A stretch of DNA of 64,000 nt from an uncultured delta proteobacterium. GTDB lineage: Bacteria; Desulfobacterota; Syntrophia; Syntrophales; Smithellaceae. Positions within the stretch are counted from its first letter, which is position 1; each line of letters begins with the position of its first letter. A program made the translations under genes and the position numbers. Below the pieces are notes generated by a model. It was not told where the DNA came from, did not search any database, and worked only from the letters and a program-made list of their open reading frames with translations. The DNA is taken from positions 64,001-128,000 of the forward strand of contig CAVWEH010000001.1 in the NCBI GenBank assembly GCA_963753975.1, read 5' to 3'. Shown piece after piece: positions 1 to 64,000 of the stretch.

Positions 1-2
1 CC

Positions 3-398
3 ATTGAAAAACAGATGCTGACTGCTGCGGCAGGACTTTATAACGTTGTGCGGCAGGTGTTTAGTAGTGTCGGCATTGCTCTGGCCGCTACAATACTAAC
101 CCGCGGAGAACAAACCAACAGGTCACTACTGATGGAACATATAACCGCATTCGGCAATACCAGTGCGGAAACTTTGCGTTCTCTATCTCAATATTTTTCT
201 TCCCATGGTATGAACATTACCGATGCCCAAAACAAGGCATTGAAAGCAATTGAAGAAATAGTGATGAGGCAGGCCAGTATGATTTCTTTCAATCATGTAT
301 TTTTTCTGATCGCAGTGGTTTTCGTTATTTCCACACCCTTAATATTTTTAATAAACGATTTAAGAAGAGAAATAAAAGCGGAAATCATTAACGAATAG
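3..398 (+). CDS. MFS efflux transporter (DHA2/EmrB-QacA type), C-terminal part; truncated by window edge
   Basis: AAGLYNVVRQVFSSVGIA motif and terminal 'RQASMISFNHVF' helix typical of DHA2 C-termini; frame open to window start. Confidence 0.8.
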   Translation: MEKQMLTAAAGLYNVVRQVFSSVGIALAATILTRGEQTNRSLLMEHITAFGNTSAETLRSLSQYFSSHGMNITDAQNKALKAIEEIVMRQASMISFNHVFFLIAVVFVISTPLIFLINDLRREIKAEIINE

Positions 399-410
399 AT
401 AACCGGGGAG

Positions 411-1061
411 GTGGGCATGAAAGAAAAACCATATAATATAATTACCGTATCCAGGCAAATGGGCAGCGGCGGGACTTATATCGCTTATCTTGCTGCCAAA
501 GAGTTGGGATTCAAATATCTCGACAGGGAAATATTACGACAGGCTGCAAACAAATTAGGAATTGAACCAGGCATGTTGGAACAGTATGATGGAAGATCGG
601 CGAGCCTAATGGAAAATATTGTCCAGTCGTTTTGTTTCGGTACGCCGGAGATGTCTTTTCCGCCGCCTCTGGGGAAGCCGGTTTATAATAAAGATTTATT
701 TGCCTTGGAAAGCAAAATTATAAAGGAGATCGCTGAAAAATCCACTGCCGTGATTGTCGGCCGCGGCGGATTTCATATCCTGAAGGACAGACTCAACACG
801 ATACATATTTTTATTCATGCCCCGCTGGATTATCGTATCGAGAGGATAATAAAAGAACAAAAAATCGCCGACAAGCGAAAAGCACAAAAGATGGTTGAAG
901 AATCAGATCACGAGAGGACCAAATTTATTCGCGATATGGTAAGCACTGATTGGTGCGATGCACGCAATTATCATTTGTGTATAGATTCCAGTGTTGTTGG
1001 TTTCCCGGCCTGTGTGAAAATGATTACAGAGCTTGTGAGCATAAAAAGATCGGCGCAATAA
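411..1061 (+). CDS. Cytidylate kinase-like family protein
   Basis: ITVSRQMGSGG P-loop, VIVGRGG and YHLCIDSS motifs; GGAG RBS. Confidence 0.85.
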   Translation: MGMKEKPYNIITVSRQMGSGGTYIAYLAAKELGFKYLDREILRQAANKLGIEPGMLEQYDGRSASLMENIVQSFCFGTPEMSFPPPLGKPVYNKDLFALESKIIKEIAEKSTAVIVGRGGFHILKDRLNTIHIFIHAPLDYRIERIIKEQKIADKRKAQKMVEESDHERTKFIRDMVSTDWCDARNYHLCIDSSVVGFPACVKMITELVSIKRSAQ

Positions 1062-1166
1062 CTAAATGGAGAGCTTCACAAATGATGTAAATTGCTTTAC
1101 AGAGGGTTTTAGGTCCAATATCTATATTTTATTGACAGAACAAGTTGGTGTACATATACTTCGCGC

Positions 1167-1871
1167 ATGATTGAATTGAATAATGCAACCAAACAATATG
1201 GTTCTCTTACCGCCGTCGACAATGTTTCCTTTAATGTCCAGAAAGGCGAGTATTTTGCTCTTCTTGGACCCAATGGCGCAGGAAAGACGACAATCGTCAA
1301 GATGCTGCTTGACTTTACAAAGCCGACATCAGGAAGCTTATCAGTAAATGGTCTTTCTAGCACACAGTCAGCAAGCCGTACGGCAATCGGTTATCTGGCC
1401 GAGAACTGCCGTATTCCTCCCTATCTTTCCGGCTGGCAGTATCTGCTACGCTCTTCAGAACTATTGGATATGAGCCGATCCGCTGCGCTGGATCAATGCC
1501 GGCGCATTGTCGAACTTATCGGCATGCAAGGCAGGGAATTCGCAAAAGTGGGCACCTATTCCAAGGGCATGATTCAACGGTTCGGACTTGGCGCCGCACT
1601 CATCGGAAACCCGAAGCTGTTAATTCTCGATGAACCCACCGCCGGCCTTGATCCTATCGGGATAAGAGAAATACGCCAGCTTCTGGAATCGCTTAAAGAT
1701 CAAGACATGACTATCTTTTTGAATTCGCACTTGCTTTCGGAAGTGGAAAAAATATGCGATAACGCCGCCATCATCAACAACGGCAGGCTTTTGGTGAAGG
1801 ATGCAATTTCCACCCTGGTGAAAGATAACGATACACTCGAAAATGTATTCGTCAGGCTGGTGAAAGGTTGA
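1167..1871 (+). CDS. ABC transporter ATP-binding protein
   Basis: Walker A GPNGAGKTT, signature YSKGM, Walker B LLILDEP, H-loop. Confidence 0.95.
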   Translation: MIELNNATKQYGSLTAVDNVSFNVQKGEYFALLGPNGAGKTTIVKMLLDFTKPTSGSLSVNGLSSTQSASRTAIGYLAENCRIPPYLSGWQYLLRSSELLDMSRSAALDQCRRIVELIGMQGREFAKVGTYSKGMIQRFGLGAALIGNPKLLILDEPTAGLDPIGIREIRQLLESLKDQDMTIFLNSHLLSEVEKICDNAAIINNGRLLVKDAISTLVKDNDTLENVFVRLVKG

Positions 1872-1872
1872 A

Positions 1873-2706
1873 ATGAAAATGCCGCAAGCACTTCCTTCCA
1901 TCATCAGAATTGCCAAATATACACTTACGGATGAAATACGGCAGAAAAGCTTCATCGTTATGTTCATCAGCTGCGCCGTATTTATATTTCTTGTTCGCGG
2001 TTGTTATCAGGGCAATTTCATGGTGAACGGTCAGGCGCTCGATACTGAAACTGTTATCCAGGTAGTGTCGAAATTGACTTTTCATGTTATTGCTGTGGGC
2101 GCTATGCTTCTTACTGCCTTACTTTCGATGCGTGTCTTCAGACGCGACCGGGAGGACGGGATGCAATCGAGCATTCTGTCCAAGCCGGTAGCCCGCTGGC
2201 AGTATGTTGCAGGTAAGATCATTGGTTTGTGGGCTTTATCGGTCATCTTCATGTTCGTCCTGCACAGCATTGTGTTTATAATTGCCTCCATAAATTTGCA
2301 GGCTCTTCTGCCGGAATACCTCCTTGCCTCACTACTTTGCTCTTTCAATCTGCTCTTTGTGGTTGTTGCCGTGCTTCTTTTATCGCTGCTGATGTCCGAC
2401 GTATTCGCCTTTCTGTGTGTTCTGGGAATCGGCGTAGTTGGCGTTGTGGCCGACGGGATATACGCTATTAGCCGCAGTCAAATGGCGCAGGCGATGATCG
2501 GCCAAGCAGGCGCGCGGTCAGACTGGACATGGTGGAAAGCCGTCTACTATTTGTGGCCGAAACTTTCCGGTGCGGAGCGATTTGCTTCTTCTTTTATCGG
2601 CGGTGAAAGACTCGGACCTATGTATCCGCTCATTAACGTCCTTTTCTACATCGTCATCCTCGGTGCGTTACTATTCTGGCGTTTCCGGGATGAAGACATA
2701 ATTTAA
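1873..2706 (+). CDS. ABC-2 type transporter permease
   Basis: Multiple TM helices, 'DREDG..ILSKPVARWQYVAGK' motif; coupled to the ATPase gene. Confidence 0.85.
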   Translation: MKMPQALPSIIRIAKYTLTDEIRQKSFIVMFISCAVFIFLVRGCYQGNFMVNGQALDTETVIQVVSKLTFHVIAVGAMLLTALLSMRVFRRDREDGMQSSILSKPVARWQYVAGKIIGLWALSVIFMFVLHSIVFIIASINLQALLPEYLLASLLCSFNLLFVVVAVLLLSLLMSDVFAFLCVLGIGVVGVVADGIYAISRSQMAQAMIGQAGARSDWTWWKAVYYLWPKLSGAERFASSFIGGERLGPMYPLINVLFYIVILGALLFWRFRDEDII

Positions 2707-2732
2707 CCGCCTAGAGAACGAAATCTAACAGG

Positions 2733-3038
2733 ATGGTGCGGGATATGGAAAGCAACGACGATATAAAACTGCTCCTCATGGAGGAGCAAACTCTTCTCTC
2801 CCGCGAGAGGACCATGCATTCATATATGCAGACAGGCCTGGCTTTTACGTCCGTCGGTCTTGTTATTATGAAATTTCTGAGCGGTCTGTTTTATTTTTGC
2901 ACCGGGGTAGTCTTTATTATTCTGGGCATTCTTCTTATAACCGAATCGGCGAGGCGGTATGTGTACTTCCGGAAGGCAGTCCGGAAACTCCGCGAGAAAG
3001 AAACAAAGCTAGGTTATGAAATTGGGATGGTACGATAG
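2733..3038 (+). CDS. DUF202/YidH-like small membrane protein
   Basis: 'LSRERTMHSYMQTGLAF' resembles the LANERT..A..RT motif; two TM helices. Confidence 0.75.
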   Translation: MVRDMESNDDIKLLLMEEQTLLSRERTMHSYMQTGLAFTSVGLVIMKFLSGLFYFCTGVVFIILGILLITESARRYVYFRKAVRKLREKETKLGYEIGMVR

Positions 3039-3064
3039 GAAAAAACCGGTACGGTTCTAATTGA

Positions 3065-3242
3065 TTAACAGAACAAAGAAGATAATAAAATAAATAGAAC
3101 CTCCCCGATAAACTCATATTTGGCATCATCTTGCTTTTGCTCGACAGGTTTCTGTTCTTGTTGCCCGGGAAGTTACCGGCAATGCGGTAATAATCATCAA
3201 AAGTAAAACCGCCGTAATTATTTTCTTCATCTTGGTTTTCAT
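3065..3242 (-). pseudogene. Small exported/membrane protein (~58 aa) with +1 frameshift near 3160
   Basis: AAGGAAG RBS; MKTKMKKIITAVLLLMIITALPVTSRA signal peptide; shifted frame continues EQKPVEQKQDDAKYEFIGEVLFILLSSLFC*. Confidence 0.45.
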
Positions 3243-3367
3243 AGTGTAATCTTCCTTTACATTTGATCCTCATCTTAATTGTTCGCAGTCAATCCCGTAT
3301 TTAGGTGAAGGAAAGTATTATAATTATAAATGAAATTCGCACCGCCAACGCCAATATTTCAGTTGTG

Positions 3368-3690
3368 ATCAATCCCGCGACTTAGAATCCCCCGACTCCG
3401 GCTAGGGGAGGAAAGCGCCGTGACCCGCGGGAAGTCACGCTTTCCTCTGCTTTGCGAGATAATCACGGGCATTTGCAATGCCCTCCGCTTATGCGGGATC
3501 AATTCAACCTGCAAATATTGCTGCATTGTGTTGGCAATATTTGAGTTTCATTGATTCGACCTGCAAGCTTCAGCATGAGTGACCTCTTGTGACCTTCATG
3601 TTATTAGGTTATGCACTTCGTTTCTGAAGCTTGGGTCTCATTATTTCAGGGAGCCTCCGGCTCCTGCCAGACGGGGTTCCGCTTAATAAG
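3368..3690. repeat. Composite REP/BIME-like palindromic element (copy 1)
   Basis: Reverse complement of 3569-3628 matches 23099-23158 at 56/60 nt; 3371-3435 and 3650-3690 match 12281-12395; several hairpins. Confidence 0.8.
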
Positions 3691-3914
3691 CTTTGTTTAA
3701 AACATGCCCAACTAGATTTTTGACATTTAGAGATATTCAAAACAAGACGGGCCTCGATTTCCTGTCAAATCTTGATAAATAGGTTCGAGATGTGATAGAG
3801 ACTAAAAAAGCCGAATTGAATTCAAATGAATTTTTAATGTCCTGAGTAAAGGAGCGAAAAAAGTAACCCGACCGATTAATAACCGAACCAATAAGTCTCG
3901 AAAGGAACTAAACC

Positions 3915-4358
3915 ATGGAAGAAATAATAAAACGCATACTTGTTGTAAGCAGGATGACCAGCTATTGCCGGGAGGCAATTCACTATGGAATATCGCTCGC
4001 CCAGAAGTGCGGCGCCGAGCTTTCCGTGATTCATATCTTGTATAACCCTTTCGAAAACATGAATATGCCCATGATATCACTGGAAGAGGAGTACAAAAAA
4101 GACTGCCAGAGGACAAAGAGAGAGCTGGAAGAAATCATTGACGCCGAGAGAAAGAAAGGCGTGGAGATAAAAGAGTCCGTCAAAGAAGGCGAGCCTGCAG
4201 CGCAGATCATGAAAGCTATTGAAGAAAAAAATATCGATCTTGTCGTCCTGCACGATCATAAGGATAGCTTTTGGGATCATTTCCTTTACGGCTACCGCAG
4301 TGATGACATTATTCGCAAGATTCCGTGTTCGGTCCTATTGGTGAAAGAATCAATGTAA
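3915..4358 (+). CDS. Universal stress protein (UspA family)
   Basis: IKRILV N-terminus, EGEPAAQI, 'IIRKIPCSVLLVK' C-terminus. Confidence 0.9.
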   Translation: MEEIIKRILVVSRMTSYCREAIHYGISLAQKCGAELSVIHILYNPFENMNMPMISLEEEYKKDCQRTKRELEEIIDAERKKGVEIKESVKEGEPAAQIMKAIEEKNIDLVVLHDHKDSFWDHFLYGYRSDDIIRKIPCSVLLVKESM

Positions 4359-4410
4359 CAAAATTAAGAAATTTTCCACAACGGAGGAACTTTCTGAAAA
4401 GGGTGACAAC

Positions 4411-6855
4411 ATGACCATGCAAAACAAAAATGAATCCCGGGAAAAATCTATAGCAGAACTGCTCAAAGAGCTCGATGCAACAAAAGAAGGTCTGAGCAGT
4501 AAAGAGGCGCAAAAACGCCTCGCTGAATACGGCATGAATGAAATTGAGGAAAAGAAAGTTAATCCACTTCTTAAGTTTCTGGGATATTTTTGGGGTCCTA
4601 TCCCCTGGATGATCGAAGCAGCCGTGATTCTATCGGCAGTTGTCCGCCACTGGCCCGATTTTTTCATTATCCTTGTCTTGCTTGCAGCCAATGCCATAGT
4701 CGGGTTCTGGGAGGAGTACCAGGCGGGCAACGCCATCGAGGCGCTGAAGGCCAAGCTGGCAATCCAGGCCCGGGTCCTTCGTGATGGGAAGTGGACCACA
4801 GCGCCGGCGCGTGAGCTGGTGCCGGGCGATGTCATTCGCGTGCGCCTCGGCGACATCGTGCCGGCAGACGCACGCTTGCTTGCGGGTGACCCCGTGGAAG
4901 TCGATCAATCCGTGTTGACGGGCGAGTCATTACCCGTTACCCGCAAAACTGGAGAGACGGTTTACTCGGGCTCGATCATCCGTCAGGGAGAAGTCGACGC
5001 GCTGGTCTATGGTACGGGGCAAAACACCTATTTCGGCAAGACCGCACAATTGGTGCAGGAGGCGCACACTGTCAGTCATTTTCAGCGCGCGGTATTGAAG
5101 ATCGGGAACTATCTGATTGTTATCGCAGTGGCACTGGTCGCCTTGATTCTTACCGTCGCACTTTTTCGCGGCGATAAAATGATCACCACTCTGCAGTTTG
5201 CCCTGATCCTGACAGTGGCAGCCATTCCTGTGGCCATGCCTACCGTGTTGTCGGTGACCATGGCCGTGGGTGCCCGGCTTCTGGCTGTAAAGCAGGCCAT
5301 AGTCAGCCGGCTGGTAGCTATCGAAGAACTGGCGGGCATGGATATGCTCTGCTCGGATAAGACAGGAACCTTGACGCAGAACAAGCTCACGCTTGGTGAT
5401 CCGTTCACTGTCGAAGGGATCACCGCCGACCAGCTTATTCTGAGCGCAGCGCTGTCATCTCGCGCAGAAAATCAGGATACTATCGATCTGGCCGTACTGA
5501 GCGGCCTGAAAAACGATCAGACTCTCAAAGGTTACAGACTCGTTCATTTTATGCCTTTTGACCCTGTGCACAAGCGCACCGAAGCCTCCATCAGCAGCGC
5601 GGATGGGAAAACATTCAAAGTTACCAAGGGAGCGCCGCAGGTAATTCTGGAGTTGGCAGCCAACGCCGTCGAGGTAAAACCAGCAGTAGAAGAAGCTGTT
5701 AGCGCCTTTGCTGTGCGCGGCTTCCGGTCACTGGGCGTGGCGCGAACGGACGCGGCCGGTCAGTGGCAGTTCCTTGGAGTCCTGCCGCTTTTCGATCCGC
5801 CGCGCGAGGATTCGCAAGCAACCATCGCGACAGCGCGGCAGATGGGTATAAATGTAAAGATGGTCACGGGCGATCAACTGGCCATCGCCCGGGAAACCGC
5901 CGGGCAACTCGGGATGGGCAAGAATATCCTCGATGCGAGCGGTTTTGGTGACACGAAGCATCACGAGACGGCGCGGCTGGCCGAGTCCATCGATAAGGCG
6001 GACGGGTTTGCCCAGGTCTTTCCCGAACACAAGTTCCACATCGTCGATGTCCTGCAGCAACTCGGCCACATTGTCGGTATGACCGGTGACGGGGTGAACG
6101 ACGCCCCGGCGCTGAAGAAGGCCGACTGCGGCATTGCGGTATCGGGCGCAACGGACGCCGCCCGTGCGGCGGCGGACATCGTACTGCTGACACCGGGCCT
6201 ATCGGTAATCATCGGCGCGATCAAGGAGAGCCGCAAGATTTTCCAGCGGATGACGAGCTATGCTATTTATCGGATCGCCGAGACAATCCGGGTACTGCTC
6301 TTCATGACTCTGTCTATCCTGGTCTTTAACTTTTATCCGGTAACGGCCGTGATGATCGTCCTGCTCGCATTGCTCAACGACGGCGCCATCCTGTCCATTG
6401 CTTACGACAATGTTCGCTACTCTGACCAGCCCGAAGCATGGAACATGCAGAGAGTCCTGGGAATATCGTCCGTGCTGGGCGTGGCCGGTGTCATTGCATC
6501 ATTCGGATTGTTCTATCTCGGTGAGCGTGTATTTCATCTCAGCCGTGAGATTATACAAACACTGATGTATCTCAAACTCTCCGTGGCGGGACATATGACA
6601 ATATTCGTGACGCGTACCAGGGGCCCGTTCTGGTCGATCCGTCCCGCACCGGTTTTGCTCGCGGCGGTACTTGGCACGCAAGCGGTCGCAACATTGATTG
6701 CCGTCTACGGATTGCTGATGCCCGCGATCGGTTGGGGTTTGGCGCTGGCGGTATGGGGCTATGCACTGGCGTGGTTCCTCGTTAATGATCGGATTAAACT
6801 AGCGGCCTACCGAATCCTTGATCCGCAGCAGCAGCCGTTAGAGGGGAAGCAGTGA
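4411..6855 (+). CDS. Plasma-membrane proton-efflux P-type ATPase (P3A)
   Basis: LTGES, CSDKTGTLT, KGAPQ, MVTGD, TGDGVNDAPALK; P3A-type 'IPVAMPTVLSVTMA' and 'NDGAILSIAYD'. Confidence 0.95.
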   Translation: MTMQNKNESREKSIAELLKELDATKEGLSSKEAQKRLAEYGMNEIEEKKVNPLLKFLGYFWGPIPWMIEAAVILSAVVRHWPDFFIILVLLAANAIVGFWEEYQAGNAIEALKAKLAIQARVLRDGKWTTAPARELVPGDVIRVRLGDIVPADARLLAGDPVEVDQSVLTGESLPVTRKTGETVYSGSIIRQGEVDALVYGTGQNTYFGKTAQLVQEAHTVSHFQRAVLKIGNYLIVIAVALVALILTVALFRGDKMITTLQFALILTVAAIPVAMPTVLSVTMAVGARLLAVKQAIVSRLVAIEELAGMDMLCSDKTGTLTQNKLTLGDPFTVEGITADQLILSAALSSRAENQDTIDLAVLSGLKNDQTLKGYRLVHFMPFDPVHKRTEASISSADGKTFKVTKGAPQVILELAANAVEVKPAVEEAVSAFAVRGFRSLGVARTDAAGQWQFLGVLPLFDPPREDSQATIATARQMGINVKMVTGDQLAIARETAGQLGMGKNILDASGFGDTKHHETARLAESIDKADGFAQVFPEHKFHIVDVLQQLGHIVGMTGDGVNDAPALKKADCGIAVSGATDAARAAADIVLLTPGLSVIIGAIKESRKIFQRMTSYAIYRIAETIRVLLFMTLSILVFNFYPVTAVMIVLLALLNDGAILSIAYDNVRYSDQPEAWNMQRVLGISSVLGVAGVIASFGLFYLGERVFHLSREIIQTLMYLKLSVAGHMTIFVTRTRGPFWSIRPAPVLLAAVLGTQAVATLIAVYGLLMPAIGWGLALAVWGYALAWFLVNDRIKLAAYRILDPQQQPLEGKQ

Positions 6856-6905
6856 AAATAACAATGAAGTTCGCATTGCCAACGACAAAATCTTAGTTTC
6901 GATAC

Positions 6906-8444
6906 TCAATAGGCTTTGTTTAAAACAAAAAGCGGGGCGTGATTGGAGGTAAAAAATTCCGGCATACGCCGGACAATCGGCGCGACCGCCGGATGCTTTT
7001 TGAAAGTTTTCTCCAGAAAATTGCGCACAACCGGCCTCTGCCAGCCCGAAGGATGCTGAAAGCTTTTGTAAAGCGACAGATCGCCTTCGTAAAAATCGCT
7101 AGTTTTCAGGCTTTGCGCCTCAATGCTCCCGGAAGGTAAATTAAAAATTGCCAGATTCAAAAAATCGATACAGCCATGATGTTGACATACGAATTCGAGC
7201 GTCTTCATAGCATGGGCTTTCGTTTCCGAGGGTGTCCCGAAAAGGAAATAGCAATACGCGGCAATGCCTGCTTTCTTGAGAGCTTTCAAAACTGCTGAGG
7301 CCGTGGGCAAATTTATTCCTTTATTCAAACAGTCGAGCACTTCCTGATCGCCGGATTCTATTCCCAGCTTCAGCATAACACAGCCGCTCTTTTTTAAAGC
7401 TAAGCAAAAATCATTATCCGCCAGGTGTGCTGTGATACGGGTAAATCCATACCAGGGAATGCCCGGCGGTTCTTGGGCCAGTGCGCCTAACAGCGCCGGA
7501 CTTATGGCGTTGTCTAAAATATGAATCAATGTCGGATTCGTCTGCTCCGTAAGCGTCTGCAGTTCTTCCAAAGTTTGAGAAACGGGTAGGGGCAGATAAG
7601 GGTTCTCTTCCGATTTTTCCGGGCAAAAAGCGCAGTTATGCCAGTAACAGCCGCGGGAACTGCTATAGGGAAGGATAACGCCGGGGACGAAATATTGGTT
7701 GCCAAAAAATCCTCTATAGTCGGGTGGATAATTTATCCGATCAGTGTTGATTCCCAGCAGTTCTAATAATTTTTTTTCTCCGGCGCCGGCTACTATTTCA
7801 TCGACAAGCCCGCTGAAGATATCACCGCGAACACCAAGCTTTACCCAAGAAGTGACAAGCGACCCGCCCAAAATAATTTTCTGCCGCAGATTGTTGCGCC
7901 TGATAAAACCAATCATAGCGAAAGTGCATAGTGCCTGACTCAGGTAATTTAAGGAAAAGCCGATAAACTCAGGTTCTTCTTCCAGCGCGGAGGCTAAATG
8001 ATTTTCAAAGTACGGGTAAAAGGGATTATCTTGATATTTTTCCGCGGCGCAAATTAAATCTAAGCTTCTCACCGGCGTGAGATTGTCGGCATGATAATCA
8101 ACAAGCGACAGATCAACGCTCCGGGCCTTGCCTGCTATTTTTAAAAGAAGGTTAACGTCGGAGACAACTTGCTGATACGTGCTTCTATTGCCGTACGTCG
8201 CTATATTCCGCAGGGCGCCAAGATTTTTTTGCAAATTTTTTACAGCGCGCACTGTCCAGCGGTCGATTGCCGTATTTTTATCAGCAGTTTCTTGCAGCAG
8301 ATAGATGATGCCTTCCAGATTGGCGTCAATGATTTGATGATTAATATTATGTGCCTTGAGGCAGGAGGATAACTTGGCGATGCCTGCCGGTGGCTCCGCC
8401 GCCTTGGCAACTGGTGGATGAATTAAAATTATTCTTGGTTTCAT
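6906..8444 (-). CDS. B12-binding-type radical SAM protein
   Basis: SRGCYWHNCAFC (Cx4Cx2C variant), N-terminal HPP..PPAG, LGIESG. Confidence 0.85.
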   Translation of the reverse strand: MKPRIILIHPPVAKAAEPPAGIAKLSSCLKAHNINHQIIDANLEGIIYLLQETADKNTAIDRWTVRAVKNLQKNLGALRNIATYGNRSTYQQVVSDVNLLLKIAGKARSVDLSLVDYHADNLTPVRSLDLICAAEKYQDNPFYPYFENHLASALEEEPEFIGFSLNYLSQALCTFAMIGFIRRNNLRQKIILGGSLVTSWVKLGVRGDIFSGLVDEIVAGAGEKKLLELLGINTDRINYPPDYRGFFGNQYFVPGVILPYSSSRGCYWHNCAFCPEKSEENPYLPLPVSQTLEELQTLTEQTNPTLIHILDNAISPALLGALAQEPPGIPWYGFTRITAHLADNDFCLALKKSGCVMLKLGIESGDQEVLDCLNKGINLPTASAVLKALKKAGIAAYCYFLFGTPSETKAHAMKTLEFVCQHHGCIDFLNLAIFNLPSGSIEAQSLKTSDFYEGDLSLYKSFQHPSGWQRPVVRNFLEKTFKKHPAVAPIVRRMPEFFTSNHAPLFVLNKAY

Positions 8445-8628
8445 CAAATGCAAAATTATTTAAATGTTTTCTCGCTTATTCACATATCTTTAGTATTTAA
8501 TTAGCGCTGGCACAAGGCTAATTATCGGCTATGATTTCCAGCTTGACAGGAGGCGCTCTTTACGCAATAGTTCCGCGCAATGGTTAAGTAATAAAAAAAT
8601 TCGCCTCTCCATAATCTTTTGGTACGTT

Positions 8629-9414
8629 GTGAAAAATGAAATGATCAAACCTCCCGGCGGCAGAGGTAAGATAATACTGTCTCTATGCACAGCGGTATTT
8701 ATCACTTTGCTGGCGAACACATTATTCGCGGCAGAGAAATATCCATCGCCGCGCGGCGCGATTAACGATTTTGCCAATGTTATCGATCCGGCCGATGCCG
8801 CAAGAATGGAGACGCTGGCGCGCGAAGTATTGCAAAAAACAGGCACGGCTGTTGTCGTGGCGACTGTTGAAACTGTCGGCGAGAATCAGGACTACAACCT
8901 CTATGCCAACGGCCTTTACCAAGCGTGGGGTATCGGAAAAAAAGGCGAGGATAAGGGTGTTTTAATCTTCCTGACCGTAAAAGAAAGAAAAATCCGCATT
9001 GAAACCGGCTACGGTGTGGAAGGAATCTTGCCGGACGGCTTAGTAGGCGAAATACTCGATAAATATGTTATTCCTCTGCTTAAAGAAGGCAATTACGGGG
9101 GAGCCCTCTATAACGGCATGTATGCCTGTTCTGTTTACATTGCCCAAGATGCCGGTGTCCGGTTGAGCGGATCGGCCGCGCCATACCGGACAAGAGTCCG
9201 AGCGGAAAATAAAGGGATTAACGTTTTTGGAGTTATTTTTTTATTAATTGTAGCCGCTCTGCTTTTAGGTACGAGGACAGGTCGATCTATGCTCCCTTGG
9301 TTGTTGCTTATATTGTTGAGCGGCGGACGCGGAGGAGGCGGCGGTTTTAGCGGAGGATTCGGCGGCTTTGGCGGCGGCGGCAGCGGCGGCGGTGGAGCCG
9401 GACGGGATTTTTAG
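8629..9414 (+). CDS. TPM domain protein (YgcG-like)
   Basis: INDFANVI, WGIGKKGEDKGVL, RIETGYGVEGILPD, Gly-rich tail. Confidence 0.9.
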   Translation: MKNEMIKPPGGRGKIILSLCTAVFITLLANTLFAAEKYPSPRGAINDFANVIDPADAARMETLAREVLQKTGTAVVVATVETVGENQDYNLYANGLYQAWGIGKKGEDKGVLIFLTVKERKIRIETGYGVEGILPDGLVGEILDKYVIPLLKEGNYGGALYNGMYACSVYIAQDAGVRLSGSAAPYRTRVRAENKGINVFGVIFLLIVAALLLGTRTGRSMLPWLLLILLSGGRGGGGGFSGGFGGFGGGGSGGGGAGRDF

Positions 9415-9491
9415 TGAGACCCCAATTTCAAAAGCGTAGCGCATTGAAATTGGTTGGTCGAACTATCCCGCGAGCGAAGCAATGCGGGATA
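9412..9491. repeat. REP-like element (copy 2)
   Basis: gtgagac-ccaatttcaa/ttgaaattgg hairpin then tatcccgc/gcgggata hairpin; same architecture as 22953-23082 and 61236-61303. Confidence 0.75.
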
Positions 9492-9607
9492 ACTATCCAG
9501 CTAATCAGGGATATGATACCATGTGGCCAAGTTTGCGAATTGTTTTCAAAGTGTGCTTTGGGTTTCATACCCATGACTAACTGATAAAGGGTAAAGAGAG
9601 ATAGATT

Positions 9608-10333
9608 ATGGCAAAAATACCGGATAAACCACAAGACATTTTCGTTCCTTTAACGCAGGATTACTTAAAAGTATTCAGCAAAGAGCTTGTATCTCTCATT
9701 CTTTACGGTAGCGCCGCCGGCGGCTCTTATATCAAAGGCAAGTCGGATATTAATTTGCTTTTGGTTTTGACGCCGGAAGGAATAGATAAATTAGCGGACG
9801 CATTTGTTACCATTAAATACTGGAGAAAACGGGGCCTCGCCGTACCGCTGGTTATGACCAAGGCGTTCATTAACACTTCTTTGGATTGTTACCCTATTGA
9901 ATTTTTGAATATGAAAAACAACCATATTCTGATTTATGGCGAAAACATTTTGGAGCAGATAAACGTTAGCCCGGAATGTCTGCGTTTGCAAATAGAGAGG
10001 GAACTAAAAGGGAAACTGATTTTACTGCGTCAGGGTTATCTGGAAGCCCAGGGCAAGCCGCAGCAGCTGAAAAATTTAATCAGCCGTTCTTTTACGGCGT
10101 TTATTTCCATTTTCAACGCTCTGCTTTATTATAAGCATGATGCCGCGCCGCGGGAAAGGCGCGATACGATCAAAGAGTTGGCTAAAGTTTTTGCAGTTGA
10201 TGCGGGAGCATTCCTCCAATGCGCGGATATCAAGGAAGGAAAAAATAATTTATCCGGCGAAGAGATCGTCGGGCTTTTTAAAAAGTATGTCCAAGAAGTC
10301 GCGAATATGTGCAATATCGTCGATTCGCTATAA
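9608..10333 (+). CDS. Nucleotidyltransferase-domain (Pol-beta/MNT-like) protein
   Basis: LYGSAA...SDINLL motif; lies between TPM and LemA genes. Confidence 0.75.
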   Translation: MAKIPDKPQDIFVPLTQDYLKVFSKELVSLILYGSAAGGSYIKGKSDINLLLVLTPEGIDKLADAFVTIKYWRKRGLAVPLVMTKAFINTSLDCYPIEFLNMKNNHILIYGENILEQINVSPECLRLQIERELKGKLILLRQGYLEAQGKPQQLKNLISRSFTAFISIFNALLYYKHDAAPRERRDTIKELAKVFAVDAGAFLQCADIKEGKNNLSGEEIVGLFKKYVQEVANMCNIVDSL

Positions 10334-10362
10334 AACGAGCTAACATAATTCAGGAGGTCAAA

Positions 10363-10938
10363 ATGGATTCAGGGAAAAGAAATTTAATCATCGTGCTGGT
10401 GGTAATACTTGTTATTGTTCTGGGCATCTACTCGTTTTTTGCCGGAAACTATAACAAATTTGTCAAGCTGGATGTGGCAGTAAAAGCCGCCTGGTCACAG
10501 GTGGAAAACCAGTTGCAGCGCCGTTATGATTTGATTCCCAATTTAGTGGAAACGGTCAAAGGTTTTGCCAAGCAGGAAAAGAGTGTTTTTGTGGAAGTGA
10601 CCAACGCCCGCGCGAAAGTCGGCGGAGCGGGTAATATTCCCGATAAAATTGCAGCCAACAATCAGTTGTCCGGCGCTTTGAGCAGACTTTTGCTGGTAGT
10701 CGAACGATACCCGGATTTGAAATCGAACCAGAATTTTATGCGCCTGCAGGATGAGCTGGCCGGAACGGAAAATAGAATAGCCGTGGAAAGAATGCGATAT
10801 AATGAAGCGGTCAAGGCTTATAACGAGGCTATCAGATCGTTCCCCGCAAACATAATCGCCGGCATGTTCAATTTTAAAGAAAATCCTTATTTCGAAGCGC
10901 CGAAAGAAGCAAAAACTGCTCCACAAGTAAAATTCTAA
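10363..10938 (+). CDS. lemA: LemA family protein
   Basis: QRRYDLIPNLV, ERYPDLKSNQNF, ENRIAVER..YN; GGAGG RBS before ATG 10363. Confidence 0.95.
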   Translation: MDSGKRNLIIVLVVILVIVLGIYSFFAGNYNKFVKLDVAVKAAWSQVENQLQRRYDLIPNLVETVKGFAKQEKSVFVEVTNARAKVGGAGNIPDKIAANNQLSGALSRLLLVVERYPDLKSNQNFMRLQDELAGTENRIAVERMRYNEAVKAYNEAIRSFPANIIAGMFNFKENPYFEAPKEAKTAPQVKF

Positions 10939-10962
10939 CTAAAACACGAATGAGCTTGGATT

Positions 10963-10998
10963 TAGCCCTGAACCTCTTTCTAAGAAGGTTCAGGGCTA
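10963..10998. terminator. Intrinsic terminator between convergent lemA and NUDIX genes
   Basis: 13-bp perfect stem tagccctgaacct/aggttcagggcta. Confidence 0.7.
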
Positions 10999-11071
10999 TT
11001 TGTCTGTAAGTTATAGTAAGTAGCGACTCAGCAATCTTACAATCAATATCTTGGATAAATAATTGCAGTAA

Positions 11072-11962
11072 TTATTTTTTGTAGAATGCTGTCTTCCACA
11101 CTCCGTTTTCAGCCAATATCCGTGAAGGTTCGTTAAGATTTGGCGGCCTTTTATAAGCGTCAATACTATATTCGGGATCATGCGGTAATTTGAGGCTCTT
11201 TCCTGCTAATTGCGGCAGAATGGGATAGATAATCTTTTTTTTGGTTGCAGAAAACAGTTCTTCAATATCTCTAAAAGCTGATAACTCTTCTATAGTTTTC
11301 AGGGTGGGCGGCATTAAAAGAATTTTCTGCTCGCTATGCATTGTGAGCGCGGCTTTAGGCGCTACCCAGAGTGATTCGGTAAGCTCTACCGCATCGGCTA
11401 CAGGTGTTTGGCATGGCGGCAACTTGGCCAGAAAAAAGCGAGTGTTAAATCTCATCTTTTCAAATTCCGGTGTAATCCAGTGGGCATAGGGGATCAAAGT
11501 GTCGGGGAATAACAAAATCTTTTCTCTGCGGACAATTTCCGCCAGCGTAATTTGCGAGGCATTAAGCTCCGGCCGGTAATCATTGAATCTTTGAAGAACG
11601 CTCTTGTCATAAAACGAAACAAAGTTTCCGGTAGTTTTGCCGCCTAAAAGAATGCCGGCTTCCTCGAAAGTTTCCCTGATGGCGGCGATAAACAATCCAC
11701 GCGCTTTTTCTATGGGCAAGCTGTTATCCTGCAGCAGCCGGCAGGGATCAAAGACATCCGTAGTCTTGATATAATTTTCAAGTTGCGGGTCGCTGTCGGA
11801 TTCTTCCAATTGCCCGCCGGGAAACACATACGCCCCGGCCATAAAAGCCTGCTTTTGATGGCGCCGCGCCAGAAATATTTCCCCGCCGCCGTCTTTCGCC
11901 GGCCGGATTAAAATCACGGTGGCCGCGTCTTTAAAAACAATTTTATTTGTCGTTGAATACAT
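11072..11962 (-). CDS. NUDIX hydrolase (Nudt19-like)
   Basis: VFPGG...AAIRETFEEAG split Nudix box, HWITP, RFNTRFF, PPT. Confidence 0.85.
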   Translation of the reverse strand: MYSTTNKIVFKDAATVILIRPAKDGGGEIFLARRHQKQAFMAGAYVFPGGQLEESDSDPQLENYIKTTDVFDPCRLLQDNSLPIEKARGLFIAAIRETFEEAGILLGGKTTGNFVSFYDKSVLQRFNDYRPELNASQITLAEIVRREKILLFPDTLIPYAHWITPEFEKMRFNTRFFLAKLPPCQTPVADAVELTESLWVAPKAALTMHSEQKILLMPPTLKTIEELSAFRDIEELFSATKKKIIYPILPQLAGKSLKLPHDPEYSIDAYKRPPNLNEPSRILAENGVWKTAFYKK

Positions 11963-12092
11963 AATGGAGATATTATTCTTACCTTGCCGAAAATTCACGT
12001 CACACTATCTGTGAATTCCACGGATATCAGTGCTATCACCAAAAGGAATATCGTCATAGCAAATTTTGTGGGCGAGAAATTTCCAACAGATT

Positions 12093-12155
12093 GGCCGGGA
12101 GCTTCCTCCTCGGAAACATCGGCAACCAGCGCTCATGCTGATTGCTCTTCCGGCC
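12093..12155 (-). ncRNA. Putative small structured RNA (three-way junction) downstream of the tRNA-Sec-like gene
   Basis: Closing stem GGCCGG/CCGGCC, 9-bp hairpin GCAAUCAGC/GCUGGUUGC, 6-bp hairpin GUUUCC/GGAAGC. Confidence 0.45.
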
Positions 12156-12178
12156 GTCAAATAAGCGGCTACAGCCGC

Positions 12179-12275
12179 AGACGGGAGTGGGAATCGAACC
12201 CACATCTACTCGTTTTCACGCGAGTAGCATCACAGGTTTGAAGCCTGCGCCGCACACCAGCACGAACGTCCCGTC
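12179..12275 (-). tRNA. Non-canonical tRNA-Sec-like gene, anticodon UCA, U73, no encoded CCA (possible selC*-type tRNA-Cys(UCA))
   Basis: GACGGGA/UCCCGUC acceptor, 6-bp D-stem with UGGU loop, GCAGG-CUUCAAA-CCUGU anticodon arm, long variable arm, GUGGG-UUCGAUU-CCCAC T-arm. Confidence 0.85.
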
Positions 12276-12278
12276 ATC

Positions 12279-12395
12279 TCAATCCCGCCACTTGAAATTC
12301 CCCGGCTCCAGCCGGGGAGGAAAGCGCCTTGATCCGTGGGAGGTCGCATTGTTTTAGAGAGCTTCCGGCTCCTGCCAGAGGAGGCTCCACTTATA
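12279..12395. repeat. REP-like element (copy 3)
   Basis: aatcccgc.actt..aatt.cccggctcc...ggggaggaaagcgcc and ccggctcctgccaga shared with 3371-3690; start also shared with 54983. Confidence 0.75.
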
Positions 12396-12528
12396 AAAGA
12401 TCACTAGCTGCTCGATCCGTCCATCATAATAACCAGGCTGTGAGTATCCAAAGAAGCTAGAATTTTCTTATGTTATAGATTCAACCTTCAGAGTTCATCC
12501 TAATAAACGGTTATTTACAAGGATGCTT

Positions 12529-12602
12529 ATTTAACTAATATTTTAGGAATAAGTCAAATTCCAAAAAGTTATAATTAACCTTTGTTGATAAAGAAAATTT
12601 AT
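12529..12602 (-). promoter_or_regulatory. Sigma70-like promoter toward the tRNA-like gene plus LysR T-N11-A box
   Basis: Minus strand TTGACT(12557-12552)-17 nt-TTAAAT; ATAA-N7-TTAT palindrome at 12588-12602. Confidence 0.5.
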
Positions 12603-12616
12603 GCTATGCAAAAAAT

Positions 12617-13552
12617 ATGAGCTCCGGACACTTCAAAAGCATTACCCTGCAGCAAATGGAAGCCGTTATCTCTCTTGTCGAAGAAGGGAGTTTCAGCCGT
12701 GCCGCCAAAAGAATGTCTCTGACTCAGCCGGCGTTGACCAAGAACATCAAAAATGCGGAAAATTATCTTGGTGTGCTGCTGGTTAATCGCAGCAATACGG
12801 GAGCTTCATTAACTCCGGAAGGAAAAATTCTCTACACTTACGCGCGGCGGATGGTTAAACTCAGAAATGAAGCAAAAGAAAAAATTCTCACACTGAACAA
12901 AAATATCGGCGGGAATATTTACATGAGCGCCAGCACTATTCCGTCGACATATATTCTTCCCCATGTCTTGAGTGCGTTTAGCAAAATACATCCCGATATA
13001 AGAGTTTATATTAAGACGGCGGACAGCGAAGAAGCCATGAACATGGTTCTGGAAAATGAGGTGGAAATTGGCTGCATCGGGAAACGGCCGTCAAATAGAA
13101 AACTGAAGGCGGAACCTCTCTGGAAGGATCGCCTTGTTCTGGCGATTCCCCGGCATCACCGCTGGCGCAAAAAGAAATCGATCGCCCTGTCCGAATTATT
13201 AGACGAGCCTTTTGTCATAAGAGAAAAAGGATCGGCGACGCGGGAATTGTTGGAATCATGTTTGAAGGAATCAAAATCAATAAGTCTTTCCCAGTTTAAT
13301 ATTTGCAGCGAACTGGGAAGCTCGGAGGCGATAAAAGAAGCGGTCATTGCCGGACTAGGGGTTTCCGTAATTTCTATTTATGCTGTCGAGCGGGAGTTAT
13401 ATCAGGGCTTACTTTTTGAAGTTCCAATTCAAAGCTGCAAGATGGAAAGAACCCTTTATTTAATTTATAAACGGCATTTCGATTTCCGGCCGGCACATAA
13501 AACATTCATCGATTTTCTGAAAAAAGATGCTTCGGGCAAGCACGGCCTGTAA
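12617..13552 (+). CDS. LysR family regulator, CysL-like / selenium-metabolism-associated type
   Basis: HTH 'GSFSRAAKRMSLTQPALT'; ASTIP, REKGSATR and GSSEAIKEAV motifs of the CysL-like subfamily. Confidence 0.9.
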   Translation: MSSGHFKSITLQQMEAVISLVEEGSFSRAAKRMSLTQPALTKNIKNAENYLGVLLVNRSNTGASLTPEGKILYTYARRMVKLRNEAKEKILTLNKNIGGNIYMSASTIPSTYILPHVLSAFSKIHPDIRVYIKTADSEEAMNMVLENEVEIGCIGKRPSNRKLKAEPLWKDRLVLAIPRHHRWRKKKSIALSELLDEPFVIREKGSATRELLESCLKESKSISLSQFNICSELGSSEAIKEAVIAGLGVSVISIYAVERELYQGLLFEVPIQSCKMERTLYLIYKRHFDFRPAHKTFIDFLKKDASGKHGL

Positions 13553-13613
13553 TAATCGTCACCAGATACCATACAAAAGTAATAATTCCACAAAACGTAT
13601 GGTAACTTGATAT

Positions 13614-13916
13614 TTAATTATAATAGACCTCGTCATGTGAACCAACATCTAAAAGAATAACTTCTTTATCAACAATTTTTAGAAGTAGAACTATACGATA
13701 CTCATAGTTCAGCCTTACGACGTGCTTTCCTTGATGCCGCCCTCTAAGAGAATGAAGATGTAATTGCGGTGTCTGTGGATTTGTTTCAAGCAGGTGCAAT
13801 ACGTTTTTAAATAAACCGACTAACTCGGGATGCCGACGCAGAAATTTTCGAGCAGTTCGAAAAAAAGTATCCGTCCAAACTAATGAATAAGCTGGGTTCG
13901 TCTTGTCGGCGGGCAT
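13614..13916 (-). CDS. Type II TA toxin, RelE/YafQ-like
   Basis: LHLHSLRG, YRIV, LDVGSHDEVY motifs; downstream of antitoxin. Confidence 0.85.
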   Translation of the reverse strand: MPADKTNPAYSLVWTDTFFRTARKFLRRHPELVGLFKNVLHLLETNPQTPQLHLHSLRGRHQGKHVVRLNYEYRIVLLLKIVDKEVILLDVGSHDEVYYN

Positions 13917-13918
13917 TA

Positions 13919-14170
13919 TTAATTCTTTAGTAATTCGGTCATTAGTTGTCTGAAATTCCCCCGCTTTATGCGCCCGGCTTTCAGATCGTTTTCGGATGCG
14001 GCAAGACGTGCCTCGGCCAAATCACTAAGAATGTTTTCGTAATCTTTTTCAGACAGGATGACATACTTGGGCTGATTATTACGAACTATATGTACGGGAC
14101 CATCTACAAGCGCTTCATCAACGGCGCTGATGCCCCGACGCTTGATTTCCTGGGCGGCAATAGTTTTCAT
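13919..14170 (-). CDS. Type II TA antitoxin, Phd/YefM family
   Basis: MKTIAAQEIK...GPVHIVRNNQPKYVILS Phd pattern. Confidence 0.85.
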   Translation of the reverse strand: MKTIAAQEIKRRGISAVDEALVDGPVHIVRNNQPKYVILSEKDYENILSDLAEARLAASENDLKAGRIKRGNFRQLMTELLKN

Positions 14171-14664
14171 AAATCATTAACTCCTTTTTGTATCAATTTC
14201 GGTACTATTATAAGTGCTAATTATGGACTTGTCAACTCAATTCAATGGATTTAATAAAGAAATAATCAGTCCTCTCGGGCATAAATTCCCATTGACAATT
14301 TATTTGTAATCATATTAGAAAAAGTAACATATTTAATAAAATAAAGTAAAAAGTATCGCCTTTCTTATAGTTTTACACCTCCTTATCAACAACTTGCCAT
14401 GATGGACGGTATTGCAGATTAACATAAGAAAGGTACAATAAGACTGCCCCTTCTTATGTTACCTGCAGTTCTTCGAAGGCTTGTTCTTTTTCGCTCACTT
14501 TGTTCGCCGTGATAATTATCTTGATAGAGGTCTTTTTCATCTGCGTTGCTTAACCTTGCCACCCAATGTGAACAGATCACCTTTGGGTAGCGAAATAGAT
14601 GACGCAAGCCCCTTTGATAGATACAAGGCTCTTTTTAAAAAAGTGGGATGAACTTTTCGTCATC

Positions 14665-15238
14665 CTACCTTCTATCCTCTCTTTCTTCCCTTCCTCTTTC
14701 ATGGTTTCCCTGTTGTTGTGGCCGGGACTGTCGTGGTCGCACCTCTCGAGAAGGTTGTTGTGATCGCGTTCGGGGCTTCAAACCTTGGACACCCCAAGTA
14801 TTTTGCTTCTCCCAATGTCTGCTCTTTTCCCAGTTGCTCCAGTTCTGTTGGACTTGTTGGTGGGGTATTCGCTGGTAGTTCCATGGATGTCCTCTCCAAC
14901 GATGCTCCCTGTAGTCATTCCTCCAACCTGATGGTATCCCTCTATAAAAAGATGGAACGTTTCGATAGTAGCCCCAACCTGAATTATAGTTCCGCGAGCG
15001 ATACCATCGCCCTTCCCACGGACGCCACCACCAACCATTGTAGAAGAAGATGTCCACATCTACAGTCAGGGACGACATAGACATACGTCTCAGGTATCAC
15101 TACCACCTCTGGAGGTGCGGCAAATACGATGGGTGGCGGCAGAGAAATGCTAACGTCTACATCTACCCTTGCCATCGTTGGAGCAGGAAATACAAGTACC
15201 AACGCCAAAAGTATTGTTCCCAAAAATAACTTTTTCAT
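14665..15238 (-). pseudogene. Secreted Pro/Trp/Arg-rich protein split by +1 frameshift near 15065
   Basis: Signal peptide MKKLFLG.., 'SISLPPPIVFAAPPEVVVIPETYVYVVPD' continues as 'VDVDIFFYNGWWWRPW' in the next frame. Confidence 0.75.
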
Positions 15239-15327
15239 TTTATTGTATCCTATACACATCAGTGTTTTGTCTCCTCTCTAAAGATATATGACAATCCAGT
15301 TTTTTAAAAAAATGCGAAAACCAGATT

Positions 15328-15792
15328 TCATCCTTTTGCCGGGTATTGACTATCGTGGTCACGATGGTGTGCCCACCTCTTTGCATGGTGTCTGTGAGGT
15401 ATTCTATCAAGTTTAGCAATCTGCTCCGGAGTGAGAATTTTACGCCACTCGATTTTCATTCCACCCTTCTTGTCCGATAGTTGCTGGCGAAGTTCACTTA
15501 TCTCCTTCTGCTTAGCAAGAAGTGTTGCATCATCCGTCTTAGGATCTGTGAAAAGTTTACGCATTTCTAATCGCTTGATTGCGAGATTGTATCTCAAATC
15601 TCTCGTATCATTACGAAAGCTGTTTCTCAGATCTTTCATTTTGGCTACTTGTTTGTCTGAAAGGCCAAGATAGTTCTTAAAACAGAATTCTTTGTAGGAA
15701 CCGGGTTTCTTATCGGGCTGAAGTGCATACGCCGACACTACAACCGCTGCCGATACGATAAGGACAGCAATAACGATAAATATTTTCTTCAT
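15328..15792 (-). CDS. Spy/CpxP/ZraP-like periplasmic chaperone or metal sensor
   Basis: Signal peptide, LGLSDKQ and ILTPEQ (LTxxQ) motifs, His-rich tail. Confidence 0.85.
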   Translation of the reverse strand: MKKIFIVIAVLIVSAAVVVSAYALQPDKKPGSYKEFCFKNYLGLSDKQVAKMKDLRNSFRNDTRDLRYNLAIKRLEMRKLFTDPKTDDATLLAKQKEISELRQQLSDKKGGMKIEWRKILTPEQIAKLDRIPHRHHAKRWAHHRDHDSQYPAKG

Positions 15793-16238
15793 TTTTTCTA
15801 ATACTCCTTTCGCAAAAATATTTTGATTATGTTAAAAGCAAGAAATAGACCAATCAAAAGATGCATAACAAACACTCGAATATTACTAAATATAATCTAA
15901 TAGACACGGGAATGTCATGAGCGATAGCGGATAGAATGTATCCACTTATTGGTATCCATATGGGTAATAAATATGCAGAGAGGAGAGAATTAAATTGACG
16001 ATACTATAGCCCAGAAAAATCTAGTTTTCAGAATTATGTTGTTTTTCAGGGGGAAAGTTGTGTAGAGCTTAGCATCATGAAATAAACGGTTCAATCCAAT
16101 AACGAATATCGTTTGAAAGGGTGCATGCCCATTAAAATAGCCGAATACTTGACTTCGGGAACAAGTGCTTACTCACTACACCTACAAAGAAACAAGCATA
16201 GCGAATAAATATTTTAATGATTTTCATTTGAAATGTTT

Positions 16239-16293
16239 GATCAACGTAGAAATCAGCCTGAGCGTAGCGACCGGCTGAATTTTATTGTTAGAG
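16239..16293 (-). other. attC site 1
   Basis: Minus strand CTCTAAC...GTTGATC with inner TCAGCC/GGCTGA inverted repeat; 55 bp. Confidence 0.8.
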
Positions 16294-17245
16294 CTTCTCC
16301 TTTTTTTCCTTTCCTTACCAGCTCATCATACTGCTCAACGATGTCTTGATTATAAATTTGCTCCATCATTATTCCGAATGCCACATTATGCGAAAGTTGT
16401 TCTAGGAAAATAGCTTCAAGCCGGAATTCTTCCTGTTTATCAGGATGCCAATTATGTTTTCTTTTAGTTGAATAGTGATGTAAATAACCCCTCATCATTA
16501 CTAGTTGATTTATTATTTGCTCAACATCTTTGGACAAGTACTGGCTTTCATATTTACTTCTCATTTCAACTGGAAGATGCCGCCGAAATTCTTCGTTCCC
16601 CAAAACACTACGTATATTCTCAATAAATTCTGGAGATTCTTTTAGCGCTTTCTCAACTGCATAATTCTTATTCTTGCCTCCAGCATAATAAGACTCAATG
16701 ACAAAGTAGAAATTGTAAATTGCCTCAATATAATCTTGGTTCTTAACATCAACCCTGCCACGCTTATTAAAAGATAGCAATACATTGTGCTGCTTGGCTT
16801 TGACCGATGCAATTATTGGCCTAGCAATCAAATCAAAGGATACTGGCATTATTTCATTATCTTTAAGTTCTTGAAAACCTACAGAGAAGTTAAAGATCTG
16901 TAATTTTTCCTTCTCTTCTTCATTTTCAGCAATCCATTCATGCTTTGGCCTGCGTATTCCGATAGATTCCACTCCCCAAAAAGACAACATTCCTTCGATT
17001 TGCCTCATTATTTCTTCTACTTCATAGATGCGAGGACTGGTTACATTTACGTGAAGAGTAATGCCTGGCTGAGGATGATTGATTACACTTGGTAATTCAT
17101 GGTCAGTTATTTCGAACGACACACGTATATTTCTAATGAATCCTCGCTCGACATCAAATTCGAACAAGAAATCGTCAACCTCAAATGAACAGATCTGTTG
17201 AGGCTTTATCCTTCCTTTTATCTCGAATGTGTAGCGGCATCTCAT
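16253..17245 (-). CDS. Integron cassette protein with HEPN-like C-terminus
   Basis: 'IYNFYFVIE' and 'MRGYLHH' (Rx4H); bounded by attC sites. Confidence 0.7.
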   Translation of the reverse strand: MRCRYTFEIKGRIKPQQICSFEVDDFLFEFDVERGFIRNIRVSFEITDHELPSVINHPQPGITLHVNVTSPRIYEVEEIMRQIEGMLSFWGVESIGIRRPKHEWIAENEEEKEKLQIFNFSVGFQELKDNEIMPVSFDLIARPIIASVKAKQHNVLLSFNKRGRVDVKNQDYIEAIYNFYFVIESYYAGGKNKNYAVEKALKESPEFIENIRSVLGNEEFRRHLPVEMRSKYESQYLSKDVEQIINQLVMMRGYLHHYSTKRKHNWHPDKQEEFRLEAIFLEQLSHNVAFGIMMEQIYNQDIVEQYDELVRKGKKGEALTIKFSRSLRSG

Positions 17246-17259
17246 GTTTGCTTTTTGTA

Positions 17260-17318
17260 CTCTAACGCTAGGCATCAGCGGCGGTGTCAGCGCGTCTGCG
17301 TGGATACCATGGTTATGT
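17260..17318 (-). other. attC site 2
   Basis: Minus strand ACATAAC...GTTAGAG, 59-bp imperfect palindrome between cassette ORFs. Confidence 0.75.
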
Positions 17319-17338
17319 GATAACTTCTTCCTTGAAAA

Positions 17339-18145
17339 TCATTTTTTATTTTTTAATGATCGAACTTTTTTCCCCATATCTGTTGGTTGGATATACCCAG
17401 TTTCTTTCTCAAAGTAGTCACGTGTCTTATGCAAATACTCGAATAATTCCTTTGAACCTAATTTTTTTGCGAGACCTTCAAATACAGTTATTGCTCTTTG
17501 CGTGTAAACCTCTATCTGACCGATGCACATGTGTACTCGTGGAGTTGCGCGCATCCCCCCTAAATGAAATTTGGGAGGGCTACCACCATACGTCTCCATA
17601 ATATGTGGATAAGCGCCATGCACATAGCCAGAAAGAGCGTCATTGGTGACTTGAAACATCTTCTGCAAATCGCTTGGATTAACATAAGGCCCCATCTGTC
17701 GCGCAACGGAAGCCCATATTTTCCTTTTCGGAACAGTCTCACGACGTGTCTCATTTTGCAAAGGATTATTAGGGTTTTTAAATTCTTCATTAAAAAAGTC
17801 CTCTATAAACTTCCTCTGGTGATTATCAAGTGTGCTGCTTTCAGCGTTTTCAAGAATGAATAACATTTCATGTAAAAAGTCATCTAAGGTACGCAAAAGC
17901 ACCATGGCTTCTTGAACAAAACCCCCAGTCAGCAGGAACAAACAAGCGTTCAATCCACTAACGACACGTACACCTTTTAGGAAAGCAACGTGATAAACAG
18001 TGTGCTCCTTATATCTAAATTGTTTTTTACCAGAGACATCGATGAATACAGGCTTTGGGACTAGGCCGTCGTCAATCGCTCTAATCGAAGCAGCAAGCCG
18101 ATTAACACACTTTGTAATTACAGTTAGTAATTTGATTTGGTCCAT
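17339..18145 (-). CDS. Integron cassette protein, DUF5677/HEPN-like
   Basis: 'LLRTLDD' and 'DALSGYVHG' motifs; AT-rich; flanked by attC. Confidence 0.65.
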   Translation of the reverse strand: MDQIKLLTVITKCVNRLAASIRAIDDGLVPKPVFIDVSGKKQFRYKEHTVYHVAFLKGVRVVSGLNACLFLLTGGFVQEAMVLLRTLDDFLHEMLFILENAESSTLDNHQRKFIEDFFNEEFKNPNNPLQNETRRETVPKRKIWASVARQMGPYVNPSDLQKMFQVTNDALSGYVHGAYPHIMETYGGSPPKFHLGGMRATPRVHMCIGQIEVYTQRAITVFEGLAKKLGSKELFEYLHKTRDYFEKETGYIQPTDMGKKVRSLKNKK

Positions 18146-18155
18146 TGTTTTCAGG

Positions 18156-18211
18156 TCATAACGAAAAAATCAGCCGGAGCGCAGCGATCGGCTTTATTGT
18201 TTTTGTTAAAA
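18156..18211 (-). other. attC site 3
   Basis: Minus strand TTTTAAC...GTTATGA; core nearly identical to attC 4 and similar to attC 1. Confidence 0.8.
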
Positions 18212-18213
18212 AC

Positions 18214-18771
18214 TTAGACTCTAATGCTAGTTTTTTTCACTACTTTAATAATAGCCTCCACGTCTGCCCCATCATAAACTGCTGGAATGAATGGCTTATT
18301 GTGGGCGGCTAGATGCAGTTCTTTGAGAACTTCCCAAAGTTTTTCCATTACCGAATTGAAGAGCAAACCTTTTATGCCAGCATTTTTCCACACAGCCGAG
18401 GGATTGAAGACTGCATTCTTATCAATATGAAAATGTGTTTTGTCCCGAATTTGGTTTAATTTGTCAGATAAATCTTCAATATCTTCATACGGCAGTTCAT
18501 ATTTATCCAATAAAACCTGGAATTCTTTTCTATTACATTTATACAAATATAGAATTGATGATGCATCTTTATGCTTATCTAATACTTTAATAGCATGAGC
18601 AACCATATCATTATACAAAGCCAGATACGCATATGAAAAAAAAGTCCCGGATGTTTTCGGTGCGGATTTTGCAAGCGCATTAACTGCATTCCGATTCGAC
18701 AAGCAACGATGCACTTCGTAAAGATTTCTTCTTAAAGCCATATAGTATCTGTCAGGTTTATTCATGCTCAA
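18214..18771 (-). CDS. Integron cassette protein, AbiU2-like HEPN
   Basis: 'AIKVLD' helix and 'IRDKTHFH' Rx4-6H motif; alternative ATG at 18765. Confidence 0.65.
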   Translation of the reverse strand: MSMNKPDRYYMALRRNLYEVHRCLSNRNAVNALAKSAPKTSGTFFSYAYLALYNDMVAHAIKVLDKHKDASSILYLYKCNRKEFQVLLDKYELPYEDIEDLSDKLNQIRDKTHFHIDKNAVFNPSAVWKNAGIKGLLFNSVMEKLWEVLKELHLAAHNKPFIPAVYDGADVEAIIKVVKKTSIRV

Positions 18772-18772
18772 T

Positions 18773-18832
18773 TTCTAACGAAAAAATCAGCCGAAGCCGC
18801 AGCGATCGGCTGGATTGTTATATGGGTTATTT
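18773..18832 (-). other. attC site 4
   Basis: Minus strand AAATAAC (overlapping the upstream stop codon)...GTTAGAA; CAGCCG/CGGCTG arms. Confidence 0.8.
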
Positions 18833-19645
18833 CATCAGCTCAGGACCAACTTCACACCAAGTTCCGATAAACTCTTGATCTTTTTCATTCAGTAACTTTT
18901 CAATCTCCTGGAACATCAATGAGTAATTGTAAAGATATAGTCCTGTACATATAAATAGGGCGTTGAGCATTGTATTCAAAATCCAATTTGAGGTCTTAAA
19001 GTCTGACTGTGACGTCTGTAAAAGGCTGCTACTTGTAGGATGTGCATATGATGAGAAGTAATTGTAACAGTTCTTAGAAAGTGGTTTTGAAAAGCCTGCT
19101 CTTTCCAATAATTCCCGTTTGCTCACAAAACACCATTTCCCTTCTTCCTCATATCTCTTTTTTTGTTTGCTGCTAAATGATTGGTACGACTTATGCCCTT
19201 GTAACTCATTCCAGATGCGATCAATCTCCTGCTTATTATTCTTCAGTTTCTCAGGATAATAGATTACGGTCAACCGTTGTTTATACATCAAACCTTCTCG
19301 AAACCAACTCCAGAATCTGAAGTATGTTTCTTGAAAATCGCTTGACTCTCTATAAATGTGATGAAATATGGCGAAGTTTTCTAAGCTCGCCCTGATTAAA
19401 ACCAATACTGAGGCTAACGCGGTCATTTCGTCCTCTCTGCTTTTATAGTATATTCGCAATCCTGGGGTTAATGTCTTAATTGAGATAAAATGAGTAAAAT
19501 ACTGCTTGAAAAATTCTTGTTTGTAGTAGTCCAACTTTACATAGTTCAAGGATTTTCCGTCAAGCTCCTCAAAAGATTTTGTAATCAATCCCTCAAACCA
19601 ATTAAACAGTATTTCTTTTTCCATTGAGAGATAAGCGAGATTCAT
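18827..19645 (-). CDS. Integron cassette protein, DUF5677-like
   Basis: 'LIRASLEN' and 'YNYFSSYAHP' motifs; stop codon inside the attC R'' box. Confidence 0.7.
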   Translation of the reverse strand: MNLAYLSMEKEILFNWFEGLITKSFEELDGKSLNYVKLDYYKQEFFKQYFTHFISIKTLTPGLRIYYKSREDEMTALASVLVLIRASLENFAIFHHIYRESSDFQETYFRFWSWFREGLMYKQRLTVIYYPEKLKNNKQEIDRIWNELQGHKSYQSFSSKQKKRYEEEGKWCFVSKRELLERAGFSKPLSKNCYNYFSSYAHPTSSSLLQTSQSDFKTSNWILNTMLNALFICTGLYLYNYSLMFQEIEKLLNEKDQEFIGTWCEVGPELMK

Positions 19646-19663
19646 TGTAGTGCAATCCTATAC

Positions 19664-19721
19664 ATATAATGACTGATTTCAGCGATGCGCTTGTTGTATC
19701 CGATGTAACGATTTGTTATGC
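19664..19721 (-). other. Degenerate attC site 5, preceded by a GTTAGAT core site at 19737-19731
   Basis: GCATAAC...ATTATAT (GTT changed to ATT), weak internal palindrome. Confidence 0.45.
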
Positions 19722-19851
19722 GCACTAAAAATCTAACGGGCACACAATGTAAACGCCAACGATTACAGATTGTAACCTAGCATAAAAATTAAAAATTTGA
19801 AAAATAAGGATTACAGGAAGAAATTTACTTATAGCAGGGGAAAGTCATATC

Positions 19852-20358
19852 TCAAAGCCCTTGTTTCTTATATTTCTGGGCTAGTTCAATATTAAATGCA
19901 GAGGTTATTGTTATATAATCTTTTTGTTCCTGAGATAGTTTGCCTTTCACTTTGGCAGGCACACCCGCGGCCAACGATTCTGCGGGGAATTTCGTTTCTG
20001 GAGCAACTACGGAGCCGGCGGCGATAATGCAATAGTCTCCGATTTCAGCATTATCTAGGACAGTAGCATTGTTACCTATCAGAACATTACTACCGATTTT
20101 CTTGCAGTGGACGACAGCTCCGTGTCCCACGACCGTATTGTCTCCAATAATCATATCTGTGGCACTGTGCACTACGCAATTATCTTCGATGCAAGTGTTT
20201 TTACCTATGGTTATCTTGGCAATATCTCCCCTGATGACTGCCCCTGGCCAGATGTTAGCATTTTCACCAATTTCAACATCGCCGGCGATATAAGCAGTCT
20301 CACTCACGAATGCAGAAGCTGCTATTTGAGGATTCTTGCCATTGAAATCTCTTATCAT
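19852..20358 (-). CDS. Gamma carbonic anhydrase family (YrdA/PaaY-like)
   Basis: Hexapeptide repeats, VIRGD, EDNCVVH, GHGAVVH, GVPAK. Confidence 0.9.
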   Translation of the reverse strand: MIRDFNGKNPQIAASAFVSETAYIAGDVEIGENANIWPGAVIRGDIAKITIGKNTCIEDNCVVHSATDMIIGDNTVVGHGAVVHCKKIGSNVLIGNNATVLDNAEIGDYCIIAAGSVVAPETKFPAESLAAGVPAKVKGKLSQEQKDYITITSAFNIELAQKYKKQGL

Positions 20359-20599
20359 GGTTTGGCTCTTTAATAAGATGTAACTTTTAATGCAGGGAGT
20401 ATAGAGAAAAACGGTCTTGCATGTCAATTTAATATTGACGACAAAATGTGGGTTGCGGATTGTGTTTATAACGGATTGAAAGTTTGCATGTACATGAAAA
20501 ATGTTAAACGCTCACTTACAGGAAGAAATGCATGCTGAAAATACCTACTACTGTTTAGTCTTGCGTATTTATAATAACTAAGAATTATGGATCGGAAGA

Positions 20600-20671
20600 G
20601 AGTAACAACGCAAATCAACCTTGAGGAGACCACGCAATGGGTTCCGAATAGGATGAATTTGCTTGTTGTGC
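20600..20671 (-). other. attC site 6
   Basis: Minus strand GCACAAC-AAGCAAATTCATCCT...AGGTTGATTTGCGTT-GTTACTC overlapping the 3' end of ORF 20615-21019. Confidence 0.65.
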
Positions 20672-21019
20672 GGAATTTATCTTTTTTCGTGCTTTACGAT
20701 CATTAAGCAAATATATGACCATAGGAACCATGAGACCCAACACCCATCCACAAGGAATACCAATATCTAGCGAAAGAATTGCCCACCCCTCGGTCTCGAC
20801 TTCATCAAAAGGGCCGACAAATAAGTATATTACTAGACCAACAATAAGAGTTGCTATGACTGGACAGGCGAAAGTCCACGCATAGACAATTTTACATCGA
20901 CTGACGGACTTAAAATAAAAACCGGCGATTAGTCCCGGAATGACAAAGACCACCACACTAACAGGAAAAATTAATAGGGGGTTCGGTATCGTGTATAGAA
21001 TGTCTAAAATATGTTCCAT
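20615..21019 (-). CDS. Hypothetical membrane protein (cassette-like)
   Basis: Three TM helices; C-terminus reads into attC. Confidence 0.6.
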   Translation of the reverse strand: MEHILDILYTIPNPLLIFPVSVVVFVIPGLIAGFYFKSVSRCKIVYAWTFACPVIATLIVGLVIYLFVGPFDEVETEGWAILSLDIGIPCGWVLGLMVPMVIYLLNDRKARKKINSAQQANSSYSEPIAWSPQG

Positions 21020-21492
21020 ATTTCATGCACAAATATTAATATACGTGCTTCGCTTTTTCCGGTGAAAGGAAAAACAAGGAAAACTTATTCAAGATTATTG
21101 GTTGAAATCAAGCATTATTTTCAAGGGTGACGTTTTGCTGACTACAGGAAGAAGCAAATAATACTTACACCTACTAATCCACAGTATTTAGCAGTCGTCA
21201 AAATTGAGGATTACTGGTTGAAAAAAAAGAGAGTAACGAGTGACCACTCACAAGCCCCGACTGGTTAGCGGCTTATTAGAAGCTACCTTGGAGGTAGAAC
21301 CTCATATGTAAACATAACGCCATCATCATAATATTGATGAGCATGATACTTCCTGTTGCTTTTTATTGAAATAGATGCAAGGAATAACTTTCCAACATAC
21401 TTGTCAGTTACTTGGAACGTAGCTAAAAAATCTGTAAGAATAATATTAACAAGAAGAATGCGATTGACAATACGTTTTGGGAAATGCAGGCT

Positions 21493-22386
21493 TTATTTTG
21501 TATCTGCAATATCGATATACTTGGCATCAGGCCAGCGAAGTAATCCCATTATCAGGTGATACAATACGAAAAGCTCCATCGAAAAGGGAATGTAGCCGCA
21601 ATAGCCCAAGAGCGGCATCTCAAATATGTGCCAGAAATCAATATAGGGAATCGTGTATATCCACTTGGGGTATGACCAGAAATTCCACATTTCCCAAAAG
21701 AAGCCGCAGATGAGACTGCCCAGCCACAGAGATACAATGGGCCGCCAGTCGCCACGTTTTGTAAAATCAGTAATAGAGGGGTATTTGAGGATGATATTAA
21801 TCGGCTCAATGATAAAGAACACGGAAAGCCACATTAAAGGAAAAAAATATCGGGGCCATGCCAGAAGAACTGCGATCATCGAGGTCCCGAAAAGAAAAGA
21901 TGATACAATGGTTCTGCGAGTGGGATAAATCTTTGGCCCTTCACTGAATCTTCGTACACAGGAGAACGTACCGACTAACTCAGCGGTGCCAAAAAGGGCC
22001 GGCATGACCGTAGAAAAACTTACTGTAGCAAAAAGTGTATATTGAAGATTAGTGAAGCAATCACGACCCAGGTAGTGCCAGTTTTGTACCCGCCAGTTGA
22101 GAGCTTCAAAGAGCCACCAGGCAGGAACTGAAACGATAAATAAGCTCATAAACCACCAGATGTTTTTTCCCTCCTTGAAGCTACGCATCAGCAAGGATGT
22201 GCCCTTTCTCATCAGGACAAGTGCATCCACAACCAGAATGTAACCAAGCCATAAAGGAAAAAAGAGAAGGTGAGTGCGCAGCCCTGAAAAAAACCAGTTT
22301 GCAGGCCAGGCAAAGCTAATGAGGAAGAGGCCGATCCAGCCATGCACAGCAAAATCTTTCACGGAAATAAAATGTTTCATAGTCAT
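21493..22386 (-). CDS. Conserved-type hypothetical polytopic membrane protein
   Basis: Multiple TMs; WWLFEALN..NWHY and GFFWEMWN..KWIY...EMPLLGY repeated motifs. Confidence 0.75.
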   Translation of the reverse strand: MTMKHFISVKDFAVHGWIGLFLISFAWPANWFFSGLRTHLLFFPLWLGYILVVDALVLMRKGTSLLMRSFKEGKNIWWFMSLFIVSVPAWWLFEALNWRVQNWHYLGRDCFTNLQYTLFATVSFSTVMPALFGTAELVGTFSCVRRFSEGPKIYPTRRTIVSSFLFGTSMIAVLLAWPRYFFPLMWLSVFFIIEPINIILKYPSITDFTKRGDWRPIVSLWLGSLICGFFWEMWNFWSYPKWIYTIPYIDFWHIFEMPLLGYCGYIPFSMELFVLYHLIMGLLRWPDAKYIDIADTK

Positions 22387-22595
22387 TCAGATTTCATGAC
22401 CTTCGACACACATTTGCTATACGATTAATCCGCAACGGTGTAGATCTTTACACTGTTCAGAAACTAGGTAGATGGAAGACAGTAACGATGGTTCAGCGGT
22501 ACGCCCATCATCACCCGGAAAGTCTGAGAGCTGCTATTGAAATGATTGATGAGATCAAAGAGCCGATTATCACAAATTTATCACAATCAGTCTAA
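22383..22595 (+). pseudogene. Tyrosine recombinase/phage integrase C-terminal remnant (absent from ORF track)
   Basis: Translates FRFHDLRHTFAIRLIRNGVDLYTVQKLGRWKTVTMVQRYAHHHPESLRAAI; in-frame TAG immediately upstream; ends 50 bp from tRNA-Leu 3' end. Confidence 0.85.
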
Positions 22596-22644
22596 AAACG
22601 AAAAAATTTTTATAACGCTAAACGTAGAAAACCCTTGATTCTAC

Positions 22645-22731
22645 TGGTGCCGGAGGTCGGAATCGAACCGACATGTCCTTGCGAACGGGGGATTTTGAGT
22701 CCCCTGCGTCTACCAGTTTCACCACTCCGGC
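22645..22731 (-). tRNA. tRNA-Leu(CAA)
   Basis: GCCGGAG...GGGGA-CTCAAAA-TCCCC, long variable arm, TTCGATT, ACCA end. Confidence 0.97.
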
Positions 22732-22741
22732 ACGGGCAGCG

Positions 22742-22769
22742 ATTATATAGTCGGCAGAAAGAAAGTCAA
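22742..22769 (-). promoter_or_regulatory. Sigma70 promoter of tRNA-Leu
   Basis: TTGACT-16 nt-TATAAT on minus strand. Confidence 0.7.
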
Positions 22770-22836
22770 GCTAAAATCTGTTGACAAGCAATTAATGCCT
22801 GTGTTAAGGGGGCTGCACAATTTATCAAGGCGTATT

Positions 22837-22912
22837 GGGGCTGTAGCTCAGCTGGGAGAGCGCTTGAATGGCATTCAAGAGGCCAGCGGTTCGATCCCGC
22901 TCAGCTCCACCA
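22837..22912 (+). tRNA. tRNA-Ala(GGC)
   Basis: GGGGCTG...CTTGA-ATGGCAT-TCAAG...TTCGATC...CCACCA; G3:U70. Confidence 0.97.
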
Positions 22913-22949
22913 ATAATTAAAGAGAAGGGTTAGTTTTGGCACTTCCCTT

Positions 22950-23182
22950 TTAGTGAGACTCAAGTTTCAGGAACGAAGTGAACTGAAACTGCAAGTGAAA
23001 TCAATGAAACTCAAATTTCCAAAACGTAGTGTATGGAAATTTGCTAGTTGAATTGATCCCGCGAGCGAAGCGAGTAGGGATTAATGACACATCTCTTTTT
23101 CAGGAACAAAGTGAATAACCTAATAACCTGAAGGTCACAAGAGGTCACTCATGCTGAAACTTGCTAGTTGAATTGATCCGCC
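22950..23182. repeat. Composite REP-like element (copy 4, three tandem units)
   Basis: Repeated ttgctagttgaattgatcc; hairpins agtttcag/ctgaaact and aaatttcca/tggaaattt; inverted match to 3491-3641. Confidence 0.8.
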
Positions 23183-23235
23183 ATACCTTACCTTAAAGGA
23201 CACACGTAGGCGAAGGGTTCCATAGATACTTGTGA

Positions 23236-24834
23236 TTATAAATCTTTTGCTTCCTTTTTGATATTGATTCTTTTCTCCTTAATCATGGCCATTTTATTGC
23301 CCTCCAACCATGCCTGCATAGCTTCTTCTCTTTTGATGGAGGCAAATATCTTTTTATAGGAATCTTTTTTTGATTCAAAATCTTTCATATCCAGTTTGCT
23401 CAAATCCTTGAGCTTTAATACGACATAAGAATTATTGATGACCAACGGCCTTTCTGCGTACGGTTTCCGGATAGAAAGCTGATAAAGAGTTTCGGCCGCG
23501 TCCTGATTAAATCCCAACTTGGGGATTGTGTTGCCCGGCATAAAGAATCCCGTTTCATTAATTTTCAACCCTTTTTCTCGGGCGATTTTATCGAAAGATT
23601 CTCCCGATTTTGCCCGATCCAAAATCGTTTCCGCTTCCCTTCCGGCCAGCATATTCTTTTCGCTTTCAATAAAATTAGTTTTTACTTCATTTTCTATATC
23701 TTTGAGTTTCGGTAAATAAGCCGGTTTTTTATCGATAACTTTTAAAAGGTAATAACCGTTTTCAGCAACAATAATTTTACTGATATCGTTTTTCTGCATA
23801 TCCAAAAGCACAGCGGCAAAATCTTTCAGAGAGGCAAATTCTTTCGGTGGTTTATTAAGAGGAAAAAATTCCACATTATAAATCTTTAAATTATTTTTAT
23901 TGCTATAGACATCAAAATTATCTTCTTGGTAGATAATGTCATGAGCCTTTTTGGCTTCTTTGTAAGCGTTTTGCATTCCTCTTGTTTTTTTGAATTCTTT
24001 GATGATGATATTCCTGGCATCGGTCAGCGATAATTGTTTGCCGTCCTTTTTTCTATACTTGTCTCTGTCGCGATTGTAATAATCACGGATATCGGAATCG
24101 CTGATACCGCCCGGTGAATATGCATCAGAGGAAAAATATAGATATTTAATTTTTACCTGTTCGGGACGGCGAAATAAGTTGCTGTTGTTACTTAAATAGT
24201 TTTCCAATTCCGCCGACGTGGGCGTGATTTTCTTGTTCACGTTTTTACCGGAAATTTGCACAAAATTTACGTTGATTTTTTGATTTTGTAAAACGTAAAT
24301 GTCGTAAATTTCCTTGTCGGAAACCTTAATGCCTTCGCGAATAATTGCTTCAATTTTACTGGCCATTAGGTTAACTTTTTGTTGAGCTTCAAAATCTTCG
24401 GCAGAAGATCTGTTATAGCGCAGCATTTGCCGATATTTGCGTTCATCAAACACTCCGTTTGTTTGCAGAGCCGGTATATTTAAAATCATATTTCTTAATT
24501 CTTCATCGGAGACCTGAACCTTTAAATCCGCGGCTTTGGCAATGATAACTTGCTGGTTAATCAGGCTATTGTATGCCCTTTGTTTAAGATCCATTTTCTG
24601 CAGTATCTCCGGAGAAAGATTTGCGCCGTAACGTATTTTCACCATATCCAGTAATTTTTCGTATTCATTGCGAAATTCTGTTTCGGTGATTGTTTTTCCG
24701 TCAATTATGGCTATTACATGTGCCGAATCTCTGCCTCTCGTTGAACCGAAATAAAGGACAAAAACGAAAATGATTACTCCCAGTATGATGTACATTACCC
24801 AACTGCGCGCGTTTCTACGCAAAAATCTCAGCAT
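23236..24834 (-). CDS. PpiD/SurA N-terminal domain periplasmic folding chaperone
   Basis: MLRFLR..N-terminal TM, 'VSDEEL...IPALQTNGVFD..Y', rotamase-like repeats. Confidence 0.85.
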   Translation of the reverse strand: MLRFLRRNARSWVMYIILGVIIFVFVLYFGSTRGRDSAHVIAIIDGKTITETEFRNEYEKLLDMVKIRYGANLSPEILQKMDLKQRAYNSLINQQVIIAKAADLKVQVSDEELRNMILNIPALQTNGVFDERKYRQMLRYNRSSAEDFEAQQKVNLMASKIEAIIREGIKVSDKEIYDIYVLQNQKINVNFVQISGKNVNKKITPTSAELENYLSNNSNLFRRPEQVKIKYLYFSSDAYSPGGISDSDIRDYYNRDRDKYRKKDGKQLSLTDARNIIIKEFKKTRGMQNAYKEAKKAHDIIYQEDNFDVYSNKNNLKIYNVEFFPLNKPPKEFASLKDFAAVLLDMQKNDISKIIVAENGYYLLKVIDKKPAYLPKLKDIENEVKTNFIESEKNMLAGREAETILDRAKSGESFDKIAREKGLKINETGFFMPGNTIPKLGFNQDAAETLYQLSIRKPYAERPLVINNSYVVLKLKDLSKLDMKDFESKKDSYKKIFASIKREEAMQAWLEGNKMAMIKEKRINIKKEAKDL

Positions 24835-25023
24835 AAATTCACCTCGAAAGGATAATTAGTTTTACCCGCTAGCAACTAAGACTCGCGTTTTTCTATTACA
24901 GTCACTTATAAAAAGCAAACATAATTTAAAAAGGCGTTGATTAGGGCCAGGAAATACGGTATAGAAAAAACCTTCGCCAAAGAGCAAATTATATCATTTC
25001 GTGTAAAAAAGACTGGAGGATAA

Positions 25024-26061
<1,038 letters not shown>

Positions 26062-26155
26062 AAGTATCTGGTGATAAAATGGGCTCTCTATACCTTCATA
26101 TACGGTAATCAGCGTTTGCAGTGGTTTTATGATTATTTCCCTATTCGGGTAAAAA

Positions 26156-26983
26156 ATGTTTTTTTTAAGAAATTATAGGACTGTTATTTTTGTTACTGCT
26201 CTTCTTATCGTAGCCCTGGTTATGCTATCCTACGGCGTTAAGTATGATACAGGCGGAGGATTTTTCAGAAAAGTCGTGCTAGAAGCAACCGCGCCCGTGC
26301 AAAAAGTTTCGAGTATTTCCGTCAAAAGTGTAAGTGATGCCTGGCTGCGCTATATTTTTCTTGTCGGTCTGGAAGAAGAAAATAAAAATTTAAACAAAAA
26401 AATTAATGAACTCAAAGCGGAAATTGTTTTATATGAAGAAGGTTATCTGGAGGCGCAGAGACTCAGGAAACTTCTCGCTCTTAGAGATGATTATAATTAT
26501 CGTTTTGTTTCCGCCGAGGTTATCGGTAAAGAGCAGGCTGCCCTATCCAAAACGATATTGATCAACAAAGGCACCTCTGATGGCCTCAAAATAGGCATGC
26601 CGGTTATGGCGCCTCCCGGATTAGTCGGCCGCTTGATTGATGTTTCCTGGCATGTTTCCAAAGTACTGCTGCTTATTGATGAAAACAATAATATGGGCGC
26701 CATGTTACAGAGAACGCGAACACAAGGAATTGTCAGCGGTGCAGGCTCCCGCGGATGCATTTTAAAATATATTTACAAAAATCAAGATGTTAAAGAAGGG
26801 GATCCCGTTATTTCATCCGGCATGGGGGGTATATTCCCCAAAGGTTTGTTAATCGGCAAGGTCAGTTATGTCCAAAAGCAAGATGCCGGGCTATTTTTGA
26901 AAATTAATATTGCTCCATTTGTTGATTTTGCCAAATTGGAAGAAGTTTTGGTCTTAGCTTCCGCGGAACAGGGAAGTAAATAA
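26156..26983 (+). CDS. mreC: Rod shape-determining protein MreC
   Basis: TM, coiled coil, INKGTSDG, GLVGR, SGMGGIFPKG; synteny. Confidence 0.95.
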   Translation: MFFLRNYRTVIFVTALLIVALVMLSYGVKYDTGGGFFRKVVLEATAPVQKVSSISVKSVSDAWLRYIFLVGLEEENKNLNKKINELKAEIVLYEEGYLEAQRLRKLLALRDDYNYRFVSAEVIGKEQAALSKTILINKGTSDGLKIGMPVMAPPGLVGRLIDVSWHVSKVLLLIDENNNMGAMLQRTRTQGIVSGAGSRGCILKYIYKNQDVKEGDPVISSGMGGIFPKGLLIGKVSYVQKQDAGLFLKINIAPFVDFAKLEEVLVLASAEQGSK

Positions 26984-26985
26984 CA

Positions 26986-27525
26986 ATGCTTTATTATTTA
27001 TCGCTCCCCTTTTTATCAATATTACTGGTAGTAGTGCAAACAACTATCGCCGACATAATATTTTCCGGCCGTCTGGTGGTAGAATTATCTCTAATTGCTG
27101 TCATTTACGCCGGATTCAGGCTTGATTTAATCAGGGGATCAATCTTCGCCTTCATTCTTGGGTTTGTATTTGATTGTGTCGCGGGTTCGGTAATCGGATT
27201 ATTTACTTTTGTTTATGTAGTCATTTTTCTATGCTCATTTCTTGCTTCTTTCCGGATGGCTGCCGAAAAAATGTATTTCATTGCCTTGTTTAGTTTCATT
27301 TGTGCTTTCCTGGAGGAAATTTTGGTGATCTTGTTTTATAATATATTTTTTAAATTTGATATATTGGCAAATATTCCTTTTATTTTTTTACCGCAGGCCT
27401 TAGTGGTGGGCCTTGTTGCACCAGTATTTTTTTATCTGATACATCGGTTAGAGGTATTGCTCTATGGAAAACCGCTTAAACTTGCTGAACGGACAGGAAA
27501 CGTCCGAATTTCGGCAGAAGTTTAA
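26986..27525 (+). CDS. mreD: Rod shape-determining protein MreD
   Basis: Hydrophobic protein between mreC and mrdA. Confidence 0.85.
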   Translation: MLYYLSLPFLSILLVVVQTTIADIIFSGRLVVELSLIAVIYAGFRLDLIRGSIFAFILGFVFDCVAGSVIGLFTFVYVVIFLCSFLASFRMAAEKMYFIALFSFICAFLEEILVILFYNIFFKFDILANIPFIFLPQALVVGLVAPVFFYLIHRLEVLLYGKPLKLAERTGNVRISAEV

Positions 27526-29347
27526 AATCTTTTTCATTTTATTGTTGATCATCTTCTCCGTTTTGTTGATCAGGCTTTGGTATCTACAAGTTATCAAGGG
27601 AGGAGAATTGAAGCAAAAATCGGAAATAAATTCCGTTCGTTTTCGTAAAATTACACCTTTGCGCGGCCTGATTATGGATAGAAACGGACGCTTGCTGGTG
27701 GATAATCTTCCTTCCTTTGATGTCGTTTACATACCCGGTAAAGTGAAAGATCAAGAGCAGTTAATCGAAAAACTCAAAATCCTGTATAAAAAGAAATCCC
27801 TCCAATTTGTTCTTGACCAACACTTTCCCAAAATAGTGAAACCATATTTGCCGATAAAATTGGAAAAGAACGTGGGTATGGAAAAAGTTGCCTTGGTGGA
27901 AACCAATTCCATGGATCTGCCGGGCGTCTACATAGATGTTTCACCCGTCCGCTTATATCTCAATGGAGAGATGATGGCACCGGTAATTGGCTATACAGGG
28001 GAAGCCAGCAAAGAGGAGTTGGAAGAAGGTGATCAAGAATACACTTACGGCGATATTTTAGGAAAACATGGCGTGGAAAAAGCCCTTGACGCCTATATCC
28101 GCGGCCGCAACGGCGCGGAGCTGGTGGAAGTAAATGCTTACGACAAAGAAATAAAAAATTTGGGTCGAATCGAACCTGTCCCCGGTTATAATGCCGTGTT
28201 GACCATCGATGCTGATTTGCAGAAGGCTGCCTGGCAAGAATTTAAAGGAAAAGCCGGCGCGGCGGTTGTCTTGGATCCACGCGATGGTTCGGTATTGGCC
28301 ATGGTGAGTTCCCCTTCCTTCGATCCTCATTTATTCAATAGCGGGATTTCTTACAATCAATGGGATAAACTGCAAAACAGCCCGCTGGCTCCTATGTCCA
28401 ACAGGGCGATATCCGGTCAATATCCTCCTGGTTCGACTTACAAACTAATAGTTGCCGCCGCTGCTTTGGAAGAGGGCATCATCACCCCCGACACAAAATT
28501 CTTTTGTAACGGATATTTTAAAATGGGTAATAAAACCTTTCGTTGCTGGAAAAAGACCGGGCACGGTTATATAAGCCTGCATAGGGCCATTGTCGAATCA
28601 TGTGATGTCTATTTTTATAATGTCGGCAAATTGTTGGGCCCGGACAAGATAGCAAAATACGCCAAGCTTTTTGGTTTAGGAGATGCAAGCGGCATCGATT
28701 TACCCAACGAAAAAAACGGAATTGTGCCGACGGAACAATGGAAATTGGCTAGAGTGCAAGAGCCCTGGCAGCCCGGTGAAACTATATCCATAGCCATCGG
28801 GCAGGGCTACGATTTGGTTACCCCGCTGCAGTTGGTTAACGCTTACAGCTCTTTTGCTAACGGGGGTACAGTATGGCAGCCGCGTTTAATAAAACGTATC
28901 GAATCAATAGACGGTAAGACCTACAAAGAATTTCCGCCGGTAAAAATCGGAAATCTTACCTTAAGCAAGAAAACCTTCGATATTTTGAGCGAGGCCTTAT
29001 GGGGTGTAGTGAATGAGCAGGGCGGTACCGGAGGAGCTGCCAGGATACTGAATGCTGACGTTTGCGGCAAGACCGGAACTGCACAAGTTATCAGCTTACC
29101 GGAAAATGAAAGAGGGCGCCGCCAGAGAAAACCCGGTGTTTTGATAAAAGATCACGCTTTGTTTGTCGGTTACGCGCCATTAAAAAATCCGGAAATAGCT
29201 GTCGCGGTAGTTGTGGAAAATGCCGGTCATGGCGGTTCGGTTGCTGCTCCGATCGCCCGTAAGATTTTTGAAGCTTATTTTGAAGAAAAAGCAAAACAGC
29301 CGAAAGTTACGGCGCAAAACCTAACAGCAAATAAACTAAATCCGTGA
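27464..29347 (+). CDS. mrdA: Penicillin-binding protein 2
   Basis: STYK, SCD, KTGTAQ transpeptidase motifs; RGLIMDRNG. Confidence 0.95.
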   Translation: MENRLNLLNGQETSEFRQKFKIFFILLLIIFSVLLIRLWYLQVIKGGELKQKSEINSVRFRKITPLRGLIMDRNGRLLVDNLPSFDVVYIPGKVKDQEQLIEKLKILYKKKSLQFVLDQHFPKIVKPYLPIKLEKNVGMEKVALVETNSMDLPGVYIDVSPVRLYLNGEMMAPVIGYTGEASKEELEEGDQEYTYGDILGKHGVEKALDAYIRGRNGAELVEVNAYDKEIKNLGRIEPVPGYNAVLTIDADLQKAAWQEFKGKAGAAVVLDPRDGSVLAMVSSPSFDPHLFNSGISYNQWDKLQNSPLAPMSNRAISGQYPPGSTYKLIVAAAALEEGIITPDTKFFCNGYFKMGNKTFRCWKKTGHGYISLHRAIVESCDVYFYNVGKLLGPDKIAKYAKLFGLGDASGIDLPNEKNGIVPTEQWKLARVQEPWQPGETISIAIGQGYDLVTPLQLVNAYSSFANGGTVWQPRLIKRIESIDGKTYKEFPPVKIGNLTLSKKTFDILSEALWGVVNEQGGTGGAARILNADVCGKTGTAQVISLPENERGRRQRKPGVLIKDHALFVGYAPLKNPEIAVAVVVENAGHGGSVAAPIARKIFEAYFEEKAKQPKVTAQNLTANKLNP

Positions 29348-29386
29348 TTATTACATGTCTGGTGTTTATAATATTCAGGAGAACCG

Positions 29387-30502
29387 ATGATTTTTTTAAA
29401 ATTTGACCGCCGCATTTTCCAGAATTTCGACTGGACGCTGATGATACTCGTACTATCCATTTGCACCATCGGCATTTTAAATATTTATTCCGCAGGTTAT
29501 GCCGTCGGCGAAAGGCAATTTCCTTTTTATCTTAAGCAAATTCAGTGGATCGCGCTTGGATTAATAATAATGATGGTTATTTTTTTCATCGATTACCGCT
29601 TAATTAGCAAAGGCGCTTATGTAATTTACGGCATTTCCATAGTACTTCTCGCCCTGGTATATATTTATGGTTATACAATGCACGGCTCACAAAGGTGGCT
29701 CGCTTTAGGTGGCTTTGTCTTTCAGCCTTCGGAGTTAGTGAAGCTGACAATAATAATTGCTTTGGCGCGCTATTTTGACGATCATAAATCCAATGAACCT
29801 TACAAATTAAAAGAGCTCTTTGTACCTTTTCTAATCGTCATCGTTCCTTTTTTAATGATACTGAAACAGCCGGATTTAGGCACGGCATTAATCATTATGA
29901 TTATTTTCGTTTCCATTATTTTTTTTGTAGGAGTTGATTGGAAATCCTTTCTCATTGCTCTAGCCGGGGGATTAATCTTAATTCCCACAGGATGGTTTTT
30001 TTTGAAAGATTATCAAAAAGAGAGATTGATTACTTTTTTTAATCCGGAAAATGATCCTTTAGGTTCCGGATATCACATTATTCAATCTATGATAGCTGTA
30101 GGTTCGGGGGGATTTTTTGGCAAGGGTTTTTTAAATGGTTCACAAACACAATTAAAATTTTTACCTGAGCAGCAGACTGATTTTGTATTTTCCGTTTTTG
30201 CTGAAGAGTGGGGTTTTATTGGCGGGATGATTTTGATCATCATGTTTATTTCGCTTATCTTTTGGGGGCTAAAAATTGCCTTGCATGCCAGAGATTTATT
30301 AGGCACGATTATAGCGTTCGGAATAACAGCCCTTATTTCGTGGGAAGTTTTTATCAACATAGGAATGGTTTTGGGGATGTTGCCGGTAGTTGGTATTCCG
30401 CTTCCTTTTTTGAGTTACGGCGGTTCGGCAATGATTGCTTTAATGACGGCGATCGGGCTGTTAATGAATATCAATGTACGAAAATTTATTTTGCAGCGCT
30501 AG
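29387..30502 (+). CDS. rodA: Rod shape-determining protein RodA
   Basis: QPSE, QPDLG, LPEQQTDF, SYGGS SEDS motifs. Confidence 0.95.
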   Translation: MIFLKFDRRIFQNFDWTLMILVLSICTIGILNIYSAGYAVGERQFPFYLKQIQWIALGLIIMMVIFFIDYRLISKGAYVIYGISIVLLALVYIYGYTMHGSQRWLALGGFVFQPSELVKLTIIIALARYFDDHKSNEPYKLKELFVPFLIVIVPFLMILKQPDLGTALIIMIIFVSIIFFVGVDWKSFLIALAGGLILIPTGWFFLKDYQKERLITFFNPENDPLGSGYHIIQSMIAVGSGGFFGKGFLNGSQTQLKFLPEQQTDFVFSVFAEEWGFIGGMILIIMFISLIFWGLKIALHARDLLGTIIAFGITALISWEVFINIGMVLGMLPVVGIPLPFLSYGGSAMIALMTAIGLLMNINVRKFILQR

Positions 30503-30676
30503 CCATTATTGAAGTATATTGAAGATGTCTTTAAAAAGTTAGATGAATTGCCGGGAACATACATTTTACAGTGGAAGCAAATGACGGGAACATCTTTTCA
30601 TCCCGGCATTGCCCTCTTTAGGGTTCCGAATTCAATGCTATTTAATACGTGAATTAACGATTAAGGAGAAAATGTT

Positions 30677-31054
30677 ATGTGGGAAAAAAAGCAAGAAAGC
30701 GAAGAAATCAAAGCGATTTTAGGCAAAGGAGCAGAGTTTGTCGGAAAGCTTATTTTTAATGGATCCGTCCGCATCGATGGCGATTTTCAAGGTGAAATTC
30801 ATGGACAAGGATCATTGGTTGTCGGAGAAGGTGCACTGGTAAAAGCTAACATCGCGGTTAAAAATATTTACCTAGGCGGCGAAGTACAGGGCAACATTGA
30901 AGCTAAAGAAAAAATTACTATCCATTCCACGGGCAAATTTTTGGGCGATGTACAGACACCGATACTTATTATGGAAGAGGGCGCTTTTTTTAGCGGTAAA
31001 TCGCATATGTCCGAAGCCGTGGAAAAGAAAATTGATGATCATCAAGCAGATTGA
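30677..31054 (+). CDS. Bactofilin (polymer-forming cytoskeletal protein)
   Basis: FVGKL...VRIDGDFQGEI...GEVQGNI beta-helix pattern. Confidence 0.9.
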   Translation: MWEKKQESEEIKAILGKGAEFVGKLIFNGSVRIDGDFQGEIHGQGSLVVGEGALVKANIAVKNIYLGGEVQGNIEAKEKITIHSTGKFLGDVQTPILIMEEGAFFSGKSHMSEAVEKKIDDHQAD

Positions 31055-31401
31055 ACGGCAGCAAAATTATTACAAATCCGGTAACTTAAAAGTGTAATAA
31101 TTACCAACTGTTTTAATCGTTTCGAGCTTATCACTATCGTTGATAATATGGATCAGGGAAAATTAGACTGCCGGTCATAAAAAAGCTTGACAAGCAATCA
31201 AGGTTATGATTAGTAACCCACAAGTTTTGGGTATCAATGGTAAGGTCTTTTCTGCTTATACATTAAACATATTCAAAACATCCTTAGAGTAATTAGAAAT
31301 TTATCCGTTTGAGGGTATGCATATTAATGAAAGCGGCCGAGTGAGCAAAAGGAATGTTAAACACTCGGCTTTTTTTATGAAAAAATGCAATGAGGTAGAG
31401 A

Positions 31402-31836
31402 ATGGTTACTGTCATTCCTGATTATACGCTGTTGATCCAAATAGTTACGTTCCTAGCATTAATTTATATCCTTAATTTTCTTCTTTTCAAACCGATTCTC
31501 AATATAATTGACCGCCGTAAAAAAAAGCTGGAAGAATTAGAAAACGAAATCAAGCTGTTTAACGATTCCGTGGATAAAAGAGCGGCTGAATATGATGAAA
31601 AACTCAAACAAGCCAAAACAAATGCTTCCGAATTAAAAAAAGAAATAATCAAAGAAGGGGATAATCAGGCTAAAGGCATAATTGATATTGTCCGTGGTGA
31701 AATACCTTTAATGACACAAGAATTTCAAAAAAAAATGGACGAAGAAATCCAAGCCGCGCAGAAAATTTTGCATAATCAATCCCGAAAGCTGTCTTTGGAG
31801 ATTGCCGAAAAAGTGTTGGGAAGGAGCGTGCAATGA
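31402..31836 (+). CDS. atpF: ATP synthase F0 subunit b'
   Basis: N-terminal TM then LFKPIL..IDRR coiled coil; operon context. Confidence 0.85.
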   Translation: MVTVIPDYTLLIQIVTFLALIYILNFLLFKPILNIIDRRKKKLEELENEIKLFNDSVDKRAAEYDEKLKQAKTNASELKKEIIKEGDNQAKGIIDIVRGEIPLMTQEFQKKMDEEIQAAQKILHNQSRKLSLEIAEKVLGRSVQ

Positions 31837-32435
31837 AAAATTCACCTCAATCGGTGGCACGGCCTTCGTTATTCTTTTTGTTATCCTTGATTTTTTTATT
31901 TTTTATTTCCGTATCCGTTGCTTATGCTTCCGGCGGCGAAAGCGGTCATGAATCAAGTAAATGGTGGGATTTCGGTTGGAAGACATTCGATTTTATCGTG
32001 CTTGTTGGTTTTCTTTATTGGCTCTTGGCGGAAAAAATAAAGGAGTTTTTTGTTGGACGTCGTAAAGACATTAAGGAATCACTGGAAAATGCGGCAAAAC
32101 AAAAAGCCGAAGCCGAGAAAAAATATCGGGAATATTCGGAAAAAATCGATAAAGCTTCCCTCGAAATAGACGGCATCTTTGAAATGATCAAAGAACAAGG
32201 GTTCGCCGAAAAGCAAAAGATAATCGACGACGCGAAGAAAATCGCCGAGAAAATGAAGCTGGATGCTCAAGCACGTATTGAGCAGGAATTGCAGAAAGCT
32301 TCTTCCCAACTGCGCATTGAGGCAGTAGAGCTTTCCGTACAAATGGCGGAACAAATTTTAAAAAGAAACATTACCGAGAAAGATCATGAATCCATGGTCA
32401 AGGAATACATGGACAAGGTGGTGAGTAAAAATTGA
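31833..32435 (+). CDS. atpF: ATP synthase F0 subunit b
   Basis: ASGG leader, TM, coiled coil; operon context. Confidence 0.88.
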   Translation: MKNSPQSVARPSLFFLLSLIFLFFISVSVAYASGGESGHESSKWWDFGWKTFDFIVLVGFLYWLLAEKIKEFFVGRRKDIKESLENAAKQKAEAEKKYREYSEKIDKASLEIDGIFEMIKEQGFAEKQKIIDDAKKIAEKMKLDAQARIEQELQKASSQLRIEAVELSVQMAEQILKRNITEKDHESMVKEYMDKVVSKN

Positions 32436-32974
32436 TCAGCAACATCTCCAAACGTTACGCTCGCGCATTTTTTGAAATCGCGGAAAAAGACAAAAATCTG
32501 GAGAAATATTATACCGAACTGAGTAAGTTTTCCTCGATTATTGCTCAAAATAAAGCCCTACGAGATTTTTTATTTAACCCGGTTTTTGAGCAGGAAAACA
32601 AGAAAAAAGTTTTGGAAAAGATAATTAACAAGTTGCAATTCTCCGGCATGACGGTCAATTTCTTAAAATTGCTCATAGATAAAAAAAGAATAGATTCCTT
32701 AGCGGATATTGAAGCCTGTTACCGGCAATTAATGGATGAAGCATTAAAGAAAGTCCGGATTAATTTAAAAACCGCGTTCCCCCTTTCCCGAAAACTACAA
32801 GACTATATCAACTCGAATATGGAGAAAATAACCGGCCGAAAAGTGGAAATAACAACGGAAACAGACCCCGGTCTTTTGGGGGGCATAGTTATTGGCGTCG
32901 GCGATACACTTTACGATGGCAGCGTCAAGAACCAGTTGAACAATATGAGAAATCTCTTAGGGGAGGCAAGATAA
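32432..32974 (+). CDS. atpH: ATP synthase F1 delta
   Basis: KRYARA, LLGG...YDGS; TTG start. Confidence 0.95.
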   Translation: MISNISKRYARAFFEIAEKDKNLEKYYTELSKFSSIIAQNKALRDFLFNPVFEQENKKKVLEKIINKLQFSGMTVNFLKLLIDKKRIDSLADIEACYRQLMDEALKKVRINLKTAFPLSRKLQDYINSNMEKITGRKVEITTETDPGLLGGIVIGVGDTLYDGSVKNQLNNMRNLLGEAR

Positions 32975-32977
32975 GGC

Positions 32978-34492
32978 ATGGATACAATTAGGGCGGAAGA
33001 AATTAGTCAAATTATTTCCGAGCAAATTAAAAGCTATGAAAAAAAGCTGGATATAAGCGAAACCGGAACCGTCTTATCCGTAGGTGACGGTATAGCTAGA
33101 GTTTACGGTGTGCAAAACGCGATGGCGATGGAACTTCTGGAATTTCCGGGCGGTATTTTAGGCATGGTTCTCAATTTGGAAGCGGACAATGTCGGCGTCG
33201 CCGTTTTGGGTGAAGTTACACATATTAAGGAAGGCGATATCGTCAAAAGGACGGGCAAAATTGCCCAAGTGCCGGTAGGCGACGGCTTGCTGGGACGAAT
33301 AATCGACGCGACCGGTAAACCGCTCGATGGCAAAGGCGCGATTGAAACAAACGAATATCGCCGTATCGAAATGATCGCGCCGGGCGTTATTCAACGCCAA
33401 CCGGTTAACGAACCTATGTACACAGGCCTGAAGGCTATCGATGCCATGACCCCCATCGGCCGGGGACAGCGCGAATTGGTAATCGGCGACCGCCAAATCG
33501 GTAAAACGGCAATTTGTGTCGATACAATAATCAGACAAAAAGATACGGGTGTTAAATGCATATATGTCGCCATCGGCCAGAAGAAGTCCACCGTGGCACA
33601 AGTTGTGGAAAAATTGAAGCAGCATGATGCCATGTCTTATACCTGCGTTGTTGCCGGTTGCGCGAGTGACCCGGCAACTCTGCAATACATCGCCGCTTAC
33701 GCCGGCTGCAGCATTGGTGAATATTTCCGTGATCGCAGCCAGGATGCTTTGATTATCTACGATGATTTATCCAAACAAGCTGTGGCTTACCGGCAGATTT
33801 CTTTGTTGCTCAGACGTCCTCCGGGACGTGAAGCTTTTCCGGGGGATATTTTTTATAACCATTCGCGCCTCTTGGAACGCGCGGCTCGAGTGAGTAAAGA
33901 ACTGGGCGGCGGCTCTTTGACTGCCCTGCCCGTTATTGAAACTCAAGCCGGCGACGTTTCTGCATATATTCCGACAAACGTTATTTCGATTACGGACGGC
34001 CAGGTTTATCTGGAACCAAGTTTATTTTTCTCCGGTATTCGTCCCGCAATCAATGTTGGTTTGTCGGTTTCGCGCGTCGGCGGCGCCGCACAGGTCAAGG
34101 CAATGAAACAAGTCGCGGGAACTCTCAAACTTGATCTTGCTCAATACCGTGAATTGGCGGCATTTGCCCAGTTCGGCAGTGATCTGGACAAGGCAACGCA
34201 AGCGCAATTGGATCGTGGCGTGCGTCTGGTGGAATTATTAAAACAACCTCAATTTAAGCCCATGTCTCTGGCACAGGAAGTTGTAGTACTCTTTGCCGGA
34301 ACCAGAGGGTTTATTGATAAATATGAAGTGGAAAAAGTGCGCGTCTATGAACAACAGCTTTTGAGTTTTGTAGAAAGCAAGTATGCGGGGATAATGAAGG
34401 AAATTGAAGAAAAGAAAGTTATTTCTCCGGAATTAGAAAAGAAAATGAAGGAAATTTTGACGGATTTTGATTCCGCCTTTGTTTCCGAATAA
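32978..34492 (+). CDS. atpA: ATP synthase F1 alpha
   Basis: [25 protein letters not shown]. Confidence 0.99.
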
Positions 34493-34590
34493 ATTTATTC
34501 GATAACCGACGGATTAGTAATAAGTTCTTAATTCGCATAAGCTGAATTTTTTACAATACCGTCCAATAATTATTTGAGGAAAATTCGTCA

Positions 34591-35466
34591 GTGGCTTCAC
34601 TCAAAGATATTAAAAGAAAAGTAGGCGCCGTTCATAAAACGAAGCAAATTACGCGGGCAATGAACATGGTTGCCGCATCGAAGTTTAAGGCGTCGCAATT
34701 GCGGATGGAAAATTTCCGTCCTTACGCCAGTAAATTCATGGATGTGCTCAATTCTCTGGCCCTGCGTGTCGAAAGCATGTCCCATCCGCTTTTGGCTGTG
34801 CGGGATCCTAGAAGGATCAGAGTAATTTGCATGACTTCCGATCGCGGTCTTTGCGGCGGATTTAATACAAACTTAATCAAAGCGACGGAAAGATTTTTAA
34901 GAGATAAAGCCAAAGAAGATAAGGAAATCGGCTTGATCAGTGTTGGGCGCAAAGGACGAGATTTTTTCCGGAAAAAGGCGAACATTATCGGGCAATGGGT
35001 TGATGCCTTAAGCAAGTTCGATATGACCTTGGCAGTTTCCATTTCTAATGATGTAATCGTACCTTTTATTAAAGAAGAGTATGACGAGCTTTATTTAGTT
35101 TACAATCAATTTGTCAATGTTTCCGTGCAGCGGCCGACAGTAATCAGGTTGTTCCCCCTGCCTTCCATTGGACAAGATGTTGACATTGACCCCGAAAAAC
35201 GCCTGGATTATCTCTATGAACCATCGGAAGAAGCCCTATTACAAAAGCTGTTGCCAATGTATGTTCACGTTCTTGTTTATCGTGCTCTTTTGGAAACATC
35301 AGCGGGTGAAAACGGTGCGAGAATGGCGGCAATGGACAATGCCACCAATAATTGCGAAGAGTTAATCAGGTCATTGACTCTAAAGATGAACAAAGCAAGG
35401 CAAGCGGCGATTACTGCGGAATTGATGGATATTGTCGGTGGCACGGAAGCTCTGGCCAAAGGATAA
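34591..35466 (+). CDS. atpG: ATP synthase F1 gamma
   Basis: ITRAMNMVAA, DRGLCG, RQAAITAEL. Confidence 0.99.
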   Translation: MASLKDIKRKVGAVHKTKQITRAMNMVAASKFKASQLRMENFRPYASKFMDVLNSLALRVESMSHPLLAVRDPRRIRVICMTSDRGLCGGFNTNLIKATERFLRDKAKEDKEIGLISVGRKGRDFFRKKANIIGQWVDALSKFDMTLAVSISNDVIVPFIKEEYDELYLVYNQFVNVSVQRPTVIRLFPLPSIGQDVDIDPEKRLDYLYEPSEEALLQKLLPMYVHVLVYRALLETSAGENGARMAAMDNATNNCEELIRSLTLKMNKARQAAITAELMDIVGGTEALAKG

Positions 35467-36936
<1,470 letters not shown>

Positions 36937-36956
36937 TTTCAGGTTGGAGGAAGTAA

Positions 36957-37364
36957 ATGGCCGATGAATTAATGCTGGAAATTGTAACGCCCGAAAAGAT
37001 GGCCTTTTCCGGCAATGTGGAAGACGTTACTATTCCGGGTACGGAAGGGGAATTCGGTGTTCTGCGCGGTCATGAAGCTTTTTTGAGTTCCGTCGATATT
37101 GGACAATTAGTTTTTACAAAAAACAACAAAAAAACCCATTATGCTGTTAATACCGGTTATGCCGAAGTCACCGCCAATAAAGTGACCGTTTTAATCGAAA
37201 CAGCCGAAAGATCCGATCATATCGACAAAAATAGAGCCCTAAGAGCAAAGGAAAATGCGGAAGCCCGTTTGGAGAAGATAGCCAAAGATAGTGACGAATT
37301 TGAAAAAGCGCGCGCCGCATTGATGCGGGCAATCGTGCGATTGAACGTTGCTGAAAAACAATAA
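36957..37364 (+). CDS. atpC: ATP synthase F1 epsilon
   Basis: [16 protein letters not shown]. Confidence 0.97.
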
Positions 37365-37475
37365 AATTTTTTTAAAAAATTGATTTCCTGCGGCGCAGAC
37401 GACAGGGTTTTTCTGAGGCAATGTTTCCTCTGGATAAGAAAACCAGGGCCGACAAAATTAAACTAATAATTTATC

Positions 37476-37510
37476 AAGGCAGCGCGCTTACCAATGCGCT
37501 GCCTTTTATT
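37476..37510. terminator. Intrinsic terminator between atpC and greA
   Basis: aaggcagcgc/gcgctgcctt stem plus T tract. Confidence 0.7.
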
Positions 37511-37533
37511 TTCTCCTGAACTTCATTTATTTC

Positions 37534-38013
37534 TTATTTTTCTTTAGTCGAAATGTCGATGATTTCAAAGTTGCGCGTGCCGCCCGGTGTTTTCACGCTG
37601 ATTTCATCGCCGATATTTTTCCCGATGAGGGCTTTGCCGATTGGCGATGTCACAGAAATTTTATTTTGATTGATGTCCGATTCCAGTGGCCCCACCAACT
37701 GATATTTAATTTTTTCTCCACTGTCGATATCCTCTATAGTGACATAACAACCAAAAACAACCTTGTTGGTTTTCAAACCTTTTAACTCAATAATATTGGA
37801 CAGGGCAAGATTATTTTCCAATTCCTGTAATCTTCCATGAAGATAAGATTGCCGCTCCTTGGCGGCGGCATATTCGGCGTTTTCGGAAAGATCGCCGTGC
37901 GCGCGGGCAACTTCAATATCACGAATATTTTCAGGAATGGATTTGCTTTTCAACGTTTCCAAATCCTTTTTTAATTTTGTAAAGCCTGCTTTGGTAATTG
38001 GTATTTTTTGCAT
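37534..38013 (-). CDS. greA: Transcription elongation factor GreA
   Basis: HGDLSENAEY, ISVTSPIGKAL, TPGG. Confidence 0.97.
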   Translation of the reverse strand: MQKIPITKAGFTKLKKDLETLKSKSIPENIRDIEVARAHGDLSENAEYAAAKERQSYLHGRLQELENNLALSNIIELKGLKTNKVVFGCYVTIEDIDSGEKIKYQLVGPLESDINQNKISVTSPIGKALIGKNIGDEISVKTPGGTRNFEIIDISTKEK

Positions 38014-38271
38014 AATAACTCCAAAGTGTTTTACCGCATCCTGACTTGATTTTTGTTTAATAGAGAATACGCTCTCTGTCAAGAAACATTTGACTCAACC
38101 CGCAAGCCTTAATTGTCTTCTCCTGTAAGACTTCTCGAGTATCTCTCGCCTGGTATTCTGCCTGTATGGCCTATAACTCCTATAGCATCTCGCGTGGTCA
38201 GGCGGAAGTTGTGTTGTCGGGGTAATTATGTTATTTGTTTAGAAACTAAAAAAAGTTCTGCTATAAAAACC

Positions 38272-39264
38272 ATGCGTGATAAATTTGAACGAGAAATAAA
38301 TTACCTGCGCGTTTCCATTACCGATAGATGCAATTTGCATTGCAGTTATTGTAGGCCCAGGGAAGGAATTTCCCTGCAAGGCCATGATGATATTCTCCGG
38401 TACGAAGAGATAATCCGCATCATTTCCATGGCCGTAAAGATGGGATTAATCAAGGTACGGCTGACAGGTGGCGAGCCGCTCGTCCGCCGCGGTTTTATCG
38501 AATTTATTACTGCGCTGAAAGGAATCAACGGGTTACAGGACATAAGCCTCACCACCAACGGTATTCTTTTGGAAGAATTTGCCCAGGATATTTTCAGCGC
38601 CGGCATCCACCGCATAAACGTCAGCCTCGATTCCCTTCATAAAGATAAGTACTTCCGCATCACTAATGGTGGAAATCTAGAGGCCGTTTTGCGCGGGATT
38701 CACAAAGCCGAAGAAATTGGTTTTGCGCCGATAAAAATTAACACTGTCGCCATCAAAGGATTCAATGATGATGAAGTGCTGGAATTTGCTAAATTGGCGC
38801 TAAATAAGCCTTTTCAGGTACGCTTCATTGAATTGATGCCGGTGGGACAGGCAAGATCTGAACACAACGGCGGTTATCTGCCCGCAACTCAATTAATGCA
38901 GGAAGTCAATAGCCGTTATAAGTTAGAAAAAATAACGGGCAAGAAAGAAAAATCGGATGGTCCCGCAGCAATTTTCAGAATTAAAGGAGGCCGCGGCGAA
39001 ATAGGTTTTATCAATCCGATCAGCAGCCCTTTCTGCGCAACCTGCAACCGTTTGCGTTTGACCGCCGATGGAAGATTGCGTTCTTGCTTACTCAACGAAA
39101 ACGAAATTGACTTAAAAAAGGTTTTGCGGGAGAATTGCACTGATGCAGAACTGGAAGGATATATCCGGGAAGCGGTATTATTAAAGCCCAAGCAACATGC
39201 TTTGGCCTGTACGGGAAAGCATTTGAAAGAATGCCACCGGAATATGTCGGCGATTGGCGGTTGA
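38272..39264 (+). CDS. moaA: GTP 3',8-cyclase MoaA
   Basis: YLRVSITDRCNLHCSYC, FCATCNRLR, C-terminal IGG. Confidence 0.97.
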   Translation: MRDKFEREINYLRVSITDRCNLHCSYCRPREGISLQGHDDILRYEEIIRIISMAVKMGLIKVRLTGGEPLVRRGFIEFITALKGINGLQDISLTTNGILLEEFAQDIFSAGIHRINVSLDSLHKDKYFRITNGGNLEAVLRGIHKAEEIGFAPIKINTVAIKGFNDDEVLEFAKLALNKPFQVRFIELMPVGQARSEHNGGYLPATQLMQEVNSRYKLEKITGKKEKSDGPAAIFRIKGGRGEIGFINPISSPFCATCNRLRLTADGRLRSCLLNENEIDLKKVLRENCTDAELEGYIREAVLLKPKQHALACTGKHLKECHRNMSAIGG

Positions 39265-39375
39265 AAAAAGATAATAGAAGTAATACATTTTCTTTAAAAA
39301 AATAGTATAATTTATTATGAATGAAAGCCGCTTTTCGGATTTGCTGTAGAAGCTTAATATCAGGGAGCATATCCA

Positions 39376-40158
39376 ATGTTTTTTCGCCAAAAAAAGGCCC
39401 AATTAACGGAACAACAACTGGAAACATCGTTGGGGCATTATGTTTTTTTACGGCAAAAGGAACTGATCCTGGATTTAGTGGCTCCACGCGCCGGTGAAAG
39501 GGTGCTGGACGTGGGCTGCGGCACGGGTAATCATTTGCAGCTTTTCCGCGAAAAATGGTGTTCCGTAACAGGAATTGATCCCTGCGCGGAAACATTAAAC
39601 ATTGCCCGATCTAAATTAGGAGAAAGCGCTGAATTGCTTGTTGGTCAAGCCGAAGACCTTCCCTTTTCCGACGACGACTTTGATATTGTAATCTTGATAA
39701 ACGTTCTCGAGATTGCCAATAATCCGCAGAAAGTAATCACGGAAGCTATCAGAGTTTGCCGCGACCGTGTTTTTATCGGCTTTTTAAATAACTTTTCCTT
39801 TGCGGGAACAAAACAACGGATAAAAGAGCTATCCGGCTTCCCCCTCACTCAAAAAATACGTTTTTTTAGTTTGAATGAAATTAAAATTATGGTCGGAAGT
39901 TTAATTGGTGACGTGGCAATTAAATGGGGCTCTGTAATTTATTTTCCGGGTATTTTTTACGGCTTTTCCGAGGAGTTGGAAGAGTTATTTCCTTTGGAAA
40001 GAAATCCGCTGGGAGCATTTGCCGGTCTTGCCTTTCCCGTTAAATACACTTACAGAACGGTTCAAAGCCCCGTTATGGAATCGTTCAAACTAAATGCGGA
40101 AGCGCACACCACCGTTCCCGATGCTGTCAGGAATATGTTGCAAGAGACCCATAAATGA
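39376..40158 (+). CDS. Class I SAM-dependent methyltransferase
   Basis: VLDVGCGTG, AEDLPF..FD. Confidence 0.9.
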   Translation: MFFRQKKAQLTEQQLETSLGHYVFLRQKELILDLVAPRAGERVLDVGCGTGNHLQLFREKWCSVTGIDPCAETLNIARSKLGESAELLVGQAEDLPFSDDDFDIVILINVLEIANNPQKVITEAIRVCRDRVFIGFLNNFSFAGTKQRIKELSGFPLTQKIRFFSLNEIKIMVGSLIGDVAIKWGSVIYFPGIFYGFSEELEELFPLERNPLGAFAGLAFPVKYTYRTVQSPVMESFKLNAEAHTTVPDAVRNMLQETHK

Positions 40159-41165
40159 TTCGAGAAGCTCAACTTTACGAAAAACTTGATAATAAGCGCG
40201 TACATTGTAATTTATGCGCACATGGATGCACAATTAAACCGGATAGAAGGGGCATCTGTGGAGTAAGGGAAAATAAGGATGGCATTCTTTATACACTCGT
40301 TTACGGGACGCTGATCGCCGAAAACATTGACCCTATCGAAAAAAAACCCTTTTTCCACGTTTATCCGGGCTCTCTTTCCTATTCTATTGCCACCGTCGGA
40401 TGTAATTTCAGTTGTGAATTTTGCCAGAACTATGAAATCTCGCAAATGCCGCGGTCCACACTCATGATCACCGGCAACGATGCTACACCGGAAGAAATCG
40501 TCTCCCGGGCGAAAAAAAGCGGCTCGAAAACAATTGCCTATACTTACACCGAACCGACAGTTTACTTTGAATTGGCATATGATACCGCTAAAGTTGCCCA
40601 GGAAAATGGTTTAAAAAATGTGTTTGTCACTAACGGGTTTATGACCGCCGCCGCCATTGATATGATTGCTCCTTTTTTAGCGGCCGCCAATGTGGATTTG
40701 AAATCTTTCCGCGATGATTTTTACAAAAAACAATGCGGGGCTCGCCTGAAGCCCGTTTTAGACAGCCTGGAAAAGATGAAGGAAAAAGGAATCTGGGTGG
40801 AAATAACTACCTTACTGATTCCCGCTCTGAACGATAGTGACGAAGAACTGAGAGATATCGCGCAATTCATTGCCGGATTGGGGAAAGAAACCCCCTGGCA
40901 TATCAGCCGTTTTCATCCGCAGTACAAAATGAACAATGTGCAGGTAACCCCTGTGGCCTCACTGCATCGGGCCGTAGAAATTGGGAAACAGTCCGGATTG
41001 AAATACGTTTACAGCGGCAATGTACCCGGAGATAAAGGAGAAAGCACGTATTGTTTCAATTGTCAGAAACTTTTGATTGAACGTTATGGTTTTAAAATCA
41101 TAAGCGTCGATCTCACCGGAAATAAATGTTCCAACTGCGGAACTGAATTGGAAGGTGTTTTCTAA
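40155..41165 (+). CDS. amrS: AmmeMemoRadiSam system radical SAM enzyme
   Basis: CNLCAHGC, DPIEKKP, GCNFSCEFCQN, YTYTEP, YSGN. Confidence 0.93.
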   Translation: MIREAQLYEKLDNKRVHCNLCAHGCTIKPDRRGICGVRENKDGILYTLVYGTLIAENIDPIEKKPFFHVYPGSLSYSIATVGCNFSCEFCQNYEISQMPRSTLMITGNDATPEEIVSRAKKSGSKTIAYTYTEPTVYFELAYDTAKVAQENGLKNVFVTNGFMTAAAIDMIAPFLAAANVDLKSFRDDFYKKQCGARLKPVLDSLEKMKEKGIWVEITTLLIPALNDSDEELRDIAQFIAGLGKETPWHISRFHPQYKMNNVQVTPVASLHRAVEIGKQSGLKYVYSGNVPGDKGESTYCFNCQKLLIERYGFKIISVDLTGNKCSNCGTELEGVF

Positions 41166-41319
41166 GAACAAATCACCTTATCAAATACTGCCACTGTATC
41201 AGTACGTTCCATTTGACATCTCAATGGGCATGCGGTATTTTCCCTATGAGCCTTTTCACACAAAAGACAATCATTTTTGTTTTCAACCAGCACTGTTTGT
41301 CGCGACAGAGGAGTATTAG

Positions 41320-44109
41320 GTGAAAGATTCATCCAAAACAAAGCAGAAACTTATTGAAGATATATCCGCCTTAAAACAGAGGATGCAGGAACTGGAATAC
41401 TCAGAGTCAGATCGTAAGCAGGCGGAAAAGGCGCTACGTCAGAGTGAGGAGAAATATCGAAGCATTATTGAGAATATTCAGGAGGGCTATTTTGAACTTG
41501 ACCTCGCCGGTAATTATACATTTGCAAATGATGCGGAATGCAGAAATATGGGATATCCCCGCGAGGAATTGATCGGAATGAACAACCGGCAGTATCAAGA
41601 TGAAAGAACCGTTCAAGAAATGAATCAACGCTTCAGAAGGCTCTATAGAACAGGTGAACCAATTAAGGCATTATATGTTGAAATTATCAGAAAAAACGGG
41701 ACGAAAGGTTTTAATGAAGTTTCAGTATCTCTTATTAGAGATGCAGAAGGTAAACCGGTTGGATTTCGGGGCATTTCTCGAGATATCACCGAGCGCGAGC
41801 AAGCGGAGGAGGCGCTACGGGAGAGCGAGAGTAAATATCGATTTATGACTGATAACGTCGCTGATATCATCTGGACCGTAGATATGAACCTTAACTTTAC
41901 CTATATCAGCCCTTCCGTCCAAAGGTTTCGTGGTCTCACCGTAGAGGAAGCAATGTCACAAAAGATACATGAGGCGTTGACACCAGCGTCTTTGCAATAT
42001 GCTTTCAAAGTTATGGAAGAAGAAAATAAAGCATTAATGGACAACCCTGACCGTATAAGGGACAAGCTGACCATTGAATTGGAAGAATATTGCAAGGACG
42101 GGTCAACTATCTGGACAGAAAATGAATTGAAATATCTCCCCGGAGAAGATGGAAAACCAATCGGTATTATCGGTGTAACCCGCGATATCACCGAGCGCAA
42201 GCGGGCGGAGAGGGCGCTACGGGAGAGTGAAGAAAAGTATCGTCTGGTCATAGAAAATGCAAAGGAAGGTATTGTCATCGCACAAGATATGAAGTTGGTA
42301 TTTGCCAATCGTGCTGCTGTGGACATGATAGAATATTCCGAAGAGATGTCAGAACCCAAACCCTTTACAGATTTTATCCATCCCGATGATCGTAATATGG
42401 TCGTCGATCATCATATAAGAAGGCTGAAAGGTGAGGAAGTTCCCCCTGCTTATTCTTTCAGGATTCTTCGGGAAGATGGAACTGTAAAGTGGGTTGAATT
42501 TAATACGGCTGTTATTCAATGGAAGGAAAGACCCGCTACCCTGAGTTTTCTGAATGACATCACTGCCCGCAAGCAGGCCGAGGAAGCGCTGCGGAAGAGC
42601 GAAGAATTCTTTAAAGAGATTACAGAAAACTCTTCAGACGTCATTATCATTGCGGATAAGAACGGAGACATAAAATATTGCAGTCGTTCTATCGAGCGTT
42701 TTTCCGGATACAAGCCGGAGGAACTAATCGGTAAAAGTGGGTTCACGTTTATTCATCCGGATGACCTTGAACGTGCCGTCGATGATTTCGGCAAGGCTAT
42801 TCTGACAACAGATTCCGCGATCCCCAATGAATTCCGCCTGGTGCGTAAAGATGGTTCGACCCGTTATTTTGATGGAATGGGGAAAAATCTATTAGATAAT
42901 CCAGCTGTTGCAGGTTTTATCATGAATATCCGTGATATCACTGACCGCAGGCGGGCAGAGGAGGAAAAGCGAAGGCTGGAGGAGCGCCTGCAACGTGCTC
43001 ATAAAATGGAAGCCATCGGTACATTGGCTGGCGGCATTGCCCACGACTTCAACAATCTGCTCATGGGGATTCAGGGATATACTTCCCTGACATTATTAAC
43101 TCTTGATCCAGATGATCCGAATCGCGAAAGACTCAAACGAATCCAGGAGCAGGTACAAAGTGGGGCGGAATTAACCAGGCAACTGTTGGGTTTTGCCCGC
43201 GGGGGAAGATATGAGGTCAAGCCCGCCGATATTAACGATGTCATCCAAAAGACCTCCTCCATGTTCGGGAGAACCAAAAAGGAAATCACCATTCATACGA
43301 AATACGAAACGAATCTATGCCCGGTGGAAGTTGACCTGGGGCAAATGGAGCAGGTGTTCATGAATTTGTATGTGAATGCCTGGCAGGCAATGCCTGGAGG
43401 CGGGAATATCTATCTGGAGACGGAGAATGTTTTTTTGAATAATGAAAAAGCGCTTCTTTACTCCGTGAAGCCGGGGAAATATGTAAAAATAACAGTTACT
43501 GATACAGGCACAGGAATGGACGAGAAGACAAGGGAGCGTATTTTCGATCCCTTTTTCACGACGAAAGCAATGGGAAGAGGTACCGGCTTGGGGCTGGCAA
43601 CGGTCTATGGAATCATCAATGGTCATAAGGGGATGATCAATGTATACAGCGAGATAGGCCATGGAACAACATTCACCATCTATTTGCCGGCTTCGGAGAA
43701 GGAAGTGGTAAAGGAAGAGACGACAGCCGGAACAATAGACAGGGGCACGGAGACGATCCTGCTGGTGGATGATGAAGAAATAGTTCTGGAAGTGAGCAGG
43801 GAACTGCTGGAGTCCCTGGGATATCTGGTCTATGCTGTCGGAAGCGGTCAGGAAGCAATAGCCCTCTTCATGGGAAAAAGAAACGAAATTGACTTGGTCA
43901 TTCTGGACATGATCATGCCGGGAATATCGGGCGGAGAGACTTTCGATCGTCTCCGGGAGATCAATCCCGAGATCAAGGTTCTCCTTTCCAGCGGCTACAG
44001 CCTTAACGGAGAAGCGCAAACAATCCTGGATCGCGGCTGCAAAGGATTTATTCAGAAACCATTTCAAATTGAAAAACTCTCCCAGAAGGTCAGAGAGATG
44101 TTAGATTGA
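41320..44109 (+). CDS. Multi-PAS hybrid sensor histidine kinase/response regulator
   Basis: Four PAS/PAC repeats, [10 protein letters not shown]-box, [15 protein letters not shown]-terminal REC. Confidence 0.97.
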
Positions 44110-44422
44110 AACAACGCTTTCCGTTGGTAATCTTCAATCTTGCGGACTCAAACAGGTTGGGGCTTTGCCGGTGTTGTGGACTAATGTTTCTTTTAAAAAT
44201 ACCGGTCTACGTAGGTTTTCCTATAATCTACAAATTACCGGCTATTTGCTTTTTGACTTTTTCTGATATTTATAGTCTAATATCCTATAATTAAAAGGAT
44301 GATTTCATCATTGATTACATTTTATTTTTTAGGATATTAGAAGTCATCTTGCTGAACAGAACTAAAGTACGCTAAATCGGTAAAGAAGCTATAAAAGAGT
44401 TTCGCAGTTTGTTGGTGCATAA

Positions 44423-45886
44423 ATGATAGATATCAAATCGAAATCGTTATTACGTAAATTTTCCATTATATTTGTCGGAGTTGCTTTAATCCCCTTCATT
44501 ATTCTTTTTTTTCTTCATTCACTCTATGATGAAAGTCACAGATTTATTCAAATATTGGATGCTCATTTCAGTTTGATAATAGGTATTATCGGAATAATCT
44601 CCATACTCGGTTTTTTTGGCATGCGCATGATGGTCAAAAAAATTATTTTATTAACAGAGACTGTAAGAGAAGCGGTAATAGATAAAAAAACAATGTTGGA
44701 ATTGGCGGAAGACGAAGGCGAGATAGGCGAATTAGCCAAATCATTTTTTTATGCTTTGAAGAGCGTTGACCAAAGAGAGCAACAACCTAAAGAAACAAAA
44801 AAAATAATATATGATGTTCTGAAGAAGGCGAGTGAGGTTCTTGCCGTAGTAAATAATTATGATAATTTAATTAACCTGGTATTGGAAACAACCACTGTTG
44901 CCTTAGGCGCAAAACAGGGTGCGTTGTTTTCTGCCTTGGAAACAACCGCTGACGCATCAGGTGCACAGCAGGGTGCATTGTTCCCTGCCGAGGACAACCG
45001 CTATACATTAAAAGCATGGGTAGGCAATCATAATGTCACGCCGGAACATGTTATGGAAACTGCACAATCCTATCTTGATCAGGTGGCAAGCCATAAGAGG
45101 CCCTTTTTAATAACTGCAAAAGAAAAAAACAAGCAATCGGATAAATTACTTATCCCGCCTTTAGTGTTTTCACCTTTAATTTATAGTGAAAAATTATTGG
45201 GAGTGCTTTGTTTTTGTGGAAATGGTTATTGGAATAAATTTTCTAATGACCATATGGTCGTTGTGTTGAATTTGAGTCATCAACTTGCTGTTTCTCTGGA
45301 AAATGCAAAAATAAATAAAGATTCAGATCAAACTTACTTCGAAACGCTGGCAGCTCTGGCTCTGGCGACGGAGGCAAGAGATCCTTATTCCCGGGGGCAT
45401 TCCGGTCGTGTCGGCAAGACTGCGCAAAAAATCGGGGAATTAATGGGTTTGCCGGCGGAAGATATTAAAGCTCTGCGGGATGCTTCTATGTTACATGATA
45501 TCGGCAAGATAGCAATTATGCACGATATATTTATCAAGCAAGGTAAGGTCAGTGAAGAAGAGAAATATGTCATGAGAAATCATCCCGTCATTGGCGAGAG
45601 TATTGTATCGCACCTGCAGACATATAAGCATATTTTGGATCCTATCAGGCATCATCATGAACAACTCGACGGAAGTGGATATCCCGACGGCCTTAAAAAC
45701 GGGGAGATATCAACGATCACGAGTATTCTGACCATTGCCGATCTATTCGATATTTTTATGGAGAATCGCTCCTATAGATCAGGAATGAATCTTGAAGATG
45801 CGATGAAAGAACTCGATAATCTCGTTATAGCCGGAAAAATAGATAAAGATGTAGTGGATAGTCTTTATCATATCTATTATTCATAA
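44423..45886 (+). CDS. Membrane-anchored HAMP/GAF/HD-GYP phosphodiesterase
   Basis: Two TMs, GEIGEL, ARDPYSRGHS, LHDIGK, HHEQLDGSGYPDGL. Confidence 0.92.
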   Translation: MIDIKSKSLLRKFSIIFVGVALIPFIILFFLHSLYDESHRFIQILDAHFSLIIGIIGIISILGFFGMRMMVKKIILLTETVREAVIDKKTMLELAEDEGEIGELAKSFFYALKSVDQREQQPKETKKIIYDVLKKASEVLAVVNNYDNLINLVLETTTVALGAKQGALFSALETTADASGAQQGALFPAEDNRYTLKAWVGNHNVTPEHVMETAQSYLDQVASHKRPFLITAKEKNKQSDKLLIPPLVFSPLIYSEKLLGVLCFCGNGYWNKFSNDHMVVVLNLSHQLAVSLENAKINKDSDQTYFETLAALALATEARDPYSRGHSGRVGKTAQKIGELMGLPAEDIKALRDASMLHDIGKIAIMHDIFIKQGKVSEEEKYVMRNHPVIGESIVSHLQTYKHILDPIRHHHEQLDGSGYPDGLKNGEISTITSILTIADLFDIFMENRSYRSGMNLEDAMKELDNLVIAGKIDKDVVDSLYHIYYS

Positions 45887-46107
45887 GGAAAGCGGGGAAC
45901 AAATATCGGGGACTTTTCTTAATGCTTACAATCTTCCAACACTTTTAATTATCCTACACCGTTTATTTGCAGGCGATGCAGCAAGCACTTCTTCCTGCAA
46001 TCCATAAATCGTCAACCTCGACGAAAATGCAGGGCTTCAAACGATAATCATTAGTAATTACGGAAAGCAATCACGCGGGAAAAACATCACGGCCTCCTGA
46101 CCTTTCT

Positions 46108-46578
46108 GTGGGTCTGTTATTTTCCGGTGCGATCCTTTTCATCATCTTTCTTGCACTTTTGTCCGACAAACTTCTGAGCTTACACGCCTGGCCGCCAACA
46201 CCTACAAACCTTGTTCTGTCCATACCCCTGCTTGCGGCCGGAATCTGGCTTTGGCTACGGTCTGTATTGACATTTTTCACATCCAGAGGTACACCAGTGC
46301 CCCTGAGCCCGCCCCCAAAGCTTGTCGACACCGGACCTTATGCCTACTCGAGAAACCCCATGCTCTCTGGGCTCTTTCTTATGCTCTTCGGCATCGGCTT
46401 TCTGTCTCAGTCGGTCTCGCTGGTCATCATATATACGCCACTATTTATAATGATTGCCTTTCTTGAATTCAAGATGATCGAAGAGCCGGAACTGGAAAAA
46501 CGTATTGGCGCATCATATGTAGAATACGGGAAAAAGGTCTCCATGTTCTTCCCGTATCCGGGTCACGGCAAACACTGA
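46108..46578 (+). CDS. Isoprenylcysteine carboxyl methyltransferase/PEMT family protein (start uncertain)
   Basis: GTPVP..PPKLV..GPYAYSRNPM, EEPEL..R. Confidence 0.8.
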   Translation: MGLLFSGAILFIIFLALLSDKLLSLHAWPPTPTNLVLSIPLLAAGIWLWLRSVLTFFTSRGTPVPLSPPPKLVDTGPYAYSRNPMLSGLFLMLFGIGFLSQSVSLVIIYTPLFIMIAFLEFKMIEEPELEKRIGASYVEYGKKVSMFFPYPGHGKH

Positions 46579-46674
46579 TTTTCTTTAAAGGACTCTAACT
46601 CCCTTTAAGGAAAGAAAATTTTAACCAAAAAATACTGAAAGAGAATATACTTATTCTAACGGAGGACCAAAACA

Positions 46675-46914
46675 ATGAAAAACAAAAAAGGTATCTCGAA
46701 GTTAGTTTTGTTTGTGATAATCGTAATAATCATAGTTGCTGCGATTTACTGGGCCAAGTATTTTGCCAAACCAATGGCCACAGTTATGATGGGCGGTGCA
46801 GAGCAAGCCCAGCCGGCTATTGAAAAAGCCAAACAGTCCAGGGATGCGATGAACAGAGTCACTCAAGCCACCGAAGAAACGGCGAGAAAAGCAAGCGAAG
46901 ATGCGGAGAAGTAG
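46675..46914 (+). CDS. Small membrane-anchored protein with prepilin-like N-terminus
   Basis: GGAGG RBS; MKNKKG-ISK then a hydrophobic helix. Confidence 0.65.
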   Translation: MKNKKGISKLVLFVIIVIIIVAAIYWAKYFAKPMATVMMGGAEQAQPAIEKAKQSRDAMNRVTQATEETARKASEDAEK

Positions 46915-47167
46915 CGGGACGGTATTAATTTTTCAAGGTAATGATAAATATGGCCTAGCCTTTTATAGTAAAAATTGTTTCGATATTTTTAAGAAAAAGC
47001 GCATAATCTTAGAAATATTCTTTCTAGCATTTAGAAACTCGGCCATGCTCAAATTTGTTAAGCAGCTGGGCTTTGTAGAAACTAATATCCCTGACGATCC
47101 GTCAATTCTGCTGGTTACAAAAAACATCTGATGGATTAGCAGGATTAACTTTAATCGGAGGAAATGC

Positions 47168-47356
47168 ATGAAAGAGAAATGTATGGGAAATTGGCCGGGA
47201 ATGGGGCTGATCTTGGCGGGTGCGATTGTTTTTTTGGTGGGGGTGACCATCATATTATTTAAAGAGTTTAATATTCCGCGTTACTGGATACCGGCAGTCA
47301 TTGGAGTAGTGCTCATAGTGGCCGGAGTCATTGTATACAGAATAAAGCGCGTGTGA
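47168..47356 (+). CDS. Small two-TM hypothetical protein
   Basis: GGAGG RBS, two hydrophobic helices. Confidence 0.6.
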   Translation: MKEKCMGNWPGMGLILAGAIVFLVGVTIILFKEFNIPRYWIPAVIGVVLIVAGVIVYRIKRV

Positions 47357-47385
47357 TCAGCAGGAATCTTGTGGTGCTGATGGGG

Positions 47386-47493
47386 ATGGTTATCATAAAG
47401 GACACGGGGCATGCCCCGATGATGGAGAAGCCTGAAGAAACAGCGAAGGCCTATCTAAGTTTCCTGCAAGAAGAAAAAATGAATATTTTTTAG
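47386..47493 (+). pseudogene. Alpha/beta hydrolase C-terminal remnant
   Basis: MVIIKDTGHAPMMEKPEETAKAYLSFL carries the GHxPxxExP catalytic-His motif; rest of gene absent. Confidence 0.6.
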
Positions 47494-47778
47494 GTGATTG
47501 CAAATTATGAGACTTGGTTAAAGGCAAGGGCATCTCGTAAATAAATTATTGAAATATAAAGAAATATGCCTTGACTTTGCATAAAGAGCAGAGTATGTTC
47601 CCTGCATATCTTGTACCTTGCTATGGTCTTAAGTCAGTGCGGTACAGTTAAAGTTGAGTTATGACAATTTGAAGTGCAAAGGCGGCCACCGTGCTCTTTA
47701 GAGTCTCGGTGGCTTTTTTATTTCTGTCATATTGGTAATTCGACTTTTGGTAAATTTTAAGAAAGGAGGATACTAATT

Positions 47779-47979
47779 ATGTCAGAAGGTAAAGTAAAAT
47801 GGTTTAACGAGAGTAAAGGTTTTGGATTTATCGAGAAGAGTGACGGTGGGGACATTTTCGTCCATTTCAGCGCCATTCAAGCCAGTGGATTCAAGACCTT
47901 AACCGAAGGCCAGGCTGTAAGTTTCGATATTGTTCAGGGCAATAAAGGTCCTGCAGCAGAAAACGTGAAACCCTGCTAA
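47779..47979 (+). CDS. csp: Cold-shock protein
   Basis: [32 protein letters not shown]. Confidence 0.97.
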
Positions 47980-48094
47980 TTAAACCTGGGTAAAAGAAGA
48001 GGCGCTCCATCAACGATATTGTATTGTGGAGCGCCTCTCCATTTTCAGCATATTCTGTAACGTTTGAAAGAAAGACAAAAAGAGGAGTTTAAAA

Positions 48095-48274
48095 ATGGCA
48101 AAGTCCATGTACAACTTTGGCAAACAGGCCAAAGAAAAAGCAAGGCAGCAGAAACAAATGGATAAGACTGCAAAGCGCATGCTGGCGAAACAGCGGAAAG
48201 CTGATATAAAAACGCACACTCCGAACGCAGGCTCAGATATAGCTGAACCGCGAACCAGTGGAGGAGATCGTTAA
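48095..48274 (+). CDS. Small basic protein, 59 aa (absent from ORF track)
   Basis: GAGGAG RBS; MAKSMYNFGKQAKEKARQQKQMDK... Confidence 0.65.
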   Translation: MAKSMYNFGKQAKEKARQQKQMDKTAKRMLAKQRKADIKTHTPNAGSDIAEPRTSGGDR

Positions 48275-48330
48275 AGACACAGCATAACTTTTGTTTGTTT
48301 TCAGGATTGTAAACCTGAAGGTGAGTAGAA

Positions 48331-48738
48331 ATGACTGAAGATATTTTAGACTACTGGACCAGACTTATAAAGACAATTTTCCCGGAGAACGCCTGGATAA
48401 CTTCTCGTTTTTTCAAAAATGATTGTTTAATAAATATCGATTGGAATGTAAAAAATGATCCGAAGAACCCAAACAAGCGTTCCAAAAGGATTGAGATAAT
48501 AATAAAAAGCGATGCACTGGAAAATTATCTCGACAAGAACAAGAAAGATCGCGAATTATCCGACATCGTGCTGAAAGAATTTATTCACGAACAGTATAAC
48601 CATTTTAGTTCCAATTATGATATTAGCACCAGCCAATATGTTCCGAAGGAAAAGTGGTTAATCTCCCGGGATGTACTTAATTGCAAGCCTTCATTTGACA
48701 CACCCCCTATAGATCAAGTCAAATCAATTTATCAATAA
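48331..48738 (+). CDS. Hypothetical protein
   Basis: 135-aa ORF with GGTGAG RBS. Confidence 0.65.
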   Translation: MTEDILDYWTRLIKTIFPENAWITSRFFKNDCLINIDWNVKNDPKNPNKRSKRIEIIIKSDALENYLDKNKKDRELSDIVLKEFIHEQYNHFSSNYDISTSQYVPKEKWLISRDVLNCKPSFDTPPIDQVKSIYQ

Positions 48739-48954
48739 CAATGGTGATGATGAAGAGCGCGGACTTCTGCTCGAATTCATTGAAATCTGCCCTTAATAAA
48801 TTCATCCGATGTCGTTGACATCTCCCCAATTCAGGCATATATAAACATGAAAAGTATCAAATTCATTGTTTCGGGCTTGGATAATGTTTAGGCGGAGTGT
48901 TATCAAAGCTTTCCGACAAATACTCTTAACTCGTTCGCAGAAAGGAGTCTTACA

Positions 48955-49110
48955 ATGAACCTACCTAAGAATCTCGGCATACTCTTGTTGGGTATCTGGC
49001 TTATCATCTATGGGCTGATGCAACTGCTGAGTCTCAGTTTTTACGGACTCGGTGTACTCATGGCCATCTTCGCAATCGTTATAGGTATTTTGCTCATAAT
49101 GAAGCGATAG
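48955..49110 (+). CDS. Small two-TM protein, 51 aa (absent from ORF track)
   Basis: AAAGGAG RBS; MNLPKNLGILLLGIWLIIYGLMQLLSLSFYGLGVLMAIFAIVIGILLIMKR. Confidence 0.75.
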   Translation: MNLPKNLGILLLGIWLIIYGLMQLLSLSFYGLGVLMAIFAIVIGILLIMKR

Positions 49111-49286
49111 GCCGGAAGGATATCGGCGTCCTTTGAAATATAGGGGAATAGGACGGTCGTCCCGTTTATTTCTTCTGTGCAGAAGCTTAAAAACCACACG
49201 TTGCATGTTGCAACGGCAAAAGCCCAGTCCCAAGAAAAAGACAAAAAAGGTGAATTAAGTGTTATGTCCCCCGAATTCACGTTGAC

Positions 49287-50099
49287 CTAATAATTAGTAA
49301 TAACTAATTCATTTACTTTATGCCTGAAAGACTTACATGTGATCCATCTAGTTACCGGCAATATCGATATGTTCCAACCTTTATACAGATTATGTATTAG
49401 AGGGATATCCGCATTAGAAATCATAACTCGACAACCCAGTCGGCTCATTTGATTAGCTATTGCAGATACATTTATTTGATCTTCTTTGCCAAATCTTTCT
49501 TTAGTATAATGAGTAAAAAAGGAAGTTCCATTAAGGGGAGGGTATGGGGGGTCTAGATATACAAAATCTCCTTTCTTCACCTTTATTAATATCTTTTCAT
49601 AAGAGCATGCATTGAGCTTTGCCCTTTTAAGCAATGCGCTGACTGATCTCAGTGTTTCAAGAGATGGGAAAGTTGGTTTTTCTTTCTTCCCGAAAGGAAC
49701 ATTATAGAAGCCACTGCTATTTACACGGAATATGCCATTATACGATGTCTTATTGAGATATATAAAACGAGCTGCTTGTTTAATTGATTTCTGTGATTTA
49801 TTGTAATCTTCTCTGACTTTATAATACTCTACTGAATTAGTGTGCTCGATCAATCTTTTGAGGTAGAATGCCACTTTATCTGGATAGTCGCGTACCATTT
49901 GATAGCACTCTACAAGGTGACTATTGGAATCAGACAAAATAGCTTTACTTGGTGATAGAGCAAAAAAAATGGATCCCCCACCTAAAAACGGTTCCCAATA
50001 AGTATATTCCTTCAAGTCTTTGGGTAGATATGTAATAAGACGTTTGGCATGATGGACTTTTCCTCCAGCCCAGCTCAGAAAAGCTTGCAATTCTGTCAC
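49287..50099 (-). CDS. Dam-family (D12 class) DNA adenine methyltransferase
   Basis: WAGGK, EPFLGGGS, YLNKTSYNG, YLDPPY, MISN, ELVITNY. Confidence 0.95.
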   Translation of the reverse strand: MTELQAFLSWAGGKVHHAKRLITYLPKDLKEYTYWEPFLGGGSIFFALSPSKAILSDSNSHLVECYQMVRDYPDKVAFYLKRLIEHTNSVEYYKVREDYNKSQKSIKQAARFIYLNKTSYNGIFRVNSSGFYNVPFGKKEKPTFPSLETLRSVSALLKRAKLNACSYEKILIKVKKGDFVYLDPPYPPLNGTSFFTHYTKERFGKEDQINVSAIANQMSRLGCRVMISNADIPLIHNLYKGWNISILPVTRWITCKSFRHKVNELVITNY

Positions 50100-50140
50100 C
50101 TTAATAATTTAACATTTAATATTTTTTATATATTTTACGA

Positions 50141-52553
50141 TCATTCTTCATCCTGAATTCCAAGAGCTTTATTTCTCCTTTGGTAAAATTCGTATTTGAT
50201 GAACTTCATAAACTCATAATCCTGTTCATCGTATGCACGAGTAGGACTTGGATGAGCAGGTATTTTCCTTATTTCATTAAACGTCTTCATCCAATCCAGA
50301 TAGTATGTTTTACCCTTTTCACCAGATAACGGTATGTTAAATACATTTTCAAAGAGGGGCCAATTATTCTTTTGTCTGATAATGTGCATTAAATCTAATA
50401 TGTCAAGATAAGCCTCTTTGGGGAGTTTTTTGTCTGCAGTAGCAGCGAGTTGTCGTTTGTATGCTTCTTCCTTTGTTGGCACACTTTCAATCCCTTTTTC
50501 CCAATAAGCTTTTTCTCCAGACTTCTCTTCCGTAATTCCATAATGTTTTTTTAAGACATCAATCACATATACCAATATATCTTGAGATAACTTGATAACA
50601 TCTTTATGAGTTTGGCTGATGCGTTCATCAGATCTCTGTACAAGTCTCTGCTTAAATTCCTCCGATCCAAAATCATTGAAGTCTTTATTAATTATCTCGC
50701 ATAGGTTGTCGGTATATTCTTTGACACCACCTTCTCCAAATTTTCGTCCAAATTTTTCATAAATATCTGCATCTGATGCAGTCTTTATAAAACTCAATAC
50801 TGATTTAGCAATTTTCTCTATATGGTTAATCAATATTTCTTCGTTAGTTGTAGGGGGATCGATGACTTGTTTAAGCTCCAAGTATCTAATAATTTCTGTG
50901 AGCAACATAAGGTGGGCTCTGATTCCAGGATTTGTAGATATATAGCCACTTCGAGCTGCTTCCCAACGATTTGGATTCGAATCTCTAATTTTTAGGAAGT
51001 ACGAATTTAAAACGCTACGGGCGCGCATAATTGTTTTTTCATCTGTTTCAGCGCTTAAAGCGCCCGTTGCGAAATTTTTATGGATTCTGACGCCCTAAAA
51101 GACCAGATCTTGTTAATCCATTTACTATTTCAGGAATAGTCAAACTCTGGTTCTCCTTAGCAACAACACCCTGAATGGCAAAACGTTGGAAGAGTGGACT
51201 TGTGGGGTCACTGTTCAGAGATTTTACTAAGCGAGATGATAATGCCGCTAATCGTTCTTTTGGATCGGCTGAACCCCATTTGAGGTCAGATTGTAATGAT
51301 ACTATAACGCTTCTCTGTACCGTTTTTTGCTTCTGATTAATTGTAATAAACAAATCTGCTTCTGTTTTTATGCCCATCTCTTCAAATGCTATTATAGCTA
51401 TACTCTGGTTCCAGAATTTATCTTCCTCAAGGTGAGAATAACCATAAAGCCTATGCTGACCATCTATAATCCATGCTGACTTATATTTGTTTGGGAGATA
51501 AAGCCAACCAAACTTTATTTTAGGGTCAGTGTTCTCTTTATTTGGTAGTAAATCAAATCGACATTTTTCTGTAAAATTGAGGAGCAAGTTTGTTGGAAAA
51601 TAACCACCTTTTTCAATAAATTTACCAATATCCTTTATTCGATTTGGTGATATCATTCTTTGGTATGCTGGCCGGCCATCGGGGTGATTTAATGCTTGAT
51701 GGTTAATGAATGCTATTTTTAGTAGAACTCGGGGTGTAGTAATAAAGCTATAAAATTTATGCCCTCCCAAACTACCTCGTTTTGCCGCCACTTTTTCATT
51801 TGAGAGACCCGGAATTACTTGACCTTGAAGAAATTCTGAAAGGAATTGGAAACGTCCAGCGGGTCCCATATGTCGAATAAACGAATCAAAGTATTGGAAC
51901 TCATTTTCAGTCACGATCCTGACATTTATTGCAGAAGCCCTTTCAATATCGGGATCAGACCAGATAATATTATTTGTAACATAGAGCCATATAATTTTAG
52001 GCTTGAAATCATGTCCATAATGTTTACAAATTGAATCAGCCAAGTATTTTTGAAGTGATTCAGTTTCGTGCAAATCTTTTTGTAAAGATCTCCTGCCTCG
52101 CACCTCCTTTGATTTGCATTCGGCTACAATAACTGTTTCATCATCCTTTGCAAATACGTCTATTTTTTTTTCACCAAGAGTCCCATCACGTCTTTTAAAA
52201 CGTATTGTAAAGTTATTTCCACCAAGATGGGGATATCCCATTCTATAAAATAAACACCATACTTGATCTTCAAGAAGAGTATTATGTAATTTTAATCGTT
52301 TAAGACGAACTTTTTTGTTACCGCCTTTATGTACTTCCCACCCATCATCTTCGTATTGTTGTTGATCTGCAGGATGAATGATTTTATATACATAACTATC
52401 ACGGCGCTTGGTATAAGCTGACTTTAACTGAGCTTTATCTTTGATTAAAGGACATAAATTATCTTGAATAGGTCTTCTATCTGGATAATTTGAGAATGAT
52501 TGCGCAGCGAGAACCTTGGCTTTGTCCTTTGGTTTGCTACTTGCTGATGACAT
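50141..52553 (-). CDS. DGQHR (DndB-like) protein with N-terminal PD-(D/E)XK-like and C-terminal Swt1/HEPN-like domains; +1 frameshift near 51089
   Basis: IDVFAKDDETVIVAECK, YQRM, IIDGQHRL in 51078-52553; frame shifts to RIHKNFATGALSAETDEKTIMRAR and ends with EIRKIPAH (Rx4H). Confidence 0.85.
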
Positions 52554-53024
52554 AAGAACCTCCTTTTCTCAAATATCTTAGGATTAGGAAGGAGCATTTA
52601 AAAAAATTTTTTATATTGTCATCTTCATATACGCTTAGTCTACTGACTTTCTTGAATATGGTTTCTTTTGCGCCATCATTTATGTTCTTCATTGTAGGTA
52701 AATCCAACGTTCGGGATATATCAAACGCGTGCTTTTGCCAGATTATCAAAGAACGTGTTCCAGATCAGGTCTTGAAATAGAAGCTTTCCTGCTTGCAGTA
52801 GGCATTAAACTATCCAATTAATTGCGGATAATATTACAACTTCCAAAGAACAATGCAACTGTTATTAACAGTATCGTCACAGATGAAGGTGGCGCGTGGC
52901 AAAACGCTGGGCAGTGCCAGTTATTTCTTATTGCCCATTCATTTTAGTGATTTCCGTTTTTGTCTCCTCATTCAGAAATTTACATAATTGGTGTCTAGCG
53001 ATGTTCGGTGGCATTAATTTCCGG

Positions 53025-53372
53025 TTATTCGACAATTTTGAGTTTCAGAGTCTTCGCGGCATCTTCCAATGATCCAAGATTGACGACATCTTTGTATCCC
53101 AGTTTCTCCAGGGCTTCTTTGGCAATTTGCGCTCGATGTCCGGTTCTACAGTATACATAGATCCTCTGCGACTTATCTTGGACAACGTCGCCAATTTTTT
53201 CACCGATCTCTTTGTAGGGGATCCGGATGGCGCCATCAAGATGACCGAAATTCCACTCCCAGGCAGTTCTGACGTCAATAATGACAGGCTTGGCCGCGTC
53301 ACCGCCAAACGTAGTCGTTGCAAAACTGGCAATCATTATGATTATCAATGCCAGGCAAAGTATTTTTTTCAT
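53025..53372 (-). CDS. Exported rhodanese-like protein (PspE type)
   Basis: Signal peptide, IIDVRT..EW..GH..GA, YCRTGHRA. Confidence 0.9.
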   Translation of the reverse strand: MKKILCLALIIIMIASFATTTFGGDAAKPVIIDVRTAWEWNFGHLDGAIRIPYKEIGEKIGDVVQDKSQRIYVYCRTGHRAQIAKEALEKLGYKDVVNLGSLEDAAKTLKLKIVE

Positions 53373-53481
53373 GTCTCCCCCTTTTTTATGGCCGATAATT
53401 TTCTATTTAAAATATTGGATGAGTCAAACGGTATCTCTCTGACCCTCCCCCGGAAGGAGAAGAGTCAGAGAGATAATGAGT

Positions 53482-54867
53482 TTATTTCTTTTTGAATAAC
53501 ATATCCTGGAGGAGTTGTTTCCCCGCTTGTGTCGCGATACTGCCGGCGGCTTTTGTGACTACAGTGCTCAAGGACGCTAGCTGGGGTTGCACCAGCTTGG
53601 TATTGGTCTTTTTAGTGGTGCCGCCAACCTTTAGTTTCAGGTCGATCACGCCGTCTTTATTGAGCAGGGGCTCCATCGCCGCCTCAGCCAGTTTATTCGA
53701 ATCGGCGTATTTCTTTGCCTGCGGGCTCTTAATGGCCGCTTCTATTTTTTGGGCCAGCGATGCTTTGACGGCATCATTTATTTCCTTTTTCATCACCATA
53801 TCCATGTTCATGTCGAGCGCCTTCGAATCCGTATTGACCGCGCCGTCGAAGAGAAGCTTCGCCTCTTTGAGGTCGAGTCTGCCGTTCGTAAGCTCGGTCT
53901 TATTGTCTTTGTAGTGCACGTCGACACCGGTTTCTTTGGAGTCTTTCCACTGCTGTTTATCCTTCAAAAAGGAGATATATTGCCCCAGATAATCGCCCAG
54001 GAGAGGAATGGACGCCACGGAATTAAAAATCTGCAATCCGGTGATCTCGCCGTCGGGGACAGCTACATGTAAAATTACCTCGGGATCCAAATACCGTGTT
54101 TTCACATCAAAAGGAATTACCTTTCCCGTTGCATCCAATGTCAGGTCGAAATTCTGGACACTCCCTGTTTTCATGGGGCCGACAGTTTTCAAACCGAGGC
54201 CTATTTTTAATTTTACCTCGTCTTTCTTTTCCAAGTCTTTCGGGTCTATGTTGATATCGTAGGCCAGAGTGGTCAGCTTATAAACCTGAAATTTTTGATC
54301 GTACTCGCCGTCGTAGTAGTTGATGGTGCCGTTCTTGATGCCGATTTCTCCCACGGTAATGGCGATAGGTATATCATCGGCCGTAATGGGTTTTGCCGGT
54401 TCCTTGACTTCCGCTTTATCGACCGGCTGTTTCTTGGGCTTGATCAAATCGTCGCAGTTCAAAACGCCCTGCTTGCTTTTGGTCAGGTTGATGATGGGGC
54501 TGTACAAAACAAGTTCCTTAAGATCGAATTGTTTTCTTAGCAGGGGCAAAAGCCTGATTTTGAAGCGCAAAGATTCCATTCCGGTAAAGAGATCGCCTGC
54601 CGGAACGGGTTTGCCCTGAAGAGTTGCGAGTTCCTGAGGAGTCTTAAAATTGGAAATGGCGACTTTCTTTATCTCAATTCCCGAAACGATGGAGAAAATG
54701 CTGACATCGATTTTTTCGATATAGACCTGCCGGTGCAGTGCCTGGGAAATCTGTAACGCGATAAATTCCTTGTTCACTTTGATCATGATGATAATGCCGG
54801 CAATAACGACAAGAATTAAAATGGCCGCAACCAAAGAACCGATAGTGATAAGTATTTTTTTAAACAT
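53482..54867 (-). CDS. AsmA family protein
   Basis: N-terminal TM, 'LRFKIRLLPLL', 'IKNGTINYYD' beta-rich pattern. Confidence 0.8.
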   Translation of the reverse strand: MFKKILITIGSLVAAILILVVIAGIIIMIKVNKEFIALQISQALHRQVYIEKIDVSIFSIVSGIEIKKVAISNFKTPQELATLQGKPVPAGDLFTGMESLRFKIRLLPLLRKQFDLKELVLYSPIINLTKSKQGVLNCDDLIKPKKQPVDKAEVKEPAKPITADDIPIAITVGEIGIKNGTINYYDGEYDQKFQVYKLTTLAYDINIDPKDLEKKDEVKLKIGLGLKTVGPMKTGSVQNFDLTLDATGKVIPFDVKTRYLDPEVILHVAVPDGEITGLQIFNSVASIPLLGDYLGQYISFLKDKQQWKDSKETGVDVHYKDNKTELTNGRLDLKEAKLLFDGAVNTDSKALDMNMDMVMKKEINDAVKASLAQKIEAAIKSPQAKKYADSNKLAEAAMEPLLNKDGVIDLKLKVGGTTKKTNTKLVQPQLASLSTVVTKAAGSIATQAGKQLLQDMLFKKK

Positions 54868-54982
54868 AACTCTTACCGCCTTTCCTTAAAGTTCGAATAA
54901 ATACCAATTAAAAATTAAAATTTAATAAACGGCAGGTCATTTCCATCGCCTGCTATGCATATAGGGGAAAAAATACCGGATG

Positions 54983-55050
54983 TCAATCCCGCGACTTGGA
55001 ATTTCCCGGCTCCTGTAACCTAAAGGTCATCTGCGACCGGAGGTGTCTCC
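54983..55050. repeat. REP-like element (copy 5)
   Basis: tcaatcccgcgacttggaatttcccggctcc plus taacct.aaggtca module shared with other copies. Confidence 0.65.
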
Positions 55051-55248
55051 CTTGGTATGCGCAAATTTTGAAGAGCAAACTTTCAGCGGATAAGCATCAT
55101 ATTTGACTGACAATTTTTCTTGACACGCAATCGCACTTCTCCTATGCTTTATTAAAATAAAGCACAGCCGTATTTAATAAAATATTTGAAATTAAGATAA
55201 TATTGGTTGAAATTAATACAATTTTCATCGGCAGAGGTAAAGGCAGAG

Positions 55249-57480
55249 ATGGATATAAGGCAAAAATCTTTAGATGCACTTATCCTTATGAACTCAGCCA
55301 TAAAGAATGTGCGCCTCTATCCCCCTACCAGTGCTGCAATTATTAATACTATCGAAAAGCTTCATCTGGCTTTTTTGAACATGTTTGCCCTGGAAGCTCC
55401 GATAATCTTTGCGGAATCAGAGAAAAATCTTTTGATCTGTGGAAAACCATTAGACCAGAAAGACTTGGAAAAGCCACAGGTTACTACATTGCTGAACATC
55501 CTTCTCAATCTCGGTATTGAAAGCATCACTTTCGATATAGGGTTGGAAAAAGCGGAACTTGGTGTTTTTTTGGAGCTACTTTCAAAAAGGCCGGAGAGTG
55601 TAAAAAGCGAAGGCGATTTGCTCAAAATCATGGACGAAAATAATGTGCAGCATATTTACCTGAATCAAAAGGTTTATGTAGCCATGGACAAGAAACAGAA
55701 GATATTGTCCAGCCTTGATATTACCGATGATCAAATCACCCAGTTTTTTATGCAGATTCATCCGGAATTGGCAGGCGATGCTGACAAACTTCAAGAAATG
55801 ATGAGGGATCCGGAATGGTTATCGCAAACTTTCCAGACAGAGTTATCTCAGATGATGAGGCAAAAAGGAGCTTTATCCGCTGTTGTGCTTTCCGAAAATC
55901 TGGAGAAGATGATAGCTTTAATGGATAAAGTTGCCGGTTCGCTTGATGAGCAAGATCGCGACAAGGTATCCCGGCGCATCGGGAAGTTGATTACTTTCTT
56001 GGATTCCGACATAGTACAACAGCTAAATGTTCAGAATATTGAGCACCTTTTCGGCGGTATGCTGCTGCAATATCTTGCCGGTAAAATTACCGGGGATAAA
56101 CCTGTTAAAGCGCATATATCCAATGAAGGGGTATCCGTTAAAACTCAAATCCCGGAGAGTGGCGCCGCTCTGGAGACGACTTCCTTGCAAAATCAAATCC
56201 TTAATCTTAAAGAAAAACTTCGTTCTTCTCCGCAGGATGATCAGAAAGCCTTTTTGGATGCACCTTTAATGTTGGATTTACCCAATCTTTTCGAACAACT
56301 CGATGCTCAAAAAGAACACGAGACCATGGCGATAATTATCAACCGCCTGGTGGGCAATCTGTTCAGCAAAAATGCCGATGTGCGCGCTCAGGCGTCTACG
56401 GCGCTTGCCGATATATTTGCCGGCCTTTCTCACGAGCGGAAGAACAAACTGATCGAAAGCCTATCAACTCAATTGATTAACTGGATCAAAATAGAACCTT
56501 TGGCAACACGAGCCTACACGAAAATATGTAATAATTTGAAAGACCTTGTCCATGATTTTATTCGTGAAGGGCGTTTTGCCGAAGCAATCCCGATTTTGGA
56601 TGTTTTTAGTAATATTAGCGCCGGAATTTTGGAAAAGAATGATGAGGCGCAAGAAATATCTTCGGATATTATTCGGGCTCTGGCATCAGAAGAGCACCTT
56701 GCCATTCTTTTAAAAGCATTTAACGCCAAGAATTCAAGCAAACAGGTTGAATCAGGCAGGGTATTGGTTAGGCTTGACGACGATGCAATGAACCGTTTGC
56801 TGGATATTCTCCGGAACAAGGCCGATAGCGATGACCGCGTGCGCATTATGAAACTATTTATCGGAATTGGAAAGAGGGCTGTGCCGGTCATCAGGGATAG
56901 GATCAGTAAAACAGCACCCTGGTATTATTTGCGTAATCTTGCGTACATACTCGGCCATATCGGTGACGAATCGAGCGCCGGCGCGCTTCAGCCCCTTCTG
57001 CTGCATGAAAATAAACGGCTGCGGATGGAAGCCTTAAAAGGTATTTATCGGACAGGCGGGAAAGAAAGAGGGGCAATCCTGTTATCTGTTTTACCCCTTG
57101 CGGATGATCAATTCAAACTTAGCATTATTGAAACCCTGGGTAACGCGAAATGTGTTGACGCAGTACCCGAACTTCTATCTCTGCTAAAAAAACGGCGATT
57201 AGTAACCCCATCGTTGCGTGCTGATCAGGAAGAGAGAATCTGTGCCGCCCTTGGCTCCATTGGATCTCCAGAGGCATTGCCCGCTCTTTCCCAAATAGCT
57301 AAAGCGGTATCTTTCTTCCACATCCGCTCTTATGCCGCAAAGGTTAAAATTGCGGCCGGTATAGCTGTGGCATCCATTAGAAAAAAGCAGGAAGAAACGG
57401 TGCAAGCAATGAAAGCTGCAGAAACAGTACAGGAAGCGAAAGCGGCAGAAGTAGTAGCTGAGGTCGGAGTCTCCAATTGA
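55249..57480 (+). CDS. HEAT-repeat domain protein (paralog A)
   Basis: VRLYPP N-terminal domain, WYYLRNLAYILG HEAT repeats. Confidence 0.85.
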   Translation: MDIRQKSLDALILMNSAIKNVRLYPPTSAAIINTIEKLHLAFLNMFALEAPIIFAESEKNLLICGKPLDQKDLEKPQVTTLLNILLNLGIESITFDIGLEKAELGVFLELLSKRPESVKSEGDLLKIMDENNVQHIYLNQKVYVAMDKKQKILSSLDITDDQITQFFMQIHPELAGDADKLQEMMRDPEWLSQTFQTELSQMMRQKGALSAVVLSENLEKMIALMDKVAGSLDEQDRDKVSRRIGKLITFLDSDIVQQLNVQNIEHLFGGMLLQYLAGKITGDKPVKAHISNEGVSVKTQIPESGAALETTSLQNQILNLKEKLRSSPQDDQKAFLDAPLMLDLPNLFEQLDAQKEHETMAIIINRLVGNLFSKNADVRAQASTALADIFAGLSHERKNKLIESLSTQLINWIKIEPLATRAYTKICNNLKDLVHDFIREGRFAEAIPILDVFSNISAGILEKNDEAQEISSDIIRALASEEHLAILLKAFNAKNSSKQVESGRVLVRLDDDAMNRLLDILRNKADSDDRVRIMKLFIGIGKRAVPVIRDRISKTAPWYYLRNLAYILGHIGDESSAGALQPLLLHENKRLRMEALKGIYRTGGKERGAILLSVLPLADDQFKLSIIETLGNAKCVDAVPELLSLLKKRRLVTPSLRADQEERICAALGSIGSPEALPALSQIAKAVSFFHIRSYAAKVKIAAGIAVASIRKKQEETVQAMKAAETVQEAKAAEVVAEVGVSN

Positions 57481-57520
57481 CACAAAATAGAATTTAGCGG
57501 AGGAAAAGGTAAAGGCAGAG

Positions 57521-59722
57521 ATGGATATAAATCAAAAATCTTTAGATGCACTTATCATTTTGAACACAGCCATAAAGAATGTGCGCCTCTATCCCCCTAC
57601 CAGTGCTGCAATTATTAATACTATCGAAAGGCTTCATCTGGCTTTTCTGGACATGTTTGCCCTGGAAGCTCCGATAATCTTCGCGGAATCAGAGAAAAAT
57701 CTTTTGATCTGTGGAAAACCATTAGACCAGAAAGACCAGGAAAGATTCCAGGTCACGGCATTACTGAACATCCTTCTCAGTTTTGGTATGAAGAGCATCA
57801 CTTTCGATATAGGGCTGGAAAAAGCGGAACTTAGTGCTTTTTTGGAGCTACTTTCAAGAAAGCCGGAAAGTGTAAAAAGCGAAGGCGGTTTGCTCAAAAT
57901 CATGGACGAAAATAATGTGCGGCATATTTACCTGGATCAAAAGGTTTATGTAACCATAGATAAAGATCAAAAAATCATTTCCAGCCTTGATATTACCGAT
58001 GATCAAATCACCCAGTTTTTTATGCAGACTCATCCGGAATTGGCAGGCGATGCTAAAAAACTTCAAGAAATGATGAAGGATCCGGAATGGTTATCGCAAA
58101 CTTTCCAAGCAGGGTTATCTCAGATGATGAGGCAAAAGGAAGCTTTATCCAATGTTGAGCTTTCCGAAAATCTGGAGAAGATGATAGCTTTAATGGATAA
58201 AGTTGCCGGTTCGCTTGACGAGAAAGATCGCGACAAGGTATCCCAGCACATCGGGGAGTCCATTGTTAGCGCAGACCATGATATGACTAAGCAGCTGACA
58301 ACTCAGAATATTGAGCACCTTTTCGGCGGCATGCTGCTGCAATATCTTGTCAGTGAACTCGGTGAGGTTAAATCTGTTGCGGCGCGTACATCAAACGCGG
58401 GTGTATCAGATGGTAAGCAAGGTGATGGTAGTGGAAGTGGAAGTGGCTTCACCGGAGGTGAGGGCTCTGCTGGTGCAGTTCGTCCGGGGAAAGATGATTA
58501 TCAAAGCCAGATGAATGCTCTTAAACAAATGCTCAAAGCGCAACTGAAAAGTGATGAAAAAGGTCTTTTGAATACATCTCTGATGTCAGTCCTGCCCAAA
58601 ATTATCGAACAGCTCATTGTTCAAAAAGAAGATGAGACTATGGAAACGATCACCAGCCGCCTGCTCAAAAATCTGTTGAGTGAAGACGTCGAAGTGCGCA
58701 ATCAGGCATCTAAAGGCCTGGCCGATATCTTTGAAACACTTCCTCTGCAGCGGAAAAACGAACTGATCGAAAGAATATCAGCAGCATTAATGAATTGGAT
58801 CAAATTGGAAACATTGACATCACCTGCCTATGTGAAAATCTGCAACAGCCTGCAGCAATTCGTGCAGGATCTTATCCGCAAGGGACGTTTTGGTGAAACA
58901 ATCCCGATTCTGGATGTTTTCAGCGATATTCATGCCGGTGTTTTGGAAAAGAATGTTACGATACGGGAAATATCTTCAGAGGTTATTAGAAATCTGGCAA
59001 CAGAAGAACATCAAGCTCTACTCTTTAAAGAATATCATAGCAATAAGCAAAACAAACAGGCCGAGGCGGGTAAGATATTGGTTAGATTTGGGGATTTTAT
59101 ATTGGAGCGCTTGCTCGATAATGTTCAAAAAGTTGCCGACAGTGACGAGCGTGTACGTATTATGCGTCTGATAATCGAAATGGGACAGAAAGCCGTACCA
59201 TTTGTCCGGAAACAGATCAGTAAAGATGCATCATGGTATTATTTACGCAATCTTGCGTATATACTCGGCCATATCGGTAATGAAGAGAGTGCCAATGCGC
59301 TGAAACCACTGCTGCTCCATGAAAACGAACGGTTGCGTATGGAAGCCTTGAAAAGTGTTTACCGGACAGGAGGAAAAGATAGAGGACAACTGCTATTGTC
59401 CGTTTTGCCCCAGGTAGATGATCAATTCAAGCGTAACATAATTGAAACGCTTGGTAACGCGAAATGTGTCGATGCTGTACCCGATCTTCTGAAGATGCTC
59501 AAAACCAGGTCAGCAATAGCCCCATCATTCCGGGCTGATCTGGAAGAGAAAATCTGTATTGCCCTTGGCGCCATCGGATCCCCTGAAGCGATACCGGCAC
59601 TTTCGGAAATCGCTGAATCAAAGTCTTTTTTACGAATCGGTAATTATCCCCAAAAAGTCAAAATTGCCGCCGGCATGGCGTTAATATCTATTAGAAAAAA
59701 ACAGCCGGAAATAGCAGAGTAG
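57521..59722 (+). CDS. HEAT-repeat domain protein (paralog B)
   Basis: Same architecture; near-identical 5' ~820 nt to paralog A. Confidence 0.85.
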   Translation: MDINQKSLDALIILNTAIKNVRLYPPTSAAIINTIERLHLAFLDMFALEAPIIFAESEKNLLICGKPLDQKDQERFQVTALLNILLSFGMKSITFDIGLEKAELSAFLELLSRKPESVKSEGGLLKIMDENNVRHIYLDQKVYVTIDKDQKIISSLDITDDQITQFFMQTHPELAGDAKKLQEMMKDPEWLSQTFQAGLSQMMRQKEALSNVELSENLEKMIALMDKVAGSLDEKDRDKVSQHIGESIVSADHDMTKQLTTQNIEHLFGGMLLQYLVSELGEVKSVAARTSNAGVSDGKQGDGSGSGSGFTGGEGSAGAVRPGKDDYQSQMNALKQMLKAQLKSDEKGLLNTSLMSVLPKIIEQLIVQKEDETMETITSRLLKNLLSEDVEVRNQASKGLADIFETLPLQRKNELIERISAALMNWIKLETLTSPAYVKICNSLQQFVQDLIRKGRFGETIPILDVFSDIHAGVLEKNVTIREISSEVIRNLATEEHQALLFKEYHSNKQNKQAEAGKILVRFGDFILERLLDNVQKVADSDERVRIMRLIIEMGQKAVPFVRKQISKDASWYYLRNLAYILGHIGNEESANALKPLLLHENERLRMEALKSVYRTGGKDRGQLLLSVLPQVDDQFKRNIIETLGNAKCVDAVPDLLKMLKTRSAIAPSFRADLEEKICIALGAIGSPEAIPALSEIAESKSFLRIGNYPQKVKIAAGMALISIRKKQPEIAE

Positions 59723-59769
59723 TACTAACGTTGATTTAAGTTTATAGATAAAAAATATTGTTTGTTCCT

Positions 59770-60393
59770 TTATACTCTAGTTGTCTTCATTAAATTATTA
59801 ATATTTCGCGTCGCCATTTCCGGGTCGGGTGATGCGCAAATTGCCGAGACAACGGCAACACAATCGGCACCGGCCTTGATAACGTCTCTGACGTTGAACT
59901 CATTGATCCCTCCGATGGCCACTACGGGATGACGGCTGTAAGCTTTGACTTTGGCCAGGCCTTCCAGACCCCAGGCGCCTTTTGTATCCCTTTTGGTCGG
60001 AGTCGAAAAAACCGGACTGACGCCGATATAACTTACATCGAGCTTTTGACTTAGTTCGACATCTTCCCATGTTGCCACGGATAAGCCGATTATTGCTTTT
60101 TGCCCCATAAGTTGGCGCACAATTTCGTAGGGCATATCTTCCTGGCCGATATGAACGCCTTCGGCCCTGCAGGCGAGAGCCACATCAATGCGGTCATTTA
60201 TTATCAGCGGAACTTTATACGGCTCTAAAAGCTTTTTAATTCGTTTGGCTTCTTCCACAAAAAAACTGGTGGAAACATCTTTTTCACGCAGTTGCACATA
60301 AGCGACACCGCCTTTTACCGCCTTCATAATGACTTCTTCCAAAGGCTTTCCTCCGCATAAACGGCGGTCAGTTACCAGATACAATCCGCGCAT
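59770..60393 (-). CDS. thiE: Thiamine-phosphate synthase
   Basis: LYLVTD, VQLREK, IINDRID, GVHIGQED, AIGGI. Confidence 0.96.
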   Translation of the reverse strand: MRGLYLVTDRRLCGGKPLEEVIMKAVKGGVAYVQLREKDVSTSFFVEEAKRIKKLLEPYKVPLIINDRIDVALACRAEGVHIGQEDMPYEIVRQLMGQKAIIGLSVATWEDVELSQKLDVSYIGVSPVFSTPTKRDTKGAWGLEGLAKVKAYSRHPVVAIGGINEFNVRDVIKAGADCVAVVSAICASPDPEMATRNINNLMKTTRV

Positions 60394-60395
60394 AG

Positions 60396-61199
60396 CTAAT
60401 CCTCGACTCTTAAACGTTGACTGATGTCCTTTTCCGACAGGTGGTAGAGGCAATCCAGAAAATGAGTTTGGAGGCTGCCGGGTCCGAGGGCATGTGCTGC
60501 CGCCATTTCTCCGGCAATTCCCATTACCGCCATGGCTTTCGCTGCAGCGGCAAAGGCTGATTTTTCTACAGCGGCAAATGCGCCGCACAAGGCCGATGCG
60601 GTACAGCCTAACCCTGTAACTTTGGTCATCAGCGGATGACCATTTTTAACTTTCATAATTTTTTCTTTATCAATAATATAATCAATTGCTCCGCTGATAC
60701 AAATGACACATTTGTGAGTTTCGCATAATTTTTGCGCTATATCAATTGCTGCATCTGAAGATGCAGCGCTATCCACGCCCTTTGTTTTGGATTTATCGTC
60801 ATAGAGCGCCATAATTTCGGAGGCATTACCGCGGATGATAGCCGGCGGTTCGCTATTAATCAAATCTCTGGCTGTTTGTGTCCGGTAACTGGTTGCTCCC
60901 GCCCCAACGGGATCAAGTATAATGGGAATCCCTCTCTTTCTGGCCTGAGTGAGCGCTTTAAACATTGAGTAAATCCATGGTTTGCTCAATGTGCCGATGT
61001 TAATTACCAGGGCCGAAGATATGGTGACCATTTCTTCCACTTCTTCTTGGGCATGCGCCATGACCGGAGATGCTCCCAGTGCCAGTAAGGCGTTGGCTGT
61101 ATTATTCATTGCCACGTAATTGGTAATATTATGGACGACCGGTGATTTCTGACGGATCATTTCAACGGATTTGAAAATATCTATCGCTGTTATCTTCAT
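60396..61199 (-). CDS. thiM: Hydroxyethylthiazole kinase
   Basis: HNITNYV, LDPVGAG, RGNASEI, VTGLGC. Confidence 0.96.
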   Translation of the reverse strand: MKITAIDIFKSVEMIRQKSPVVHNITNYVAMNNTANALLALGASPVMAHAQEEVEEMVTISSALVINIGTLSKPWIYSMFKALTQARKRGIPIILDPVGAGATSYRTQTARDLINSEPPAIIRGNASEIMALYDDKSKTKGVDSAASSDAAIDIAQKLCETHKCVICISGAIDYIIDKEKIMKVKNGHPLMTKVTGLGCTASALCGAFAAVEKSAFAAAAKAMAVMGIAGEMAAAHALGPGSLQTHFLDCLYHLSEKDISQRLRVED

Positions 61200-61235
61200 G
61201 ATTTTTCACTCCTGCATTATTATTTTATTATTCCT

Positions 61236-61303
61236 TATCCCGCTATTGCGGGATTGTTCAACTAACCAATTCCAATGCACTTCGTTTTTGGAATTGGAGT
61301 TTC
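61236..61303. repeat. REP-like element (copy 6)
   Basis: Reverse complement gtgaaact-ccaattccaa/ttggaattgg-ttagttgaac-atcccgc/gcgggat matches 9415-9490. Confidence 0.75.
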
Positions 61304-61306
61304 ACA

Positions 61307-61348
61307 ATAAAAAATCCCTTTTTGCCATAACAGAGCAGAAAGGGATTA
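61307..61348 (-). terminator. Riboswitch expression-platform terminator
   Basis: Minus strand aatcccttt..gc/gc..aaagggatt followed by T run. Confidence 0.75.
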
Positions 61349-61365
61349 TGAATTATTTGCCGTCC

Positions 61366-61447
61366 TCTCCCTTCGCTGGCATTATCCAGATCAGGTTCAA
61401 TGGGTATAATCTCAGATCCGGCGTGCACCGGGCCACCCCTGGTTACT
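61366..61447 (-). promoter_or_regulatory. TPP riboswitch
   Basis: Minus strand GGGGTG...CTGAGA..ATACCC..GAACCTGATCTGGATAATGCCAGCGAAGGGA upstream of thiM-thiE. Confidence 0.95.
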
Positions 61448-61509
61448 ATTGTTTACCAACATAATTAAAATTCGTCAACTTACTTTAATGAGCTGTTAGC
61501 GAATCATAA

Positions 61510-62469
61510 TTAAGTGCCTATTCCCTCGAATAAAACGGTGGAGAGGTATCGCTCACCGGCATCGGGAAAAATGACGACAATATTTTTTCCGGCAAATTCA
61601 TCCAGCTTGGCGAGCCTCACCGCTGCTGCTCCCGCCGCGCCGCTGGAAATGCCGACTAAAATTCCTTCTTCCCGTGCCAGTCTGCGGGCAAATTCCACAG
61701 CTTCCATACTTTCTATCTGTTCCGTGCGATCGACGAGGGATAAATCAAGCGTGTCCGGAATAAATCCGGCGCCGATTCCTTGGATTTTATGCGGCCCCGG
61801 TTTCAACTCTCGACCCGCAAGTTTTTGGCTGATGACCGGGCTTTCTTTTGGTTCCACTGCCACCGAAATAATTTTTTTCTTCATTTTATTTTTAATGCAG
61901 CGGGATATTCCGGTAATTGTTCCACCGGTTCCGACTCCTGACACAAGAATATCAACCGCTCCCTCCGTATCGTTCCAGATTTCCGGTCCGGTCGTCCTTT
62001 CGTGAATAGCGGGGTTGGCCGGATTCTTGAACTGCTGCGGTAAAAAATACTTCTTGGGGTCGGAAGCGACGATGGCTTCTGCTTTGGCAATTGCACCCTT
62101 CATGCCTTCTACCCCGGGAGTAAGAATAAGATTAGCTCCGAACGCAGCTAATACTTTCCGGCGTTCGATGCTCATGGTCTCCGGCATGGTCAGCGTTAAT
62201 TTGTATCCGTGCGCCGCCGCCACATAAGCCAGGGCAATACCGGTATTACCACTGGTCGGTTCAATAATTTCCACGCCGGGTTTCATGAGCCCTTTTTTCT
62301 CCGCATCCCAGATCATGGCGGCGCCGATGCGGCACTTGACGGAATACGCGGGGTTTCGCCCCTCAATCTTAGCCAGAACAATGGCCTTCGCACCTTTGGT
62401 TACATGATTTAGTTTTATCAGCGGCGTATTGCCGATTGATTGTGAATTATCCGAATATATTTTTTTCAT
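61510..62469 (-). CDS. cysK: Cysteine synthase A
   Basis: SVKCRIG PLP lysine, [20 protein letters not shown]. Confidence 0.97.
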
Positions 62470-62528
62470 AAGGGGTCCTCCAAAATTGCAATTTAATATT
62501 CACCTTCTCTGCGGAGAAATAAAAGGAA

Positions 62529-63831
<1,303 letters not shown>

Positions 63832-63851
63832 TTATTAAAAGTATTATAATA

Positions 63852-64000
63852 TCAATTAATTTCACGAATAACTTTCTCAATTACGCCGCCGCCCAGGACG
63901 CAGTCGCCCGCATAGAGAACAACAGCCTGTCCCGGCGTAATGGATTCCTGAGTTTCTTTAAAAATGACTTTTAAATTTTTACCTTCCGGTGAAATTTTAC
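63852..64000 (-). CDS. mnmA: tRNA 2-thiouridine synthase MnmA, C-terminal fragment (window edge)
   Basis: Translates [39 protein letters not shown]. Confidence 0.85.

Follow-up and report, generated by a model that had tools for sequence, protein, structure and literature searches.

A selC*-like opal tRNA gene with a 7/5 acceptor/T branch beside a selenium-associated LysR regulator gene in an uncultured Smithellaceae bacterium

RESULTS

Genes and features at the tRNA locus

The window, which is the whole 64,000-nt stretch of DNA analyzed here, carries on its minus strand a selC*-like tRNA gene of 97 nt, including the discriminator U73 at position 12179. The gene is divergent from that of LysR_Se, a selenium metabolism-associated LysR regulator. 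The features of the locus are as follows.

11072..11998, minus strand: NUDIX-like ORF of 308 aa, located downstream of the tRNA gene (PF00293, matched weakly with 25.6 bits; synteny)
12165..12178, minus strand: G+C hairpin resembling a terminator, T-rich in its tail and immediately 3' of U73 (five G-C pairs, tail TTATTTG; also in the MFE fold)
12179..12275, minus strand: selC*-like tRNA gene, type A (RF01852 score, MFE cloverleaf, covariation, identical relatives, independent contigs)
12239..12241, minus strand: anticodon UCA, which reads UGA, followed by A37 and A38 (direct reading and Rfam alignment)
12285..12389, no strand assigned: inserted copy of a small dispersed repeat, about 105-110 nt long with boundaries at +/-5 nt (genome-specific)
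12390..12395, minus strand: -10-like box TATAAG (resemblance to the consensus; alignment with G011, G005 and G049)
12617..13552, plus strand: LysR_Se gene, divergent from the tRNA (NF040786, 291.1 bits; cut-off, 250)

The Rfam tRNA-Sec model RF01852 matched the tRNA with 59.3 bits (gathering score, 47; E value, 1.7e-9), and ARAGORN made no call for the type A tRNA at 12179-12275. In the sequence and the MFE fold, the acceptor stem has 7 bp, beginning with G1-C72 and A2-U71, and is followed by a 3-nt connector. The D-stem has 6 bp, including three G.U pairs, with a D-loop of 4 nt, the anticodon stem has 6 bp with C26-G44 counted in, and the variable-arm stem and T-stem have 7 and 5 bp, respectively. 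The long variable arm, the UCA anticodon, and the 6-bp D-stem with its 4-nt loop, all described in an earlier note on this DNA, were read in the sequence and reproduced by the fold; the A-U second pair, U73, and the lack of an encoded CCA 3' of U73 were confirmed by the minus-strand sequence. The extra 26-44 pair that the note counted among the Sec hallmarks is present as C26-G44, but it is limited to type A and is not family-wide. The note had also given the 12-bp acceptor/T branch as 7/5 or as 8/4 with a bulged C. The branch is strictly 7/5, with C8 opposite C65 and G49-C65 paired. The 8/4 reading is unsupported because C8 faces C65 and position 9 varies: four of the 14 distinct type A sequences have C or U in place of the G9 that it needs.

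Agreement with independent sequence

Contigs from other sequencing runs were compared with the locus; the comparison is between assembled contigs, and at most 0.20 of the words sampled occur in any one run. Over 12178-12284, a DNA contig from X3 showed 0 differences. An RNA-library contig of run X15 showed 0 differences from 12183-12279 and, as an assembled contig, carries no strand, transcript ends or expression level. The same tRNA form was found in contigs of four independent sequencing runs, and an identical tRNA occurs in G011 and six metagenome contigs. The independent contigs retain 7/5 and U73, and none restored an 8/5 form with G73. A caveat raised earlier, that the window contains apparent indel errors, does not apply at the tRNA locus, where relatives and independent contigs agree.

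A family of second tRNA-Sec-like copies

Fourteen more second tRNA-Sec-like copies were found among 30 related genomes. Compensatory change was seen in 12 of the 24 pairs of the second copies, a level reached by 0 of 500 shuffles. For type A only, 97.9% of cells were paired; the 14 distinct type A sequences show compensatory changes, and all of them carry UCA (14/14) and C26-G44. These pairing data show a real cloverleaf that is under selection. U73 is present in all 15 second copies of the first set, in which C3-G70 is also invariant; it is likewise present in 14 of 14 type A sequences, where the base was fixed by the search pattern. In type B, A65 pairs with U8 or U49, so that 8/4 and 7/5 are both possible, while G015 and G016 fit 8/4 only and the type A of the window fits 7/5 only.

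A covariance model was built from 15 second copies, which comprise the window tRNA, two further type A copies, and type B and GCA forms. With matches of a permissive contig pattern as input, and many unrelated tRNAs among the matches listed, the model gave 98-115 bits for independent Smithella sp. SCADC and Syntrophaceae records. The window tRNA scored 84.2 bits, partly by construction, and cross-matches to canonical selC reached at most 57 bits. Homologues with a GCA anticodon occur in G029 and G068 inside the same gene cluster, and a phylum-wide sample gave six further family matches, each of which (6/6) has GCA and U73. Anticodons within the family are UCA or GCA only. A degenerate family copy is present in G150.

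Judged by its features, the gene belongs to the selC* tRNA-Cys described by Mukai et al. (2017), as a structural variant of that class. It has the U73, the UCA, the long variable arm, the lengthened anticodon stem, the accompanying selABCD, and the homology of that class; the 8-bp acceptor of selC* (8/4 or 8/5) is absent, as only 7/5 fits. UCA, the 6-bp D-stem, and the 4-nt D-loop of tRNA-Sec are present, and its 8/5 (or 8/4) branch, G73, and serine-type acceptor are absent. The 7/5 branch also differs from the 8/4 or 9/3 branch of allo-tRNAs, a class with serine or alanine identity. From canonical tRNA-Cys, the gene has U73 and 7/5 and deviates in the anticodon UCA and the long variable arm.

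An 8/4-capable Smithella UCA form is listed in the supplementary table of Mukai 2017 (sheet 'selC-like tRNAsCys'). The 7/5 type A form is missing from that table, and the strings of the type A 5' acceptor and T-arm/3' acceptor have 0 occurrences in the supplement text. In open-access text, no literature was found on a 7/5 selC* or on a LysR_Se/YedE context; figures S8-S13 of Mukai 2017 may show neighbourhoods. The selC* class and the 8/4-capable Smithella form were known, and the strict 7/5 selC* variant is new.

Sec machinery, CysRS, and other tRNAs of the genome

A separate canonical selC (8/5, G73, CCA), for which the earlier note had advised a search, lies on another contig (G000:C4:317943-318040), and the window tRNA is not the sole selC of the genome. 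Across the order, 24 of 24 canonical selC copies are 8/5 with G73 and CCA. The genome also contains selA, a single selB, and a selD with Sec in the GAGUACK motif. The extra selB paralogue that had been suggested was not found in the genome; the second-best match was EF-Tu (756 bits), of which there is one.

The SelD UGA codon was considered as a correlate of the tRNA and gave no contrast, as all full-length SelD matches in the order (26 of 26) carry the TGA, whether or not a window-type tRNA is present. The tRNA is therefore not needed for bootstrapping Sec-SelD. Among probes for further UGA targets, Fdh-alpha had no match, and the HdrA2 and molybdopterin family probes had no TGA inside their matches.

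The extra cysS that had also been proposed exists as a second, full-length CysRS fused to a CysK-like (PALP) domain, with the DALR and C-terminal anticodon-binding domains. It could not be retained as a dedicated synthetase for the window tRNA. The fusion is order-wide, being full-length in 25 and fragmentary in 4 of 31 related genomes (not found in G005, which is 66% complete, or G019), and it is present in G014, G020, G021, and G024, all without a tRNA-Sec match. As it occurs in genomes without any selC, it is not specific to the window tRNA. No literature on a CysK-CysRS fusion was found in open-access text.

The ordinary tRNA-Cys of the genome (C2:510085-510160) has U73. The five SerRS substrates, four tRNA-Ser and tRNA-Sec, all have G73 and start with G1-G2-A3; unlike these, the window tRNA starts with G1-A2-C3 and has U73, which in this genome is a cysteine mark set against the G73 of all Ser and Sec tRNAs. 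CCA is encoded by about 44 of the 45 tRNAs.

The selenium gene cluster and its reduction in the window genome

At most of the selC*-like loci examined, the cluster contains genes for LysR_Se, YedE, an Se/S carrier, a kinase-like protein, and SirA/YedF. In 13 of 19 genomes, LysR_Se adjoins the cluster that includes the selC*-like gene, and in 17 of 19, LysR_Se, YedE or YedF lies within 6 kb of the tRNA. In type B loci, the ORF after the tRNA is the PF11823 Se/S carrier; unlike type B, type A is located after SirA in the operon or stands alone. Eight of 22 further type A loci are in the same selenium cluster. In another subgroup, all four loci scanned are beside HdrA2-like genes, two of them also beside IscA/HesB_Se.

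No match to YedE, YedF, the Se/S carrier or the kinase-like gene was found in the window genome (control match, 2e-178), in which the cluster is reduced to LysR_Se, single-copy by tblastn (one genomic match), divergent from the tRNA. The tRNA was likewise kept and the cluster protein genes lost in G011, G005, and G010, as in the window genome (G000). The NUDIX-like ORF is a conserved cluster flank and is unlikely to be a functional partner. A conserved protein partner downstream was considered and rejected, as the ORFs of about 300 aa there split into two unrelated families.

The repeat insert sits between the -10-like box and the 5' end of the tRNA. By alignment, it is missing from G011, G005, and G049, in which the -10-like box precedes the first tRNA base by 6-7 nt, and runs X3 and X1 contain empty-site contigs. 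At least 20 partial copies with 82-93% identity are located on four contigs. A second promoter-like site lies upstream, at 12450-12423.

DISCUSSION

To our knowledge, a single study, which combined bioinformatics with biochemistry, has described selC* tRNAs, and so far a natural role has only been proposed for them. As described in that study (Mukai 2017, NAR 45:2776), selC* tRNA-Cys have U73 and GCA or UCA and always occur alongside selABCD; the D. tiedjei selC* tRNA was cysteinylated in vitro, the D. biacutus selC* tRNA inserts Cys at UGA, and selC* relatives decode UGA in E. coli. The study also states that SerRS, too, may be suited by a long variable arm combined with G73 or U73, and it leaves non-translational roles open. 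According to other papers, the 8-bp acceptor stem is the determinant of SelB binding and EF-Tu rejection (PMC7609411), selC* of Desulfobacterales has been posited to supply Cys at Sec codons under selenium scarcity (PMC9437257), and HrsM, an archaeal orthologue of LysR_Se, represses the Cys isoforms of enzymes in the presence of Se (Lin 2015, PMC5322559).

A cysteine fallback at UGA codons

With a probability of roughly 0.6, the gene encodes a Cys-accepting, EF-Tu-compatible opal decoder under selenium control, which would serve as a cysteine fallback for the UGA codons of selenoproteins. The tRNA would be transcribed from its own promoter beside the divergent LysR_Se, which, judging from the gene arrangement, probably controls it; in most relatives, transcription would take place inside an LysR_Se-flanked operon (YedE, tRNA, Se/S carrier, kinase-like gene, and SirA). 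The transcript would then be processed and receive its CCA post-transcriptionally, and CysRS would charge it with cysteine through U73 and C3-G70. As the branch is 7/5, i.e., 12 bp and not the 13 bp of 8/5, EF-Tu rather than SelB is the predicted carrier. The tRNA would decode UGA as Cys, so that when selenium or selenophosphate is lacking, Cys would be placed at selenoprotein UGA codons, including that of selD, instead of termination.

An opal-reading tRNA-Cys, as the earlier note had proposed, is favored by U73, C3-G70, membership in the selC* family, and the GCA/U73 homologues in the same cluster, from which we infer the charging. The rescue of selenoprotein UGA codons under selenium scarcity, also proposed there, gains support from the LysR_Se/YedE/Se-carrier/YedF context, which is suggestive of such a function.

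Several points weigh against this interpretation. U34 removes a major anticodon determinant of CysRS, and the genome has no dedicated CysRS*. An efficient opal suppressor borne by EF-Tu would be costly unless weak or tightly regulated, because TGA is the stop codon of about 30% of the genes in a crude gene call. The repeat element between the promoter box and the tRNA may impair expression. The YedE operon may be induced either by selenium lack or by selenium supply.

Other explanations of the gene

The gene could instead encode a second tRNA-Sec, charged by SerRS, converted by SelA, and carried by EF-Tu, for SECIS-independent Sec insertion when selenium is plentiful. The Sec-like body, with an Rfam tRNA-Sec score above the threshold, is consistent with such a tRNA: the long variable arm would suit SerRS, the Sec-type 6-bp D-stem and 4-nt D-loop would suit SelA, and the operon includes a putative selenium transporter and carrier. 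Nevertheless, we consider this improbable, since U73 and G1-A2-C3 set the tRNA apart from all five SerRS substrates with their G73 and G1-G2-A3, GCA, a Cys anticodon, is found in its homologues both within the same cluster and elsewhere in the phylum, and the genome has a canonical selC of a form that hardly varies in the order (24/24).

A role off the ribosome was also considered, in which a tRNA-like regulatory RNA acts as a decoy or sensor for SelA, SelB, SelD or LysR_Se and tunes the selenium regulon. The missing CCA, against the encoded CCA of about 44 of 45 tRNAs in the genome, and the location inside or adjoining a regulator-controlled operon would fit this role, and Mukai 2017 leaves room for non-translational roles. 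Such an RNA is unlikely given that the anticodon loop (U33, UCA, A37, and A38), the T-loop, and the cloverleaf as a whole show the same conservation as functional tRNAs, that family anticodons are restricted to UCA or GCA, and that published relatives decode UGA in E. coli.

There is a similarly small chance that the gene is a silenced relic in the window genome, the operon having been deleted and the promoter uncoupled by the repeat, with the copies of relatives still functional. The genome gave no match to four proteins of the cluster (YedE, YedF, the Se/S carrier, and the kinase-like protein), about 105-110 nt of repeat sequence part the -10-like box from the tRNA, and the degenerate copy in G150 indicates that decay does occur in the selC*-like family. 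Against silencing, the tRNA is identical to those of G011 and six metagenome contigs and has no disrupted pair, LysR_Se is intact, RNase P is able to remove a leader of about 110 nt, and the second promoter-like site is available at 12450-12423. The possibility that the gene arose from the canonical selC through an error of assembly or sequencing is already refuted, since the canonical gene sits on a different contig, the two differ over their whole length, and the same sequence recurs in independent genomes and runs.

Wider interpretation and significance

Starting from the cysteine fallback, we tentatively suggest a broader reading, which is possible but has the odds against it: a selenium-sensing recoding switch combined with a hand-over between elongation factors, with the tRNA as an indispensable output of the regulon. 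In the switch, low selenophosphate would lead LysR_Se to turn on the Cys-tRNA(UCA) and shift the selenoproteome to cysteine forms in translation. In the hand-over, the strict 8/4 forms (G015 and G016) would still mimic tRNA-Sec for SelB/SECIS-directed delivery, the common form would slip between 8/4 and 7/5, and the strict 7/5 form would be fully dependent on EF-Tu with no SECIS needed. The retention of the tRNA and LysR_Se alone after loss of the transporter and carrier would mean that the tRNA is the indispensable output.

The cluster context, including the LysR_Se flank (13/19 genomes), predicts selenium-dependent expression and defines a promoter region to examine, and in some genomes the tRNA is the sole gene left beside the regulator. 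The natural series of strict 8/4, slippable, and strict 7/5 forms suits questions on elongation factor and SECIS dependence. If true, the interpretation would mean that free-living anaerobes reassign a stop/Sec codon in a regulated and reversible manner, and the tRNA would also be usable as a natural opal Cys-suppressor scaffold.

Comparison with known systems

The closest system is the selC*(UCA) of Smithella sp. SCADC and a metagenome contig, which shares with the window tRNA U73, UCA, G1-A2-C3, the lack of CCA, and the long variable arm; the SCADC gene also shares the 6-bp D-stem with a 4-nt loop, the bacterial family, and the selenium cluster in relatives. This SCADC type (type B) can form 8/4 or 7/5, whereas type A of the window is 7/5 with C26-G44 and another variable arm. 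As described in the literature, selC* of Desulfococcus biacutus and other Desulfobacterales has the opal anticodon, U73, Sec-like body, and full Sec machinery in common with the window tRNA, but it has A1:U72 and 8/4 with a bulged A51a instead of G1:C72 and 7/5. The Desulfobacterales module, according to the same sources, includes a CysRS* without an anticodon-binding domain and a SelB* downstream; the genome of the window has neither, and a NUDIX-like ORF lies downstream of the window tRNA.

The selC*(GCA) forms of Thermodesulfovibrio, Desulfomonile, and others, together with those of G029, G068, and the six phylum-wide matches, also have a long arm, U73, and a Sec-like appearance. The GCA copies of G029 and G068 are in the same YedE/Se-carrier/kinase-like cluster. 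In contrast to the window tRNA, which reads UGA and has no CCA, the GCA forms read Cys codons and mostly encode CCA. Canonical tRNA-Sec, including its minor 12-bp (8/4) species, shares UCA, the 6-bp D-stem with a 4-nt loop, the 6-bp anticodon stem, and the long arm, and the T-arm of the window tRNA is almost identical to that of the genome's own selC. It differs in its 8-bp acceptor, G73, and G1-G2-A3, compared with 7 bp, U73, G1-A2-C3, and no CCA in the window tRNA. Finally, the HrsM/LysR_Se switch of Methanococcus, as summarized by Lin et al. (2015), likewise combines a LysR_Se-family regulator with a Cys back-up for selenoproteins when selenium is lacking. The Methanococcus back-up consists of separate Cys-encoding genes, whereas that of the window would be a tRNA recoding the same UGA.

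Structure of the tRNA gene and its acceptor/T branch

The UCA tRNA gene in the window is real, and it belongs to a selC*-like form (type A) with a 7/5 acceptor/T branch. The Rfam tRNA-Sec model matched the window at 12180-12275 with 59.3 bits (gathering score 47, E 1.7e-9), and ARAGORN made no call for this gene. The cloverleaf was read from the sequence, and an unconstrained MFE fold over 236 nt gave the same structure:

12275 down to 12179, minus strand: selC*-like tRNA gene (type A), 97 nt, read from the sequence
12239-12241, minus strand: anticodon UCA, followed by A37 and A38
12179, minus strand: discriminator U73
12165-12178: G+C hairpin with a T-rich tail, directly 3' of U73
Acceptor stem: 7 bp, with G1-C72 and A2-U71
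Connector: 3 nt
D-stem: 6 bp, 4-nt loop
Anticodon stem: 6 bp including C26-G44
Variable-arm stem: 7 bp
T-stem: 5 bp

CCA is not encoded. The position 12179..12275 reported in an earlier note was correct, with the gene on the minus strand, and the sequence and fold bore out all its structural points except an alternative 8/4 branch with a bulged C. That reading fails because C8 faces C65 and the G9 it requires is C or U in 4 of 14 type A sequences.

On a 15-sequence alignment of the family, compensatory changes were found in 12 of the 24 cloverleaf pairs, a number reached by none of 500 shuffles, and 94% of cells were paired in the true structure vs 27-53% in slid controls. The branch is constant at 12 bp and its division between the acceptor and T-stems varies, since position 65 can pair either with position 8 (8/4) or with position 49 (7/5):

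Strict 8/4 form (genomes G015 and G016): 65 pairs only with 8 (C-G)
Common type B form (most of the genus), 8/4 or 7/5: A65 able to pair with U8 or U49
Type A form (the window's genome G000, G005, G011 and others), 7/5: 65 pairs only with 49 (G-C), and C8 faces C65

The 14 distinct type A sequences came from 21 loci of a type A-specific scan of metagenome contigs, from G049 (a genome of another family) and from the marine MAG L081. Across them 97.9% of cells were paired, with the T-arm and 3' acceptor strand set by the search pattern and thus carrying no information on their conservation. Pairs with compensatory changes lie in the anticodon stem and the variable arm (6 of its 7 pairs), and include acceptor pair 4-69. 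The extra 26-44 pair, taken earlier as a tRNA-Sec hallmark, is kept as C26-G44 in all 14 type A sequences, whereas just 2 of the mixed alignment's 14 distinct rows have it; it is a feature of type A and not of the whole family.

Distribution of the tRNA family

We surveyed 30 relatives together with the window's genome. Canonical selC was found in 24 genomes and is nearly invariant (8/5, G73 and CCA-encoding in 24/24). A true second copy, a selC*-like gene in addition to canonical selC, was present in 15 genomes, the window's own included; second matches in G022 and G026 were tRNA-Ser(CGA) false positives. All 15 second copies have U73 and lack CCA, and the anticodon is UCA in 14 and the cysteine anticodon GCA in one (G029).

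From these 15 copies we built a covariance model, which separated true members (at least 76 bits) from canonical selC cross-hits (at most 57 bits). It detected members in 8 genomes of two families in an even order-level sample of 151 genomes, and in 8 genomes of a phylum-level sample of 151. The six phylum-sample members outside the window's family all carry GCA and U73, so the wider family is a long-arm tRNA-Cys family, of which the UCA forms are a restricted offshoot. Among named records, the top scores belonged to Smithella sp. SCADC, another Smithella MAG, Syntrophaceae MAGs and a 'Deltaproteobacteria bacterium' MAG. The window probably comes from an uncultured Smithella-like bacterium within the Syntrophales.

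One contig of genome G068 (L218) has two GCA-anticodon selC*-like genes 6 kb apart (3001-3093 and 9265-9360), the first inside a selenium cluster. Genome G150 (L220 3001-3094) has a degenerate type B copy with C at position 33 and several broken pairs (56.7 bits), probably a pseudogene. With a permissive pattern, long-arm U73 GCA tRNAs of the same family were common among Acidobacteriota records in the matches listed; records of Acidobacteriota and other MAGs carrying them are L098, L097, L080, L119, L083, L087 and L073.

Authenticity of the gene and Sec machinery of the genome

The type A gene is not an artefact, as independent assemblies carry the same tRNA. It is identical in G011 and on six metagenome contigs, and near-identical in G005. 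A DNA contig of sequencing run X3 covered 12178-12284 with 0 differences, and one of run X1 differed solely 3' of the tRNA. RNA-library contigs of runs X15 (0 differences) and X16 (2 differences) also span it; being contigs, these four runs attest the presence of the tRNA and not its transcription. No run spans the window in full; the largest share is 0.20 of the sampled words.

The genome (2.43 Mb, 6 contigs, 95% complete) has, on another contig, the separate canonical selC that the earlier note had proposed to look for (73 bits, 8/5 branch, G73, CCA encoded; called tRNA-SeC by ARAGORN), so the type A tRNA is not its only selC. selA is present, selB (363.6 bits) and EF-Tu are single, and no selB paralogue was found in the genome. 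Its selD contains one in-frame TGA, read as Sec in the active-site motif GAGUACK.

The selenium cluster around the tRNA

Genes around the tRNA were compared in uniform flanks of about 6 kb for 20 tRNA genes in 19 genomes. The ancestral arrangement is LysR_Se divergent from YedE, followed by the tRNA, an ORF of ~180 aa, an ORF of ~297 aa, a SirA/YedF-like gene and a NUDIX-like gene:

12617-13552, divergent from the tRNA: selenium metabolism-associated LysR regulator, LysR_Se (NF040786, 291 bits vs cut-off 250), the only copy in the genome
Cluster in other genomes: YedE, putative selenium transporter (TIGR04112, >460 bits)
Cluster in other genomes: ~180-aa ORF, 'putative Se/S carrier' (PF11823)
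Cluster in other genomes (L052 2115-3008): ~297-aa ORF, Carb_kinase/YjeF_C-like (PF01256, 47 bits)

Full-length YedF (TIGR03527) occurs at some loci. LysR_Se, YedE or YedF lies inside the flank in 17 of the 19 genomes, the exceptions being G005 (none) and G010 (just a 33-aa YedE remnant), and LysR_Se itself in 13. YedE, YedF, DUF3343 and LysR_Se have been tied to selenium use (Lin et al. 2015, PMC5322559), and the same source summarises that HrsM, an archaeal LysR_Se orthologue, represses Cys-isoform hydrogenases when selenium is available. The ~297-aa kinase-like protein is a constant member of the YedE/Se-carrier/SirA cluster, with orthologues in G002-G004, G006-G009, G012, G029, G049, G068 and G114.

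What remains of the cluster in the window's genome and G011 is LysR_Se, the tRNA in divergent orientation to it, and the NUDIX-like gene beyond the tRNA. In the window's genome, tblastn gave no match below E 0.05 for YedE, YedF, the Se/S carrier or the kinase-like gene (control 2e-178); the tRNA has outlasted these genes of the cluster.

Of another 22 type A loci, 21 on metagenome contigs plus L081, 8 have the same cluster or a LysR_Se neighbour; two of the 8 probably duplicate the G049 and G011 contigs. In the L081-like subgroup, the tRNA directly follows an HdrA2-like gene in all four scanned loci; next comes IscA/HesB_Se in two, one also with a TsoB-like rhodanese, and an FdhA/NuoG-like fusion in the other two. 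The remainder are short contigs or show nothing selenium-related (e.g. L243).

In G011, G005 and G049, the first tRNA base is preceded at 6-7 nt by a TATAAG or TATAAT box. In the window's genome, the box is parted from the tRNA by an insert of about 105-110 nt (about 12285-12389). The insert is one copy of a small dispersed repeat, ~110 nt long and with hairpins inside it, of which at least 20 partial copies (82-93% identity) are spread over four contigs; those in the window include about 3405-3432, 3634-3671 and 54983-55013. In other samples the site is empty, as in contigs from runs X3 and X1.

Other features of the window were recorded, all on the minus strand:

13614-14170, just past LysR_Se: YafQ-like toxin (weak, 27.9 bits) and Phd/YefM antitoxin (36.1 bits)
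16253-18145: neighbouring ORFs that match HEPN_Apea (23.6 bits) and DUF5677 (25.3 bits) weakly, below Pfam cut-offs, and may be a defence-type pair
61351-61450: TPP riboswitch (59.5 bits vs gathering score 54.3)
About 61525-62469: stand-alone cysteine-synthase-like gene

Amino acid and elongation factor

The evidence favours Cys rather than Ser as the amino acid of the type A tRNA, because no family member departs from U73 or C3-G70, GCA-bearing homologues occupy the same operon, and in this genome U73 is found in tRNA-Cys, while G73 and a G1-G2-A3 start are common to all four tRNA-Ser and tRNA-Sec. Against Cys, U34 takes away an anticodon determinant for CysRS, and SerRS may accept a long arm combined with either G73 or U73 (Mukai et al. 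2017, PMC5389517).

The genome also encodes a second CysRS at G000:C1:396503-398818, outside the window (L010 583-2898, plus strand). In this 771-aa protein, a PALP (cysteine-synthase-like) domain is fused to a complete CysRS, which has its catalytic, DALR and C-terminal anticodon-binding domains. By eye, the fusion has HLGN for HIGH, and FPHCENI in place of the FPHHENE of the housekeeping CysRS. Our search of open-access literature found no description of such a fusion. It could charge the type A tRNA but is not a dedicated partner, because 25 of 31 related genomes of the order encode it in full length, four of them without any tRNA-Sec hit; each of the 25 also has an ordinary CysRS (~33% identity).

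The 8-bp acceptor stem is the reported determinant of SelB binding and EF-Tu rejection (review PMC7609411), and the 7-bp stem therefore points to probable delivery by EF-Tu. TGA ends ~30% of crudely called genes (547/1848), a warning against assuming a suppressor that is both efficient and constitutive. Sec-SelD occurs throughout the order whether the tRNA is present or not (TGA in 26/26 full-length matches), which cautions against a strict need for the tRNA.

Comparison with known selC* tRNAs

The earlier interpretation, an opal-reading tRNA-Cys that could rescue selenoprotein UGA codons when selenium is scarce, holds as far as computation reaches, given the family, the canonical selC and the selenium cluster. 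The functional idea is not new, since SelC*/CysRS* has been posited to serve selenoprotein synthesis under selenium scarcity (review PMC9437257). The kind of tRNA is likewise known: selC* tRNA-Cys was defined by a tRNA-Sec-like body, U73 and a GCA or UCA anticodon, always alongside selABCD; that of D. tiedjei was cysteinylated in vitro, and that of D. biacutus put in Cys at UGA in E. coli (PMC5389517). In the table of that study, the clade is represented by its common type B sequence with a UCA anticodon, found in Smithella sp. SCADC and on one metagenome contig. Strings taken from the 5' acceptor and the T-arm/3' acceptor of the window's tRNA have 0 occurrences in the supplement text of the study, as do LysR, transporter, operon and YedE in its main text.

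New in this analysis are a conserved lineage with a strict 7/5 branch that the published table lacks, the consistent placement of selC*-like genes in a selenium cluster, LysR_Se-flanked in most of the genomes, and the survival of the tRNA beyond the loss of the cluster's protein genes. Through these three features the selenium-scarcity model is now directly testable. Like the selC* tRNA-Cys of Mukai et al. 2017, type A has U73, UCA, a tRNA-Sec-like body and selABCD in the genome; unlike the type B form in their table (8/4 or 7/5), it is strictly 7/5.

Follow-up and report, generated by a model that had tools for sequence, protein, structure and literature searches.

PD-lambda-5, listed as 'ParB/HEPN, methyltransferase', is an anti-phage system that was validated in 2022 and protected E. 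coli (Vassallo 2022, PMC9519451, Tables S1 and S3); its cloning, according to the accessible part of the same paper, required a host with mrr deleted. It has two genes, a ParB-fold and HEPN-like protein being encoded beside a D12-class adenine methylase, and its authors regard it as a compacted RM+Abi. DndI is a DGQQR ParB-fold ATPase and nuclease, which, in the accessible text of PMC11662687, cuts unmodified DNA and is freed from modified self DNA by ATP hydrolysis. In DndI, SspE and GmrSD/BrxU a DUF262 ParB-fold NTPase is fused to a DUF1524 HNH nuclease, and these proteins work with phosphorothioation or phage hypermodification. The DGQQR motif is related to DGQHR (PMC4619093). DndB has been described as ParB-like plus HEPN in the available portion of PMC3632139.

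The cassette studied here lies on the minus strand of the window (the whole stretch of DNA that was analysed, 64,000 nucleotides). As in PD-lambda-5, two genes place a ParB-fold and HEPN-like protein, hereafter the effector, beside a D12-class adenine methylase. The original prediction called it a candidate undescribed defence system. As regards the kind of system this did not stand, PD-lambda-5 being the known case; as regards the family it did, for the effector is without match to the PD-lambda-5_A models and carries an extra nuclease domain. PD-lambda-5A is without an N-terminal PD-(D/E)XK domain (the tabulated HHpred matches go no further than residue 498), and it has a ParB part of ParBc rather than DGQHR type. 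The PD-Lambda-5_A models matched neither the two effector fragments of the window (E ≤ 0.1) nor 20 intact family members (E ≤ 1), and PDLC04016 and PDLC04017 had no match in the whole genome at E ≤ 10. The methylase matched PADLOC PD-Lambda-5_B at 6.9e-12, far more weakly than the generic MTase_II model (5.8e-86). A link to PD-lambda-5A through shorter relatives was rejected, 0 of 12 matching its models at E ≤ 0.01; in many of these short proteins the sequence begins within the DpdB profile, so that they are probably fragments of genes. Apart from the generic DpdB and DndB models, no PADLOC model for a named system gave a match to the effector. We found no paper describing or testing the nuclease-DGQHR-HEPN plus methylase family, and the accessible parts of PMC10853773 and PMC11754643 do not cover it.

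With DndI, SspE and GmrSD/BrxU the effector shares a ParB-fold DGQ(Q/H)R domain, as a putative nucleotide switch, and a predicted DNA nuclease in one polypeptide. It differs from them in that its nuclease is of the PD-(D/E)XK type (DUF262 and DUF1524 had no Pfam match in the window's proteins at E ≤ 0.1 or in 20 members at E ≤ 0.05), in its added HEPN domain, and in its partner, a single m6A methylase.

Gene layout and the break in the effector

The features of the cassette, in the direction of transcription, are:

51078..52553, minus strand: 5' part of the effector gene, 491 codons and a premature TAA, with the PD-(D/E)XK domain and the core of the ParB-fold DGQHR domain
52113..52160, minus strand: PD-(D/E)XK motif D132 ... 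E145-C146-K147 (IDVFAKDDETVIVAECK), from homologue alignment and fold match
51450..51464, minus strand: DGQHR pentapeptide, aa 364-368, of the ParB/Srx-fold domain, from homologue alignment
51085..51086, minus strand: one-base insertion, one of the two A's in CAGAATCC, after which the frame shifts (codon 489)
50141..51094, minus strand: 3' part of the effector gene, a 317-codon frame and stop, with the remaining DpdB/DndB-like helical region and the C-terminal HEPN domain
50252..50278, minus strand: HEPN motif N273..R276-K-I-P-A-H281 (full-length N759, R762, H767), from homologue alignment and model
50100..50140, minus strand: effector-methylase spacer of 41 nt, from ORF coordinates
49287..50099, minus strand: Dam/DpnM-class N6-adenine DNA methyltransferase, 270 aa, intact (TIGR00571, PF02086, PADLOC MTase_II; DPPY at 49542-49553)
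49199..49215, minus strand: terminator-like hairpin and T-run, 72 nt past the methylase stop, from a consensus scan only

The cassette occupies three open reading frames, 51078-52553 (491 aa), 50141-51028 (295 aa from ATG) and 49287-50099 (270 aa), the effector gene standing upstream of the methylase with 41 nt between the effector stop (50141) and the methylase start (50099). These coordinates and a GC content of 0.359 agree with the predicted AT-rich two-gene unit. The second effector frame is open from 51094, and thus has 317 codons; it overlaps the first at 51078-51094, offset by one base. The intact homologue P0002 (803 aa; intact effectors are 770-819 aa long) shares 93% identity with the first frame and 91%, ungapped, with the second, and its junction is readable as ...GRQ followed by IHKNF.... 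An alignment of the DNA with three intact loci placed one additional base of the window inside CAGAATCC. The repaired single protein of about 800 aa that had been proposed is right because of this identity across the junction and the one extra base. The terminator-like call is weak, because the scan returned 5 sites where 3.0 were expected in shuffled sequences.

Judged from the sequence, the effector is thus split by a one-base insertion and, as the copy is broken, the cassette probably does not work in this organism, barring an assembly error at the extra base. Of the 10 public sequencing runs listed, none had more than 0.07 of the sampled words; no run, RNA runs included, contained the stretch. 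A base-calling error in a methylated GATC was considered for the extra base and dropped, the closest locus with DNA (L066) being without GATC there; deletion of one A from the window at the insertion site would create GATC, a site mildly under-represented in the genome (observed/expected 0.79).

The methylase profile matches, TIGR00571 of the Dam family (2e-76), Pfam D12 PF02086 (5.5e-56) and MTase_II, together with the DPPY motif, bear out the N6-adenine methylase predicted after the effector; among proteins of solved structure it comes closest to DpnM (2dpm, 1.9e-56) and E. coli Dam (2.4e-43). Since the methylase is intact while the effector is split, the cassette here is probably a remnant that has been inactivated, its methylase left as an orphan, and it is most likely inactive or decaying. 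The methylase of the window has S at a position that holds K in 58 of the 64 Dam-like methylases of such cassettes; this is the position of K9 in E. coli Dam.

Three domains of the effector

The original prediction assigned three domains to the effector, and the AlphaFold models (pLDDT 87.9 for the whole protein and 93.6 for the C-terminal model, made from the second frame) support each of them. The IDV...AECK motif lies at aa 131-147, and an alignment of 113 homologues has D137 and C146 in every sequence and D132, E139, E145 and K147 in at least 90%. Model residues 90-226 superpose on the nuclease AF1548 (1y88) with Z 12.2 and rmsd 2.4 over 118 aligned residues; further matches of this region are Card1, Can2, Cdn1 and VC1899 (Z 9.7-10.7) and FokI (Z 8.0), and in the model comparison its fold resembles the cleavage domains of FokI and BspD6I. 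Pfam detected Hjc in 10 and Card1_endonuc in 6 of 20 members. By its modelled core fold and its motif, the N-terminus belongs to the PD-(D/E)XK superfamily as a putative nuclease.

The central domain matches TIGR03187 (DGQHR) at 2.3e-39, with 135.8 bits against a cutoff of 58.85, over aa 257-464 of the 5' effector frame, which correspond to model positions 1-191 of 276. All of the 113 aligned sequences have the pentapeptide unchanged; with a score above the curated cutoff and the pentapeptide in place, the domain is a bona fide member of the DGQHR family. Pfam DndB (PF14072) also matches (3.3e-15, 56.4 bits against 29.1), and model residues 258-411 align with ParB-CTPgS (7bnr, Z 7.7), PadC (6ryk, Z 7.7), Noc and KorB (7.0), all of which confirms the predicted central domain and its ParB-family fold. 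All 20 intact members examined match the DpdB profile with their central 300 residues (best 2e-24); the match takes in about 300 of the 370 profile positions and reaches about residue 560-580. Coupled with the report of DndB as a modification regulator (PMC4507180 and PMC10853773, in their accessible parts), this match would suit a protein that is no weapon at all, rather a DndB/DpdB-like regulator or helper of methylation. We regard such a role as highly improbable. The scores fall far under the equivalog cutoffs (TIGR03233 DndB, 21.1 bits against 328; NF041060 DpdB, 56.8 against 300), and the effector differs from both proteins in its extra N-terminal nuclease domain and in its neighbourhood: a Pfam search of the 16 flanking ORFs (37.5-63.4 kb) detected no dnd, dpd, pbe or other restriction enzyme genes, as the original prediction had it for dndCDE, pbe, dpd and a separate REase. 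A regulator would also leave unexplained the conserved catalytic-type residues of the nuclease and HEPN domains, as well as the decay of the effector while the methylase persists.

The C-terminal RKIPAH sequence (aa 276-281 of the second frame) forms part of an Rx4-6H motif of the HEPN superfamily that is present family-wide: across the 113 sequences N759 and R762 are invariant and H767 is kept in at least 90%. AbiF (8vz6) is the top match of model residues ~154-317 (Z 8.0, rmsd 3.8, 135 aligned), Z values up to 8 being middling for helical bundles. The HEPN domain of Swt1 (4pqz, Z 7.0), Csm6 and HEPN toxins align with the C-terminal model at similarly middling scores; at least 11 of the 50 fold matches listed are HEPN, Csm6, Swt1, AbiF or AbiA, and the C-terminus of the whole-protein model aligns with Csm6 at Z 5.7. 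Foldseek returned nothing for the C-terminal model at E ≤ 1e-3. Profile searches detected Pfam HEPN_Swt1 in 1 of 20 members (1.5e-4), PADLOC PDC-M34B in 4 members (down to 5.7e-7) and PADLOC AbiD in 3 of 20, and an Atlas cluster matched with a score of 0.89 carries HEPN_Swt1 on 31% of its members. The predicted HEPN-like domain is thus upheld by its conserved motif, the fold score being middling, and we assume that it dimerises.

Family spread and linkage to adenine methylases

The effector family, unnamed by PADLOC system models, is present in at least 531 species-representative genomes and spans more than a dozen phyla, as judged from the tree and locus titles. Its profile, searched by sequence against solved structures, gave two chance-level matches only (E 0.55, ribosomal protein S16). 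Linkage was counted in the best 80 of the at least 531 relatives. Sequence downstream of the effector is available for 72 of these loci, and in 72 of 72 the neighbouring gene on the same strand codes for an N6-adenine methylase; in this sample the architecture and the methylase occur together. Sixty-two of the methylases are Dam-like and downstream (their matches start 0-173 nt past the effector match on the same strand), 2 are Dam-like and upstream, 4 are MT-A70 and 4 are long D12; locus L028, additional to the 72, has an MT-A70 directly upstream of the effector. No other neighbour family is conserved in the 80 best loci. When methylase types are placed on a tree of 67 effectors, at least 7 switches between them are needed. 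The effectors are 41-93% identical to the protein of the window or to P0002, while most of their methylases are 31-40% identical to that of the window; by these identities conservation is higher in the effector than in the methylases, the opposite of what classical restriction enzymes show. In 5 of the 80 best loci the effector is broken, and a methylase is still detected in each.

The cassette has no match in 14 of 14 congeners, which match both flanks and are without 49287-52553, and it was matched in 1 of 24 genomes of the same family. Its GC content of 0.359 is below that of the window (0.43) and of the genome (0.442). Because of the absence from all congeners and the low GC, we conclude that the cassette was acquired horizontally; it is probably mobile. 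It lies outside any defence island, the 16 flanking ORFs being housekeeping genes. A gene found on pNL1 is a candidate for the same gene as Saro_3948, listed as a ParB-HEPN fusion in the accessible text of PMC3710099.

Strict methylase adjacency, here to a Dam-family protein with a catalytic DPPY motif, is what an ordinary Type II restriction-modification pair would show, in which the effector would be a sequence-specific PD-(D/E)XK endonuclease and its ParB-like and HEPN parts non-enzymatic scaffolds for DNA binding or dimerisation. The likeness to DpnII-type systems extends to the methylase, the adjoining PD-(D/E)XK-fold protein and the mobile, patchy cassette; the restriction-type fold, like the cleavage domains of FokI and BspD6I, agrees with it, as do the recognition-loop residues kept in 64 of 64 Dam-like partners (equivalents of R124, N120, N126 and P134), which would fit one shared site. 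However, the effector has two further enzyme-like domains, and any sequence-specific cleavage by it is putative. A DGQHR invariant in 113 of 113 sequences and an N..Rx4H motif that is invariant or kept in at least 90% look like active sites rather than scaffolds, the related DGQQR domains of ParB fold work as NTPases that defence requires (accessible part of PMC11662687), and a conservation exceeding that of the methylases is unusual for a restriction enzyme. We give this pair a low probability.

Proposed mode of action

With moderate confidence we favour a mobile two-gene, restriction-modification-like defence cassette, whose effector would unite a DNase, a ParB-fold switch and a HEPN RNase; the three domains and the methylase link make the RM-like module of the original prediction the best reading. 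From these features we infer the activities, target site, role of m6A and order of events that follow. The Dam/DpnM-class methylase would place m6A on host DNA, probably at GATC-type sites. Its partner of about 800 aa would be the weapon: the N-terminal PD-(D/E)XK domain would cut DNA, the central ParB-fold DGQHR domain would act as an NTP-driven DNA-binding switch that tells self from non-self, and the C-terminal HEPN domain would supply a second, RNA-cutting output, so that a single protein would combine restriction with an abortive back-up. If it behaves as DndI and SspE do, NTP hydrolysis would be stimulated by the self mark and the protein would leave host DNA, while unmarked invader DNA would be cut. 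The nucleotide sensing by the DGQHR domain and the RNase, abortive output that had been predicted would both find a place in this scheme. In this genome the insertion after codon 489 leaves the nuclease domain and ParB core on one side of the break and the helical region and HEPN domain on the other. Counter to this reading run the conservation of the effector over its methylases and its place among housekeeping genes, and likewise the middling HEPN fold match (Z ≤ 8), the lack of a named-system match in PADLOC and the S that the window's methylase has where most of the others have K.

A rather unlikely version of the restriction-modification-like cassette is that the effector reads adenine methylation as such: a ParB-like, NTP-driven clamp would load on DNA and be unloaded by m6A, would persist on unmethylated DNA and cut it with the PD-(D/E)XK domain, and its assembly would activate the HEPN RNase. 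Restriction and abortive infection would then both come from one protein. An m6A reader could pair with any adenine methylase, which would explain the three swapped methylase families beside a highly conserved effector.

The HEPN domain also admits an abortive-infection sensor, in which a nucleotide or DNA cue made during infection would enter the DGQHR pocket and unleash the RNase and DNase on the nucleic acids of the cell. The cue may be methylated nucleotides from an m6A chromosome degraded by phage, and the methylase the source of the signal or a guard against autoactivation. HEPN domains are typical suicide effectors (PMC3710099, PMC3632139, accessible parts), PD-lambda-5 is termed an 'RM+Abi' system in the available text of PMC9519451, ParB-fold pockets bind nucleotides (as in the ParB-CTPgS match), and a 2026 preprint, in its accessible portion, reports that m6-dAMP derived from Dam activity sets off a defence system (10.64898/2026.01.15.699771). 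Nevertheless, our analysis gave no sign of a small-molecule trigger, and the restriction-type DNase and the swaps among three methylase families fit DNA self-marking more simply; we consider such a sensor quite improbable.

If the restriction-modification-like cassette is what we propose, the ParB-fold NTPase-nuclease principle, which DndI and SspE exemplify for phosphorothioate and GmrSD for hypermodified phage DNA, would extend to plain m6A. The effector would be a compact case of DNA restriction with an RNase back-up in a single polypeptide, and it might give a methylation-sensitive nuclease of practical use. In the present genome, with its broken nuclease gene, we expect an orphan methylase that is probably active and visible in the methylome.

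A two-gene cassette with a one-base break

The cassette comprises three reading frames:
51078-52553, minus strand: effector 5' frame, a 491-codon ORF
50141-51094, minus strand: effector 3' frame, open for 317 codons (295 aa from the first ATG)
49287-50099, minus strand: methylase ORF, 270 codons, 41 nt beyond the effector 3' frame

The two effector frames overlap by 17 nt and are offset by one base. Compared to P0002, an intact effector homologue of 803 aa from public metagenomes, the 5' frame shows 93% identity and the 3' frame 91%, the latter gap-free, and the junction reads GRQ|IHKNF. DNA alignment with three intact relatives places one surplus base of the window inside CAGAATCC (51085/51086). 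Together with the gap-free match across the junction, this implies one gene of ~800 codons that is broken after codon 489, confirming the repair of the frames in the original prediction. The effector gene of this genome is thus broken, or else mis-assembled at that base. The 41-bp gap before the methylase gene and the AT-richness of the unit, both claimed earlier, hold as well (41 nt from the ORF coordinates; GC 0.359 in the cassette, 0.43 in the window and 0.442 in the genome). A terminator-like hairpin, weak evidence in itself, lies 3' of the methylase gene, the last of the cassette.

The cassette is flanked by housekeeping genes. It has a match in none of 14 congeners and in one of 24 same-family genomes, several of the genomes being incomplete; congeners match the window at 45500-49126 and 52917-56500, with no match between 49126 and 52917. 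Only 10 effector relatives were found on viral contigs, of which four are full-length and at least 38% identical. A 135-aa ORF without a Pfam match (48331-48735, plus strand) adjoins the cassette; congeners carry conserved copies of its DNA (92% in the congener genome G002), which places it outside the inserted cassette. Three short stretches of 40-75 nt (~45979-46052, ~52917-52987 and ~55006-55050) have many matches in the genome and in congeners and do not align as one common element; the second lies just outside the upstream end of the cassette. Further on, two tandem paralogous HEAT-repeat genes (55207-57477, 757 aa; 57521-59719, 733 aa) have an identical Pfam layout and DNA 88% alike over ~900 nt.

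Domain composition of the effector

The three domains assigned by the original prediction (PD-(D/E)XK, DGQHR and HEPN) are supported by profile matches, by fold matches of AlphaFold models and by residues conserved in 113 homologues. In the model of an intact homologue (113 aligned sequences; pLDDT 87.9, pTM 0.73), residues 90-226 form a PD-(D/E)XK nuclease domain, with AF1548 as a match (Z 12.2 over 118 aligned residues, rmsd 2.4), residues 30-241 align to the nuclease halves of VC1899, Cdn1, Can2 and Card1 (Z 9.7-10.7), and FokI is also among the matches of this domain (Z 8.0). Residues 258-411 form the ParB-fold DGQHR domain (ParB-CTPgS, PadC, Noc and KorB, Z 7.0-7.7); the DGQHR profile TIGR03187 matches the first effector fragment of the window (2.3e-39), and the PADLOC DpdB profile spans residues ~230-580 in all 20 intact members (best 2e-24).

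The C-terminal ~165 residues are assigned to HEPN. The 317-residue fragment of the window was modelled separately (pLDDT 93.6); Foldseek gave no match to this model at E≤1e-3. An all-against-representatives structural search ranked AbiF, a HEPN protein, first for the last ~165 residues of the model (Z 8.0 over 135 aligned residues, rmsd 3.8), followed by the Swt1 HEPN domain (Z 7.0), with Csm6, HEPN toxins, AbiA and sacsin HEPN also among the best matches. HEPN-type proteins make up at least 11 of the 50 matches listed. Since these Z values are middling by the standards of helical bundles, the fold call leans also on the conserved N..Rx4H motif, on Pfam HEPN_Swt1 (one of 20 members, 1.5e-4), on PADLOC PDC-M34B (four members, down to 5.7e-7) and on an Atlas lead. 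DGQHR, D137, C146, N759 and R762 (full-length numbering) are invariant among the 113 homologues, and D132, E145, K147 and H767 are conserved in at least 90%.

Nuclease-less forms of 522-624 aa also occur (the homologues P0211, P0149, P0240 and P0230), in which a DpdB-like part is joined to the same HEPN, and a free-standing protein of ~185 aa in PDC-M34, a candidate system of PADLOC, likewise matches the HEPN part; these domains have therefore been recombined into several architectures.

Linkage to adenine methylases

A word-indexed search, in which 7991 candidates were scored, found 2452 proteins at E≤0.001; almost every one of the 120 listed has a length of 770-819 aa. In contigs of one genome per species at least 598 stretches match the patterns and at least 531 encode a relative, the best 80 of which were analysed as loci. 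The window's methylase, used as a tblastn query, has a match in 64 of the 80, directly downstream on the same strand at 0-173 nt in 62 and directly upstream in two. Eight of the other 16 loci stop within 300 nt of the effector match (one of these contig-end loci, L028, has an MT-A70 methylase directly upstream), while in the remaining eight the next gene encodes an MT-A70 (four) or a longer D12-class methylase (four), two of each being confirmed by Pfam. The predicted co-occurrence is thus found, though not always with a Dam-like enzyme: an N6-adenine methylase adjoins the effector in 72 of the 72 loci with downstream room. Clustering of all ORFs of at least 60 aa in the neighbourhood of the 80 loci revealed no other conserved partner; the methylases are followed in rank by shadow ORFs on the strand opposite the methylase gene and by an HTH family in six loci. 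The effector is intact in 67 loci, short or cut by contig ends in eight and broken in five, and the methylase is still detected in all five of the latter. A quick maximum-likelihood tree was built from 67 effectors after removal of 13 rows, of which ten were short or cut and three contained stops or frame changes. In this tree phyla are thoroughly intermixed and the methylase type switches at least seven times.

The window's methylase is of the Dam-family N6-adenine type (TIGR00571, 2e-76; Pfam D12, 5.5e-56), its closest solved structures being DpnM (1.9e-56) and E. coli Dam (2.4e-43). The positions aligned to the recognition-loop residues N120, R124, N126 and P134 of E. coli Dam are conserved in all 64 Dam-like partners, which would fit a common GATC-type site. 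The window's enzyme belongs to a separate, DpnM-like sub-lineage, 31-40% identical to most Dam-like methylases of the cassettes (66% and 54% to those of loci L066 and L059). Its residue 9 (50073-50075), aligned to K9 of E. coli Dam, is S, while 58 of the 64 have K. Its site may differ from that of the others.

Known systems and a proposed mode of action

The original prediction put the system forward as a candidate undescribed one. For the kind this does not stand, as it is already known from PD-lambda-5 and DndB. PD-lambda-5 of E. coli ECOR7, listed as 'ParB/HEPN, methyltransferase', was validated on a phage panel and termed a compacted RM+Abi system, with HHpred assigning protein A to ParBc (96.4%) and protein B to D12 methylases (99.9%) (PMC9519451); DndB has been characterised as ParB-like plus HEPN (PMC3632139). 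The effector family is nevertheless distinct from PD-lambda-5: it carries an additional nuclease domain at the N terminus, and its ParB domain is of the DGQHR type. Neither of the two PD-Lambda-5_A models of PADLOC matched the whole genome or the two effector fragments of the window, and neither matched any of 20 intact members and 12 shorter relatives. In the literature searched, the family is neither described nor tested; it is a widespread, putative variant, with a nuclease domain, of the ParB/HEPN plus adenine methylase defence pairs.

Anatomy and strict methylase linkage support the other part of the earlier reading, that the cassette is most likely a restriction-modification-like pair. 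We infer every activity of both proteins: the methylase would mark self DNA and the three-domain effector would attack unmarked DNA. The closest mechanistic precedent is DndI, which likewise has a ParB-fold domain and a nuclease in one protein; this DGQQR ATPase cuts unmodified DNA and is freed from self DNA by modification-stimulated ATP hydrolysis (PMC11662687). By analogy, m6A would be the mark and PD-(D/E)XK the blade, while HEPN would provide a second output aimed at RNA. Unusually compared to classical systems, the methylase has repeatedly been replaced beside a highly conserved effector, a pattern compatible with an effector that might read m6A as such and not a fixed site.

Distant effector relatives (29-31% identity over 88% of the effector length) are carried by two plasmid loci, L084 3863-10115 (pNL1, NC_009426.1) and L085 3884-10094 (Agrobacterium plasmid NZ_CP072139.1). 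No methylase lies beside them; their neighbours are a short DGQHR protein (TIGR03187, 1.7e-33), a radical SAM protein and a GHKL/HSP90-like ATPase, and they may represent a different, undescribed DNA-modification module with the same type of weapon.
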